From: a virus
Length of the DNA stretch: 40,885 nt
Strand: one strand, 5' to 3'
UHGV virus genome: UHGV-0869933
Shown: one piece after another, positions 1 to 40,885 of the stretch
Layout: each line of letters begins with the position of its first letter
Position numbering within the stretch: position 1 is the first letter of the stretch
Made by a program: the position numbers and the translations under genes
The notes under the pieces: generated by a model
What the model was told of the DNA's origin: nothing
The model's database searches: none
What the model saw: only the letters and a program-made list of their open reading frames with translations

Positions 1-88
1 TCTTTAGTCCTTCTGCACCCTGATTATTTCATCAGAAATTAATTATCACTCTGTTGTTATTCTGTACATCCCGGCAGGGTAAGTCTTG
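1..88. repeat. Left copy of an 88-bp perfect inverted repeat (partner at 740-827)
   Basis: Bases 1-88 are the exact reverse complement of 740-827, checked base by base; identity stops at 88/740. The window begins exactly at the repeat end, so the left boundary cannot be assessed. Confidence 0.9.
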
Positions 89-431
89 CTCTGCCACTAC
101 CTCCGGACACCTCCGGCAGCGTCGGGTCCGGCATATCACTCGCCGCTTCACGAGCAGACTTTTGTCGATGGCATTCGGTACAGAGCGTCCAGAGATTCGT
201 CTCCTCATTACCACCACCGAACTGAAGTGCAATTCGGTGATCGAGTTCACTGTCACAGAGGTCAACCACACGACCACAGAGACGGCACTGCCCGGCGTCC
301 CTGAGCCAGATATGACGCTTGAGGGAAACACGTGCACTGCCACTGACACGACGCTGTTCACCCTTCAGAATATTCACCCGTCGGGTATTCAGTGTTTTGA
401 TTCTGCTCTGGAGTGTACGAAGCTCAGCCAT
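57..431 (-). CDS. HNH endonuclease
   Basis: 124 aa with CxxC ... DH ... N ... CxxCH spacing typical of HNH nucleases; last 10 codons lie inside the left inverted repeat; HNH genes commonly sit next to cos/terminase in HK97-like and lambdoid phages. Confidence 0.7.
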   Translation of the reverse strand: MAELRTLQSRIKTLNTRRVNILKGEQRRVSGSARVSLKRHIWLRDAGQCRLCGRVVDLCDSELDHRIALQFGGGNEETNLWTLCTECHRQKSAREAASDMPDPTLPEVSGGSGRARLTLPGCTE

Positions 432-472
432 GTAAAATCCCCGTCATATGGCAATCAGTAAAGGAAATAAAT

Positions 473-673
473 ATGTCATCGAAAAACCGTACCCGCAGAA
501 CCACAACCCGCAATATCCGTTTCCCCAATCACATGATTGAACAGATCAACATCGCCCTTGAGCATAAAGGGTCCGGTAACTTTTCAGCGTGGGTTATTGA
601 AGCCTGCAGGAGAAGGCTGGCAACAGATGCAACGCATCTGCGCCCGGCCAGCATGACAAATAACGAGAAATGA
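473..673 (+). CDS. Small ribbon-helix-helix-like DNA-binding protein (YlcI/DUF3950-like)
   Basis: 66-aa ORF from an internal ATG with AGGA-type RBS about 8 nt upstream; basic N-terminus followed by NIRFPNHMIEQINIALE, an RHH-like signature; divergent from the HNH gene. Confidence 0.5.
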   Translation: MSSKNRTRRTTTRNIRFPNHMIEQINIALEHKGSGNFSAWVIEACRRRLATDATHLRPASMTNNEK

Positions 674-739
674 ACGTTCGGTTACAGGAGCAGGTACCCA
701 CTGTCCTCCAACAATATTTCATCTTCATATCCGACAGAA

Positions 740-827
740 CAAGACTTACCCTGCCGGGATGTACAGAATAACAACAGAGTGATAATTAATTTCTGATGAA
801 ATAATCAGGGTGCAGAAGGACTAAAGA
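740..827. repeat. Right copy of the 88-bp perfect inverted repeat
   Basis: Exact reverse complement of 1-88; overlaps the last 7 codons and stop of the 805-1146 gene. Confidence 0.9.
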
Positions 828-1146
828 TAAACGTTTTCTTCACGCCTTTACACGGCCTGTCCTTCTCAAATCGCCATTTTGCCATCGCCTTTACAACCTG
901 CTCATCAAACAGATGGTGCGGCTCTGAACGAATAAACTCAATTCGGGTGACAGTACCATCAGCACCAATATCAAACCTCACATCAACCCGTCCCTTTATA
1001 TAATTTGCCGCTGCATAGGCCGGATATTGTGGTAATGCCTTAACCAACTGTCGGGGCATATCTGTTTTATGTTGCGTACAGCCCATAACCAGAGAAGACA
1101 ACAAAATAATTAACGGAAGATTTCTTTTCATTTTCATTCCCCGCAC
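805..1146 (-). CDS. Lipoprotein with TonB C-terminal-like domain, at the bor position downstream of Rz
   Basis: N-terminal signal with lipobox-like LVMGC; C-terminal region (YPAYAAANYIKGRVDVRFDIGADGTVTRIEF ... AMAKWRF) resembles TonB_C; start may be the GTG at 1146 or the ATG at 1137. Confidence 0.6.
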   Translation of the reverse strand: MRGMKMKRNLPLIILLSSLVMGCTQHKTDMPRQLVKALPQYPAYAAANYIKGRVDVRFDIGADGTVTRIEFIRSEPHHLFDEQVVKAMAKWRFEKDRPCKGVKKTFIFSPSAP

Positions 1147-1147
1147 A

Positions 1148-1167
1148 GATAAGAATAAGTCTTATTC
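1148..1167. promoter_or_regulatory. Fur-box-like palindrome immediately 5' of the TonB-C lipoprotein gene
   Basis: GATAAGAATAAGTCTTATTC contains a perfect 8-bp inverted repeat (AGAATAAG/CTTATTCT) and resembles the GATAAT-hexamer Fur consensus; function is inferred only. Confidence 0.3.
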
Positions 1168-1469
1168 TAACAATGCCGCCCTGTCGGTCATCAATCCTCT
1201 GCTTAATGGCAACGACAATTATCCGACTTAAATCACAAATCAGACACATGACATAACAGGGCTTGCGAGGTAACACATCGTCCTGTTTCTTCCACCATCG
1301 CACCGGACTGGCGACTATGAGGGGACAACGCCGCGCTCCGTTAACGCGGTAAACCCCGGTGTGTATCGTTTTTGATTATCCCCGCACACTCGCGCAGAGG
1401 AGTCTCCCTGTCGGGCTGCGGTCTCTGTTAATGAGGGAATACAGCGACGATACGGCGCATCAGCAAAAC

Positions 1470-1937
1470 TTAGTTCAGGCACTGAGTGCGGATATAGTCC
1501 TGTGCCCCTTCCAGCTGCTTCTGCATTGTCATCAACCGTTCTCTGAGGATGAAATAATCCCGTTCAGCGGTGTCTGCCAGTCGGGGGCCGGTTGCATTAT
1601 CCACGCCGGAGGTGCCGGTGGCTTCACGCACTGTACCGGAGCAGGTGGCGTTGATCCGCAGGCGCTTACGACCAGCGGCAACATCAGCACGCAGAGTTTC
1701 ATTTTCAGCTCTCGCATCGGCTAATTCCCTCGAGTATCTGGCATCAAGTTCAGCGACATCACGCTGGCGTATCTGCATATCAGTAATTGTCGCGTTCGCC
1801 AGTTTCAGCTCACTGACTTTTTTATCGCGCTGCGCTTTGTAGGTGATGGCGTTATCGCGGTAATGATTCAGCCCCAGACTAAGCACACCACAGGCTACCA
1901 GCAGGACAATAATCACCACACACAGAACACGGTTCAT
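1470..1937 (-). CDS. Rz: Rz i-spanin
   Basis: From [17 protein letters not shown]: N-terminal TM then coiled-coil periplasmic domain closely matching lambda Rz ([16 protein letters not shown] ... TAERDYF ... MQKQLEG); the track ORF extends upstream of the real start. Confidence 0.9.
1532..1717 (-). CDS. Rz1: Rz1 o-spanin lipoprotein, embedded in Rz in the +1 frame
   Basis: [53 protein letters not shown] matches lambda Rz1 (lipobox, proline-rich); classic embedded architecture. Confidence 0.85.
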
Positions 1938-1938
1938 A

Positions 1939-2025
1939 TCACCACCAACGGATTGCCCAGACCAGAACAGCAATGGCCACAATACGAATGGCAAATGCCA
2001 TTGCCCGAATAAGTTCAGCACTCAT
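1939..2025 (-). CDS. Tiny hydrophobic ORF (28 aa), fourth of four between endolysin and Rz
   Basis: My translation: [28 protein letters not shown]; stop lies 1 nt before the Rz ATG; weak RBS; below the track length cut-off. Confidence 0.25.
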
Positions 2026-2036
2026 CTTTTTAAAGT

Positions 2037-2162
2037 TCACGATTTCAGCGCAATGACCAGTTTTGCCAGCCCATACAGCATCGGAGACACAGCAATACCA
2101 ACAGCCACCCACTTAATAGCAAAAGCCAGCGCTCTGCTGATGTCATCAGTCACTGTCACCCC
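2037..2162 (-). CDS. Tiny hydrophobic ORF (about 41 aa, GTG start)
   Basis: VTVTDDISRALAFAIKWVAVGIAVSPMLYGLAKLVIALKS; the GTG start overlaps the upstream stop as GTGA; single predicted TM helix. Confidence 0.3.
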   Translation of the reverse strand, partial: GVTVTDDISRALAFAIKWVAVGIAVSPMLYGLAKLVIALKS

Positions 2163-2287
2163 AGCAGCCCCGACGAAGACAACATCACCCAGGCGAGGGA
2201 CAGAAAAAGAGCAACCAGCATTAGTGAAAATGAAATACCGACAATCACACACAGGACCTTTGCCGGCGTTATGAGTTTGTCTGACAT
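2159..2287 (-). CDS. Tiny hydrophobic ORF (42 aa)
   Basis: MSDKLITPAKVLCVIVGISFSLMLVALFLSLAWVMLSSSGLLG; good RBS (AAGGGG, 6 nt spacing); single TM helix. Confidence 0.4.
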
Positions 2288-2289
2288 AG

Positions 2290-2385
2290 CTACCCCTTAA
2301 TTGCCACAATTAACTGGGATACTACCCATAAAAAAGGGATGCTCCAGACCAGCAAAAATTTCCAGTTTGGTAATTGACTAATCAT
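2290..2385 (-). CDS. Tiny hydrophobic ORF (31 aa)
   Basis: MISQLPNWKFLLVWSIPFLWVVSQLIVAIKG; RBS AGGGAG about 11 nt upstream; stop 2 nt before the next ORF. Confidence 0.35.
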   Translation of the reverse strand: MISQLPNWKFLLVWSIPFLWVVSQLIVAIKG

Positions 2386-2450
2386 GAGTCGCAACTCCCT
2401 AATCAGTTTGCTAAAATCAATCAAGGCAGCCTCCCATAGCTTACTGCCAT

Positions 2451-2490
2451 AAAAACAAAACCCCGCTTGCTGCCAACAAACGGGGTTTTT
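2451..2490 (-). terminator. Intrinsic terminator-like hairpin downstream of the endolysin
   Basis: CCCCG-15 nt loop-CGGGG with flanking A-run and T-run, giving a U-tract on either strand. Confidence 0.6.
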
Positions 2491-2579
2491 ACTTTTATTC
2501 ACTTACATTTTGCCAGTTCGCAGGATTTCGTGTTATCCGTCCGCCTTGGCCAACGTCATTGATTAGCAAAATATTCTGC

Positions 2580-3113
2580 TTATCTGTCGATTCCCCAGCA
2601 CGCCAGCGCGCTCTCCTGGTCACGACGGGATACCTGACCGTAACAGTTATTTGAGCGAATACGGCAGTCTCTGCCACCGTCCTTAATCCACCAGCGAATC
2701 GCCTCACACGCTCCCCTGCGATCACCTGCATTAATTCGTTTATAAAACGTCGACGGAAAACACTTACCGGGGCCAATGTTGTACGGACAGAATGACGCGA
2801 TCCCCGCTTTCTGGGGTTCACTCAATGGCACTCTGATGTTTTTCTCCACCCATGCCAGCGCCTTATCACGCTCAATGGCGTTAACCCGGTCGCATTTTTC
2901 CTTCGACAACTTCATGCCCGGAACGACAGGTTTGCCATCCACCAGGATGGCACCGCGGCAGATGGTCCAGATACCCGCGCCATCACGGTATGCCGTGGTG
3001 TGGTTACCTTCCTTTTCATCCAGAAACTGGTCGAGAATGTCAGGCGCAGGCGCACCAGCGGCAATCAGCGCCAGAACGGCAGCCGACAGGCCGTATCTGA
3101 TTTTTGCGTTCAT
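2580..3113 (-). CDS. R: SAR endolysin (phage lysozyme, P21/P1-Lyz type)
   Basis: 177 aa; N-terminal weakly hydrophobic Gly/Ala-rich signal-anchor-release segment (GLSAAVLALIAAGA); E-x8-D-x5-T catalytic spacing (EGNHTTAYRDGAGIWT) of T4-lysozyme-like SAR endolysins. Confidence 0.9.
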   Translation of the reverse strand: MNAKIRYGLSAAVLALIAAGAPAPDILDQFLDEKEGNHTTAYRDGAGIWTICRGAILVDGKPVVPGMKLSKEKCDRVNAIERDKALAWVEKNIRVPLSEPQKAGIASFCPYNIGPGKCFPSTFYKRINAGDRRGACEAIRWWIKDGGRDCRIRSNNCYGQVSRRDQESALACWGIDR

Positions 3114-3218
3114 GGATATTTATCAGGATTTATCGGTTTCTGAGCCCTGGATATGTTTATCAGTTCCAGCCTGTTGCCTCAGGCTGCTAACAGGTCAATA
3201 CAATCATGAGGATTATTT

Positions 3219-3491
3219 ATGGACAATAACACCATTTCTCTACAGGAGTTGCTCGACAGCATTTCCAGGCTTCGGGAAGACGTGAATACCCTTACCGTCG
3301 CCTTCTCATATCTGGCATTCTCAATTCCAAGGGAACAGATGCAATCAACGCTGGCATCAATCCAGTTTGAATCATGCAATCCCAAATGGTCTCAGGAACA
3401 ACAAGACTCTTTCAGGCGGCTTGCTGTATTACTGGATGAAAAATATGCTGGTAAAATTACCATTTCGGCGGACTCTTCAGAGAACCCGTAA
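3219..3491 (+). CDS. Hypothetical protein, opposite strand inside the lysis cassette
   Basis: 90-aa ORF with GAGGA RBS 6 nt upstream of the ATG; converges on and overlaps the 3' end of the 3457-3801 gene by 35 bp; no family recognised. Confidence 0.4.
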   Translation: MDNNTISLQELLDSISRLREDVNTLTVAFSYLAFSIPREQMQSTLASIQFESCNPKWSQEQQDSFRRLAVLLDEKYAGKITISADSSENP

Positions 3492-3801
3492 TTATTCCCG
3501 GTAGTTTTCCTCTGTAGGTTATCAACACATCCTGCGCCTCTAAAATTACGGGGCGCTTTTCCGGCGACTGCTCATCCCCTTCACATAACCCGGCAGCAAC
3601 ATCCAGGAAGACCTGTCTGATGCTCCTTCTGGCTGCTGCCTCATAAAACTCCAGCGCGGCACCTTCAACACGGTCCAGCGAGATGTCCAGGTCAAAAATT
3701 TCACCGTCAAAGCGTTTTTTGTCCCGTAACGCTAAAGTTACCGTAACTTTATTCTCAAAATTGCGGATCCCTTTCACAATCAGTTCATAGTTTTGAGTCA
3801 T
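3457..3801 (-). CDS. Hypothetical protein between holin and endolysin (position of Qin ydfR)
   Basis: 114-aa ORF starting 5 nt after the holin stop with GGGGAGAG RBS; the YdfR equivalence is by position only. Confidence 0.5.
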   Translation of the reverse strand: MTQNYELIVKGIRNFENKVTVTLALRDKKRFDGEIFDLDISLDRVEGAALEFYEAAARRSIRQVFLDVAAGLCEGDEQSPEKRPVILEAQDVLITYRGKLPGIITGSLKSPPKW

Positions 3802-3805
3802 TGAA

Positions 3806-4021
3806 TTACTCTCCCCGTGCAGCCTTACGACGGTCCTCTCTGATTTTGAAATACAGGTTAGTCAGATATGTCAGCAGCCCAAACAGCAGACTCCCCAGCA
3901 CGCCTATTGCCGCCCACTGAGACGGGGAAACCCTGTCCAGCAACTGCAGGAACCAGTAGCCCGTTCCCACCGCTGACGTGGTGTATGACACACCTGTTGT
4001 GATTTTTTCCATCTGGTACAT
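3806..4021 (-). CDS. S: Pinholin (phage 21 S-like class II holin) with dual-start motif
   Basis: [13 protein letters not shown] ... [50 protein letters not shown] closely matches S21; two Met codons (M1, M4) fit holin/antiholin dual starts; the track ORF is extended upstream. Confidence 0.85.
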
Positions 4022-4171
4022 ACCCCGTCTCCCGTTATCCGGAAGCTGACAACAATAAAAAAAGCCACCAGTTAAGTACTGATGGCTCTGATAACTCATG
4101 CAGGCATCTCAGACGACCCACTGACACTACCGGTGAGTTTAACGATACCTTCCATTTGACTGGCTCACTTT

Positions 4172-6028
4172 TTATGATGATGCTGGTGCATTTATCTCCA
4201 GCACCAGACTTTCTATCTCAACGCCATACGCTGCATTTTTGGTAATATCCGTCAGCGTCAGCGCATTCAGCCCCAGTGTCAGACTGTCTTTTATGACCTG
4301 GAATGCCGGGCCAGCCACTCCATTCAGTTTCGGAGTAACCGTGGCACTGCCGGCGGTGAACACCAGTTCCAGCGTCTGCCAGTCGTTACTGTAATTCCCG
4401 AACTCGCCCAACTTTGTGTTTCCGGCTTTCTTGTGATGCATCAGATTCAGTTTGCCGTCTGTGGTCTGGGTGAAGAACGACATCAGGAACGGGTTACCAG
4501 TCCCGGTCATCGCCACGACGTCAGGTAACGCTACATCGGTATACAGATAAATTCCCAGACCGAACTGGTTGTTGGTCAGTGCGCCTGACAGTCGAAACTT
4601 ACAGCTCAGTCTGCCACCCCGTGTCAGCAGGGAGACTGCGTCATCCACCGGATGCATCAGGGACCAGGTTTTATTGCTCTGCTTGGTAACCTTAAACACA
4701 CCATCTTCCAGCGCAACACTGCCGCCGGTGATGGTCCAGCCCTGCGCAGCAGCCTCTCCGGCTGTCGGCAGCAGGGAGACTGTACGAACGGATGTGTCAC
4801 CATCAGACGGCCCCGATGGCGTGTCGCCGCCGGGCGAGGGTTTAATCTCCGGTGCGGTACCGCTGATGAAGGCGCTGGTTCGACCAACTGCGTTCAGAAT
4901 AGCGGTTGCCAGGCGATCCGAAATAATGCCCCTGCGCGCCCATGAACTGAAATGTGTCGGACGATTTGACGATACCCAATTACCATTACTACGGGATTGC
5001 GCGCCGTAATAACCTGCATCAGCAATATCCGGGTCTTCTGCCGGTAAGTTGGTGGGCGTGTTGTTGCCGTTACCGTCGGTCATGAACGGCACAAAGAAAA
5101 CGTTGTCGCTCTCCCTGTTTTTGTACGCGCCGTAGACGGAGTCATACTGTGTGCCGTATGTGTTTTTCCAGTAATACGTCGTGTCGCCACAAATCCACGG
5201 TACAACTGCAGCACTGCCGCCATGGCACTGCGCGTTAAATCCGGAAAGGTCAGTACGGAACTGCTTCAGCATGGCCGTGAACAGGTCCGGTTGCTGTGCG
5301 TAGGTGGCAGCGCTCATGTCAAATTCGCCCTGCATCCAGCACACCGCCAGCAACACATTTTTCGGGTTCTTCTGTAATGCCGCTTTGGTGCGTGCGATCA
5401 GGTCCTGATATAACGGTTTACCCACACCCCAGCGTGCCGAATCCTGGCTGGCCCCCGTGTCCGCACTGAATGTCCCCTCCGCGCCCTGGGTGAATGCCGA
5501 ACCACCACGACAGCATGGTACCAGCAGGATCCCCGCGTTATTCGGGATATACGGAAGCAGTTTTTTGGCAATATGTAAGCCCTGGCCGACACAGCCGTAC
5601 TGCCCTTTGCTCAGGTCTGCCTTCGGATGATTCAGTGCGCTCATATCCTGAACATCATGCAGGCAGTGGTCTGCCGGAATGATGTCGTTAAATGCGCATG
5701 CTTTACCACCGGGAGTCACTGTGTTGCGACGGGCCAGTTGCTTAATGCGTGGGTGGGGCGCATCGTAAGAATCCGGAAGCGGAAGCCCTTCACCGTAAGC
5801 CATGGCATTGGATTGCCCGGCCAGTACGATGACGTAGTACCACTCCGGCTCAGTTGCACCACTGACGACCACATCACCTTCTGCTGCAATCGCCTGCATC
5901 AGGGTATAAGGGGTTATGGCCACCGGACTACCAAACGGCTGCCAGCCCTCTTTCAGTTTATGTGTCAGCTTTTCCGCAAGATCTGACGGCGACGCCGCCC
6001 TGACAACATCATAGTGTTTAAATGCCAT
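4172..6028 (-). CDS. nanS: Prophage-type sialate O-acetylesterase NanS-p (DUF1737 + SGNH/SASA esterase + C-terminal domain)
   Basis: N-terminal MAFKHYDVVRAASPSDLAEKL (DUF1737-like), GQSNA esterase motif, about 620 aa; sits between the stx-equivalent locus and the holin, as in Stx and related lambdoid phages. Confidence 0.8.
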   Translation of the reverse strand: MAFKHYDVVRAASPSDLAEKLTHKLKEGWQPFGSPVAITPYTLMQAIAAEGDVVVSGATEPEWYYVIVLAGQSNAMAYGEGLPLPDSYDAPHPRIKQLARRNTVTPGGKACAFNDIIPADHCLHDVQDMSALNHPKADLSKGQYGCVGQGLHIAKKLLPYIPNNAGILLVPCCRGGSAFTQGAEGTFSADTGASQDSARWGVGKPLYQDLIARTKAALQKNPKNVLLAVCWMQGEFDMSAATYAQQPDLFTAMLKQFRTDLSGFNAQCHGGSAAVVPWICGDTTYYWKNTYGTQYDSVYGAYKNRESDNVFFVPFMTDGNGNNTPTNLPAEDPDIADAGYYGAQSRSNGNWVSSNRPTHFSSWARRGIISDRLATAILNAVGRTSAFISGTAPEIKPSPGGDTPSGPSDGDTSVRTVSLLPTAGEAAAQGWTITGGSVALEDGVFKVTKQSNKTWSLMHPVDDAVSLLTRGGRLSCKFRLSGALTNNQFGLGIYLYTDVALPDVVAMTGTGNPFLMSFFTQTTDGKLNLMHHKKAGNTKLGEFGNYSNDWQTLELVFTAGSATVTPKLNGVAGPAFQVIKDSLTLGLNALTLTDITKNAAYGVEIESLVLEINAPASS

Positions 6029-6288
6029 GGTTCTTTCCACCATCTGAAAAATGATTCTTTAAAATACCTGACATGTAATACAGAAAAAACACAAAACCAT
6101 ACCTTAAATAAAAACCTCATCATCAAGCAGATATGCATGGATAAACTACAAGACGAGATATAAACCACCCTGCATTTAAATAAACAATAAACAACATCAG
6201 AAAAATAATTCTGCTCTATGGTTTACAATCAAAAATATCATTTATACTTTTCAGAACATCACCAGCAAGGCATAAACAAGGAAACTAA

Positions 6289-6624
6289 ATGAAGTGGATT
6301 GTGATTGATACAGTTATCCAGCCATCATGCGGAATATCTTTTTCAGTCATATGGAGTAAAATAAAATTAATAATCTGGTATCAATCGGATGCTTTCTTAC
6401 CTCCTGAAAGTATATTTACACTGACTCACACAGGCATCATGCTCAATAACAAAGTGCTACCTGTAACCATTTACAACGTAGTACCATTCAATAAAACATT
6501 ATGGAATTTAATCAAAAACAGCCAGGAATGCCCTACAAATACAGATAACGTATTGAATGAATGCTTTAATAACCGTTGCACTCTGCAAATATGTCCTTAT
6601 GGGCTAAAACAACAAAGTCCATAA
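6289..6624 (+). CDS. Hypothetical Cys-containing protein in an AT-rich island at the stx-equivalent locus
   Basis: 111-aa ORF with AAGGAAA RBS 5-6 nt upstream; strongly AT-rich relative to neighbours; opposite strand to the late operon; followed by a strong hairpin at 6660-6680. Confidence 0.4.
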
Positions 6625-6659
6625 GCAGTTTACTCACATCTGACAAAATCAATATAAAC

Positions 6660-6868
6660 AGCCCCTCCGGAGAGGGGCTGGAGAGTGGCGCTATGTGCCA
6701 TTGCATGGTGCCGGGTGCCTCCCGGTGAATTCAGTACCAGCACCTGAATCCGCGATTATCCCATATACCTACTCGCTGATTACCCCTCCGCACAGGGGGA
6801 TTCACCATGCGAAATTTTTTAACAAACTTCCCGCCGGCCAGACAATAATCGCCAGCCTGAATTATGAG
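6660..6868. repeat. Copy A of a diverged roughly 210-bp non-coding element
   Basis: Shares with copy B the hairpin AGCCCCTCCGGAGAGGGGCT, GCATGGTGCC-N-CCTCCCGGT-AATTCAG, GGGGGATTCACCATGCGA and a CCAGACAAT-ATC tail. Confidence 0.7.
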
Positions 6869-7132
6869 CAACGTGGCATTTTACGGGAAAACTGTTTTCT
6901 GCAGTAAAAAGGCCCGCCGGAGCGAGCCTGGAAGGATAGCGGTCATGTGATGCCGGTTTCCCGGTAACTCAGCATCGGTATCTGAGTCAACGTTTTCTCT
7001 ACTGGGTCATTTCCGATACGTTCCGCCTTCCGGCAGACTTTCATCACGTCAGAAAATATAGCACCCTGAGTAACAGGACAGTACTCAGAATTCAGGAAAC
7101 TGTGACACATCCTGCACAGAAAAGCCCCTCCG

Positions 7133-7347
7133 GAGAGGGGCTGAAGTATAGCCTAATTTCTGTCTGTCGCATGGTGCCAGGGGCCTCCCGGTAAATTCAG
7201 CCTGTCTACTGAATTTGCATGTTCTCTGGATCATACACTTTGCCAGATGCCCCGCCGCTGAGGGGGATTCACCATGCGATGTAATTTTTAACAAATTCTC
7301 CGGCAGCCAGACAATCATCAAGCTGTGGAATTGTGAGGTATTTAAAA
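7133..7347. repeat. Copy B of the same diverged element
   Basis: Same block order and orientation as copy A with scattered substitutions and indels; no conserved ORF across the two copies. Confidence 0.7.
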
Positions 7348-7499
7348 ATTTCAACGGGTAACTGATACCCTGCTAATCGCCTGATGCTTTCTTTTTCAGC
7401 AACGGGAAAGCAACAACCACACACCCGCCACCAAAACACCATCAGACAGCACCGACATTATCCGGCTGCTGAAGTCCACCATCACCACCAGAAACAACA

Positions 7500-7557
7500 G
7501 GAGTGCAACCACAGCTGCTTAGAAGGCAATTGCTCTGTCCGGCTGAGCTAACAACGC
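7500..7557 (-). pseudogene. tRNA-like remnant (5' half resembling tRNA-Arg UCU)
   Basis: Minus-strand GCGTTGT-TA-GCTCAGCCGGACAGAGC-A-ATTGC-CTTCTAA-GCAGC has acceptor, D-arm and anticodon loop (anticodon TCT), but no credible T-arm or 3' acceptor follows. Confidence 0.3.
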
Positions 7558-7570
7558 ATGATGCAGATAA

Positions 7571-7647
7571 TGGACCGCCATCGGGGACTTGAACCCCGCG
7601 CAGCCAGCTTCGAAGGCTGGCGCTCTATCCCGATGAGCTAATGGCGG
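7571..7647 (-). tRNA. tRNA-Arg (anticodon UCG)
   Basis: Hand-folded cloverleaf: 7-bp acceptor CCGCCAT/ATGGCGG, D-arm GCTC...GAGC, anticodon loop CTTCGAA, T-arm CGGGG-TTCAAGT-CCCCG, 3' CCA encoded. Confidence 0.8.
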
Positions 7648-7654
7648 TATGTGA

Positions 7655-7730
7655 TGGTGGCCCTTGCTGGATTTGAACCAGCGACCTGGCGATTATGAGT
7701 CGCTCGCTCTCACCACTGAGCTAAAGGGCC
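7655..7730 (-). tRNA. tRNA-Ile2/Met type (anticodon CAU), ileZ-like
   Basis: GGCCCTT-TA-GCTCAGTGGTGAGAGC-G-AGCGA-CTCATAA-TCGCC-AGGTC-GCTGG-TTCAAAT-CCAGC-AAGGGCC-A-CCA; resembles E. coli ileX and the phage ileZ. Confidence 0.8.
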
Positions 7731-7779
7731 GGAAGCAGAATAATAATGGTGCGTAATTAATTCTGCAATCTCATCCGTT

Positions 7780-8829
7780 TCAAACGATTAAATCCTGAAC
7801 TTCCCTGACTGTCTGCTCAAAACGTCCGGTCTCCAGTTCAACGCCAATCGCACGACGCCCGAGCGCCAGTGCAGCTTTTACCGTTGAACCTGAGCCCATA
7901 AAAAAATCTGCAACCAGGTCACCCGGACGACTGCTTGCGCTGATTATCTGCTGCAGCATTTCTGCCGGTTTTTCGCACGGATGTTTCCCGGGATAGAACT
8001 GCACCGGTTTATGTGTCCACACATCCGTGTACGGCACCTGCGCCGTCACACCAAAATACCGCCGCAGATGCTTATATTCACTCTGCAGCTCCACATACTG
8101 CCGGTTCAGTGACGTATACGTATCCACCAGCTGGTGGTGGGGCTTTTCCAGTTCACCGCGCTGATGTTTCTCTTCTGCCACCCGGGCAAACAGCGACTGT
8201 AATTTCAGATAATCGCTTTCGTTCGGTAGCTGCCACTGACTGGCACTGAACCAGTGCGACACCATGTTTTTCTTTCCTGTGGCATCTGCAATCTGTTTTG
8301 CCGTTATCCCCAGGGCCGCGCGCGCATCACGAAAGTAAGAAATCAGCGGGGCCATCACATGCTGTTTCAGTGCACTGCCCTTCGCCGCATACCCGGCATC
8401 TTTCGGACGATACGGCCCCTGATAATGTTCCGCGAACAGAATGCGCTCTGTGGCGGGGAAATACGCCCGCAGGCTTTCCTTGTTGCATCCGTTCCAGCGT
8501 CCGGACGGCTTCGCCCAGATAATATGGTTCAGCACACTGAAGCGTTCACGCATCATGATTTCGATATCAGATGCCAGGCGATGACCACAGAACAGGTAAA
8601 GACTTCCGACAGGTTTCAGCACCCGCCAGAACTGCGCCAGACACTGGTCCAGCCACTTCAGGTAATCATCGTCGCCCTTCCACTGGTTATCCCATCCCTC
8701 AGTCTTCACTTTAAAGTACGGCGGGTCCGTGACTATCAGGTCAACAGAATTTTCGGGTAACGACCGGATAAATTCCAGGCAGTCGGCGTTGATTAACTCA
8801 CAACTGGATATTTTTACAGTATTAAGCAT
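7780..8829 (-). CDS. Orphan DNA methyltransferase (beta-class amino-methyltransferase, N6-adenine or N4-cytosine)
   Basis: 349 aa; DPPY (motif IV) near the N-terminus and FFMGSGST (motif I) near the C-terminus; no restriction endonuclease partner nearby; sits between Q and the tRNAs as in Stx2-type phages. Confidence 0.8.
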   Translation of the reverse strand: MLNTVKISSCELINADCLEFIRSLPENSVDLIVTDPPYFKVKTEGWDNQWKGDDDYLKWLDQCLAQFWRVLKPVGSLYLFCGHRLASDIEIMMRERFSVLNHIIWAKPSGRWNGCNKESLRAYFPATERILFAEHYQGPYRPKDAGYAAKGSALKQHVMAPLISYFRDARAALGITAKQIADATGKKNMVSHWFSASQWQLPNESDYLKLQSLFARVAEEKHQRGELEKPHHQLVDTYTSLNRQYVELQSEYKHLRRYFGVTAQVPYTDVWTHKPVQFYPGKHPCEKPAEMLQQIISASSRPGDLVADFFMGSGSTVKAALALGRRAIGVELETGRFEQTVREVQDLIV

Positions 8830-8960
8830 GGATCATTAAGCCTGTCTCTGATAGGCTCATTCTGCTTTTGCGCAAAGCAGTGGGCCTGAGGTTTGCTTGT
8901 GAACCCAACGCATGAGCAGATGGCTGGTGGGTGCCCCTAACACCCACCAGCCGCCCATTT

Positions 8961-8996
8961 ACCACAAATAAAAAAGCCTTCACTGCGGAAGGCGTC
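8961..8996 (-). terminator. Intrinsic terminator-like hairpin upstream of the methyltransferase
   Basis: GCCTTC-ACTGCG-GAAGGC followed on the minus strand by TTTTTTAT. Confidence 0.5.
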
Positions 8997-9177
8997 TGTA
9001 ACAACCGAACTGATAGTCTGCCAGACCCGCCATAACCAGCTGGGTCAGTATTAACTGGCAGCGTTCGCGTGAAAGGTAAGTATTCTGCGCTATCTCCCCG
9101 ACTGTCGCCGGTTCGGTAACGCTTAATTCATTAAACACCACTCTGGCGGTTTCTGTCATATCCTGCTGTTTTAGCAT
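8980..9177 (-). CDS. Hypothetical small protein (about 65 aa) just downstream of pR'/tR'
   Basis: Internal ATG with AAGGGA RBS; the track ORF's upstream extension would run through the tR' region. Confidence 0.4.
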   Translation of the reverse strand: MLKQQDMTETARVVFNELSVTEPATVGEIAQNTYLSRERCQLILTQLVMAGLADYQFGCYRRLPQ

Positions 9178-9300
9178 GTCTTTTTCCCTTTTCCGGTTAA
9201 CGTGACACACCAATAACTCTTGTCGAAAAAGCCAGCAAGCTGAAAGACAGGTATTCACCGCCACCAGCGCGTTTACTGTACTGACGCGATTTCAGTCATA

Positions 9301-9322
9301 AAAAACCCGCCAGGCGGCGGGG
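9301..9322 (-). terminator. tR'-like intrinsic terminator downstream of the late promoter
   Basis: Minus strand CCCGCC-GCCT-GGCGGG followed by TTTTT, about 45 nt downstream of the predicted -10. Confidence 0.55.
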
Positions 9323-9370
9323 TGTAAAAAATCTTCTAACGTCAGGCATAAAACGCCCATCGTTAGAGCA

Positions 9371-9398
9371 AATTTACCACAGATTCGGGAAAAATCAA
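9371..9398 (-). promoter_or_regulatory. Late promoter pR'-like (-35 TTGATT, 16-nt spacer, -10 TAAATT) with probable qut region
   Basis: Starts 5 nt after the Q stop; the -10 and start region (TAAATTtgctctaacgATGGG) closely resemble lambda pR' as I recall it. Confidence 0.5.
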
Positions 9399-9403
9399 CA
9401 ACA

Positions 9404-10225
9404 CTATCGCGTTACCCTCTTTAACTGCCGCTCCGCCCATGCCTCTTCAATGTCAAACCGAACCACCAACGTATCGTAAAAGCGTTTCACTGATTTTTTC
9501 CACGTATCAAGCGTGATAGCACTCGTCACTTTGCATATGGCATTAAATGCCTCCGTTGATGGCAGCCTTTCACAGCCACGACCACCACAACGCTGGCAAT
9601 CTCTGATAACAGGCATACCACGTTTTACCGACTCTTCACGATGAATGGCGACACCACGCCCACGGCAATCCTTACAGGCGGTGGAAACCTCACCCTTTCC
9701 GCCACACTCCGGACAGGCAACTTTTACCACCTCCCTGACTTTTTTCCATTCTTCCCAGTAAGACGGATACACGCCTTTTGTGCACTTTGCCCACACTGGT
9801 GGCTTACCATCCGGATACTGGATCTTGTTTGTAAAAACCTCGCTTTCAATAAATTTTTTTCCGTGACAGCAGGGGCACTGTTTTTTGCTCGCCGCGCTAC
9901 GGGCATAATCTTCAAACGCATACGAAGCCATAATGCGCATCACTACCGGTTTTATTTCTGCCGGAAGTTTTCTCAACGCCGCCACACGATCGCACCGACT
10001 GAGTGCATAATCTGCCAGTAATTCTGTTGCCCGCGCCCTGTCATTCATACTGATGCCCATTTTCCCCAGGAACGCAGAAAACCCCATCTCAGCCCGATTC
10101 TGTGTCATGCCCTGCGCGGCCATCACATCAGTGATACTCAGCGCATCTTTTGACGTTGAGGCCGATGCATCGGTCAGGCCAGGGGATTTTGGGGAGTAGT
10201 ATTTCGGTAAATCTTCCAGTTTCAT
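9404..10225 (-). CDS. Q: Late antiterminator Q-like protein (zinc-binding)
   Basis: 273 aa with several CxxC pairs; sits between rusA and pR' exactly where lambdoid Q genes lie; family assignment is from context and motifs. Confidence 0.6.
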   Translation of the reverse strand: MKLEDLPKYYSPKSPGLTDASASTSKDALSITDVMAAQGMTQNRAEMGFSAFLGKMGISMNDRARATELLADYALSRCDRVAALRKLPAEIKPVVMRIMASYAFEDYARSAASKKQCPCCHGKKFIESEVFTNKIQYPDGKPPVWAKCTKGVYPSYWEEWKKVREVVKVACPECGGKGEVSTACKDCRGRGVAIHREESVKRGMPVIRDCQRCGGRGCERLPSTEAFNAICKVTSAITLDTWKKSVKRFYDTLVVRFDIEEAWAERQLKRVTR

Positions 10226-10596
10226 TTTTTGACCTGCTCTTCATGCATTATGGGGTAAATCTTCACCCCCAGACGTCCACCAGATACTGGCTGACCACGA
10301 ACGATATTGATTTCATCAAACTGCTCATCGTCCATTAACACTCCCGCATGCGTCAGCGCATCCAGCGGTGCTTTCAGGATATTGTCCAGGTCGCGACGAC
10401 GCTTATCCGGTGGCTCTGCAATCACCTTTATCGCCAGCCTTCCGGACAGGCTTAATTTCAGCCGCTGCTGGCGAACAATAAGCGCCACAGCCCGGCGATA
10501 ACGCTTTCCCTCCTCCGAGATAAAATATGTGCTGCCACGGCGTCGCCAGTAAGTGTTCACCGTCGGCGGGTAAGGTAAAACCAAATCTATGAGCAT
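10222..10596 (-). CDS. rusA: Holliday junction resolvase RusA
   Basis: 124 aa; LPYPPTVNTYWRRRG ... PDKRRRDLDNILKAPLDAL matches the RusA signature; ATGA overlap with Q. Confidence 0.85.
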   Translation of the reverse strand: MLIDLVLPYPPTVNTYWRRRGSTYFISEEGKRYRRAVALIVRQQRLKLSLSGRLAIKVIAEPPDKRRRDLDNILKAPLDALTHAGVLMDDEQFDEINIVRGQPVSGGRLGVKIYPIMHEEQVKK

Positions 10597-10608
10597 CAGT
10601 CACCTCTT

Positions 10609-11655
10609 TTACCCAAGCACGCCAGTTGCAAAGGCGTGATCAAGAAAACGAAAAATTAAATCAACCTGAGAACCATGCTTTTCTTCGAACGCCAGAGGAT
10701 CCGCATGAAGCTCGTTGTGATGCTCCCGACACAGCGGTAGCGTGAAAATATCGTGAGATTTTGTCCCCATTCCGCCCTGACCATGACCAATCAGGTGATG
10801 GGGATCGTCGGCTGGCTTACCACAACACGCACACGGCTGTGTCTTCACCCAGCGTGTGTATTTCTCGTTAACCCAGCGGCGACGTTTAGGTCGTTTCATG
10901 AAAGATTCCGGAGACTCAGGATCAACGGCAATGCTGACCACCGTCTCTTCCTGTGGCGGGTTTTGCTGGTGGGCGTGAGGCAGCGGCGCAAGATTTTTTG
11001 TGCGCTGCTTCAGTATGCTGGTGGCGGTCTGCTCTCCCGGTACGATGTCGCTTTCACGGTACATTGAGCGGATTTTTTCCGCACGCAACCCCAGCGAACG
11101 ACGTAATACCGCTTCCGGTAGCGCGTCCACCACCTGATTGCGGACCGCCCACCAGGATAATTCAGCCAGCGATAATTCCCGTTCCTGCGAGCCATTCATT
11201 GCATGGCGTATGACGTCAATCATCCATGCAGACAGGTTTTGGTGAGCAAGTTGCCCGAGTGATTCGGAGGTCTGGTCGCGCAGCTGGTTGTCGCAGTGCC
11301 AGCACAACACCATTGCGCCGGTACCATAACGGTGAATGACGGTTTCACTGTGGTGATAATCGCCGTGTGGCCACTGGCAGGATTTAACATGGCGCAGTAA
11401 CCAGTCAGACAATGCGCCAGCGCCACCAGCAGCACGAATCACTCGTTCGTCGCTGAAAAATGGCAGTAATGATTTATCCTCCGCCAGCGGCTGGCGAACG
11501 GCAGGAACGACCCCGGACGACAGATTACGCATGCTTTTCGGTTCCGGCTCCACCAGTACCCGGGTATTGTGGAATACTGGCATGGATTCACGGCCCGGCT
11601 TAACGATCACCAGCCCGAGTTCCGGTACCAGAACAGGTCGAAGTAATACCCGCAC
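10609..11655 (-). CDS. DUF968-family nin-region protein (YdfU-like) with C-terminal HNH-like zinc motif
   Basis: 348 aa, same size and position as Qin YdfU; C-terminal CACCGKPADDPHHL ... CREHHNELH. Confidence 0.65.
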   Translation of the reverse strand: MRVLLRPVLVPELGLVIVKPGRESMPVFHNTRVLVEPEPKSMRNLSSGVVPAVRQPLAEDKSLLPFFSDERVIRAAGGAGALSDWLLRHVKSCQWPHGDYHHSETVIHRYGTGAMVLCWHCDNQLRDQTSESLGQLAHQNLSAWMIDVIRHAMNGSQERELSLAELSWWAVRNQVVDALPEAVLRRSLGLRAEKIRSMYRESDIVPGEQTATSILKQRTKNLAPLPHAHQQNPPQEETVVSIAVDPESPESFMKRPKRRRWVNEKYTRWVKTQPCACCGKPADDPHHLIGHGQGGMGTKSHDIFTLPLCREHHNELHADPLAFEEKHGSQVDLIFRFLDHAFATGVLG

Positions 11656-11656
11656 G

Positions 11657-11935
11657 TTACCTCCAGATGCGTTGCTGGAATGTGCGGGACGGACGCGGTG
11701 GGCGTTCAGAGTAAGGAAGCCTGACGGAGATTATCCAGTGACGATAATCGAGGCTGAGGGCTTTCTTAATCTCGTATCCGTGTCTGCGGTAGCACTGAAT
11801 TAGCCATTCAGCTTGTTCTTCAGTACATGGGGGATGCTGGTACCAATCAGATTTGAATGTGCGGGAACGCCGCCCGTGCCTGCTGGCAAAGACAGCTGAA
11901 TTATCAGAATTGTGTGATTTGGTATTGTGCGCCAT
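11657..11935 (-). CDS. Hypothetical nin-region protein (about 92 aa)
   Basis: Starts MAHNTKSH at an internal ATG; the track ORF's upstream extension overlaps the terminator hairpin at 12014-12037. Confidence 0.45.
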   Translation of the reverse strand: MAHNTKSHNSDNSAVFASRHGRRSRTFKSDWYQHPPCTEEQAEWLIQCYRRHGYEIKKALSLDYRHWIISVRLPYSERPPRPSRTFQQRIWR

Positions 11936-12013
11936 CGTCTTTCTCTGCTGGCGCAGCAGGTGCCAGTTGTTCAGGCTGACGTGCGAATTGTAAACCTGAA
12001 TGCCAAGAAAAAA

Positions 12014-12037
12014 CAAAACCCGCCGAAGCGGGTTTTG
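12014..12037 (-). terminator. Terminator hairpin AAAACCCGC-CGAA-GCGGGTTTT (copy 1)
   Basis: Perfect 9-bp stem with T-run on the minus strand; near-identical hairpin at 13362-13381. Confidence 0.55.
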
Positions 12038-12050
12038 TCAGTACTGAATA

Positions 12051-12200
12051 TCAAGCTGCGTGCTTGCCACTACAACTGCAAAGTGGGATCGGGAAAGGCT
12101 TCCCTTTTTTCGCGTGGCGCATTACACCATCTACACACACAGAGTAGCGAAAAATGATCTCACATGGACAGCCACATTTGCGACAGGTACCCATTGCCAT
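12051..12200 (-). CDS. Possible small Cys-rich protein (about 49 aa)
   Basis: MAMGTCRKCGCPCEIIFRYSVCVDGVMRHAKKGKPFPIPLCSCSGKHAA; weak RBS; could be spurious. Confidence 0.25.
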   Translation of the reverse strand: MAMGTCRKCGCPCEIIFRYSVCVDGVMRHAKKGKPFPIPLCSCSGKHAA

Positions 12201-12367
12201 GATTTCGTTTTCCCTGCTCACCTGTGAATCCACACAGGTTGCACTTTGTTGGGAGAACCACTACACTTCGCTTGTCTACAAAAAGTGTTGTGATTGGATT
12301 ATCTCCATACACTACGGAATGTGTTAGCGCACTTTCCGTCCCTAAAAGCCCTGTTAGCGCAGGGCTT

Positions 12368-12844
12368 TTACATATAAAAATCGAACGACATCTGTTGTGT
12401 TCTCACGCCAATTGTTTCCAGTACGATATCCGCAAATGTATCTGCCTGCCATTCTGCATCCTCAATACGAGTAGGTTCTTTAACTGAAAAGTGTAAAACT
12501 GCTTTGTGTCCAAGAAGCAAATGACCTAGCTCGTGGAAGATAACAGCAAGTGCATGCTCTTCCCCAAGGCAAGCATTCACATATATTTTATTGGGAACCG
12601 TAATTGTTAGAGAAGCGGGGTCACAATGTCCGATAGTTAGATCATACGTCAGAGCCTCCCACTCTTTGTCGGTCCTGACGTCAAGAGTAACCCCATAAAT
12701 TGACAGGCTTTCAAAGAACATATCATAACGCTTTCTTTTGCGCTTTGAGGCTGTAAGACCAATAGCATTACAGAAGTTTATAGCTCTGTAGGCTATTTCT
12801 TCTTCTTGCATCGGTGACACCCTGTTACCTCTCATTTGATACAT
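12368..12844 (-). CDS. ImmA/IrrE-family (COG2856-like) zinc metallopeptidase
   Basis: HEXXH in FHELGHLLLGH; about 150 aa; 2 nt downstream of the XRE-HTH gene; alternative start codons in the first 12 codons. Confidence 0.65.
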   Translation of the reverse strand: MYQMRGNRVSPMQEEEIAYRAINFCNAIGLTASKRKRKRYDMFFESLSIYGVTLDVRTDKEWEALTYDLTIGHCDPASLTITVPNKIYVNACLGEEHALAVIFHELGHLLLGHKAVLHFSVKEPTRIEDAEWQADTFADIVLETIGVRTQQMSFDFYM

Positions 12845-12846
12845 AA

Positions 12847-13206
12847 TTACCCCTCATTGTTATTAATCTTTTGCAATAAATCTGCAAAACTCTTTAGCTG
12901 TTCCGGCGTAAACTGCGACTTAGCGAATCCCGCTACAAGCATTTTCTGTTGCTGAGACAAACCGTTTACTGGAACTGAGTCATTCGCAACTGCCGCTAAC
13001 TCCTGTAACCCTTCAATTTCTACACCTTTGGCCTTGAAGTAAGAATCAATCTTCTTAACCCACTTCAGAGGTATTTTTTTGCTACCAGTTTCTAAACCGC
13101 TAAGAAACGCTGGCGTAGTGCCCAGTTCTTGAGACATAGTCAGAAGAGTACTGTCAGTATCGATCCTCGCTTTTCTAACGGCCTTACCGAATTCAGTGAG
13201 TGCCAT
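12847..13206 (-). CDS. XRE-family helix-turn-helix transcriptional regulator
   Basis: 119 aa; N-terminal HTH (TLLTMSQELGTTPAFLSGLETG); own promoter-like region with CTTGC-N5-GCAAG inverted repeat upstream. Confidence 0.65.
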   Translation of the reverse strand: MALTEFGKAVRKARIDTDSTLLTMSQELGTTPAFLSGLETGSKKIPLKWVKKIDSYFKAKGVEIEGLQELAAVANDSVPVNGLSQQQKMLVAGFAKSQFTPEQLKSFADLLQKINNNEG

Positions 13207-13361
13207 GATTTTATCCTCAATTTGTTGATTTAGCAGACTTGCCTAACGCAAGCCTGATGGGCGCTTAAATTCTAATTCCTAAAATTTACCATATACGAAA
13301 GCAAAGTAAACCTTTTTAGTTAAAAAATCTCCTTTAAGGGAATTTTTTTCACAAAAAGAAC

Positions 13362-13381
13362 AAAACCCGCCGAAGCGGGTT
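13362..13381 (-). terminator. Terminator hairpin AACCCGC-CGAA-GCGGGTT (copy 2), downstream of hok
   Basis: Near-identical to the hairpin at 12014-12037; T-rich tail on the minus strand. Confidence 0.5.
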
Positions 13382-13449
13382 AAGTGCGGGTGCGTTGAGG
13401 ATGCCTGACACATCAGAGGTGGCGAGGGATTTCTCCCCCGCCAGGTCTC

Positions 13450-13605
13450 TTACTCCTCAGGTTCGTAAGCTGTGAAGACAGCGACCTCCGTCTGGCCGGT
13501 TCGGATTCGTACCTCGCAGAGGTCTTTCCTCGTTACCAGTGCCGTCACAATGACGGTTAAACAGATGACGATCAGGGCGATTAGCATCGCCTTTTGCTGC
13601 TTCAT
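13450..13605 (-). CDS. hokD: Hok/Gef-family type I toxin (HokD/RelF-like)
   Basis: MKQQKAMLIALIVICLTVIVTALVTRKDLCEVRIRTGQTEVAVFTAYEPEE matches the Qin HokD (RelF) sequence as I recall it; the track ORF carries a mok-like upstream extension. Confidence 0.85.
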   Translation of the reverse strand: MKQQKAMLIALIVICLTVIVTALVTRKDLCEVRIRTGQTEVAVFTAYEPEE

Positions 13606-13886
13606 AGCCTGCTTCTCCTTGCCTTTCGGCACGTAAGAGGCTAACCTACGTGTGTAGAGCATAGATATGGCCTCAGATTAATGTTAAGCGTCTTGCCGGA
13701 CGCGTAATGTTAACTGGGGCTTTTCTCTATCTGCCTTTTGGTGTTCATGCCTGAGACAGATAGCCTCAAGCACCCGCTGCAATTCTACTTAACTCTCCTT
13801 TTCCCGCAAACCGTTTTTATCCCCAGCGGCAAATCGAATACACCACCAGCGCCACCGCCATCGCAATTCCTACCGTTGTTAATGCT

Positions 13887-14240
13887 TCAGGCCAGGTCAT
13901 CGTAAATATCCTCCACGCTTATCAGTCCGTTCCGCTCCAGATAACTCATCGCCTTATCCGGTAATTTGCAGTCTGGCTTCGCTTTCCTCAGTTGCCAGGT
14001 TAACTGCTTTACCAGCATGGTTAACTCATCGACCAGACGCTGATATCCCACTGGTTTGTATTCATGCAATTTACCGGCTGGCTCTGCTGCCAGCGATACC
14101 AGTGCGATTTCCAGAACAGCAATATCCATCTTATATGTGCGGATGATGTCATGGTCGATTGTGCCCGGTATGCACAGTCTCTGTGCTTCAATAGTCTCCT
14201 CTGCGTGAGCTATTAACTGCTCTCTGGTAAAAGTCGTCAT
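13887..14240 (-). CDS. Hypothetical nin-region protein (MTTFT N-terminal family)
   Basis: 117 aa; N-terminus [15 protein letters not shown] paralogous to 14680-15120 and 14244-14405; ATGA coupling to the upstream gene. Confidence 0.5.
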
Positions 14241-14243
14241 GCC

Positions 14244-14405
14244 GTAGCCCCTTCTTGATATTTTTCAAACCAGAACACAACCGGCTCTGCTTCCAGCGAT
14301 GCCAGCGCAATCCGTGCCAGTTCCATTTGTTCACCACGGGTAAGCCCGTTTTCAAGCGGATTTTTAATGAACAATTCAATACGTTCTTTGGTAATAGTGG
14401 TCATG
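14244..14405 (-). CDS. Hypothetical small protein (53 aa, MTTITKE)
   Basis: My translation: [55 protein letters not shown]; shares the ALASLEAE motif; below the track cut-off. Confidence 0.4.
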
Positions 14406-14414
14406 TGTTACTCC

Positions 14415-14678
14415 TTAACCCGCAGTGCTTTCAACTGATGAGGGGAACAAAATCTTTTCATCAAACCCTGCATTCATATCATGGACAGCAACACACCAAT
14501 CCATCGACGAACGATTATCAAGAGCCTCCATGATTTCATCCATGCGGCGCAGGTCATACAGGTAAATGCTTTTATCGCCAATGGTGTAAAAACCAATTTT
14601 TTTCGGTGATGGGCAGCGATCAAGAACGTCCTGTAATTCGTTCAACCATGCCCGTTCTTTTTTTGTTAAAGTTGCCAT
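14415..14678 (-). CDS. Hypothetical protein (87 aa)
   Basis: Internal ATG with strong AAGGAGAG RBS; stop/start arrangement TGAtATG with the upstream gene. Confidence 0.5.
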   Translation of the reverse strand: MATLTKKERAWLNELQDVLDRCPSPKKIGFYTIGDKSIYLYDLRRMDEIMEALDNRSSMDWCVAVHDMNAGFDEKILFPSSVESTAG

Positions 14679-14679
14679 A

Positions 14680-15120
14680 TCACTCTCCTTTCCCATGAAG
14701 CATAGCGGCGCGGCAGGCGTTCCATATTTCGGCAGCAATATCGCGCTCGCTATCGGTTAATTTGTACGTGGAAACATAGCCAGAGAGCATTTCTACGTTT
14801 TCCGGAGTTGCTTCTTCCGGCACTACCGGCGCTGGCAAGGCAGCGTGATAGTAGAGTGGCATAGTTTTGTACAGTGGTTCGCCAGGACTTCCGTCAACCT
14901 GATTCCATTCTTCAACCCAGGCATCAACAACCGCTTTGCTGGTTGATACATGTTCTTCTGAATCTACATTTTGTCCTGATATACAGAACATAACTGCCTC
15001 TGCTTCCAGCGATGCCAGAGCAATTTCATAAGCACGGCGCTCAATATTGTCTCGAACGTCCAAGCTGCCTATGCGCTCTTTGATTTCTTTAATCAGTTCT
15101 TTGTCGGTAAAAGTGGTCAT
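14680..15120 (-). CDS. Hypothetical protein (MTTFT family, 146 aa)
   Basis: Starts MTTFTDKELIKEIKERIGSLD; AAGGAGA RBS; shares the ASLEAEA motif. Confidence 0.5.
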   Translation of the reverse strand: MTTFTDKELIKEIKERIGSLDVRDNIERRAYEIALASLEAEAVMFCISGQNVDSEEHVSTSKAVVDAWVEEWNQVDGSPGEPLYKTMPLYYHAALPAPVVPEEATPENVEMLSGYVSTYKLTDSERDIAAEIWNACRAAMLHGKGE

Positions 15121-15121
15121 A

Positions 15122-15481
15122 TCAATCTCCTTTGGTACCAATGTTTACAGCCTGGCAAGCCTCTTTGAGCACCCAGTCAACAGCGTCTTTCCATGCTCCG
15201 GTTTCGACTGGCGGATTCTCACGCTTTACCTGTTCATAGAAACGCACTGCTTTAATCAATCCTTCTGGTGTCAGTGGCACAGGCGGGACAGTGAATAAGG
15301 CCTGAATCTCATAGCTCGGCCTGTCGTTGCAATCCTCTTTTGTCGGGACATATTTCCAGTCACCAACCCACTGCTTCCCCTGAAAGTCTGTAACGCCTTT
15401 TTTCACGTAGCGATATCGCCATGCCACTGGTTTTGCCTGCCCTGCCTTTTCATGCCCTTCCTGATAATTAATCTCGCTCAT
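15122..15481 (-). CDS. Hypothetical protein (MSEINYQ N-terminal family)
   Basis: 119 aa; ATGA overlap with the upstream small ORF. Confidence 0.5.
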   Translation of the reverse strand: MSEINYQEGHEKAGQAKPVAWRYRYVKKGVTDFQGKQWVGDWKYVPTKEDCNDRPSYEIQALFTVPPVPLTPEGLIKAVRFYEQVKRENPPVETGAWKDAVDWVLKEACQAVNIGTKGD

Positions 15482-15654
15482 TCATCGCCCCACTCATCAC
15501 AATATGCTTCGACCGGTGTTTTCCCTGCTTCATAATCATCACGCCATGCTTCAGCATCAGCGGCACTTCCACCGCGTAACTCTGCATAATCCATTAACAG
15601 TTCATGCCATTCTTCAAAACTGGCGTTATATTTAGTTGAACCAAAATCAGCCAT
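15478..15654 (-). CDS. Hypothetical small acidic protein (58 aa)
   Basis: My translation: MADFGSTKYNASFEEWHELLMDYAELRGGSAADAEAWRDDYEAGKTPVEAYCDEWGDE; below the track cut-off. Confidence 0.35.
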   Translation of the reverse strand: MADFGSTKYNASFEEWHELLMDYAELRGGSAADAEAWRDDYEAGKTPVEAYCDEWGDE

Positions 15655-15829
15655 TTTGTTCTTCCTCTTCGTCTTTTATTTCGTGGTATGAGTAATTGCA
15701 GTAGTTAAAGAAAATATCTTTAGCTTCATCCTGTATTTCATCTGGTGTTGCATCATCATCCACTTCGAATTCATCCTCGAAATCTCCACCGGCTATTCCC
15801 GTTTCAATAATTATTTTGAATTTTCGCAT
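15647..15829 (-). CDS. Hypothetical small acidic protein (60 aa)
   Basis: Track ORF, very acidic, packed within the operon. Confidence 0.4.
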   Translation of the reverse strand: MRKFKIIIETGIAGGDFEDEFEVDDDATPDEIQDEAKDIFFNYCNYSYHEIKDEEEEQNG

Positions 15830-15922
15830 TTCACTACCGCCCTTTCGGACGGCCTCCTGATGTTCTGAGGGTGCAGGAATCCCTCCGGTTAAGGATTAAA
15901 TTTTTAACAGAGCTAAATTTAA

Positions 15923-16279
15923 TTATTCAGTTCTGGATTTTGTCGCCCTGCGTATCCGCGCTTTCGCGTTACGCTCAATCTGAATTAGCTTTTCTATATT
16001 TTTTCGCCTTTCCCGCTCCTCCTGACGCAAGAGCCTTACATCATCTGCCAGTCTGGTTTCTCTTTTCGCCACAGAGAGCATCCAGTCAAATGGCTCCACA
16101 ACTGCACCGCAGATTTTACAGCGGACCTGACGCTCTTTTTCGTCAACCCGGACAGAGGCGTGATGACAATATGGTCTTTCCGATGGCTCATAAAGAAAAT
16201 TAACCTGATTACGAGGGTCATCCTCTTTTACCGGAAATAAAACGATATTGCTTAACTCATCCTCTGGTTTTATTTCCAT
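15923..16279 (-). CDS. Hypothetical zinc-ribbon-like protein (about 118 aa)
   Basis: Internal ATG (MEIKPEDELS) with GGAGAGGAG RBS; C-x2-C pair RCKICG. Confidence 0.45.
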   Translation of the reverse strand: MEIKPEDELSNIVLFPVKEDDPRNQVNFLYEPSERPYCHHASVRVDEKERQVRCKICGAVVEPFDWMLSVAKRETRLADDVRLLRQEERERRKNIEKLIQIERNAKARIRRATKSRTE

Positions 16280-16766
16280 GCTCCTCTCCTTTGATGCGAA
16301 TGCCTGTTGCAATGCTGTTTATGATGCTGTCAGTGCATGGGGTAGAAAGCTGGGCATCTCCAGCAATTTTCATGACCTCAACATCTGCATATCGAATACC
16401 GAGGTGTATCAGACCGGCTATGCCTGACTTAAGCCGAGCATTTTCCATAAATAGAACTTTTGCCCGCTGTTTTTCTGCTTCAAGCTCAACGCGCAGCTTC
16501 CCTACCGTTAGCGCAATATCCTCGTTCTCCTGATCGCGGCTTTTGATGTATTGCAGGTTTCTTTCCCGTTCATCCAGCAGTGCCAGCACGGTTTCTGGTC
16601 CGGTCAGAAATTTGAAGGCGTTGAGCGCATCAATATCCACACCGTAATCTTTAAGTTCCTGTTCACTTAACAAGTCATCATCAGCTGGCAACATTAACAG
16701 GCGTTCCATTGCTGGAATTGCACGTTCCGCCACCTCACGCAGTGCCTGGTAATTAATTTCGCTCAC
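16257..16766 (-). CDS. Hypothetical protein (MSEINYQ family, GTG start)
   Basis: 169 aa; GTG start with AAGGAGG RBS at 6 nt spacing. Confidence 0.5.
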   Translation of the reverse strand: MSEINYQALREVAERAIPAMERLLMLPADDDLLSEQELKDYGVDIDALNAFKFLTGPETVLALLDERERNLQYIKSRDQENEDIALTVGKLRVELEAEKQRAKVLFMENARLKSGIAGLIHLGIRYADVEVMKIAGDAQLSTPCTDSIINSIATGIRIKGEEHGNKTRG

Positions 16767-17269
16767 TGGTTGCCTCCTTTGCGAAGCTGGGCAGCAAAGT
16801 CAACTAACCACTCAGTCATTTCAACCTTCCCTACCAGGTCTGAACCAGGGTACATACAGCAATCACTCTGCGCCGCTTTGAAATCCTTATACTCATATTC
16901 TTGGGCCACCAGATTTTTTGCAGCTTCTATAGCAGCATCCACCCCCTGCGCCCGGACTTCAGCCAGGAAAGCATCAGTGGTTGGTGTTTCAGGTATCTGT
17001 CTCCTCATCCGTTCTATTGCATGATTGAACCCGAAGTCTTCCGCGAGAGATACGTCATCCATATTGTCATTGTCATCTTCAATATCCCGTGATTCTGGAA
17101 TTGCAGACTTTATTCCCGCATTCTCCGCTGCCAGCGCCGCGCACTTGGCCTCAAGAGCGGCAACCACTTCCTGATGGTCTTTGTACTTAACGTATGAGCC
17201 GGAGATGTCATCACCTTCGGTGTTTAGCCATGCGTCATTGCAATTCACTGCGTAGGTTCTGATGCTCAT
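16763..17269 (-). CDS. Hypothetical acidic protein (about 168 aa)
   Basis: Likely start MSIRTYAVNCNDAW directly after the stop of the 61-aa ORF. Confidence 0.45.
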   Translation of the reverse strand: MSIRTYAVNCNDAWLNTEGDDISGSYVKYKDHQEVVAALEAKCAALAAENAGIKSAIPESRDIEDDNDNMDDVSLAEDFGFNHAIERMRRQIPETPTTDAFLAEVRAQGVDAAIEAAKNLVAQEYEYKDFKAAQSDCCMYPGSDLVGKVEMTEWLVDFAAQLRKGGNQ

Positions 17270-17451
17270 GTTGATGCTCTCCCGCCCCTGACAGACGCCA
17301 GGCCAGTCAATAAAGTATCCGCACAATGCCTACCCTCAGACGTGCGCGCAGGATAAATGCCGTTATGACCCGGCAAAATATATGCTACCCATTCATCTTG
17401 CGTTGCCTGTTCCGCCGCCTCGCGCAGTTCTTGATAGTTAATTTTGCTCAC
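17266..17451 (-). CDS. Short ORF with MSKINYQ-family N-terminus, possibly a gene remnant
   Basis: First about 21 aa (MSKINYQELREAAEQATQDEW) are paralogous to the MSEINYQ genes; the remaining 40 aa are low-complexity and unlike the paralogs; GTG start with GGAGG RBS. Confidence 0.3.
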   Translation of the reverse strand: MSKINYQELREAAEQATQDEWVAYILPGHNGIYPARTSEGRHCADTLLTGLASVRGGRAST

Positions 17452-17704
17452 TGGTTGCCTCCGCTTCCCACGTTTTCAGACTTTCACCACAGAACGGGCA
17501 AAATGAAACCCGAACTGGTGATTTAGAAAATTCACCGGAACGCAACATCACAAAATCAGGACCGCGAGTTAAACTCTCATTCCAGATTTTGTATATCAGC
17601 AGACCTTTTCGCATCGTGTATTCAGCATCATGCTCAAGGGACTTTGCCAGTGCTGCACATGGTTCTATCTTGTTGCCATTAACCTGGCATTTTGATTCAC
17701 TCAC
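17438..17704 (-). CDS. Hypothetical zinc-ribbon protein (88 aa)
   Basis: GTG start overlapping the upstream stop (GTGA) with GAGGAGG RBS; C-terminal CPFCGE. Confidence 0.45.
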   Translation of the reverse strand: MSESKCQVNGNKIEPCAALAKSLEHDAEYTMRKGLLIYKIWNESLTRGPDFVMLRSGEFSKSPVRVSFCPFCGESLKTWEAEATSEQN

Positions 17705-18123
17705 CGCACCACCTCCTCAAAATTCCCCTGATAAAACGCCAGTACGCGCTGCATAACTTCGCTCTTCCGGCACTCGCGACAGATTATGTTCTGACGCCTG
17801 TCGTAGCGACGTATTTCTCCGTCAGGTAATAGCCAGATAAGGTCCGGATCAACCACAGATGGTTTCTTCAGCTTTGCCCTTGAGAGTTTTTTGCGGGCGT
17901 TTTGCCAGTCCTTGCGCGCCTGCTCAGACGGGAATACTCCGTAACCGGAATTGTAAACATCACCACTGGCGGCCAACTCCATGCATAAACGACCGACAGA
18001 CGTATGACTGACACCAATTTCATCCGATAACTGCCGAATCGTGCCTCGTCCGTTAAGGCGTACGAATTCCACGATCAGCCCTTTAATTTTTTCCCGCTCT
18101 TCTTGTGTAAAAACTTTTGCCAC
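17701..18123 (-). CDS. Hypothetical HTH-containing protein downstream of the replication initiator
   Basis: 140 aa; GTIRQLSDEIGVSHTSVGRL resembles a helix-turn-helix; occupies the slot after the O-like gene; function not established. Confidence 0.4.
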   Translation of the reverse strand: MAKVFTQEEREKIKGLIVEFVRLNGRGTIRQLSDEIGVSHTSVGRLCMELAASGDVYNSGYGVFPSEQARKDWQNARKKLSRAKLKKPSVVDPDLIWLLPDGEIRRYDRRQNIICRECRKSEVMQRVLAFYQGNFEEVVR

Positions 18124-18163
18124 AAGCCCTCCTGAAAATTACCTCATGACCAGAAATTAACAC

Positions 18164-19141
18164 TTACCCCCTGAAGCCCGGCGGAATTTCAGTGTCCGGT
18201 TCAGAAATGTGATTCACGCAACGCTGCGCAGGCGAACGCCCCAGGCGGATAACCAGTTCATCCCATTTTTCCCGGAGTTTTGCCGGACTCATGATGTTTT
18301 TTACCCAGAACGAATCCCGCTGGAGACGCCCAAACATTTCACAAATTTGTCTGTGAGTTCTGCCATCCAGCATCCGCATTGTGCGAACGTCATTGGCCCA
18401 TGCTGTCCAGTTGGGTTCTTTCGGTCTAGTGATCTCGCCATCATCGCTGGCCGCCTGCTCGTAAAGACTCACGATTCGTCCCCAGATCCACTGTGCGCAC
18501 ACCAAATCTTCCTGACTTCCCCACTGGCGTTTTTTCGCACTGAACACAACCGCGTCAGGGTGTCGGGTTAAAAAATCCTGTTCAGCCGTCTGCGGGTCCG
18601 GTTGCGAAGCGTCCGGACAAGAAGATCTTTTATCTGACGGATCAGGTTTTAATACTGACGGATCGGGGTCAATCATCGGCCCCCTAATCGGCAGTTTTTT
18701 ATCAACAGTTGATCCATCAAAATTTGACGGGTCAACCGTTGAGGGGTCAATATTTGACGGGTCAACTGTTAACGGGTCATTTTTTGCCGGGCTAATTTTT
18801 CTTTTCGGTTTATATGACTCACGCGCCGCCGCCGCAGCTGCTTCGAGTTTTTCCACATTAAGCCGATAGATATTGCTTACATTACGCCCACCGACCTTAC
18901 GCTCTTCCTTCGTCAGCCAGCCCTCTTTCGCCAGTTCTGCAATAGCCGATTTCACTGTGGATTCACTTCTTGCACCGATCTGACGCCGGATAGTTTCAAT
19001 GGCAGGCCATGACACGCCCTCGTCATTGCTGTAGTCTGCAAGACGGGCCATAACCGCCACCCTGGATAAGATCATGCCGGTGAAGGCGCACCCTTCCCAG
19101 ACAAGACCATGAAGCTTGCTGCTCATAAAACCCCCGAACAC
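18164..19141 (-). CDS. Replication initiation protein (O-like) with ori iterons inside the gene
   Basis: 325 aa with an N-terminal winged-HTH-like region; the middle of the gene encodes the repeated peptide DPSNIDPSTVDPSNFDGSTVD, the footprint of DNA iterons. Confidence 0.6.
   Translation of the reverse strand: MFGGFMSSKLHGLVWEGCAFTGMILSRVAVMARLADYSNDEGVSWPAIETIRRQIGARSESTVKSAIAELAKEGWLTKEERKVGGRNVSNIYRLNVEKLEAAAAAARESYKPKRKISPAKNDPLTVDPSNIDPSTVDPSNFDGSTVDKKLPIRGPMIDPDPSVLKPDPSDKRSSCPDASQPDPQTAEQDFLTRHPDAVVFSAKKRQWGSQEDLVCAQWIWGRIVSLYEQAASDDGEITRPKEPNWTAWANDVRTMRMLDGRTHRQICEMFGRLQRDSFWVKNIMSPAKLREKWDELVIRLGRSPAQRCVNHISEPDTEIPPGFRG
18700..18815. repeat. Replication origin-like iterons plus adjacent AT-rich stretch
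   Basis: Three to four imperfect about 20-bp repeats, each with the palindrome TCAAC-N-GTTGA (for example TTGACGGGTCAAC), followed by an AT-rich segment; same layout as ori-lambda inside O. Confidence 0.6.
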
Positions 19142-19148
19142 CGTGCTT

Positions 19149-19574
19149 TTAGTGCATCACCACAGCATTCCCTGCCGGGCCGCCGCGATTCATCTGGTCA
19201 TACAAAACAACCGCTGACGCAACAAAATCATCGACATCCTTCACCAGCCGATCCCTCCGTTCGACGATCTCACGGTAATATTCAGAACTGTGGCTGCGCA
19301 TACGGGCCACCAGCAAAGGCGGCATCGCCTTTTCGATCGCCGGTAACAGAGCCTGCATTTTTTCAACAGCATCAGGGGTGTCTTTCTCTACCCAGCGGAA
19401 AATTTTCTGGGTATTGCGAGCCAGGGCTTCCGGATGGCTGTCGTCATACAGTTCTGGGAACGTCATACCCAACTCAAAATAAGCCTGGGTTATTCCAGCT
19501 GCTGGAACTTTTTCGCCATCAGGACGCGCCCAGGCATTCATCGCCATGCGGATGTGTTCATGCTTGATTTTCAT
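19149..19574 (-). CDS. YdaT-like protein (cII-position gene)
   Basis: 141 aa directly downstream of the Cro-like gene; size and position match the Rac YdaS/YdaT pair; assignment by context. Confidence 0.45.
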   Translation of the reverse strand: MKIKHEHIRMAMNAWARPDGEKVPAAGITQAYFELGMTFPELYDDSHPEALARNTQKIFRWVEKDTPDAVEKMQALLPAIEKAMPPLLVARMRSHSSEYYREIVERRDRLVKDVDDFVASAVVLYDQMNRGGPAGNAVVMH

Positions 19575-19839
19575 GAATCAAGCTCCTAGAAAGTGGTTGT
19601 GTTAACGTTTTGGTATCTTCCAGCTCGGGCCAAATATTCATCCAATCAAAAGGCCTTAGTTGCTGACGTGTAACTTCACCATTACTGGCTCGCTCAATAA
19701 GGACACATAACGATGCCCCTAACACTTGACCTTTACTCAATGCCTTTCTTAGATAACCGATGCTGGTACCACACTCGCATGCAAACATACGCTGTTCATC
19801 TGACGAAAGAGAATTGAGAAATATTCTTAATTCTTCCAT
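19558..19839 (-). CDS. Cro-like HTH regulator (YdaS-like)
   Basis: 93 aa with HTH (CGTSIGYLRKALSKGQ); divergently transcribed from the repressor gene across an operator-rich 100-bp region. Confidence 0.55.
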   Translation of the reverse strand: MEELRIFLNSLSSDEQRMFACECGTSIGYLRKALSKGQVLGASLCVLIERASNGEVTRQQLRPFDWMNIWPELEDTKTLTQPLSRSLIHENQA

Positions 19840-19868
19840 AGCTACTCCTTAGTAAACACAGCAAAGAA

Positions 19869-19946
19869 TACCCACAGGTAAACAAAAGTCAATACCCACA
19901 GGTTGTTTACCTTGCGGTAATCGCATCTATTATTTACCTATGGACA
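19869..19946. promoter_or_regulatory. Right operator/promoter region with three 12-bp operator-like sites
   Basis: TACCCACAGGTA (19869-19880), TACCCACAGGTT (19893-19904), TACCTATGGACA (19935-19946); a -10 TATTAT sits 6 nt before the repressor ATG, implying a leaderless repressor transcript as for lambda cI. Confidence 0.5.
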
Positions 19947-20356
19947 AATATGAATTTAGACGACAGCAACTCATCAAAATTCGTGATGAGAAATGCGATG
20001 GTAAAGCGGTTAACGTGGCCAGAAAGATCGGGCGCGAGCCTTCTTATGTATCAAGAATGTTGTACCCAGAGGGGAAAAGGGAAAAACGGATCGCTGATGA
20101 TATGGTGGAGATTATCGAAGAGTCCTTTGGGTTACCCCGGGGATGGATGGATGGTATCGTTTCATCATCAACGAACACAGCCTCCAGTTATGAAACAAGG
20201 GTTCTAACGCCACGACAACGTATTTTTTTAGATCTCTTAGACGAACTGCCAGAAAGTGAAGCGGATAAATTATTAAAAACTCTTGAAGAGAAAAAACAGT
20301 ATTACAATATGATCTACGAAGAAATCCGTAAAAAGAAAGCACAAAACGCATCATAG
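19940..20356 (+). CDS. Phage repressor (cI-position HTH protein)
   Basis: 138 aa; N-terminal HTH (VARKIGREPSYVSRML); transcribed towards the early-left genes and int; flanked on both sides by related palindromic operators. Confidence 0.65.
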   Translation: MDKYEFRRQQLIKIRDEKCDGKAVNVARKIGREPSYVSRMLYPEGKREKRIADDMVEIIEESFGLPRGWMDGIVSSSTNTASSYETRVLTPRQRIFLDLLDELPESEADKLLKTLEEKKQYYNMIYEEIRKKKAQNAS

Positions 20357-20398
20357 CTCACCAAACAACTAGTCACCAGTTAAGACACCGCAAAAATT

Positions 20399-20435
20399 TA
20401 CCCATGGGTATTTACTTTTTAAATACCTATGGGTA
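20399..20435. promoter_or_regulatory. Left operator/promoter region (two palindromic sites over a pL-like promoter)
   Basis: TACCCATGGGTA (perfect palindrome, 20399-20410) and TACCTATGGGTA (20424-20435) overlap -35 TTTACC and -10 TAAATA of a promoter reading into ydfA. Confidence 0.5.
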
Positions 20436-20621
20436 TCCTTCTTTTCATACCAACCCACCCCGCCCCACAGAATGCAGGGCAATACTTCGAGTTACCAGGC
20501 AGTGGTCAGGGGTTAAGTAGCCAGCCCGAGGCGTAAGAACATGACGGCAGGGTTCAACTTTAATAACTATGCAGCAGGTTTTTGTTCCGCTACCCCGGCG
20601 TTAAGGGGAAATGAGGTCAGC

Positions 20622-20777
20622 ATGGATACTATCGATCTTGGCAACAACGAATCTCTGGTGTACGGCGTGTTTCCCAACCAGGACGGCACGTTCACCGCGA
20701 TGACGTATACCAAAAGCAAAACGTTTAAAACCGAAAATGGTGCCCGTCGCTGGCTGGAAAGAAACTCAGGTGAGTGA
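20622..20777 (+). CDS. ydfA: YdfA-like small protein (51 aa)
   Basis: MDTIDLGNNESLVYGVFPNQDGTFTAMTYTKSKTFKTENGARRWLERNSGE; size and order match the Qin ydfABC-dicF-dicB operon. Confidence 0.6.
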   Translation: MDTIDLGNNESLVYGVFPNQDGTFTAMTYTKSKTFKTENGARRWLERNSGE

Positions 20778-20778
20778 T

Positions 20779-20907
20779 ATGGATTTCGACACAATCATGG
20801 AAAAGGCTTACGAAGAATACTTCGAAGACCTTGCCGAAGGCGAAGAAGCTCTCAGCTTCAGTGAGTTTAAACAGGCGCTTTCCAGCTCGGCAAAATCTAA
20901 CGGCTGA
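20779..20907 (+). CDS. ydfB: YdfB-like small protein (42 aa)
   Basis: My translation: MDFDTIMEKAYEEYFEDLAEGEEALSFSEFKQALSSSAKSNG; starts 1 nt after the ydfA stop. Confidence 0.5.
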   Translation: MDFDTIMEKAYEEYFEDLAEGEEALSFSEFKQALSSSAKSNG

Positions 20908-20936
20908 TAAGCGAAGTAGCACCGCGAGGAATCAGT

Positions 20937-21155
20937 ATGCAGAAACGAGAACCCGTCATAATCGCGCCAGACTATACCGATGATGAACTTTATGAGTGGA
21001 TGCGCCAGAAAATTAATGCAGCGCAGGATCTGAAATGGGCTAATGAAGCCAGGGCTAAGCAGGCTGAAAATCTGTCCGCTCTGGAGCAGGATATCACCAA
21101 TCTGGAAAAAGCAGCGGCATTAAGCATTGCCAGAATGATTACATACCCGCGTTAA
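20937..21155 (+). CDS. ydfC: YdfC-like protein (72 aa)
   Basis: Track ORF of 72 aa in the expected position before dicF. Confidence 0.6.
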   Translation: MQKREPVIIAPDYTDDELYEWMRQKINAAQDLKWANEARAKQAENLSALEQDITNLEKAAALSIARMITYPR

Positions 21156-21496
21156 TAGCTAACCAACGAAGCTAAGGTTGGTAATTAAGGAGTTCTCCAC
21201 GGGTGAGGTGGAGTGCGTGCGCCGGACACGGGTGAGCATCCGGCACTGACAGTTTACTGAAAGGATATTTCCCTGAAAAGTCAGACCATAACGCGAAAGC
21301 GCACGGCGAGGTAGCTGGTTCATAGATAGCCTGTCGTTAAATTTTCGTCGACCGTGCGCTTCCGGTTGTGGCAATCCGCGAAATGGCGCGGCGGTAAGTA
21401 TGGCGGGGTTATTCCTTCCCCCGTTGAGGACACCGGGTTGTCAGGTTGACCATACGCTTAAGTGACAACTCCGCTGCAACGCCCTCTGTTATCAAT

Positions 21497-21555
21497 TTTC
21501 TGGTGACGTTTGGCGGTATCAGTTTTACTCCGTGACTGCTCTGCCGCCCTTTTTA
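21497..21555 (+). ncRNA. dicF: DicF small regulatory RNA
   Basis: TTTCTGGTGACGTTTGGCGGTATCAGTTTTACTCCGTGACTGCTCTGCCGCCCTTTTT matches the E. coli DicF sequence as I recall it; lies immediately upstream of dicB. Confidence 0.8.
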
Positions 21556-21723
21556 AAGTGAATTTTGTGATGCGGTGAATGCGGCTAAGCGCACGCGGAA
21601 CAGTTAAAACCAAAAACAGTGTTATGGGTGGATTCTCTGTATCCGGCGTTAATTGTTAACTGGTTAACGTCACCTGGAGGCACCAGGCACCGCATCACAA
21701 AACTCATTGTTGAGGGCGCGATA

Positions 21724-21912
21724 ATGAAAACGTTATTACCAAACGTTAATACGTCTGAAGGTTGTTTTGAAATTGGTGTCACTATCAGTAATCCTGTATT
21801 TACTGAAGATGCCATTAACAAAAGAAAACACGAACGGGAGTTATTAAATAAAGTATGCATTGTTTCAATGCTGGCCCGTTTACGTCTGATGCCAAAAGGA
21901 TGTGCACAATGA
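21724..21912 (+). CDS. dicB: Cell division inhibitor DicB
   Basis: MKTLLPNVNTSEGCFEIGVTISNPVFTEDAINKRKHERELLNKVCIVSMLARLRLMPKGCAQ, 62 aa, near-identical to K-12 DicB as recalled. Confidence 0.85.
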   Translation: MKTLLPNVNTSEGCFEIGVTISNPVFTEDAINKRKHERELLNKVCIVSMLARLRLMPKGCAQ

Positions 21913-22100
21913 ATCCAGTATTTGCACTTATTCTGACGGTTTTTCTTGTTTCCGGAGAGCCAGTTGATATTGCAGTCAGTGTTCACAGAACAATGCAGGA
22001 ATGTATGGCAGCAGCAACCGAACAGAAAATTCCAGGCAACTGTTATCCGGTCGATAAAGTTATTCACCAGGATAATAACGAAATCCCGGCAGGATTTTAA
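21909..22100 (+). CDS. ydfD: YdfD-like small membrane protein
   Basis: MNPVFALILTVFLVSGEPVDIAVSVHRTM ..., 63 aa; ATGA overlap with dicB. Confidence 0.7.
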   Translation: MNPVFALILTVFLVSGEPVDIAVSVHRTMQECMAAATEQKIPGNCYPVDKVIHQDNNEIPAGF

Positions 22101-22193
22101 AACAGCACCGTAATAAATATCCAGTTTCATTCTTATATGTCAGCAATGGCAGAGATTTGTTCACCCTTAAATCTGTGATGAGGTTTACCAATA

Positions 22194-24635
22194 ATGAGCA
22201 CTGATAAAGAAGAATTTGCACTATATTGCGAAGCAAAAAATGACAAAGTAAGAAAACGCCTGGGAATTAAAGGTGGTTTTTACTGGACTACAGCAAAAAA
22301 ATTATCTGTTGCAATCTCCCGCTGCATTACCGCAATGGATGACAACGATTATGATGAAGACGACTTTAAAAAACCCGTCCGCGTCAATTTGCCCGTTGTT
22401 GACGACCTTCCGCCAGAAGGCGTGTTTGATACTGAATTCTGCAACCGCTATGAAAAAGGCGGGAAAGATGGCATCACAATGACATTTATCGGCCCTTCCC
22501 CCTCTGTTCAGGACAAACCAGCCAGCACTGACAATACCAACATCAACGGCGAAGACATGACTGAGATTGAGGAGAGCATGCTTCTGCCTGTCTCCGGTCA
22601 GGAACTGCCCATTCGTTGGCTTGCTCAACACGGCAGCGAAAAACCAGTAACGCACGTTTCACGCGACGAACTCCAGGCATTACACATTGCACGGGCTGAA
22701 GAACTACCGGCTGTTACTGCCCTGGCTATTTCGCATAAAACCAGTCTGCTCGACTCGCTGGAGATTCGCGACCTCCACAAACTGGTTCGTGACACTGACA
22801 AAGTTTTCCCTAATCCTGGTAATTCAGACCTGGGACTAATAACTGCTTTTTTCGAAGCATACCTGGACGCTGACTACACTGATCGGGGTCTGCTGACAAA
22901 AGAGTGGATGAAAGGAAATCGTGTTTCACGCATCACCCGCACGGCTTCCGGTGCTAATGCTGGCGGTGGGAACAAAACCGATCGCAATCCGAATTTAGTA
23001 CACACCCTCGACACACTGGATGTGGAGATTGCAGCAGCCACACTTCCGATGGATTTTAATATTTATGAAATTCCGGGCAGCGTTTATCGTCGCGCAAAAG
23101 AAGTAGTCCTGAACAAAGAAAGTCCGTTCAAAGAATGGTCCGCAGCACTTCGTGCAACCCCGGGTATTCTGGACTATTCCCGCGCCGCTATTTTTGCACT
23201 TATCCGAAGCGCACACCCTGAATTTTATCACTACCCGGGACGCCTTCAGGGGTATATCAACGCCTATTTGACGGAAACTGATCACGAGAACCCCAGCAAG
23301 GAAACTCTCACAGCTGCCCGGCATACGCCGGAAAAAGATATCCTGGAAGAAATTAACCGCGAGGTGGTTACTGAGCGTGAAACAGAAGAAGAAAAACCAC
23401 AACCATCTGACGCAATGGCAGGTGAACAGGCAACAACTGAAACAATGGAACCGGATACAACTGAACATGGCCAGAACGCGCAGTCGCTGGATGCTCAGTC
23501 GCAGGTGAGTTCCGCTAACCAAGTAAAAGTCACCGCTGACGAAGTAAACAAAATTATGCAGGCAGCCAATATCAGCCAGCCTGACGCCGATAAGTTACTT
23601 GCTGTATCGCGTGGTGAATTTGTTGAGGGGATTAGCGACCCTAATGATCCGAAATGGGTCAAGGGGATCCAGACTCGCGATTCTGTGAACCAGAACCAGC
23701 ATGAATCGGAACGGAACGACCAAAAAGCGGAACAAAACAGCCCAAATGCGTTACAAAACGAGCCAGAAACGAAACAATCCGAACCAGTAGCGCAACAGGA
23801 ACCGGAAAAAGTCAGCACCGCCTGCGGTCAGAGCGGTGGCGGCAACTGCCCTGATTGTGGCGCGGTGATGGGCGACGCAACATACCAGGAAACATTCGAT
23901 GAAGAGAATCAGGTTGAAGTTCAGGAAAATGATCCGGAGAAAATGGAAGGCGCTGAACATCCACACAAGGAGAACACTGGCGGCAATCAGCATCACGATA
24001 GCGATAATGAAACTGGCGAGACGGCAGATCACTCAATTAAGGTGAACGGTCATCAAGAAATCACATCCACCAGCAGGACGTGTGACCATCTAATGATCGA
24101 CCTTGAAACCATGGGAAAAAATCCTGATGCCCCGATCATCTCAATAGGTGCAATATTTTTCGATCCGCAAACCGGAGATGTGGGACCGGAATTTAGTAAG
24201 ACTATCGATCTGGAAACTGCTGGCGGAGTCATTGATCGGGACACCATTAAATGGTGGCTTAAGCAATCACGCGAAGCGCAATCTGCCATTATGACCGATG
24301 AAATCCCGTTAGATGATGCACTGTTACAATTGCGGGAATTTATCGACGAAAACTCCGGTGAATTTTTTGTTCAGGTCTGGGGAAATGGAGCCAACTTCGA
24401 CAACACGATTTTGCGCCGTTCATACGAACGGCAGGGGATCACCTGCCCGTGGCGTTACTACAACGATCGCGATGTACGCACAATCGTTGAGCTGGGGAAA
24501 GCCATAGACTTCGATGCCAGAACGGCTATTCCATTCGAAGGTGAGCGCCATAATGCACTTGATGACGCCCGTTACCAGGCAAAATACGTTTCAGTTATCT
24601 GGCAAAAACTGATCCCGAGTCAGGCTGATTTTTAA
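22194..24635 (+). CDS. Large putative exonuclease with C-terminal DEDDh (DnaQ-like) 3'-5' exonuclease domain
   Basis: 813 aa; C-terminal IDLETMG ... [12 protein letters not shown] ... [13 protein letters not shown] matches DEDD exonuclease motifs; long acidic, low-complexity middle; K-12 has only a fragment (ydfE) here. Confidence 0.65.
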
Positions 24636-24699
24636 TGTTCAACCCCGGTCGTTGCCCACCAGCTATAGTGGCGGCGACCATGATTAGCGAACGACGCCC

Positions 24700-24948
24700 A
24701 TGGCAAGACTTATTCTGCTCACTGAGTGGGCAAAAGAGGAATTCAGTGAACCGGTCCCTACTCCGAGTACGTTAAGTAAATACGCTAAAGCCGGAATGAT
24801 ATTTCCTCTCCCCAAAAAAGTTGGAAGACGCTGGCGAGTGGATCCGCAAGCTCGCTTTGTCGGAATGGTAAACAAGCCGGAGGTGATCGCCACAGATCAC
24901 CCTGCTTTGAAGAGGATACTGGAAGATGGCGCGCCCGCGAAAATATAA
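24700..24948 (+). CDS. xis: Excisionase-like DNA-binding protein
   Basis: 82-aa basic protein immediately upstream of int, overlapping it by 23 bp. Confidence 0.55.
   Translation: MARLILLTEWAKEEFSEPVPTPSTLSKYAKAGMIFPLPKKVGRRWRVDPQARFVGMVNKPEVIATDHPALKRILEDGAPAKI

Positions 24949-40885: not shown

What the first reader, a model, noticed from the sequence alone, without database searches (positions are those of the whole stretch)
13887..17704. Operon of about twelve small nin-region genes built from interchangeable N-terminal modules
Several genes share near-identical N-termini (MSEINYQ/MSKINYQ with ALRE.AE; MTTFT/MTTITKE with ASLEAE) fused to unrelated C-termini. Starts are often GTG with strong AAGGAGG sites, and neighbours are coupled by ATGA, GTGA or TGAtATG junctions. 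One member (17266-17451) keeps the conserved 21-residue N-terminus and then runs into unrelated low-complexity sequence, as expected for a recombination scar. The conserved 5' ends look like homology linkers for modular exchange.
Basis: seen in the sequence. Interest (0 to 1): 0.45.

Follow-up and report, generated by a model that had tools for sequence, protein, structure and literature searches.

The report
Mosaic Ea22-type phage accessory gene cluster
A run of small early genes in a lambda-like E. coli phage is built from gene segments shuffled between phages at short conserved DNA boxes, which is a known kind of phage mosaicism; the supposed recombination scar is a 2-base frameshift that splits one Ea22 gene.

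Summary
The region holds 12 tightly packed minus-strand ORFs (11 genes) between the replication genes and Q of a Rac/lambda-like temperate coliphage.

- **Shared N-termini:** they are real and far beyond chance. MSxINYQ-ALRE is the N-terminus of Pfam Ead_Ea22; 16257-16766 is a lambda Ea22 homologue. MTTxT...[10 protein letters not shown] begins a second, unnamed family that recombines with Ea22 and DUF551 proteins.
- **The "scar":** 17266-17451 is not a recombination scar. A TG insertion at 17322-17325 splits one 228-aa Ea22 gene into two ORFs. 73% of related alleles are intact.
- **Breakpoints:** across 385 related viral loci they cluster about 3-fold at the shared blocks and gene starts. They also cluster at internal conserved linkers.
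- **Shuffling at the linker:** across [10 protein letters not shown], 11 N-segment types pair with 29 downstream types in 65 combinations.
- **DNA-level conservation:** the linkers are conserved even at synonymous sites, and the K-G-E gene ends are the next gene's ribosome-binding site.

The linker idea is therefore partly supported, but it is an old concept and Ea22 mosaicism is already published. This is a well-documented example, not a new kind of system. What these proteins do remains unknown.

The parts
17438..17704 (-). G2, 88-aa gene with a GTG start, overlapping the stop of the upstream DUF977/Ren-like gene by GTGA. Its 3' end carries the Ea22-type boundary box in a different reading frame from the one used in G4.
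   Evidence: (phrog_4030, E 1e-40)
17266..17451 (-). G3, the 5' fragment (61-aa ORF) of a split Ead/Ea22 gene. Codons 1-43 are native; the last 18 are out of frame.
   Evidence: Pfam PF13935 positions 1-45, 48.7 bits; alignment to the intact 687-nt allele
17322..17325 (-). TGTG where intact alleles have TG. This 2-bp insertion causes the frameshift.
   Evidence: alignment columns 127-128. In the IMG/VR loci the insertion allele occurs 25 times and the intact allele 68 times.
16763..17326 (-). G4, the 3' part of the same Ead/Ea22 gene. The reading frame is open from 17326. An internal ATG at 17269 overlaps the G3 stop as ATGA, so re-initiation could give a 168-aa product.
   Evidence: Pfam PF13935 positions 38-138 and 48-138
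16257..16766 (-). G5, a full Ead/Ea22-like gene with a GTG start and a homologue of lambda Ea22. It has the same N-terminus, the same LLDERERN..LTVGKLRVELE core and GIRIKGE, but a different insert and C-terminal domain.
   Evidence: PF13935, 108.6 bits, E 4.8e-31; 53% identity to lambda Ea22
16747..16777 (-). Ea22-type gene-boundary box (SD GGAGG, stop of the upstream gene, GTG start and first codons). The second copy is at 17432-17462.
   Evidence: (D1). The box is found with 23 distinct upstream contexts in related loci. Junction hot spots lie at 16761-16800 and 17461-17480.
17432..17462 (-). Second copy of the Ea22-type gene-boundary box, ahead of G3.
15923..16279 (-). G6, a 118-aa zinc-ribbon-like protein. 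Its SD is the AAAGGAGAG that encodes K-G-E of G5 (16284-16292).
   Evidence: (phrog_1621). 22 junction types end at 16281-16300.
15647..15829 (-). G7, a DUF7167 protein, preceded by the only sizeable intergenic gap (93 nt).
15478..15654 (-). G8, a 58-aa protein (phrog_519).
15122..15481 (-). G9, a chimeric gene. It has 7 Ea22 start codons (MSEINYQ), then a family-B type middle segment (..AKPVAW..), the linker PPVPLTPE, and the segment GLIKAVRFYEQ.. that also occurs behind other linkers. It ends in KGD, which forms the SD for G10.
   Evidence: (B20, B68)
14680..15120 (-). G10, a full family-B protein: seg1, then L1 [10 protein letters not shown] (14995-15024), seg2, then L2 PAPVVPEE (14812-14835), seg3, then L3 WNACRAAML (14698-14724), ending in GKGE.
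   Evidence: Homology-end clusters lie at all three linkers.
14415..14678 (-). G11, an 87-aa protein (phrog_1714). It shares only the SD/stop/start box with G10 (38 nt, 82% identical).
   Evidence: (D6)
14237..14404 (-). G12, a 55-aa family-B protein: seg1 type '[16 protein letters not shown]..', then L1 (14271-14311) and a short tail.
   Evidence: D2; B1
13887..14240 (-). G13, a 117-aa family-B relative with a diverged linker ([10 protein letters not shown], 14080-14102). It is a stable unit with few junctions.
   Evidence: (B0)

Best explanation
**What it is.** This is the accessory-gene stretch of the early-right operon of a Rac/lambda-like temperate coliphage. It lies between the O-like replication gene plus a DUF977 gene and hok, RusA and Q. 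It holds 11 small, translationally coupled genes.

**Gene content.** Five genes belong to one recombining network:
- Two are Ead/Ea22 genes: G5, and G3+G4, which a TG insertion has split.
- Three are members of an unnamed MTTxT family: G10, G12 and G13.
- G9 is a chimera of the two families.

**How the genes are built.** Their proteins are strings of variable segments separated by short boxes that are conserved at the DNA level. The boxes are:
- a gene-boundary box that contains the last codons of the upstream gene, the Shine-Dalgarno sequence, the stop and the start (AAAGGAGAGTGAtATG, or GGAGGCAACCAGTGAGC);
- the intragenic linkers [27 protein letters not shown] and PETVLALLDE.

**How it most likely works.** Shown here: segments on either side of these boxes occur in many combinations in related phages, and homology between genomes starts and stops at the boxes. 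Inferred: the boxes are the crossover points of homologous or homeologous recombination between co-resident lambdoid phages and prophages. Phage Rad52-like or RecET-type recombinases, which accept short and diverged homology, probably catalyse it.

**Likely function (by analogy only).** Extrapolating from lambda and Stx-phage Ea22, the products are early accessory proteins with a helical or coiled-coil N-terminal part and exchangeable C-terminal domains. They would modulate the lysis-lysogeny decision or host physiology.
For: **Context**
- O-like gene, DUF977, hok/sok, DUF968, RusA, Q, cro/YdaS, YdaT and int are all identified.

**Family assignment**
- Pfam PF13935 matches G5, and matches G3+G4 in complementary halves. 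G5 is 53% identical to lambda Ea22.

**Frameshift**
- An intact 687-nt, 228-aa allele is annotated as one ead/Ea22 CDS in E. coli 15A.

**Mosaicism**
- No phage record covers 80% or more of the region. The pieces occur in Rac-like phages, in Stx phages next to int, and on P1-like plasmids.

**Breakpoints**
- Homology ends are enriched 2.8-3.0x at the shared blocks and gene starts.
- Clusters also lie at L1, L2 and L3 of G10 and at PETVLALLDE of G5.

**Combinatorics**
- 11 x 29 segment types give 65 combinations and 116 four-gamete quartets.
- An independent protein database shows the same block swaps, with invariant residues only in the linkers.
- Explicit chimeras exist whose two homologies overlap exactly in the 42-nt L1.

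**DNA-level conservation**
- Ala is GCA in 92-93% of cases at two L1 core codons, against 45% at the adjacent Ala codon.
- Leu is CTT in 40 of 41 cases in L3, and Val is GTA in 30 of 34 cases in L2.
- The Gly codon in all 107 KGE/KGD boxes is GGA.
- The Ea22 boundary box is read in two different frames by its upstream genes, G2 and G4.

**Literature**
- ea22 genes are mosaic, with a common N-terminus and coiled coil and unrelated C-terminal domains (PMC10834534, PMC7093339).
- Red, Rad52-like and RecET recombinases recombine short, diverged sequences and generate phage mosaics (PMC3945230, PMC2327257).
Against: - About 45% of junction types lie outside the pre-defined blocks. Many of these sit at other conserved motifs recognised only afterwards.
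- BLAST ends are an indirect proxy for crossovers, and they tend to stop at the far edge of any conserved block.
- The loci were sampled by homology to only five of the genes, so G2, G6-G8 and G11 are seen only as flanks.
- No recombinase was identified with confidence in this window. The 813-aa protein has only the exonuclease VIII N-terminal region plus an Rv2179c-like exonuclease domain.
- Expression, operon status and protein function were not tested. The structure model of G10 was unusable, with pLDDT 48.
Confidence: 0.8

Rival explanations
1. Ordinary paralogy. The shared N-termini would be a conserved functional domain, the C-termini would have diverged in place beyond recognition, and recombination at the blocks would play no part.
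For: Within the window the similarity is modest at the protein level: 33-40% over 41-54 aa for G10, G12 and G13. Lambda Ea22's N-terminal and coiled-coil part is thought to mediate oligomerisation (PMC10834534), so protein-level selection on it is plausible.
Against: - The same segments recur at 85-100% identity in many different combinations.
- Transitions go from about 90-98% identity to no alignment, and they happen at the boxes.
- The linkers keep rare synonymous codons while the neighbouring conserved residues vary freely.
Confidence: 0.05
2. Random illegitimate recombination followed by selection (the Hendrix-type model). Joins would occur anywhere, and only those at gene or domain boundaries would survive. 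The conserved boxes would then be by-products with other functions, namely SD, start context, translational coupling and interdomain linkers.
For: The gene-boundary boxes clearly carry translational signals: AAGGAG or GGAGG, with overlapping stop and start. Roughly half of the junction types are not in the pre-defined blocks. Some joins look non-homologous, for example G9, which has 7 Ea22 codons fused to a family-B middle segment.
Against: - Identical boxes of 16-45 nt flank dozens of unrelated contexts: 78 contexts for AAAGGAGAGTGATATG and 23 upstream classes for the Ea22 box.
- The intragenic linkers have no translational role, yet they are conserved at synonymous sites.
- In chimeras, the two parental homologies overlap within the linker.
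- Experiments show that phage mosaics form mainly by homologous recombination (PMC3945230).
Confidence: 0.15
3. One reading: a recombination scar in which a conserved N-terminal module was joined to unrelated sequence.
For: The ORF does end in 18 residues with no homologues, and a 60-aa PHROG family (phrog_14804) of such ORFs exists.
Against: - The window differs from an intact 228-aa gene by one extra TG and is otherwise about 99% identical over 689 nt.
- Pfam positions 1-45 and 48-138 lie in the two consecutive ORFs.
- RefSeq annotates sister alleles as a single CDS or as a 'frameshifted' one.
Confidence: 0.01

Closest known systems
Lambda Ea22 and the mosaic Ea22 variants of Stx phages (Pfam PF13935 / IPR025153 Ead_Ea22)
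   Same: - G5 has the MSEIN.QALRE start on a GTG codon, the LLDERERN.QYIK.RDQENEDIALTVGKLRVELE core and the GIRIKGE motif of lambda Ea22.
- G3+G4 is a second family member.
- The published architecture is a shared N-terminus and coiled coil, unrelated C-terminal domains and a common (K/R)GE end (PMC10834534, PMC7093339). That is what is seen here.
   Different: - The genes sit in the early-right operon between the replication genes and Q, not in the exo-xis region of the early-left operon.
- G5's C-terminal domain differs from that of lambda, and G5 reads 8 codons past KGE.
- One copy is split by a frameshift.
- Pro-lysogenic activity and tetramer formation were not tested.
DUF551 (PF04448) proteins of lambdoid prophages, such as Ea22 variant V2 and YfdS-like proteins
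   Same: Relatives 98-99% identical to G10 over most of its length carry a DUF551 tail after the WNACRAAML linker. Other relatives carry an Ead_Ea22 N-terminus. G10 is therefore part of the same recombining network.
   Different: G10, G12, G13 and G9 themselves have no DUF551 and no Pfam match at all. After L3, G10 ends directly in GKGE.
Modular or 'linker' exchange in lambdoid phages: Botstein's modular theory, the conserved boundary sequences described for HK620 and nin regions (Clark et al. 2001, as cited in PMC2327257), and relaxed homologous recombination by Rad52-like recombinases (PMC3945230)
   Same: Short conserved sequences flank the exchangeable units, and junctions concentrate at gene boundaries. 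Exchange takes place between phages, defective prophages and plasmid prophages.
   Different: Here the conserved boxes also lie inside genes, with three or four linkers per protein. The exchangeable unit is therefore a 25-75-aa protein segment rather than a whole gene. The role of any particular recombinase is inferred, not shown.
Cassette systems of antigenic variation, in which conserved sequences flank variable mini-cassettes, for example Neisseria pilE/pilS. This is an analogy from general knowledge only.
   Same: Variable coding segments are bounded by short conserved DNA that supports recombination.
   Different: There is no donor/expression-locus arrangement and no evidence of programmed, within-lineage switching. 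Exchange here occurs between genomes at the population level. This cluster is not a member of that class.

Membership tests
Ead/Ea22-like family (Pfam PF13935) | Match to the PF13935 profile above its gathering score (27 bits) | tested here: met
   G5 scores 108.6 bits over profile positions 1-139. G3 scores 48.7 bits (positions 1-45) and G4 43-47 bits (positions 38/48-138), so together they make one gene.
Ead/Ea22-like family (Pfam PF13935) | The same match for the other genes with shared N-termini (G9, G10, G12, G13), some of which are labelled 'Ea22' or 'EaA' in phage records | tested here: not met
   No Pfam family matches at E<=0.01-0.05. G9 shares only 7 residues. These genes are linked to Ea22 only through chimeric relatives.
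Lambda Ea22 (exo-xis region protein) | Architecture of short N-terminus, central coiled-coil core, variable C-terminal domain and (K/R)GE motif | tested here: met
   In the alignment of G5 with lambda Ea22, the N-terminus and the 35-aa core are nearly identical, GIRIKGE is present and the C-terminal domain is unrelated. The architecture is as described in PMC10834534 and PMC7093339.
Lambda Ea22 (exo-xis region protein) | Location between exo and xis in the pL operon | tested here: not met
   Here the genes lie downstream of the O-like and DUF977 genes and upstream of hok, RusA and Q on the pR side. Related copies in other genomes do lie next to xis/int.
Lambda Ea22 (exo-xis region protein) | Pro-lysogenic activity and tetrameric state | not testable with these tools
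   Known only from experiments on lambda and Stx phages (PMC7093339, PMC10834534).
Lambda nin region | Position between the replication genes and the antiterminator Q in the pR operon | tested here: met
   O-like gene at 18164-19141, Q (PF03589) at 9404-10225, all on the same strand.
Lambda nin region | Homologues of the lambda nin genes (NinB/Orf, NinG/Rap and others) within 13887-17704 | tested here: not met
   The Pfam scan of all ORFs in the interval finds only Ead_Ea22, DUF7167 and a weak zinc-ribbon match. RusA and DUF968 lie further downstream.
DUF551 (PF04448) proteins | Presence of the DUF551 domain | tested here: not met
   No hit in G9-G13. The domain is present only in longer relatives of G10.
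Single operon with translational coupling | Same strand, overlapping or abutting stop and start codons, no internal terminator | tested here: met
   Nine of the 11 junctions overlap or have a 1-nt spacer. Terminator-like and promoter-like sites are no more frequent than in shuffles. Transcription itself was not tested.
Programmed ribosomal frameshift (considered for G3/G4) | The frameshift is required in all alleles and occurs at a conserved slippery site | tested here: not met
   68 of 93 related alleles are in frame, lacking the extra TG. Other E. coli alleles carry different indels, with match lengths of 685, 686 and 688 nt.

The most novel reading that the evidence does not exclude
The conserved boxes may not be just relics. 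They may be kept at the nucleotide level as crossover sites, which would make the Ea22 / MTTxT / DUF551 network a population-level system for combinatorial diversification of early phage accessory proteins, with segments of 25-75 aa as the exchange units.

A corollary concerns the C-terminal '+GE' motif of Ea22 proteins, whose significance the literature calls unknown (PMC7093339). It would not be a protein motif. It would be the Shine-Dalgarno and junction box AAAGGAGAG of the next gene. Lambda itself retains it as a relic (AAAGGAGAGTGAGATcgg) with no downstream ORF.
Probability: 0.3. Interest if true: 0.5.

Novelty: new member of a known kind. Interest (0 to 1): 0.3.

Why it matters
The cluster is a clean, quantifiable example of how temperate phages assemble new small proteins from shared parts.

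- Exchange happens below the level of the gene, at 16-45-nt boxes that double as translational signals or interdomain linkers.
- This gives a simple nucleotide-level explanation for a protein motif (the K/R-G-E end of Ea22) that published work left unexplained.
- It shows that 'ead/Ea22-like', 'DUF551' and many 'hypothetical' prophage proteins of E. coli are one recombining network. That matters for annotation and for clustering-based phage protein families: one protein here hits up to 13 PHROGs.
- It does not reveal a new kind of system. The biological role of these proteins is still unknown.

Tried and rejected
- **Recombination scar at 17266-17451:** rejected. It is a 2-bp insertion.
- **Programmed frameshift:** rejected. 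73% of alleles are in frame, and other alleles carry different indels.
- **Structure of G10:** AlphaFold2 with a 32-sequence alignment gave pLDDT 48 and pTM 0.32. The model was unusable, so no fold search was run.
- **Solved structures:** sequence search against the PDB with G5, the intact G3/G4 protein, G10 and G13 found nothing below E = 0.1.
- **NCBIfam:** no informative model. The only hit was a sub-threshold HTH match in G1.
- **PADLOC defence models:** no hits.
- **Promoter and terminator scan:** counts equal to shuffles, so it is uninformative about internal signals.
- **Exact-linker scan of one genome per species:** only E. coli, Shigella and three MAG contigs matched, so it gave no information on breadth.
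- **Chi site:** I looked for one in the linker core (GCTGGAAG against Chi GCTGGTGG). There are three mismatches, so I did not pursue it.

Full report
**Anatomy.** Every gene of the finding lies on the minus strand. Downstream of an O-like replication gene (18164-19141) and a DUF977/Ren-like gene (17701-18123) come twelve ORFs:

| Name | Coordinates | Notes |
|---|---|---|
| G2 | 17438-17704 | |
| G3 | 17266-17451 | |
| G4 | 16763-17326 | internal ATG at 17269 |
| G5 | 16257-16766 | |
| G6 | 15923-16279 | |
| G7 | 15647-15829 | |
| G8 | 15478-15654 | |
| G9 | 15122-15481 | |
| G10 | 14680-15120 | |
| G11 | 14415-14678 | |
| G12 | 14237-14404 | |
| G13 | 13887-14240 | |

After these come hok/sok, an HTH plus ImmA-like pair, DUF968, RusA and Q. 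The stretch is therefore the positional equivalent of the lambda nin region in a Rac/lambda-like temperate coliphage. It contains no nin gene homologue. The gene order in the whole window is tail genes, int, the immunity region, replication, Q and lysis. That is the vegetative, attP-joined order.

**Checking the observation.** The shared N-termini are real.
- G3 and G5 are 75% identical over residues 1-16 and 85% identical over 60 nt.
- A 31-nt box covering the SD, the upstream stop, the GTG start and the first codons occurs twice in the window and never in 100 shuffles.
- G9 shares only MSEINYQ.
- G10, G12 and G13 are similar only over their first 41-54 residues. The conserved islands are MTT(F/I)T and IAL(A/V)SL(E/A)AE.
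- The 23-nt linker core occurs three times, against zero in shuffles.
- The coupling junctions (GTGA, ATGA, TGAtATG) are as described.

Three points were overstated. Only three of the twelve starts are GTG. Six ORFs share no N-terminal protein module with another ORF. The description of the 61-aa ORF is wrong in its details.

**The supposed scar.** Pfam Ead_Ea22 (PF13935) matches G3 over profile positions 1-45 and G4 over positions 38/48-138. The two ORFs are therefore halves of one gene. In E. coli O111:H21 strain 15A the same sequence is a single 687-nt CDS, annotated as an ead/Ea22-like family protein of 228 aa. The window differs from it by one extra TG (TGTG at 17322-17325) and a few substitutions.

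The first 43 codons of G3 are native, and only the last 18 are out of frame. The shifted frame happens to stop on an internal Met codon (ATGA at 17266-17269), so re-initiation of a 168-aa product is possible. That is an inference.

Among related viral loci the insertion allele occurs 25 times and the intact allele 68 times. Other E. coli genomes carry other indels in this gene. This rules out a programmed frameshift.

**What the families are.** G5 matches PF13935 over its full length (108.6 bits) and is 53% identical to lambda Ea22. It has the same GTG-MSEIN.QALRE start, a nearly identical 35-residue core and GIRIKGE, but a different C-terminal domain. G9, G10, G12 and G13 have no Pfam, NCBIfam, PADLOC or PDB match. 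Each of them does hit several PHROGs over different sub-ranges, which is the signature of mosaic proteins.

G10 has 2,641 relatives in a 5.8-billion-protein database. Some carry a DUF551 tail, others an Ead_Ea22 N-terminus, and a few carry both.

**Testing the linker idea.** I fetched 385 related loci from IMG/VR, using five of the proteins as queries. I then ran blastn with the window region against them, keeping matches of at least 100 nt and at least 88% identity. Each homology end was recorded together with the foreign sequence beyond it.
- The 330 distinct junction types inside 13887-17704 are strongly clustered.
- 43% fall in the within-window repeat blocks, which make up 15.5% of the length (2.8-fold).
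- 38% fall within -20 to +25 nt of gene starts, 12.7% of the length (3.0-fold).
- After coarse de-duplication to 220 classes the enrichments are 3.0- and 2.9-fold.

The remaining hot spots show that the picture is broader than N-terminal modules. They lie at:
- PETVLALLDE of G5 (nt ~175, 22 types) and G5 nt ~295 (16 types);
- the K-G-E codons of G5 just ahead of G6 (22 types);
- G4 nt ~280;
- the three internal linkers of G10: L1 14992-15025, L2 14812-14846 and L3 14696-14724.

G9's start and G13's blocks are not hot spots.

**Combinatorial structure.** I collected 174 distinct family-B proteins from the loci with an HMM of the N-terminal region. They show this plan:
1. seg1, 30-75 aa;
2. the linker [10 protein letters not shown];
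3. seg2, about 35-55 aa;
4. the linker (A)PPAPVVPEE;
5. seg3, about 20-30 aa;
6. the linker GWNACRAAML;
7. either GKGE-stop or a long tail ending in DUF551.

Across the first linker, 11 seg1 types pair with 29 seg2 types in 65 combinations, giving 116 four-gamete quartets. An alignment of database relatives shows the same block swaps, with invariant residues only in the linkers. Chimeras can be read directly. One gene matches G12 over its nt 31-164 and G10 over nt 123-471, and the two homologies overlap exactly in the 42-nt linker. Hybrids that join an Ea22 N-terminus to family-B segments also exist (B68; P0010).

**Conservation is at the DNA level.**
- In the L1 core (CTG GCA TCG CTG GAA GCA), the two Ala codons are GCA in 92-93% of 125 distinct contexts. 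The adjacent conserved Ala codon is split GCA/GCG/GCT at 45/28/27%.
- L3 uses Leu CTT in 40 of 41 cases, and L2 uses Val GTA in 30 of 34.
- The Ea22 boundary box GGAGGCAACCAGTGAGC is read as ..GGNQ* by G4 but in another frame by G2. It follows 23 unrelated upstream contexts.
- The box AAAGGAGAGTGAtATG occurs in 78 distinct contexts, and its Gly codon is GGA in all 107 KGE/KGD boxes.
- The K-G-E codons are the AAGGAG Shine-Dalgarno sequence of the next gene (G5/G6, G9/G10 and G10/G11).

A published study noted that all Ea22 proteins end in (K/R)GE and called the significance unknown (PMC7093339). The simplest reading of the data here is that this end is a nucleotide-level SD and junction box. 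Lambda ea22 itself ends AAAGGAGAGTGAGATcgg, which is the box without a downstream start.

**Mechanism.**
- *Shown:* reassortment of segments, homology ends at conserved boxes, and DNA-level conservation of those boxes.
- *Inferred:* the boxes serve as crossover sites for homologous or homeologous recombination between co-resident phages, prophages and P1-like plasmids. The same cassettes occur in all three, and in both early operons.
- *Published support:* lambda acquires prophage DNA by homologous recombination driven mainly by Red-beta and other Rad52-like recombinases on short, diverged homologies. Exchanges of about 100 bp within genes are frequent (PMC3945230). RecET can use very short homologies, and conserved flanking sequences had already been invoked for lambdoid module exchange (PMC2327257, citing Clark et al. 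2001).
- *Function:* the role of the proteins is extrapolated only. Lambda and Stx Ea22 favour lysogeny and are tetramers with a coiled coil and variable C-terminal domains (PMC7093339, PMC10834534).

**Rivals.** In-place divergence of paralogues is contradicted by the four-gamete result and by the synonymous-site pattern. Random illegitimate joining followed by selection cannot be excluded for some junctions; G9's 7-codon Ea22 head looks like one. It does not explain identical boxes in dozens of contexts, nor parental homologies that overlap inside a linker.

**Limits.**
- BLAST ends are a proxy for crossovers.
- The loci were sampled through five genes.
- No recombinase was securely identified in the window.
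- The AlphaFold model of G10 was unusable.
- Expression was not tested, and the promoter/terminator scan was uninformative.

**Verdict.** The scar interpretation is refuted. Ea22 mosaicism with a shared N-terminus and swapped C-terminal domains is already published, and the linker concept is decades old. This is a well-resolved new example of a known kind. It adds two modest new points: the multi-linker architecture of the MTTxT family, and the SD explanation of the Ea22 KGE end.

Noticed in passing
window 13450-13775: A hok/sok type I toxin-antitoxin locus lies directly downstream of the cluster. Evidence: Pfam HOK_GEF at E 2.9e-23, and Rfam sok RF01794 at 117 bits.
   Followed up: partly
window 13817-13900 (-): A 27-aa strongly hydrophobic ORF ([27 protein letters not shown]) overlaps the end of G13 by 14 nt. 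It is annotated as a hypothetical protein in phage ON470583. It has no PHROG hit and only a sub-threshold Pfam match (DUF883_C, E 0.029). It could be a small membrane peptide.
   Followed up: partly
window 12368-13206 (-): An XRE-type HTH protein is followed by an M78/ImmA-IrrE-like metallopeptidase. This repressor/anti-repressor-like pair sits in the nin-equivalent region.
   Followed up: partly
window 22194-24635 (+): An 813-aa early-left protein joins an exonuclease VIII N-terminal region (PF06630) to a C-terminal Rv2179c-like 3'-5' exoribonuclease domain (PF16473, E 1e-67). The canonical RecE nuclease domain is absent, and I did not look for a RecT-like partner.
   Followed up: no
window 31226-34698 (-): The lambda J-like tip attachment protein is encoded as two abutting ORFs of 789 aa and 368 aa that overlap by 4 nt. 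The receptor-binding C-terminal domain is in the second ORF.
   Followed up: no
window 26675-27127 (-): A 150-aa protein between the tail fibre genes and int matches the Rhodococcus equi virulence-associated protein family (PF05526, E 5e-34).
   Followed up: no
window 7571-7730 (-) and 7780-8829 (-): tRNA-Arg(TCG) and tRNA-Met genes lie next to a DNA methylase downstream of Q. Further on there is a DUF1737/SASA (NanS-like) esterase at 4172-6043.
   Followed up: no
whole window: The gene order is tail, then int, immunity, replication, Q and lysis. This is the vegetative (attP-joined) lambda order, so the window looks like a phage genome or an excised form rather than an integrated prophage with host flanks.
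   Followed up: partly
L386 (lambda J02459) 1040-1060, minus strand: Lambda ea22 ends in the same junction box as the genes here (AAAGGAGAGTGAGAT). It is followed by cgg instead of an ATG, and no coupled downstream ORF is present. This looks like a relic of a module boundary.
   Followed up: partly
E. coli genomes matched; L004 4001-4686: The 228-aa Ea22 gene carries several different indels in different complete genomes, with match lengths of 685, 686, 688 and 689 nt against 687 for the intact gene. This suggests repeated independent inactivation.
   Followed up: partly
L387, L388 (Segatella copri MAG), L390 (Desulfovibrio MAG): The exact 23-nt coliphage linker occurs on contigs binned into non-enterobacterial MAGs. 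These are probably mis-binned coliphage or prophage contigs.
   Followed up: no
window 14996-15013 and homologous loci: The 18-nt core of linker L1 (CTGGCATCGCTGGAAGCA) is nearly invariant at synonymous sites, while the conserved codons next to it vary freely. I cannot tell whether this reflects only repeated crossover (shared ancestry) or direct selection on the DNA.
   Followed up: partly

What the first reader, a model, noticed from the sequence alone, without database searches (positions are those of the whole stretch)
19850..20440. Immunity region with five related 12-bp operator-like sites and a probable leaderless repressor transcript
The palindrome TACCCATGGGTA and variants occur twice over the pL-like promoter (20399-20435) and three times in the divergent repressor/Cro-like interval (19869-19946). 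The last site overlaps the repressor start codon, and a TATTAT -10 sits 6 nt upstream of that ATG, echoing the leaderless cI mRNA from lambda PRM. The repressor differs from DicA, although the adjacent operon is Qin-like, so the immunity specificity is a mosaic.
Basis: partly seen in the sequence, partly recalled or inferred. Interest (0 to 1): 0.4.

Follow-up and report, generated by a model that had tools for sequence, protein, structure and literature searches.

The report
Phage immunity switch with leaderless repressor
This is the on/off control region of a lambda-like E. coli phage: five short palindromic repressor-binding sites over three promoters, and a repressor gene probably transcribed from its own start codon; the design is well known, but this version has no experimental description that I could find.

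Summary
The finding is real and mostly read correctly. Exact TACC-N4-GGTA occurs 4 times in the window (0.13 expected), all at 19869-20435. A fifth site, 19893-19904, ends in GGTT.

I compared 44 loci encoding the same N-terminal DNA-binding domain: the window, E. coli phage mEp043, and 42 Gamma/Betaproteobacterial genome loci. They hold 124 exact sites (3.4 expected), 118 at five fixed places:
- OR1, OR2 and OR3 at -72, -47 and -32 from the repressor ATG.
- An OL2/OL1 pair 25-26 bp apart on the downstream promoter.

The real third OR site is 19908-19919.

In 35 of 44 loci the best -10 hexamer ends 6-7 nt before the ATG. Most loci have no Shine-Dalgarno match and there is no alternative start, so a leaderless mRNA is strongly supported, though not mapped.

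The repressor joins an mEp043-cI-type domain to a DicA-like C-terminal tail, with no S24 peptidase. Its neighbours are:
- a YdaS-family Cro;
- a YdaT 96% identical to the CP-933P protein, with its exact published operator;
- a ydfABC-dicF-dicB operon 96.7% identical to Qin.

Verdict: an uncharacterised immunity type of a known kind, of modest interest.

The parts
19149..19574 (-). YdaT-family gene, the cII analogue
   Evidence: Pfam YdaT_toxin, E 2.6e-9. PHROG 'CII-like transcriptional activator'. About 96% identical to the crystallised CP-933P YdaT, PDB 8bt1, E 1e-88.
19564..19581 (.). YdaT operator (the OM type), TTGATTTTCATGAATCAA, lying over the ydaT start codon at the end of the cro-like gene. 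It probably marks a PRE-like establishment promoter pointing at the repressor gene.
   Evidence: It is the only match in the window to TTGATT-N6-AATCAA, and it is exact. That motif and that position are the footprinted YdaT site of CP-933P (PMC9986795). Promoter activity here is inferred.
19558..19839 (-). Cro-like gene (YdaS family, 93 aa) with an AGGAG ribosome-binding site at 19845-19849
   Evidence: Weak Pfam YdaS match, 25.8 bits, below the 30-bit cutoff. 44 bits to PDB 8c7k/8co2, 'antirepressor protein Cro'. 73% identical to the annotated Cro of phage mEp043. A homologue sits divergently in 33 of 42 genome loci.
19865..19892 (-). PR-like promoter: -35 TTGACT (19892..19887), 16-nt spacer, -10 TATTCT (19870..19865)
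   Evidence: Promoter scan, 9 of 12 matches. The same build recurs in the related loci: the -35 lies directly after OR2, and the -10 is the last TA of OR1 plus 4 nt.
19869..19880 (.). OR1, TACCCACAGGTA. It overlaps the PR spacer and -10.
   Evidence: Exact core match. A site at -70 to -76 is present in 38 of 44 loci, with core positions 97-100% conserved.
19893..19904 (.). OR2, TACCCACAGGTT. It abuts the PR -35. Its centre is at -41.5 from the inferred PRM start.
   Evidence: One mismatch. Present at -46 to -51 in 35 of 44 loci. The last two positions are systematically degenerate: GGTT, GGGA or GGTC.
19908..19919 (.). OR3, TACCTTGCGGTA. It overlaps the PRM -35.
   Evidence: Exact core match. 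Present at -31 to -36 in 35 of 44 loci. Its central four bases are unconstrained, unlike the other sites.
19906..19933 (+). PRM-like promoter: -35 TTTACC (19906-19911), 16-nt spacer, -10 TATTAT (19928-19933). The inferred start is the A of the ATG at 19940.
   Evidence: Promoter scan, 9 of 12 matches. The best -10 hexamer ends 6-7 nt before the ATG in 35 of 44 loci. The window has no Shine-Dalgarno match.
19940..20356 (+). Repressor gene (138 aa): helix-turn-helix domain at residues 1-74, disordered linker at 75-86, DicA-like helical hairpin at 87-138
   Evidence: PHROG 5736 'transcriptional regulator', E 5e-69. The N-terminal domain is 70-78% identical to that of 221-242-aa S24-peptidase repressors and about 76% identical to mEp043 cI. 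The C-terminal part matches DicA. AlphaFold2 model, mean pLDDT 83.
20399..20410 (.). OL2, TACCCATGGGTA, directly upstream of the PL -35
   Evidence: Exact match. An OL pair spaced 24-26 bp (25 or 26 in every listed pair) lies downstream of the repressor operon in 30 of 44 loci.
20424..20435 (.). OL1, TACCTATGGGTA. It overlaps the PL spacer and -10.
   Evidence: Exact match. Conserved as the second member of the pair.
20411..20439 (+). PL-like promoter: -35 TTTACT (20411-20416), 17-nt spacer, -10 TATCCT (20434-20439). It drives ydfABC-dicF-dicB-ydfD-exo-xis-int.
   Evidence: Only 8 of 12 matches, so below the scan threshold. The layout GGTA-TTGACn ... GGTAnnnT is conserved in the related loci. 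It is the analogue of Qin dicBp (PMC10448788).
20399..20435 (+). The two OL palindromes can pair as a 16-bp RNA hairpin followed by UCCUUCUUUUC. It may act as a terminator for read-through repressor transcripts.
   Evidence: Terminator scan. Folding energy -22.2 kcal/mol, z-score -6.2. The T-rich tail is absent in the Salmonella relative.
20584..22185 (+). Qin-like block: ydfA, ydfB, ydfC, DicF RNA (21498-21549), dicB, ydfD
   Evidence: 96.7% identical over 1602 bp to K-12 Qin. Rfam DicF, 76.7 bits. PGAP annotation of the near-identical prophage in strain SW4848.

Best explanation
Window 19558-20440 is the immunity switch of a lambda-like temperate phage. All binding, activation and transcript-start steps below are inferred from geometry and comparison. 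What is shown directly is the positions, their conservation, and the protein homologies.

**Repressor and sites.** The 138-aa repressor probably binds as a dimer, through an Xre-type helix-turn-helix whose recognition helix is PSYVSRML. Its targets are 12-bp palindromes, TACC-N4-GGTA.

**Right-hand side.**
- OR1 (19869) and OR2 (19893) lie over the -10/spacer and the upstream edge of the -35 of PR. Their occupancy would shut off the Cro-like gene, ydaT and the replication genes.
- OR2 is centred at -41.5 from the PRM start. Lambda CI at OR2 sits at -42, so OR2-bound repressor probably also activates the weak PRM.
- OR3 (19908) covers the PRM -35 and has a relaxed centre. It is the likely low-affinity site for negative autoregulation.

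**Left-hand side.** OL2 and OL1 (20399, 20424) bracket the -35 and -10 of PL in the same geometry as PR. They would silence ydfABC-dicF-dicB-exo-xis-int.

**Leaderless mRNA.** PRM starts transcription at the A of the ATG (19940), so the maintenance mRNA has no leader, as for lambda cI and CP-933P paaR2.

**Other players.**
- The Cro-like protein presumably competes for the same sites.
- YdaT bound at 19564-19581 presumably drives a leadered establishment transcript.

**Induction.** The C-terminal domain is a DicA-like helical hairpin, not an S24 peptidase. Induction should therefore not go through RecA-stimulated self-cleavage. An antirepressor or another route is expected.
For: **Site statistics and conservation**
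- 4 exact sites in the window against 0.13 expected, all in 19869-20435.
- The 42 genome loci were retrieved by protein patterns of the DNA-binding domain, not by the DNA motif. Phage mEp043 was retrieved by a protein search with the same domain.
- With the window, the 44 loci hold 124 exact sites in 223 kb against 3.4 expected. 118 of them are at the five canonical places.
- All 44 sequences from -80 to +6 are distinct. The TACC and GGTA positions are nonetheless 97-100% conserved, while the N4 centre and the flanks vary.

**Link to the repressor domain**
- Three loci with an altered recognition helix lack the sites: L039 and L043 (ASISHM / ATISHL) and L023.
- Five Klebsiella loci lack a Cro-like gene. 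All five keep OR1. Three keep OR3 and four keep the OL pair. The sites therefore track the repressor domain.

**Promoter layout**
- PR and PL share one layout: the -35 lies right after O2, and the -10 is the last TA of O1 plus 4 nt.
- PRM: the -35 TTTACC overlaps OR3. The best -10 hexamer ends 6-7 nt before the ATG in 35 of 44 loci. Most loci have no Shine-Dalgarno match.
- The ORF has no other in-frame start after the upstream stop.
- About 95 of the 150 listed family representatives begin at the MDKYE methionine.

**Protein evidence**
- AlphaFold2 model with mean pLDDT 83. The fold resembles Xre-type repressors and the SPC32H Rep repressor.
- C-terminal similarity to DicA.
- YdaT 96% identical to PDB 8bt1, with its exact published operator (PMC9986795).

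**Precedents**
- CP-933P paaR2 is leaderless and has OR and OL operators (PMC8630535).
- DicA activates its own gene and represses dicBp (PMC3441716, PMC10448788).
Against: - No experiment shows binding, activation or the transcript start for this module.
- The PL hexamers in the window are weak (8 of 12) and fell below the scan threshold.
- OR2 and OR3 are only 15 bp apart centre to centre, unlike lambda's 23 bp. Lambda-style stepwise filling may therefore not apply.
- There is no third OL site.
- The window's repressor allele changes the conserved basic loop from KKGKK to KREK. It matches none of 822 complete E. coli genomes carrying the gene. This copy may be impaired, or it may carry homopolymer sequencing errors.
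- Conservation among related loci partly reflects shared ancestry.
- Cro is co-inherited in most loci, so comparison alone cannot cleanly separate repressor sites from Cro sites.
Confidence: 0.75

Rival explanations
1. The inverted repeat at 20399-20435 is mainly an intrinsic terminator for the repressor transcript. It would protect the cell from read-through into the toxic dicF-dicB operon, rather than act as a pair of operators.
For: - The terminator scan reports a 16-bp stem followed by TCCTTCTTTT.
- The RNA folds at -22.2 kcal/mol with z-score -6.2, and none of 200 shuffles folded as well.
- Only 42 nt separate the repressor stop codon from the stem. No other terminator-like hairpin was reported in that stretch.
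Against: - Any two copies of one palindrome 25 bp apart must pair, so the hairpin is an automatic by-product.
- The stem is AT-rich, with 5 G-C pairs of 16.
- The pair is conserved as TACC-N4-GGTA sites with a -35 between them and a -10 at the 3' end in 30 loci, whatever lies upstream.
- The T-rich tail is missing in the closest cross-species relative, the Salmonella locus L046.
- mEp043 has a separate GC-rich hairpin followed by a T run upstream of its OL pair.
- The two roles are not exclusive.
Confidence: 0.15
2. The repressor mRNA is not leaderless. It comes from an upstream promoter, such as the YdaT-dependent PRE-like promoter near 19564-19590, and is translated without a Shine-Dalgarno sequence. 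The TATTAT hexamer would then be incidental.
For: - An exact YdaT operator lies at 19564-19581. In CP-933P such a promoter does feed the repressor operon (PMC9986795, PMC8630535).
- The PRM -35 is weak (TTTACC).
- The number of promoter-scan hits in this region does not exceed the shuffles.
Against: - A -10-like hexamer at a fixed 6-7 nt from the ATG, with a -35 16-18 nt upstream, recurs in 35 of 44 loci, although the 6-7 nt between it and the ATG are unconserved.
- That pattern is hard to explain unless transcription starts at the ATG.
- Lambda cI and paaR2 have both kinds of transcript, so a PRE transcript does not exclude a leaderless PRM transcript.
Confidence: 0.12
3. The reader's site over the start codon (19935-19946, TACCTATGGACA) is a working fourth operator that blocks PRM at +1.
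For: It has 10 of 12 identity to the OL1 sequence, and it lies exactly at the inferred transcription start.
Against: - It has two mismatches in the eight core positions that are otherwise near-invariant.
- Matches at that looseness occur at chance frequency: 11 found against 9.6 expected.
- Its right half is simply the conserved codons ATG-GAY-AA.
- Its left half, TACC, occurs in none of the other 43 loci.
Confidence: 0.07
4. The TACC-N4-GGTA sites are recognised only by the Cro-like (YdaS-family) protein, and the 138-aa protein binds elsewhere.
For: Cro-like homologues accompany the sites in 33 of 42 genome loci, in mEp043, and in the Salmonella and Serratia loci L046 and L047.
Against: - Five Klebsiella loci have the repressor domain but no Cro-like gene. 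All five keep OR1. Three keep OR3 and four keep the OL pair.
- Three loci with a changed repressor recognition helix lack the sites.
- OR3, OL1 and OL2 are placed to regulate the repressor's own promoter and PL.
Confidence: 0.04

Closest known systems
PaaR2 / YdaS / YdaT immunity region of cryptic prophage CP-933P (E. coli O157:H7), PMC8630535 and PMC9986795
   Same: - Same gene order: a short repressor without a peptidase domain, divergent from a YdaS-family Cro and YdaT.
- An intergenic region of about 100 bp (97 bp there, 100 bp here).
- paaR2 was shown to be leaderless by 5' RACE, N-terminal sequencing and mass spectrometry.
- OR-type sites, plus a second operator cluster at a PL-like promoter.
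- The YdaT here is about 96% identical to the crystallised protein, and its footprinted operator TTGATT-N6-AATCAA is present exactly and in the same position.
   Different: - The repressor start differs (MQKKE there, MDKYE here).
- The operators differ: 18-bp repeats with consensus GTTTAGTAA there, 12-bp TACC-N4-GGTA here.
- The Cro-like protein is only a distant relative (44 bits).
- No paaA2-parE2 toxin-antitoxin genes follow the repressor here.
- The two are therefore heteroimmune relatives.
Phage lambda CI / Cro / OR-OL switch (textbook knowledge)
   Same: - Divergent PR and PRM with three operators, and a second operator cluster at PL.
- OR1 and OR2 are about 24 bp apart.
- OR2 is centred at about -42 from PRM.
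- The intrinsically weaker sites are conserved as weak.
- The cI mRNA from PRM is leaderless.
   Different: - 12-bp sites rather than 17-bp sites.
- OR2 to OR3 spacing of 15 bp rather than 23 bp.
- Two OL sites rather than three.
- An unrelated DNA-binding domain.
- No S24 self-cleavage domain in this copy.
cI, Cro and operators of E. coli phage mEp043 (GenBank PV340537 / NC_019706)
   Same: - Same N-terminal DNA-binding domain (about 76% identity), including the PSYVSRML helix.
- Cro 73% identical.
- The same five sites at -72, -47, -32 and a downstream pair. Same PRM geometry.
- The two phages probably share immunity specificity or have closely related specificities.
   Different: - mEp043 cI is 228 aa with an S24 peptidase C-terminal domain.
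- It has a lambda-type cII and an N antiterminator downstream of PL.
- I found no paper describing its operators.
DicA / DicC / dicBp of cryptic prophage Qin (PMC3441716, PMC10448788)
   Same: - A short repressor (135 aa) lacking the Ala-Gly cleavage site.
- A homologous C-terminal domain: 33% identity over 46 residues, E 2e-7.
- The same downstream ydfABC-dicF-dicB operon (96.7% DNA identity from 20584).
- DicA activates its own gene and represses dicBp.
   Different: - The DicA N-terminal domain is P22-C2-like and unrelated in sequence.
- The DicA operator Oc is TTGTTAGTCATAACTAACAA.
- The window has no homologue of the Qin antirepressor Rem.
Rep repressor of Salmonella phage SPC32H (PDB 5d50 and 5d4z, Rep-Ant complex)
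   Same: It is the best structural match to the predicted model (Foldseek E 9e-4). It is a helix-turn-helix repressor whose solved structure includes a complex with an antirepressor (Ant).
   Different: Only 16-17% sequence identity and TM-scores of 0.36-0.47. The similarity is at the level of fold class.

Membership tests
Lambdoid CI/Cro immunity region | Divergently transcribed repressor and cro genes separated by a short regulatory region | tested here: met
   The repressor (19940-20356, +) and the YdaS-family Cro (19558-19839, -) are 100 bp apart.
Lambdoid CI/Cro immunity region | Several related palindromic operators overlapping PR and PRM, plus a second cluster at PL | tested here: met
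   OR1-3 and OL1-2 are placed relative to the promoter hexamers as in lambda. The layout is conserved in up to 38 of 44 loci.
Lambdoid CI/Cro immunity region | The repressor and Cro physically bind these operators and form a bistable switch | not testable with these tools
   This needs EMSA or footprinting and reporter assays. The only indirect support is that the sites co-occur with the recognition helix.
Lambdoid CI/Cro immunity region | A cII-type activator with its site next to cro | tested here: met
   YdaT is 96% identical to PDB 8bt1. Its exact operator lies at 19564-19581 (PMC9986795).
Leaderless repressor mRNA (lambda cI from PRM; CP-933P paaR2) | The transcription start coincides with the A of the start codon | not testable with these tools
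   No transcript data are available. The geometry is consistent: the -10 ends 6 nt before the ATG in the window and 6-7 nt before it in 35 of 44 loci.
Leaderless repressor mRNA (lambda cI from PRM; CP-933P paaR2) | No Shine-Dalgarno sequence and no alternative start codon | tested here: met
   The 16 nt upstream contain no AGGA, GGAG or GAGG. The ATG at 19940 is the first start after the in-frame stop. The MDKYE N-terminus is conserved across the family.
DicA family (NCBIfam NF007257) | Full-length match above the curated cutoff (101 bits) | tested here: not met
   24.6 bits. Only residues 85-135 align, to model positions 81-131.
DicA family (NCBIfam NF007257) | DicA-type C-terminal domain | tested here: met
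   BLASTP gives 33% identity over 46 residues, E 2e-7. The model predicts a helical hairpin at residues 91-137.
LexA / S24-peptidase phage repressors (Pfam PF00717) | C-terminal S24 self-cleavage domain | tested here: not met
   Pfam finds no hit in the 138-aa protein. Relatives with the same N-terminal domain do carry PF00717.
Intrinsic (Rho-independent) terminator, for 20399-20445 | A G+C-rich stem directly followed by a U tract, conserved in relatives | tested here: inconclusive
   The stem is stable (-22.2 kcal/mol) but AT-rich, and the tail is interrupted. The tail is not conserved in Salmonella locus L046.

The most novel reading that the evidence does not exclude
The window may represent a widespread immunity cassette that has not been characterised. 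It would consist of one DNA-binding domain, a YdaS-type Cro, five operators at fixed positions, and a leaderless PRM.

- The cassette is kept almost base-for-base in layout from Enterobacterales to Neisseria, Burkholderiales and Xanthomonadales.
- In 11 relatives from Burkholderiales, Xanthomonadales and related lineages, cro also looks leaderless.
- The DNA-binding domain appears with several unrelated C-terminal modules: two or more S24 types, a DicA-like hairpin, and others.
- The tight 15-bp OR2-OR3 spacing puts the two sites on nearly opposite faces of the helix. It may implement an either/or choice between PRM activation and PRM repression, which differs from the lambda scheme.
Probability: 0.25. 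Interest if true: 0.5.

Novelty: new member of a known kind. Interest (0 to 1): 0.35.

Why it matters
**Annotation.** About 820 of 5,426 complete E. coli genomes carry this repressor gene. PGAP labels it 'hypothetical protein'. Naming its operators, promoters and probable leaderless start gives a usable annotation. It also predicts which prophages are homoimmune: mEp043-type phages should be.

**Host physiology.** In this element the switch controls dicF and dicB, which affect host cell division and phage receptors. The conditions that flip the switch therefore matter for the host.

**A comparative test set.** The 44-locus set is a natural mutagenesis series. It has invariant TACC/GGTA cores, a deliberately weak OR2 half-site and a relaxed OR3 centre. 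It could be used to test how operator strength hierarchies and leaderless autoregulation are maintained when the repressor's sensor domain is swapped.

Tried and rejected
- **Pfam on the repressor:** no family.
- **Sequence search of the PDB with the repressor:** only chance-level hits, E of 0.13 or worse.
- **Full-text search for the operator sequences or a TACC-N4-GGTA motif:** only three unrelated papers.
- **mEp043 literature:** nothing on its operators.
- **The start-codon site (19935-19946):** rejected as an operator, because it is not conserved and is at chance level.
- **The terminator reading of 20399-20435:** kept only as a possible secondary role.
- **A recombination joint with Qin inside the repressor gene:** rejected. 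The C-terminal domain is only 33% identical to DicA, and DNA homology starts at 20584.
- **A Rem-type antirepressor:** tblastn against the window gave E 0.22, so none was found.
- **PHROG scan of ten ORFs between 12.3 and 17.7 kb:** no annotated antirepressor. One 'metallo-protease' hit was not followed up.
- **A position matrix anchored on the ATG:** blurred by a 1-nt register difference between loci. I replaced it with per-locus scoring.
- **PaaR2 sequence:** not available to me, so direct protein comparison was not done.
- **L047 file:** it did not reach the scripting machine. I read the locus with the sequence tools instead.
Full report
**What is in the sequence.**

The 100 bp between 19840 and 19939 separate two ORFs.
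- A minus-strand ORF of 93 aa (19558-19839) has an AGGAG ribosome-binding site.
- A plus-strand ORF of 138 aa (19940-20356) has none.

Exact TACC-N4-GGTA occurs four times in the 40,885-base window, at 19869, 19908, 20399 and 20424. The expectation is 0.13, and none of 100 shuffles reached four. A fifth copy at 19893 ends in GGTT.

It has two core mismatches. At that looseness the window shows no excess: 11 matches against 9.6 expected.

The promoter scan finds two promoters.
- TTTACC, 16 nt, TATTAT on the plus strand. The -10 ends 6 nt before the ATG.
- TTGACT, 16 nt, TATTCT on the minus strand.

**Identity of the genes.**

- The minus-strand ORF is a YdaS-family Cro. It has a weak Pfam match and 44 bits to PDB 8c7k/8co2, 'antirepressor protein Cro'.
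- The next gene (19149-19574) is a YdaT, about 96% identical to the crystallised CP-933P protein.
- The footprinted YdaT operator TTGATT-N6-AATCAA is present exactly once in the window. It lies at 19564-19581, over the ydaT start, as in CP-933P.
- Downstream of the 138-aa ORF lie ydfA, ydfB, ydfC, DicF RNA (Rfam, 76.7 bits), dicB, ydfD, exo, xis and int.
- DNA identity to K-12 Qin is 96.7% over 1602 bp. It begins only at 20584.

**The repressor.**

Pfam and a PDB sequence search find nothing. PGAP calls the protein hypothetical. PHROGs places it in a 'transcriptional regulator' family.

Homologue searches show a two-part protein.
- Residues 1-74 begin MDKYE and contain REPSYVSRMLYPEGKKGKKRIADD. 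They are 70-78% identical to the N-terminus of 221-242-aa repressors that carry an S24 peptidase domain. Those relatives come from Salmonella, Edwardsiella, Klebsiella, Pantoea and others.
- The same domain is about 76% identical to cI of the functional lambdoid phage mEp043.

An AlphaFold2 model (mean pLDDT 83) shows three regions.
- Four helices at residues 3-62 form the helix-turn-helix domain. The motif itself is helices 23-30 and 34-41.
- Residues 75-86 are a disordered linker.
- Residues 91-137 form a helical hairpin.

The structural neighbours are Xre-type repressors. The best is the Rep repressor of Salmonella phage SPC32H.

The family is modest in size and has many different C-termini. 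It has 540 cluster representatives at E of 1e-3 or better among 1.84 billion.

**The comparative test.**

Loci were retrieved with peptide patterns from the DNA-binding domain, not with the DNA motif. This gave 42 genome loci from Gamma- and Betaproteobacteria. I analysed them together with mEp043 and the window.

- All 44 upstream sequences are distinct.
- They hold 124 exact TACC-N4-GGTA sites in 223 kb, against 3.4 expected.
- 118 of these lie at five fixed places.

| Site | Position | Loci with the site (of 44) |
|---|---|---|
| OR1 | -72/-73 from the repressor ATG | 38 |
| OR2 | -47/-48 | 35 |
| OR3 | -32/-33 | 35 |
| OL2 + OL1 | a pair 25-26 bp apart, downstream of the repressor operon | 30 |

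In the window these are 19869, 19893, 19908, 20399 and 20424.

The sites differ from one another in consistent ways.
- The eight core positions are 97-100% conserved, while the centre and flanks vary.
- OR2 is systematically degenerate at its last two positions.
- OR3 has an unconstrained centre. The other four sites prefer Y at position 5 and R at position 8.

Several observations tie the sites to the repressor domain.
- Three loci whose recognition helix has changed lack the sites: L039, L043 and L023.
- Five Klebsiella loci lack a Cro-like gene. All five keep OR1. Three keep OR3 and four keep the OL pair.
- The Salmonella and Serratia short-repressor relatives show the same layout.

**Promoters.**

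PR and PL share one build in the window and in the relatives.
- The -35 (TTGACn) follows O2 directly.
- The -10 is the last TA of O1 plus four bases.

In the window, PL is TTTACT (20411-20416), 17 nt, TATCCT (20434-20439).

For PRM, the -35 TTTACC overlaps OR3. The best -10 hexamer ends 6-7 nt before the ATG in 35 of 44 loci, and those 6-7 nt are unconserved. The window has no Shine-Dalgarno match, and only 6 loci carry a 4-base partial match.

The ATG at 19940 is the first possible start after the upstream stop. The MDKYE start is conserved.

This is strong indirect evidence for a leaderless mRNA. The experimentally studied analogue, paaR2 of CP-933P, is leaderless by 5' RACE, N-terminal sequencing and mass spectrometry (PMC8630535).

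With the start at 19940, OR2 is centred at -41.5 and OR1 at -65.5. From textbook knowledge, lambda CI sits at about -42 and -66 from PRM.

**Mechanism proposed.**

- Repressor at OR1 and OR2 blocks PR.
- Repressor at OR2 activates PRM.
- Repressor at OR3 represses PRM at high concentration.
- Repressor at OL1 and OL2 blocks PL, and with it dicF and dicB.
- The Cro-like protein competes for the same sites.
- YdaT at its operator supplies an establishment transcript.

The C-terminal domain is DicA-like and not an S24 peptidase. Direct RecA-dependent cleavage is therefore not expected. DicA is relieved by the antirepressor Rem (PMC10448788). The window has no Rem homologue and no annotated antirepressor among the ORFs I scanned.

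All binding and activity steps are inferred.

**Rivals.**

- *Terminator.* The two OL palindromes fold into a 16-bp RNA hairpin (-22.2 kcal/mol, z-score -6.2) followed by a T-rich tail. That pairing is automatic for two copies of one palindrome. The tail is absent in the Salmonella relative. I keep a terminator role only as a possible extra.
- *Leadered transcript.* A PRE-type leadered transcript probably exists alongside the PRM transcript, not instead of it.

**Comparison and novelty.**

The kind of system is well known from lambda, CP-933P PaaR2/YdaS/YdaT and Qin DicA/DicC.

The particular immunity type is what looks new. It consists of this DNA-binding domain, its Cro, the 12-bp TACC-N4-GGTA operators, and their fixed layout including the 15-bp OR2-OR3 spacing. 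My literature searches found no description of it.

The DicA operator (TTGTTAGTCATAACTAACAA, PMC3441716) and the PaaR2 repeats (GTTTAGTAA, PMC8630535) are different. I therefore rate it a new member of a known kind, with modest interest.

Noticed in passing
window 20070-20086: The repressor gene reads GGGGAAAAGGGAAAAACGG here. The common allele reads GGGGAAAAAGGGAAAAAAACGG. One A is missing from the first run and two from the second. This turns the conserved basic loop KKGKK into KREK. None of 822 complete E. coli genomes with this gene has the window's allele. Two have a +2 (frameshift) length, and frameshifted protein calls exist (P0009, P0018). The cause is either homopolymer slippage in the phage or sequencing error.
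   Followed up: partly
window 26000-40885: Phage tail genes (tail fibre, J, tape measure) follow directly after the integrase. In strain SW4848 the near-identical prophage is flanked there by ompW. The window therefore looks like the excised or circular (attP-joined) phage form, which suggests an active phage rather than a cryptic remnant.
   Followed up: partly
L020, L025, L031, L032, L034, L035, L037, L038, L040-L042, positions about -87 to -60 from the repressor ATG: In these Burkholderiales, Xanthomonadales and related loci, the Cro-like start codon lies about 6-7 nt after the PR -10. An example is L034: TACCCGCAGGTAAATT-GTAGTC-ATG. Both divergent genes therefore appear leaderless, and the whole switch is only about 84 bp.
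   Followed up: partly
L003, L005-L008 (Klebsiella), around locus position 2501: These loci have the same DNA-binding domain fused to an S24 peptidase. They have no Cro-like gene, no OR2 and no PR -35. All five keep OR1; three keep OR3 and four keep the OL pair. A possibly holin-like membrane ORF (two small hydrophobic ORFs) lies downstream. They may be a repressor-controlled lysis or bacteriocin-type module rather than a full prophage switch.
   Followed up: partly
L039 and L043 (Advenella), -60 to -35 from the ATG: These divergent family members have recognition helices ASISHM and ATISHL. They lack TACC-N4-GGTA. L039 carries a longer inverted repeat, ATACCGC-N8-GCGGTAT, and L043 a similar imperfect one. 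This looks like a co-change of helix and operator.
   Followed up: no
window 20446-20620: The roughly 175-nt leader between PL and ydfA is largely conserved in the Salmonella relative L046, but absent from K-12 Qin, whose homology starts at 20584. It begins ACCAACCCACCCCGCCCCACAGAATGCAGGGCAATACTTCGAG. An ORF at 20541-20777 extends the annotated ydfA upstream. Its function is unknown.
   Followed up: no
window 12368-13619: This cargo block differs from the block at the same place in SW4848. It holds a 158-aa ORF matching PHROG 'metallo-protease' (12368-12844) and a segment 97% identical to the Qin hokD region (13353-13619).
   Followed up: no

What the first reader, a model, noticed from the sequence alone, without database searches (positions are those of the whole stretch)
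20622..22100. Intact Qin-type ydfABC-DicF-dicB-ydfD division-inhibition module, with about 340 bp of structured sequence upstream of DicF
The gene order and the recognisable DicF and DicB sequences indicate the complete operon that is partly decayed in K-12. Between ydfC and DicF lies a GC-rich non-coding stretch (21160-21496) with many potential stems, which may be the precursor from which DicF is processed or may hold a further RNA element.
Basis: partly seen in the sequence, partly recalled or inferred. Interest (0 to 1): 0.4.

Follow-up and report, generated by a model that had tools for sequence, protein, structure and literature searches.

The report
Conserved pseudoknotted leader RNA beside DicF
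The region is the well-known dicBF cell-division-inhibition operon of a lambdoid prophage, but the "spacer" just upstream of the DicF small RNA contains a 116-nt pseudoknotted RNA that I could not find described, conserved in E. coli K-12 Qin, phage P1 and many other temperate phages, and possibly the signal that lets RNA polymerase read through early terminators in phages lacking an N protein.

Summary
Window 20622-22100 is ydfA-ydfB-ydfC, a 341-nt spacer, DicF (Rfam 76.7 bits), a 174-nt spacer, dicB and a ydfD-like gene. It lies in an apparently complete prophage next to ompW. The module is already known. K-12 carries the same genes and the same 568-nt untranslated stretch at 97% identity, so it is not decayed there. 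Processing of DicF from this transcript was shown in 1990.

What seems new is in the 3' third of the spacer. Element A (21365-21480) is a six-helix pseudoknotted RNA with about 45 invariant bases. On 26 diverse copies, 17 of 36 pairs show compensatory changes and 93.5% of cells pair, against 32-54% with shifted partners. Rfam 15 has no family for it, and I found no description of it. There is one copy per phage, in the leaders of pL-type early-left operons, the P1 ban operon and a late/lysis operon. It always lies upstream of a terminator and a long duplex, and no carrier examined has a recognisable N gene.

My best guess (about 0.35) is a cis-acting antitermination leader RNA that works like HK022 put or Bacillus EAR without being related to them. 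The function is not shown. The DicF-dicB spacer is a second conserved structure, STnc100-like, carrying the probable RNase III site.

The parts
20399..20435 (+). Inverted repeat TACCCATGGGTA...TACCTATGGGTA just after the repressor gene (19937-20356). Probably an operator pair at the promoter of the operon (inferred).
   Evidence: the repressor matches phrog_5736 'transcriptional regulator' and weakly DicA
20622..20777 (+). ydfA (DUF1391), 51 aa
   Evidence: same protein accession as K-12 YdfA
20779..20907 (+). ydfB, 42 aa
20937..21155 (+). ydfC, 72 aa (phrog_1744)
   Evidence: same protein accession as K-12 YdfC
21195..21245 (+). Two similar hairpins (CUCCAC...GUGGAG and GCCGGA...UCCGGC). Each carries the direct repeat CACGGGUGAG in its loop. 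A mobile module, not always present upstream of element A.
   Evidence: occurs alone in phage phi367; upstream flank is a mosaic
21294..21364 (+). Helix P-1: 13-nt inverted repeat CGAAAGCGCACGG / CCGUGCGCUUCCG enclosing 45 nt. An optional 5' extension of element A, present in the Qin-type, L171-type and late-operon-type copies.
   Evidence: compensatory AAGCGCAC/GUGCGCUU to AAGCGCAU/AUGCGCUU read directly from the sequences
21365..21480 (+). Element A, a conserved pseudoknotted RNA. P0 21365-72/21473-80; H1 21376-80/21387-91; Hj 21392-95/21432-35; PK 21398-403/21450-55; H3 21404-08/21419-23; H4 21436-43/21463-70. Invariant blocks are GGCGGUAAG, CACCG, CAGGUUGACCAU and CGC.U.AGUG.
   Evidence: no Rfam 15 match at E<=10
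21488..21507 (+). Small hairpin GUUAUCA-AUUUUC-UGGUGAC. Its loop holds the DicF 5' end (21497), which is the reported RNase E processing point (position inferred).
   Evidence: predicted in most Qin-type copies; RNase E dependence from PMC5069750 and PMC9438474
21497..21554 (+). DicF sRNA (53 nt, 21497-21549) with its intrinsic terminator hairpin and U-run (21550-54)
   Evidence: annotated as DicF in phage Tritos; identical to K-12
21560..21705 (+). Element B, an STnc100/PasD-like structured RNA closed by a 15-16-bp duplex (21563-77/21688-702). The reported 72-nt DicF 3' end (21568) falls in the 5' strand, so this is the probable RNase III site.
   Evidence: RF02076 partial match, 38.8 bits, below the gathering score of 47; the relative in L171 passes at 48.1 bits; 40 pairs, 14 with compensatory changes; 72-nt species from PMC9438474
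21724..21912 (+). dicB, 62 aa, cell-division inhibitor
   Evidence: Pfam PF05358, 135 bits
21909..22100 (+). ydfD-like gene (DUF1482), 63 aa
   Evidence: Pfam PF07358, 87.9 bits
22194..26056 (+). Rest of the early-left operon: exonuclease (813 aa), excisionase, integrase. All intact, ending next to ompW.

Best explanation
SHOWN. The locus is the known dicBF operon, in an apparently complete lambdoid prophage beside ompW. Its 568-nt untranslated stretch has three conserved RNA modules. Element A (21365-21480) is a six-helix pseudoknotted RNA read from the + strand. DicF follows with its intrinsic terminator. Element B is STnc100-like and closed by a long duplex. I put the probability that element A is a real, selected RNA structure above 0.9.

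INFERRED (about 0.35). Element A is a cis-acting leader RNA that changes how the transcribing RNA polymerase behaves. Once transcribed it folds and makes the elongation complex resistant to the DicF terminator just downstream, and probably to Rho acting on the long untranslated leader. A fraction of transcripts then continue into dicB, ydfD, exonuclease, xis and int. Transcripts that do terminate yield DicF after RNase E cleavage. In this reading it plays, for phages without an N protein, the role that nutL plus N play in lambda and that put RNA plays in HK022. It works like put or EAR but is not a member of either family.
For: Structure: on 63 unique copies, 96.6% of cells pair, 11 pairs change on both sides, 0 of 500 shuffles reach this, and slid controls give 33-58%. 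On a MAFFT alignment of 26 diverse copies, 93.5% pair and 17 of 36 pairs change on both sides. All six helices have at least one compensatory pair; slid controls give 32-54%. Frequent G-U pairs in P0 fix the strand as +.

Distribution: there is one copy per phage and no second copy in the window. It occurs in Escherichia, Shigella, Citrobacter, Erwinia and Izhakiella, in P1 and P7, and in active coliphages Ayreon, mEp460, Evi and Tritos.

Position: it always lies in the leader of a long operon. In P1 it starts about 25 nt after the C1-controlled ban promoters. In the cdtI/Ayreon type it lies about 280 nt after a TTGACA-16-CATAAT pL promoter. In the Qin type it follows ydfABC. In a fourth group it follows a phrog_536 regulator, upstream of the lysis genes.

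Terminators: 135 of 135 copies of the first three types have a hairpin plus U-run within 170 nt. In L154 a 13-bp terminator lies about 670 nt downstream. Ayreon has a further annotated terminator in mid-operon.

Element A is more conserved than the sRNA or terminator that follows it. No N-like protein was found in any carrier examined. The layout (leader element, then an RNase III-type duplex, then the first gene) parallels the lambda N leader (my own knowledge). RNA-only processive antiterminators are precedented by HK022 put (PMC9378689) and by Tn916 (PMC11658703).
Against: There is no functional evidence at all; the argument rests on position and analogy. The simple scan finds no excess of further intrinsic terminators in the window's operon downstream of DicF, so processivity may not be needed here. 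There is no second copy for the rightward operon, whereas HK022 has putL and putR. The late-operon carriers have a regulator gene in the Q position that could do the antitermination itself. The tight coupling to a terminator 9-40 nt away in most copies fits an attenuator or an sRNA-biogenesis module equally well. The fold differs from put: six helices with a pseudoknot, against two stem-loops. Two older papers that may discuss the flank (Faubladier & Bouche 1994; the P1 genome paper) could not be read.
Confidence: 0.35

Rival explanations
1. Element A is an RNA processing and stability module for DicF-family sRNAs. It would be a rigid structured 'handle' that defines where RNase E cuts, so that a variable single-stranded seed plus terminator hairpin is released as an sRNA with a 5' monophosphate. 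It would also protect the 3' end of the upstream fragment.
For: In three of four architectures A is followed 9-40 nt later by a variable seed-like stretch and a terminator hairpin. The DicF 5' end lies 17 nt after P0, in the loop of a small hairpin. The 5' end depends on RNase E (PMC5069750). The part after A varies much more than A, as expected for evolving sRNA seeds.
Against: The late-operon group (L150, L154, L177, L188) has A with no sRNA-type terminator next to it. P1 has A and a terminator but no DicF by Rfam. About 45 invariant bases in junctions and a pseudoknot are far more than a processing barrier needs. In P1 and the cdtI type there is no upstream coding RNA to protect.
Confidence: 0.22
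2. Element A is the sensor domain of an attenuator, riboswitch-like or bound by a protein or tRNA. It would decide between termination at the adjacent hairpin (DicF only) and read-through into dicB...int, according to a host signal.
For: A complex, highly conserved fold directly upstream of an intrinsic terminator is the classic riboswitch layout. The invariant block GGCGGUA is identical to the first 7 nt of the DicF terminator's 5' strand, so it could pair with the terminator's 3' strand. The minimum-energy fold of 21156-21555 uses that pairing.
Against: The P1 terminator (GCCCAUC...GGUGGGC) has no complementarity to A. Spacing to the terminator ranges from 9 to about 670 nt. The terminator's own 5' strand is much closer than A. 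The genes controlled have no common metabolic theme. No known riboswitch family matches.
Confidence: 0.12
3. Element A is a stable trans-acting RNA in its own right, released by RNase E and RNase III cuts. It would bind and sequester a host or phage protein, for example a defence or RNA-metabolism factor.
For: Conserved unpaired nucleotides and a compact fold are typical of protein-binding RNAs. Processing sites flank it: RNase E at 21497 and the duplex of element B. It is spread across unrelated phage types by modular exchange.
Against: It is always in the same orientation in an operon leader upstream of a terminator, which a free-standing trans-acting RNA would not require. No promoter-like site lies directly upstream in the window. 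No accumulating RNA species of this size was found reported in the literature searched.
Confidence: 0.12
4. The spacer is merely the unstructured or incidentally structured 3' UTR of ydfC that serves as DicF precursor. The apparent element would be conserved only because the phages are closely related.
For: Folding-energy z-scores are unremarkable at -1.0 to -1.8. Most copies are over 90% identical.
Against: 17 pairs have compensatory changes across lineages with 74% mean column identity, and slid controls collapse. A is retained while both flanks are swapped for unrelated sequence. A is conserved in P1 and in Erwinia and Izhakiella prophages where ydfC and DicF are absent.
Confidence: 0.04
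5. Element A is a self-cleaving ribozyme of a new class that cuts the leader.
For: It has a nested pseudoknotted fold with many invariant core bases. Several small ribozyme classes are enriched in phage and integrase neighbourhoods (my own knowledge).
Against: No match to any Rfam ribozyme family. The only mapped cut nearby, the DicF 5' end, depends on RNase E (PMC5069750). The fold order (PK 5' strand, hairpin, H4 5' strand, PK 3' strand, H4 3' strand) does not fit HDV-like topology.
Confidence: 0.04

Closest known systems
E. coli K-12 Qin dicBF operon (ydfABC-dicF-dicB-ydfD)
   Same: Same genes in the same order and the same 568-nt untranslated stretch. It is 97% identical in one piece, DicF is identical, and YdfA and YdfC have identical protein accessions.
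   Different: Here the downstream exonuclease, xis and int are intact and the prophage sits at ompW. In K-12 the exonuclease is truncated next to an IS2 fragment and the integrase is a pseudogene.
HK022 put RNAs (putL/putR), factor-independent processive antiterminators
   Same: A cis RNA in the leader of an early phage operon, in a phage without N, upstream of terminators. RNA-only action on RNA polymerase is the proposed mode (PMC9378689).
   Different: No sequence or model similarity: the covariance model finds nothing in HK022. Element A is 116 nt with six helices and a pseudoknot, against about 70 nt with two stem-loops. There is one copy per phage, not two. No activity has been shown.
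Bacillus EAR (eps-associated RNA) and the Tn916 antiterminator RNA
   Same: Structured intra-operon or leader RNAs of about 120 nt that promote read-through of downstream terminators in long accessory operons (EAR from my own knowledge; Tn916 from PMC11658703).
   Different: Different phyla and no Rfam match. Function is untested here.
Lambda nutL plus the RNase III hairpin of the N leader
   Same: Same order of parts: promoter, recognition element, RNase III-type duplex, first gene (the lambda layout is from my own knowledge).
   Different: No N gene and no boxB. The boxA-like GUGCUCU is only a partial match, and it forms a helix instead.
STnc100 / PasD prophage sRNA family (RF02076), relevant to element B only
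   Same: The match covers model positions 21-154, with the same closing helix and CACC-GGAGGCACC-GGCACC hairpin. The relative in L171 passes the gathering score.
   Different: The window copy scores 38.8 bits, below 47, and lacks the family's own terminator. It lies inside an mRNA leader, not next to Q (bioRxiv 10.64898/2026.05.13.724894).

Membership tests
DicF sRNA (RF00039) | Covariance-model score at or above the gathering score (48 bits) over the full model | tested here: met
   76.7 bits, model positions 1-52 of 52, at 21498-21549
DicF sRNA (RF00039) | Ends in an intrinsic terminator and lies between ydfC and dicB in a dicB operon | tested here: met
   Hairpin plus UUUUU at 21511-21554; flanking genes identified
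DicF sRNA (RF00039) | 5' end made by RNase E; 72-nt form made by RNase III | not testable with these tools
   Known for K-12 (PMC9438474, PMC5069750). Here only the matching hairpin and duplex are seen.
Qin-type dicBF operon | Gene order ydfA-ydfB-ydfC-dicF-dicB-ydfD downstream of a DicA-type repressor | tested here: met
   The repressor matches DicA only weakly (24.5 bits against a cut-off of 101) and is of the YdaS/YdaT-associated type.
HK022 put antiterminator RNA | Sequence and structure similarity to putL/putR (two stem-loops, about 70 nt) | tested here: not met
   Model R1 finds nothing in HK022 at E<=10. The fold has six helices and a pseudoknot.
HK022 put antiterminator RNA | One copy in each early operon (putL and putR) | tested here: not met
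   A single copy in the window and in every phage locus searched
HK022 put antiterminator RNA | Suppresses termination in cis without phage proteins; blocked by beta' zinc-binding-domain mutations | not testable with these tools
   Needs transcription assays
Lambda-type nut site | boxA plus boxB hairpin, and an N protein with an arginine-rich motif as first pL gene | tested here: not met
   No N-type family in the early-left proteins. The ORF in the N position in Ayreon has no arginine-rich motif. The boxA-like GUGCKCU is partial and base-paired.
RfaH ops element (GGCGGTAGnnTG) | 12-nt non-template DNA motif with invariant T6 and G8 | tested here: not met
   GGCGGTAAGTATG matches the first 7 bases, then has a 1-nt insertion. 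T6 becomes C in a P1-like lineage together with a compensating A-to-G in its RNA partner.
Transcriptional riboswitch | Aptamer whose 3' part overlaps an expression platform, with mutually exclusive terminator and antiterminator, conserved across members | tested here: inconclusive
   A terminator is adjacent in 135 of 135 copies of three types, and a possible GGCGGUA competitor exists. That complementarity is absent in P1, and the terminator is about 670 nt away in L154.
Any Rfam 15 family (for element A) | A covariance-model match | tested here: not met
   No match overlapping 21354-21491 at E<=10 with permissive filters
STnc100 (RF02076), for element B | Score at or above the gathering score (47 bits), full-length model including the 3' terminator | tested here: not met
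   38.8 bits over model positions 21-154 of 206. The homologous element in L171 scores 48.1. The structure covaries.

The most novel reading that the evidence does not exclude
Element A is the founding member of a new class of factor-independent (or host-factor-dependent) processive antiterminator RNAs. These would be used by N-less lambdoid phages, by P1 for its ban operon, and by some phages for their late operon. In that case the 'DicF gene' of E. coli K-12 is really the terminator half of an antiterminator/terminator gate that sets the ratio of DicF to DicB...Int expression. A still bolder variant that is not excluded is that A senses a host signal, making it a phage riboswitch at the induction decision point.
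Probability: 0.35. Interest if true: 0.8.

Novelty: new variant of a known kind. Interest (0 to 1): 0.6.

Why it matters
DicF was one of the first bacterial sRNAs described, and Qin and P1 are among the most studied genetic elements. A strongly covarying 116-nt pseudoknot next to DicF that I could not find described would therefore be a surprise to specialists. If it is an antiterminator, it gives a concrete and easily testable answer to how the many lambdoid prophages without an N gene, such as the Qin/PPompW, cdtI and Stx2c types, express their early-left genes: division inhibitors, recombination functions, xis and int. The same would apply to how P1 reads through the terminator at the start of its ban operon. 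It would also change how DicF biogenesis and dicB expression are understood: as a regulated choice between termination and read-through, rather than passive 3'-UTR processing. Whatever its function, the alignment and model define a new RNA family ready for deposition and for experiment.

Tried and rejected
1. Homology to HK022 put was rejected. The model finds nothing in HK022, and Rfam finds nothing at the put sites.
2. A known Rfam family for the spacer: none at E<=10.
3. A second (rightward-operon) copy of A in the window or in other phages: none.
4. Thermodynamic support for structure is not significant, with z-scores of -1.8 and -1.0. The evidence for structure is therefore only comparative.
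5. boxA/nut reading of the conserved 5' flank GUGCKCU was rejected. The match is partial, and the flank is one strand of a covarying helix.
6. RfaH ops reading of GGCGGUAAGUAUG was rejected. It has a 1-nt insertion, and T6 changes to C together with a compensating RNA partner.
7. tRNA-likeness or adjacent tRNAs as a common theme was rejected. tRNAs follow A only in P1-type loci.
8. Small-ORF reading of 21354-21449 and of the minus-strand ORFs was rejected because of frame-breaking indels among homologues.
9. An internal promoter just upstream of A in the window: none by consensus scan.
10. Extra intrinsic terminators in the window's operon: not above the shuffle expectation.
11. Patterns designed to find copies with other bases at the covarying PK position, or at the last base of the GGTTGACCAT block, returned nothing.
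12. A metagenome scan for divergent lineages gave only 2 hits.
13. Faubladier & Bouche 1994 could not be read, and no text of the P1 genome paper was found.
14. RNAalifold alone missed H4 because of the pseudoknot. The model was built by hand and then tested.
Full report
**1. What is at the coordinates**

The span 20622-22100 runs exactly from the ATG of ydfA to the stop of a ydfD-like gene.
- ydfA is 20622-20777 (Pfam DUF1391), ydfB 20779-20907 and ydfC 20937-21155.
- A 341-nt non-coding stretch follows.
- DicF is at 21497/8-21549 (RF00039, 76.7 bits against a gathering score of 48, full length).
- It is followed by its U-run and a 174-nt non-coding stretch.
- dicB is 21724-21912 (Pfam DicB, 135 bits), and a DUF1482 (ydfD-like) gene is 21909-22100.

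Upstream lie a 139-aa repressor and a divergent Cro/YdaT pair. Downstream lie an intact 813-aa exonuclease, xis and int, ending beside ompW.

**2. Comparison with K-12**

K-12 carries the same six genes, and its ydfC-dicB gap is the same length (568 nt). The match is 97% identical in a single aligned piece. Decay in K-12 starts at the exonuclease gene, which is truncated next to an IS2 transposase fragment, and at the integrase.

About 4,400 of 5,426 complete E. coli genomes carry the spacer, often several times. [quoted passage not shown] It establishes that RNase E makes the DicF 5' end. The 3' end comes from intrinsic termination (53 nt) or RNase III (72 nt) (PMC5069750, PMC9438474). The 'precursor' reading is therefore already known.

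**3. The unexpected part**

I searched with the spacer alone. Its 3' third (about 21365-21488) recurs on its own in unrelated temperate phages:
- P1 and P7;
- phage cdtI, Stx2c phages and Ayreon;
- a phage recorded as an Actinobacillus phage.

Both flanks in these phages are unrelated to the window. Pattern scans found it in more than 180 further loci. The hosts named in the genome scan are Escherichia, Shigella, Citrobacter, Erwinia tracheiphila and Izhakiella.

The 5' two-thirds of the spacer is a recombination mosaic with breakpoints near 21150, 21170, 21190, 21210 and 21270. Of 122 unique upstream flanks, 51 share nothing with the window. The conserved element is also more conserved than the DicF part that follows it, which varies widely in seed and hairpin.

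**4. Structure of element A (21365-21480)**

From compensatory changes seen by eye I derived a model, then tested it.

| Helix | 5' strand | 3' strand |
|---|---|---|
| P0 | 21365-72 | 21473-80 |
| H1 | 21376-80 | 21387-91 |
| Hj | 21392-95 | 21432-35 |
| PK | 21398-403 | 21450-55 (inside the H4 loop, so a pseudoknot) |
| H3 | 21404-08 | 21419-23 |
| H4 | 21436-43 | 21463-70 |

- On 63 unique copies, 96.6% of cells pair and 11 pairs change on both sides. None of 500 shuffles reaches this. Sliding the partners gives 33-58% paired and 0-4 such pairs.
- On a MAFFT alignment of 26 diverse representatives (not fitted to the model), 93.5% pair and 17 of 36 pairs change on both sides. Every helix has at least one compensatory pair; H4 has six of eight. 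Slid controls give 32-54%.
- Examples: GGGUUGUCA/UGACAACCC becomes GGGUAACCA/UGGUUACCC in Izhakiella. GUAUGG/CCAUAC becomes GCAUGG/CCAUGC in P1. CGGU/ACCG becomes CGGC/GCCG in a P1-like lineage.
- Frequent G-U pairs place the RNA on the + strand.
- About 45 positions are invariant, mostly in junctions: GGCGGUAAG, CACCG, CAGGUUGACCAU and CGC.U.AGUG.
- Folding energy alone is unremarkable (z = -1.0), so the evidence is comparative.
- Rfam 15 has no matching family even at E<=10.
- The literature searches found no description. Two older papers that might mention the flank could not be read.
- An optional outer helix, P-1 (21294-306/21352-364), also covaries.

**5. Where element A sits**

A covariance model finds exactly one copy per phage, no second copy in the window and none in HK022. 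There are four architectures:
1. Qin/ompW type: repressor, ydfABC, A, DicF, element B, dicB...int.
2. cdtI/Ayreon/Stx2c/Citrobacter/Erwinia/Izhakiella type: cI, terminator, a strong pL-like promoter, about 280 nt of leader, A, a DicF-like terminator hairpin, a perfect 16-bp long-range duplex, then ORFs. Ayreon has another annotated terminator in mid-operon.
3. P1/P7: the C1-controlled ban promoters, A starting about 25 nt after the predicted start site, the terminator GCCCAUC-UUCG-GGUGGGC plus U-run, tRNAs, tciABC and ban. The region annotated 'dicF-like' in P1 overlaps the 3' half of A and this terminator. Rfam finds no DicF there. What P1 shares with Qin is therefore A, not DicF.
4. A divergent group (L150, L154, L177, L188): A is enclosed in a longer stem and lies in a non-coding gap of about 1-2 kb. 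The gap follows a phrog_536 regulator in the Q position and precedes holin, endolysin and tail genes. A strong terminator lies about 670 nt downstream.

In types 1-3, all 135 copies have a hairpin plus U-run within 170 nt, usually starting 9-40 nt after P0. None of the carriers examined has a recognisable N protein.

**6. The stretch between DicF and dicB (element B, 21560-21705)**

This is also a conserved structure. RNAalifold predicts 40 pairs, 14 with compensatory changes. It matches STnc100 (RF02076) partially, at 38.8 bits, below the gathering score. A relative in L171 passes at 48.1 bits. Its closing duplex (21563-77/21688-702) contains position 21568, where a 72-nt DicF would end. This fits the reported RNase III cut. 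STnc100 and PasD are otherwise known as prophage sRNAs found near Q (bioRxiv 10.64898/2026.05.13.724894).

**7. Mechanism**

Shown: a selected, pseudoknotted RNA in the leader of long phage operons, upstream of terminators and of an RNase III-type duplex, in phages without N.

Inferred (probability about 0.35): it acts in cis on the elongation complex so that some polymerases pass the DicF terminator, and escape Rho on the 568-nt untranslated leader. This would be functionally like HK022 put (PMC9378689) or Bacillus EAR. It is not related to put: the family tests failed.

Points against:
- There is no functional evidence.
- The window's operon shows no excess of further terminators.
- There is no rightward copy.
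- The late-type carriers have their own regulator in the Q position.

Rivals:
- An sRNA-processing and stability handle (0.22). It is weakened by the late-operon group and by P1.
- A riboswitch-like attenuator (0.12). It is suggested by the adjacency to a terminator and by GGCGGUA matching the terminator's 5' strand. It is weakened by P1 and by the variable spacing.
- A released trans-acting, protein-binding RNA (0.12).
- A new ribozyme (0.04).
- An incidental precursor (0.04), contradicted by covariation.

Readings as boxA/nut and as an RfaH ops site were tested and rejected.

**8. Verdict**

The module itself is already known and ordinary. Element A appears to be an undescribed RNA family present even in K-12 and P1. 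I rate the whole as a new variant of a known kind (phage leader regulatory RNA), with interest 0.6. The function is open and directly testable.

Noticed in passing
window 6650-6838 (-) and 7114-7307 (-); tRNAs 7574-7647 (-) and 7658-7730 (-): Two full-length STnc100 (RF02076) copies, at 132 and 138 bits, lie just downstream of two tRNA genes in the late region. They belong to the Q-proximal PasD/STnc100 prophage sRNA family. Element B beside DicF is a truncated relative of them.
   Followed up: partly
window 13600-13775 (-): A sok antitoxin RNA (RF01794, 117 bits), implying a hok/sok-type toxin-antitoxin locus in the prophage.
   Followed up: no
window 20399-20435: Inverted repeat TACCCATGGGTA...TACCTATGGGTA directly after the repressor gene. 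It looks like a pair of operators at the promoter of the dicBF operon. No consensus sigma-70 promoter was picked up between 20356 and 20622 on the + strand.
   Followed up: no
window 21195-21245; L211 1501-1573: Two similar hairpins, each with CACGGGUGAG in the loop (an exact 10-nt direct repeat). This 73-nt module occurs alone, 92% identical, in the podophage phi367, upstream of a PAPS reductase gene. It could be a protein-binding pair of sites.
   Followed up: partly
L004 2553-2654 (phage P1 68791-68892): The feature annotated 'dicF-like region' in P1 corresponds to the 3' half of element A plus an unrelated terminator. Rfam finds no DicF in P1.
   Followed up: yes
window 21390-21402: The invariant block GGCGGUAAGUAUG shares its first 7 bases with the RfaH ops element and with the 5' strand of the DicF terminator stem. 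It also contains a -10-like AAGYAT, like the pause-inducing element reported in putL. Covariation shows that RNA pairing explains at least part of the conservation.
   Followed up: partly
L005 40-228 (-) (phage cdtI): C4 antisense RNA (RF01695, 68 bits) and isrK (RF01394, 60 bits) lie side by side to the right of the immunity region. This points to a P1/P4-type antisense immunity module in a lambdoid phage.
   Followed up: no
L134 1448-1584 (Shigella flexneri); L051 5215-5351: These copies of element A lack the 5' strand of P0. The junction lies at a CGCGAAA repeat that also occurs about 80 nt upstream, suggesting deletion by short-repeat recombination. The Shigella copy has also lost the DicF terminator.
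   Followed up: partly
L135, L136, L139: Contigs from metagenome-assembled genomes labelled Bacillota, Veillonella parvula and Collinsella carry E. coli-type or P1-type copies that are nearly identical to the enterobacterial ones. This is probably binning contamination.
   Followed up: no
L006 (Actinobacillus phage vB_Apl-pPE4): This phage carries an E. coli-type dicA/ydaT/kil/exonuclease VIII region with element A, a duplicated DicF-like hairpin and an STnc100-like element. The host label looks doubtful, or the phage is a recent transfer.
   Followed up: no
L143 versus window, left of about 19900: The genome that is 100% identical over 20541-22100 is not collinear with the window in the late region; the tRNAs are at different coordinates. 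The prophages therefore share the early-left module but differ elsewhere, which illustrates the mosaicism.
   Followed up: no
L171 14207-14351: SraC/RyeA and SdsR/RyeB lie at the end of a prophage locus carrying a divergent element A, DicF-like terminator and STnc100. This probably marks the integration site of that prophage.
   Followed up: no

What the first reader, a model, noticed from the sequence alone, without database searches (positions are those of the whole stretch)
22194..24635. An 813-aa early-left protein with a C-terminal DnaQ-like (DEDDh) exonuclease domain and no RecT/Bet partner
It occupies the exo/recE position next to xis/int, but its nuclease domain has DEDD motifs rather than the PD-(D/E)XK fold of RecE or lambda Exo. 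No annealing protein gene is visible between it and the dicB module. The long acidic, low-complexity central region (about residues 380-600) is unusual. Its role is unclear; it may act in recombination, anti-restriction or nucleic-acid degradation.
Basis: partly seen in the sequence, partly recalled or inferred. Interest (0 to 1): 0.45.

Follow-up and report, generated by a model that had tools for sequence, protein, structure and literature searches.

The report
RecE-like protein with swapped 3'-5' exonuclease
This common prophage gene encodes a relative of the recombination enzyme RecE whose usual DNA-cutting domain has been replaced by a different nuclease that chews DNA in the opposite direction. 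It sits in a phage that has no recombination partner gene and appears to rely on the host's RecBCD repair system. It is a widespread, database-annotated but untested variant rather than a new kind of system.

Summary
The ORF (22194-24635, +, 813 aa) is real, intact and under purifying selection. At least 80% of it is present in 1245 of 5426 complete E. coli genomes. The rest of the protein is not mysterious, however. Residues 58-615 are 59% identical to Rac RecE residues 50-591, and this includes the "unusual" acidic linker. Only RecE's PD-(D/E)XK nuclease domain has been swapped out. The N-terminal 400 aa fold confidently but match no solved structure.

Across related loci the pattern is consistent. 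RecE-type nuclease forms carry recT directly downstream, and DEDDh forms never have a strand-annealing gene nearby. The DEDDh forms lie in Chi-rich phages of the published "no Rec module / high Chi" class.

The closest stand-alone relatives of the C-terminal domain sit inside Erf–SSB–nuclease–Abc2 recombination modules.

My best reading is a lytic-phase 3'→5' DNA end-trimming enzyme serving host RecBCD/RecA-dependent recombination. Rival readings are defence, scavenging and RNA degradation. It is a new variant of a known kind, of moderate interest.

The parts
22194..24635 (+). Complete CDS, 813 aa plus stop: RecE-family N-terminus, acidic linker and DEDDh exonuclease
   Evidence: ORF list. Identical PGAP CDS 'exonuclease' WP_115188999.1. 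dN/dS is 0.12-0.37 in all three regions.
22194..23393 (+). N-terminal folded module, aa 1-400, of RecE type and unknown function (orphan fold)
22362..22760 (+). Pfam PF06630 Exonuc_VIII match, aa 57-189
   Evidence: E=1.7e-35, 123 bits against a cutoff of 25.
23394..24071 (+). Acidic, mostly disordered linker, aa 401-626, homologous to the RecE linker
   Evidence: pLDDT is below 50 for 400-464, 486-538 and 566-626. D+E is 22% and net charge is -29. The DNA is 75% identical to Rac recE over window 23385-24030.
23814..23885 (+). Zinc-knuckle-like motif (S/C)TACG-x6-CPDCG-x-V-x-GDATY, aa 541-564. In this allele the first Cys is Ser.
   Evidence: The motif is conserved in nearly all RecE-family loci of both nuclease types. 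Only the window, L001, L031 and L032 have Ser at the first Cys. Short beta strands with pLDDT about 60 are predicted here.
24030..24038 (+). Domain-swap junction: homology to Rac RecE ends here (about aa 612-615, equal to RecE aa 588-591)
   Evidence: The blastn alignment ends at window 24030. The BLASTP alignment ends at aa 615 / RecE 591.
24087..24602 (+). DEDDh 3'-5' exonuclease domain (PF16473 Rv2179c-like / DexA-like), aa 632-803. Catalytic residues are D636, E638, D736, H786 and D791.
   Evidence: Pfam E=1e-67. 32% identical to T4 DexA and 38% to an EcD-like protein. Foldseek top hits are 8kel DexA, RNase T and Orn. Catalytic residue conservation is shown.
21498..21549 (+). DicF sRNA, upstream in the same leftward operon (context)
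   Evidence: Rfam RF00039, 76.7 bits.
21619..21912 (+). dicB ORF (the Pfam DicB match covers the last 62 aa); context
   Evidence: PF05358, E=2e-39. PGAP dicB in the identical locus.
21855..22100 (+). ydfD-like DUF1482 gene immediately upstream (context)
   Evidence: PF07358, E=8e-25. PGAP DUF1482.
24700..24948 (+). Excisionase gene, 64 nt downstream (context)
   Evidence: PGAP 'excisionase' in the identical locus. ORF.
24926..26056 (+). Tyrosine integrase (context)
   Evidence: PGAP 'phage integrase Arm DNA-binding domain-containing protein'. An integrase starts 290-700 bp after the gene in all 22 species-level fused-form loci.

Best explanation
The gene encodes a three-part mosaic of the RecE (exonuclease VIII) family.

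(1) The first part is a 400-aa folded N-terminal module of RecE type. Its function is unknown in RecE itself.

(2) The second part is the RecE-type acidic disordered linker, which carries a zinc-knuckle motif.

(3) The third part is a DexA/EcD-like DEDDh exonuclease. It has replaced RecE's 5'→3' PD-(D/E)XK domain exactly where that domain would begin.

Shown: the architecture, the intact active site, purifying selection, and the fixed position as last gene of the early-left (dicBF-type) operon before xis-int. Also shown are the absence of any strand-annealing or anti-RecBCD gene and the Chi-rich genome.

Inferred: the protein is a Mg2+-dependent 3'→5' exonuclease acting on DNA 3' ends. It is probably made during lytic growth.

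Its likely role is to trim 3' tails or flaps on phage replication and recombination intermediates. The phage has no recombinase of its own, so those ends can then be handled by host RecBCD–Chi–RecA and by the phage RusA resolvase. The N-terminal module with its linker would act as a nuclease-independent targeting or scaffold platform. It is not a RecET-type two-component recombinase.
For: Architecture.

Active site.

Selection: dN/dS is 0.12-0.19 in the nuclease domain, 0.14-0.34 in the N-terminus and 0.26-0.37 in the linker.

Partner pattern: of 80 viral loci, 72 have the DEDDh form and none of these has RecT, Bet, Exo, Gam, Erf or Abc2 within 10 kb. The 3 Rac-type PD-(D/E)XK loci all have recT immediately downstream. 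The same absence holds in 22 fused-form loci from about 12 Enterobacteriaceae genera.

Chi: the window has 13 Chi sites against 1.66 expected, and 0 of 100 shuffles reach 13. DEDDh loci have 3.87 Chi per 10 kb and RecE-type loci have 1.09. This fits the 'no Rec module / high Chi' lambdoid class, which grows better with RecBCD (PMC12315714; also PMC3784561).

Link of the nuclease clade to recombination: stand-alone 182-aa homologues are 55-58% identical and start [12 protein letters not shown], which aligns with the fusion point. They lie in strand-annealing (Erf) – SSB – DEDDh – Abc2 modules. PMC12315714 describes such DnaQ-type Rec-module nucleases.

RusA: a resolvase gene is present at 10222-10596.

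3'-exonuclease trimming of 3' tails is needed for RecBCD entry at some breaks; I state this from my own knowledge of the E. coli ExoI/SbcCD literature and did not check it here.
Against: No biochemical or genetic data exist for this protein. The substrate (DNA or RNA) and the polarity are inferred from homology alone. The founding Pfam member, Rv2179c, is an exoribonuclease.

3'→5' ssDNA exonucleases usually inhibit homologous recombination by destroying the invading 3' tail (noted in PMC12315714). A pro-recombination role is therefore not obvious.

PMC12315714 states that DnaQ-type nuclease genes near int often occur in genomes that also carry a separate Rec module, and it does not count them as Rec-module genes.

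My locus sets are dominated by closely related prophages, so the counts are not independent. The RecE-type control group is only 5 loci.

The annealing-protein search covered RecT, Bet and Erf seeds plus Pfam on selected ORFs. A novel annealing protein could have been missed; for example, a 216-aa ORF found in 22 loci has no Pfam hit.

The first Cys of the zinc knuckle is Ser in this allele.
Confidence: 0.4

Rival explanations
1. Inter-phage defence or exclusion nuclease of the 'HREX' type. Like E. coli EcD, the DEDDh domain would selectively digest modified (5hmC) DNA of superinfecting T-even phages and so protect the lysogen or the infected cell.
For: The C-terminal domain is 38% identical (E=1e-37) to a 189-aa EcD-like protein. 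I recovered that protein from the published EcD primers, and it has Ala78 as the paper reports. The domain is 32% identical to T4 DexA. EcD is reported to digest T4 DNA and to block T4 (PMC12153337). An aromatic residue (Tyr756) sits at the DexA W152 position. EcD itself lies in an integrase-bearing mobile element.
Against: The gene is embedded at the end of the repressor-controlled lytic early-left operon, and no convincing promoter of its own was found. PADLOC gives no hit. The DexA D90 position is Asp708 here, whereas the change to Ala at that position is what defines EcD. The DexA D169 region falls in a gap of the alignment. The nearest stand-alone relatives (55-58% identity) are in recombination modules, not defence islands. 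The 630-aa RecE-type N-terminus has no counterpart in EcD.
Confidence: 0.15
2. Host-takeover or scavenging nuclease like T4 DexA. It would degrade host or fragmented DNA, or oligonucleotides, to supply nucleotides during lytic growth.
For: It belongs to the same Pfam family and fold as DexA. It is probably expressed in the lytic early operon (context).
Against: Temperate lambdoid phages are not known to degrade the host chromosome. The conserved large N-terminal module and the fixed position next to xis/int are not explained. The clade is linked to Rec modules.
Confidence: 0.1
3. RNA-directed or signal-directed exonuclease. This would be a 3'→5' exoribonuclease (like Rv2179c, RNase T or Orn) that processes phage or host transcripts such as the dicBF/pL mRNA. 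Alternatively it would destroy oligonucleotide or ssDNA immune signals as an anti-defence function.
For: The Pfam family is named for the exoribonuclease Rv2179c. The structural neighbours include RNase T and oligoribonucleases. The gene is co-transcribed with the DicF sRNA locus.
Against: The closest characterised relatives by sequence (DexA, EcD) are DNases (PMC12153337).
Confidence: 0.1
4. A RecET-like recombinase after all. The protein would cooperate with an unrecognised phage annealing protein, or with a RecT/Bet supplied by another resident prophage, and act as the nuclease half of a two-component system.
For: The N-terminus and linker are those of RecE. E. coli genomes carry a median of 2 and up to 9 matching places per genome, so other prophages could supply partners. 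Stand-alone homologues of the nuclease do pair with Erf-type proteins.
Against: RecE binds RecT through its nuclease domain, which is absent here; this is from my own knowledge of the RecE/RecT literature. No annealing-protein gene is found in 72 plus 22 loci. The nuclease has the opposite polarity to all known SynExo nucleases.
Confidence: 0.08

Closest known systems
RecE (exodeoxyribonuclease VIII) of the E. coli Rac prophage
   Same: Aa 58-615 are 59% identical to RecE aa 50-591. [quoted passage not shown] Both lie in the early-left operon of a lambdoid prophage near xis/int.
   Different: The C-terminal PD-(D/E)XK 5'→3' dsDNA exonuclease domain (PDB 3H4R) is absent and is replaced by a DEDDh domain. 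There is no recT downstream. The protein scores 945 bits against the equivalog cutoff of 1269. The first 57 aa differ.
T4 DexA (exonuclease A; PDB 8KEL/8KEN)
   Same: Same Pfam family (PF16473). 32% identity, all DEDDh residues aligned, and the best structural match.
   Different: DexA is a stand-alone 227-aa protein with extra loops and a dimer/tetramer switch (PMC12153337). Here the domain is the C-terminus of an 813-aa protein. The DexA S87 position is Pro, the W152 position is Tyr, and the D169 region is missing.
EcD / 'HREX' exonuclease of an E. coli mobile element (PMC12153337)
   Same: 38% identity over 183 aa, with the same catalytic set. Both are encoded on integrase-bearing elements.
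   Different: EcD is a stand-alone protein of 189 aa. EcD has Ala78 where this protein keeps Asp708. No defence phenotype is known for the fused protein, and PADLOC gives no hit.
Stand-alone DnaQ-type nucleases of lambdoid/P22-like Rec modules (for example phage epsilon34, PMC12315714)
   Same: These are the closest homologues of the C-terminal domain (55-58% identity). They start at the residue that aligns with the fusion point ([12 protein letters not shown]).
   Different: They are about 182 aa and are flanked by a strand-annealing gene (Erf or another), SSB and Abc2. The fused form has none of these neighbours.
YdfE-type exonuclease (the K-12 Qin ydfE pseudogene is its truncated N-terminus)
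   Same: Same locus (dicB–ydfD–gene–int). The linker and DEDDh domain are nearly identical from about aa 440 onward.
   Different: The first ~245 aa are unrelated to the RecE N-terminus, and there is no PF06630 hit. It is a sister mosaic.

Membership tests
RecE / exodeoxyribonuclease VIII (NCBIfam NF007259 equivalog) | N-terminal Exonuc_VIII region (Pfam PF06630) and homology to the RecE N-terminus and linker | tested here: met
   PF06630 E=1.7e-35. 59% identity to RecE aa 50-591.
RecE / exodeoxyribonuclease VIII (NCBIfam NF007259 equivalog) | Full-length match above the curated equivalog cutoff | tested here: not met
   945 bits against a cutoff of 1269. Only model positions 1-602 of 877 align.
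RecE / exodeoxyribonuclease VIII (NCBIfam NF007259 equivalog) | C-terminal PD-(D/E)XK 5'→3' exonuclease domain | tested here: not met
   No alignment to RecE aa 592-866. No PDB sequence hit to the RecE structure. phmmer with the RecE C-terminus detects other family members, so the approach works, and the same seed finds nothing in the window by tblastn.
RecE / exodeoxyribonuclease VIII (NCBIfam NF007259 equivalog) | Adjacent RecT-type annealing protein gene (two-component SynExo arrangement) | tested here: not met
   xis starts 64 nt downstream. There is no RecT, Bet or Erf in the window or in 72 plus 22 related loci, while the 3 Rac-type RecE loci all have recT.
DEDDh (DnaQ-like) exonucleases, Rv2179c-like/DexA family (PF16473) | Profile match above the gathering score | tested here: met
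   227.7 bits against a cutoff of 27, E=1e-67, covering profile positions 2-177 of 177.
DEDDh (DnaQ-like) exonucleases, Rv2179c-like/DexA family (PF16473) | Catalytic D-E-D-H-D residues in motifs ExoI, ExoII and ExoIII | tested here: met
   D636/E638 (MIDLETMG), D736 (NFDNTIL) and H786/D791 (HNALDDA) are aligned with DexA and conserved in 14 of the 15 fused-form or fragment representatives aligned.
DEDDh (DnaQ-like) exonucleases, Rv2179c-like/DexA family (PF16473) | RNase H-like fold matching solved DEDDh enzymes | tested here: met
   In the AF2 model, aa 630-810 mostly have block-mean pLDDT of 74-93, with a dip to 58-67 around aa 680-700. Foldseek probability is 1.00 to 8kel, 2f96, 3v9w, 5cy4 and 8h2f.
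DEDDh (DnaQ-like) exonucleases, Rv2179c-like/DexA family (PF16473) | 3'→5' exonuclease activity and its substrate (DNA or RNA) | not testable with these tools
   Requires an enzyme assay.
HREX / EcD anti-phage exonuclease (PMC12153337) | Stand-alone DexA homologue lacking the tetramer-forming Asp (DexA D90 changed to Ala) | tested here: not met
   The domain is fused to 630 aa. The equivalent residue is Asp708 in two independent alignments.
HREX / EcD anti-phage exonuclease (PMC12153337) | 5hmC-recognition residues (DexA W152 and D169 equivalents) | tested here: inconclusive
   The W152 position is Tyr756. The D169 region falls in a gap of the alignment.
HREX / EcD anti-phage exonuclease (PMC12153337) | Protection against T4 / digestion of modified DNA | not testable with these tools
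   Requires plaque and nuclease assays. PADLOC 2.0 has no model that hits the protein.
'No Rec module / high Chi' lambdoid phages (LLS functional type, PMC12315714) – a property of the host phage | No strand-annealing, SSB, Exo or anti-RecBCD genes in the early-left operon | tested here: met
   Pfam scans of the ORFs between cI and int and of the nin region. tblastn with RecT, Bet, Exo, Gam, Erf and Abc2 finds nothing. SSB was not searched for with an explicit seed.
'No Rec module / high Chi' lambdoid phages (LLS functional type, PMC12315714) – a property of the host phage | Chi (GCTGGTGG) over-representation | tested here: met
   13 sites against 1.66 expected, and 0 of 100 shuffles reach 13. 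Related loci have 3.87 per 10 kb with strand bias.

The most novel reading that the evidence does not exclude
The RecE N-terminal domain plus linker, whose role has stayed unknown since RecE was described, may be an autonomous and nuclease-agnostic platform. It would bring whichever nuclease is attached to DNA ends, to the replisome or to RecBCD. In its DEDDh-fused form it would act as a single-protein 'Rec module' for Chi-rich lambdoid phages. By trimming 3' ends it would let the host RecBCD–Chi–RecA pathway process phage DNA. That would be a third phage recombination strategy, beside encoding a SynExo pair and relying passively on the host.
Probability: 0.15. Interest if true: 0.7.

Novelty: new variant of a known kind. 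Interest (0 to 1): 0.42.

Why it matters
RecE/RecT is a workhorse of recombineering, yet the 600-aa N-terminal part of RecE has no known function. [quoted passage not shown] Here the same N-terminus and linker are maintained under purifying selection across at least 12 enterobacterial genera. In these proteins it is attached to a nuclease of a different fold and opposite polarity, and no RecT is present. This shows that the N-terminal module has a job independent of RecT and of 5'→3' resection, and it supplies a natural domain-swap series for testing that job: PD-(D/E)XK forms, DEDDh forms and forms without a recognised nuclease domain. [quoted passage not shown] Practically, many public records name this protein 'exodeoxyribonuclease VIII', which implies the wrong fold and, if the homology-based inference is correct, the wrong polarity.

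Tried and rejected
(1) Decaying remnant: rejected. The ORF is intact, the catalytic residues are intact, and dN/dS is 0.12-0.37 in every region.

(3) Defence-system membership: PADLOC gives no hit.

(4) The first homologous-protein search returned only 99-100% identical and mostly partial E. coli entries, so it was useless for diversity. The representative search was used instead.

(5) Other domains fused to the RecE N-terminus: 43 further long homologues have only PF06630, apart from one RecT fusion and one DUF3799. Many of these may be truncated at contig ends.

(6) I guessed that K-12 ydfE was the remnant of this exact gene. That was wrong: ydfE matches the sister form with a different N-terminus.

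(7) Own promoter or terminator around the gene: the scan is at background level and nothing is convincing on the + strand upstream.

(8) Two literature searches were wasted or rejected because of term matching. The supplements of PMC12315714 are not held.

(9) The EcD accession could not be fetched. The sequence was inferred from the primers. The reverse primer differs from the recovered ORF by one extra A, so identity with HAK9828821.1 is probable but not proven.
Full report
**The observation.** The window has an uninterrupted 813-codon ORF at 22194..24635 on the + strand.
- An identical gene is annotated 'exonuclease' by PGAP in E. coli chromosomes.
- Parts of the gene are found in 4744 of 5426 complete E. 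coli genomes. At least 80% of it is found in 1245 genomes.
- Four sequenced coliphages carry it at 97-99% identity under the name 'exodeoxyribonuclease VIII'.
- The window reads like the phage-form map of a lambdoid phage. The order is tape measure to J, tail fibre, attP region, int, xis, this gene, ydfD, dicB, DicF, ydfC/B/A-like, repressor, replication, nin, RusA, Q and lysis.
- The gene is therefore the last and by far the largest gene of a short dicBF-type early-left operon. The xis gene starts 64 nt after its stop.

**Domain anatomy.** Pfam finds two domains: PF06630 Exonuc_VIII at aa 57-189 (E=1.7e-35) and PF16473 'Rv2179c-like 3'-5' exoribonuclease' at aa 632-803 (E=1e-67).
- The NCBIfam RecE equivalog aligns only to its positions 1-602 of 877 and stays below its cutoff.
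- BLASTP against K-12 Rac RecE gives 59% identity for aa 58-615 against RecE aa 50-591, and nothing beyond that.
- At the DNA level the homology stops at window 24030, which is aa 612 and RecE aa 588. This is where the minimal RecE nuclease domain begins.
- A PDB sequence search hits only T4 DexA (8KEL/8KEN) and not the RecE nuclease structure.

**Structure prediction.** AlphaFold2 with 46 homologues gives three regions.
- Aa 1-400 form a confident N-terminal region.
- Aa 400-626 are mostly disordered. They are acidic (22% D+E, net charge -29) with two small ordered islands.
- Aa 630-810 form a compact domain. Its best PDB matches are DexA, RNase T, oligoribonucleases and a Cas2-DnaQ domain.
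- The DEDDh residues are D636, E638, D736, H786 and D791. They are all present. They are conserved in 14 of the 15 fused-form or fragment cluster representatives aligned, and also in the stand-alone EcD-like protein and T4 DexA.

The DEDDh call, the position and the missing partner are all correct. The protein is not foreign to RecE, however. It is RecE's N-terminus and linker with a different nuclease attached.
- The 'unusual' acidic centre is the RecE linker, 75% identical at the nucleotide level.
- That linker contains a strongly conserved CxxCG-x6-CPDCG-x-V-x-GDATY knuckle, found in both nuclease types.
- In this allele the first Cys of the knuckle is Ser (aa 541).

**Family census.** A search of 1.84 billion cluster representatives with aa 1-620 finds only 264 relatives, so the family is small.
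- Among the best 150 relatives, 19 carry the DEDDh C-terminus and 21 carry a RecE-type PD-(D/E)XK C-terminus.
- A further 43 long relatives show no other Pfam domain, apart from one RecT fusion and one DUF3799. This fits the nuclease-less 'RecE-2' proteins mentioned in PMC12315714.
- A sister form (P0128, 823 aa) shares the linker and DEDDh domain almost identically but has a different N-terminus.
- The K-12 Qin pseudogene ydfE is the first 256 aa of that sister form, cut by IS2.
- The fused architecture occurs in Escherichia, Shigella, Citrobacter, Klebsiella, Kluyvera, Pluralibacter, Phytobacter, Kosakonia, Enterobacter, Leclercia, Atlantibacter and Dryocola.
- An integrase gene always starts 290-700 bp downstream, even though the integrase type varies.
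- dN/dS against homologues is 0.14-0.34 for the N-terminus, 0.26-0.37 for the linker and 0.12-0.19 for the nuclease. All three parts are therefore maintained by selection.

**Partners and genome style.** I examined 80 viral-contig loci.
- The 72 loci with the DEDDh form have no RecT, Bet, lambda Exo, Gam, Erf or Abc2 within up to 10 kb.
- The three Rac-type RecE loci all have recT directly downstream.
- Pfam scans of the window's nin and early-left ORFs, and of recurrent upstream ORFs in related loci, show no strand-annealing protein.
- The window has 13 Chi octamers against 1.66 expected, and 0 of 100 shuffles reach 13.
- DEDDh-form loci average 3.87 Chi per 10 kb with a 4:1 strand bias. Five RecE-type loci average 1.09 per 10 kb. 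These loci are related to each other, so the comparison is descriptive only.
- This places the phage in the 'no Rec module / high Chi' lambdoid class of Zheng et al. 2025 (PMC12315714), foreshadowed by Bobay et al. 2013 (PMC3784561). Such phages are proposed to depend on host RecBCD.
- The Zheng paper also notes sporadic DnaQ-type nuclease genes next to int and does not assign them a role.

**Where the nuclease domain comes from.** Its nearest stand-alone relatives are 182-183 aa and 55-58% identical. They begin [12 protein letters not shown], which aligns with the fusion point [12 protein letters not shown].
- These relatives lie in textbook recombination modules: strand-annealing protein (Erf or another) – SSB – DEDDh – Abc2-like.
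- The C-terminal domain thus looks like a Rec-module nuclease grafted onto the RecE N-terminus and linker.
- More distant characterised relatives are T4 DexA (32% identity) and E. coli 'EcD' (38% identity to the sequence I reconstructed from the published primers).
- EcD is reported to digest 5hmC DNA and to block T4 (PMC12153337). The fused protein keeps Asp at the position whose change to Ala defines EcD. PADLOC has no hit for it.

**Mechanism.** The following are shown:
- a RecE-family mosaic with an intact DEDDh active site;
- conservation under purifying selection;
- absence of strand-annealing and anti-RecBCD genes;
- a Chi-rich genome, and a RusA resolvase gene in the nin region.

The following are inferred:
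- The protein is a 3'→5' DNA exonuclease.
- It is probably made in lytic growth, because it lies in the repressor-controlled early-left operon and no convincing promoter of its own was found.
- It trims 3' tails or flaps so that phage DNA ends can enter the host RecBCD–Chi–RecA pathway.
- The N-terminus and linker serve as a targeting or scaffold module.

I give about 0.95 to the architecture, about 0.7 to DNA 3'→5' exonuclease activity, and about 0.3-0.4 to the specific biological role. The rivals are HREX-like exclusion of modified-DNA phages, DexA-like scavenging, RNA or signal degradation, and cooperation with an unlinked annealing protein. They are listed with their tests.

**Novelty and score.** The architecture is already present in sequence databases and is auto-annotated under conflicting names: 'exonuclease', 'RecE family exodeoxyribonuclease', '3'-5' exoribonuclease' and 'exodeoxyribonuclease VIII'. 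I found no paper that describes or tests the RecE-N/DEDDh swap. It is best called a new variant of a known kind. Its main value is as a natural experiment on the long-unexplained RecE N-terminal domain, and as a candidate factor in Chi-dependent lambdoid phages. Interest is 0.42.

Noticed in passing
window 26675-27127 (-): A 150-aa ORF lies in the b-region between attP/int and the tail-fibre genes. It matches Pfam PF05526, the Rhodococcus equi virulence-associated protein (Vap) family, at E=5e-34. This is an unexpected family for a coliphage moron.
   Followed up: no
window 23814-23885 (+); also L023, L025 and L028 (for example L028 5187-6167, - strand): The zinc-knuckle motif CxxCG-x6-CPDCG-x-V-x-GDATY in the RecE-family linker is almost invariant across loci of both nuclease types. 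The same motif forms the C-terminal tail of a Dam-like methyltransferase encoded next to the EcD-like exonuclease, which suggests a portable module. In the window allele (and in L001, L031, L032) the first Cys is Ser.
   Followed up: partly
L172 4079-4999 (E. coli K-12 Qin, ydfE) and protein P0128: The K-12 pseudogene ydfE is 99% identical to the first 256 aa of an 823-aa exonuclease. That protein has a non-RecE N-terminus but the same linker and DEDDh domain as the window protein. In K-12 it is truncated by IS2E.
   Followed up: yes
L134 8877-10549; L138 168-1029; L144, L149 and L153 around 8700-10900: Stand-alone 182-aa DEDDh exonucleases, 55-58% identical to the window's C-terminal domain, sit in strand-annealing (Erf or another) – SSB – DEDDh – Abc2-like recombination modules in several Enterobacterales prophages.
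   Followed up: partly
window, 13 sites (for example 8124-8137, 8923-8951, 10965-11024, 24067-24074, 24656-24663): Chi (GCTGGTGG) occurs 13 times against 1.66 expected, with 9 sites on the - strand. Two sites flank the end of the exonuclease gene. Related loci show the same enrichment and a 4:1 strand bias.
   Followed up: partly
window 21498-21549 (+), 13600-13775 (-), 6650-6838 and 7114-7307 (-), 7571-7730 (-): Rfam and ARAGORN find the DicF sRNA, a sok antitoxin RNA (hok/sok-type module in the nin region), two copies of sRNA STnc100, and tRNA-Arg(TCG) plus tRNA-Met(CAT) upstream of Q.
   Followed up: no
L112 (JAGZPX010000007.1, labelled a Veillonella parvula MAG): A 94%-identical copy of the whole gene, with an integrase downstream, sits on a 22.9-kb contig binned as Veillonella parvula. 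This is most likely a mis-binned Escherichia prophage contig.
   Followed up: no
L069 8110-8757 (+) and 21 other related loci: A recurrent 216-aa early-left ORF (MEFKDLPPSIQEIAAHTLRHRLNELE…) lies 1-2 kb upstream of the exonuclease gene in 22 loci. It has no Pfam match and is absent from the window. It is an untested candidate for an unrecognised partner.
   Followed up: partly
window 10222-10596 (-) and 7780-8829 (-): The window has a RusA-family Holliday-junction resolvase gene in the nin region and a 349-aa ORF that looks like a DNA methyltransferase near the tRNAs. I made the methyltransferase assignment by eye from its N-terminal sequence in the ORF list, not with a tool. The resolvase is relevant to a phage that depends on host RecA-type recombination.
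   Followed up: no
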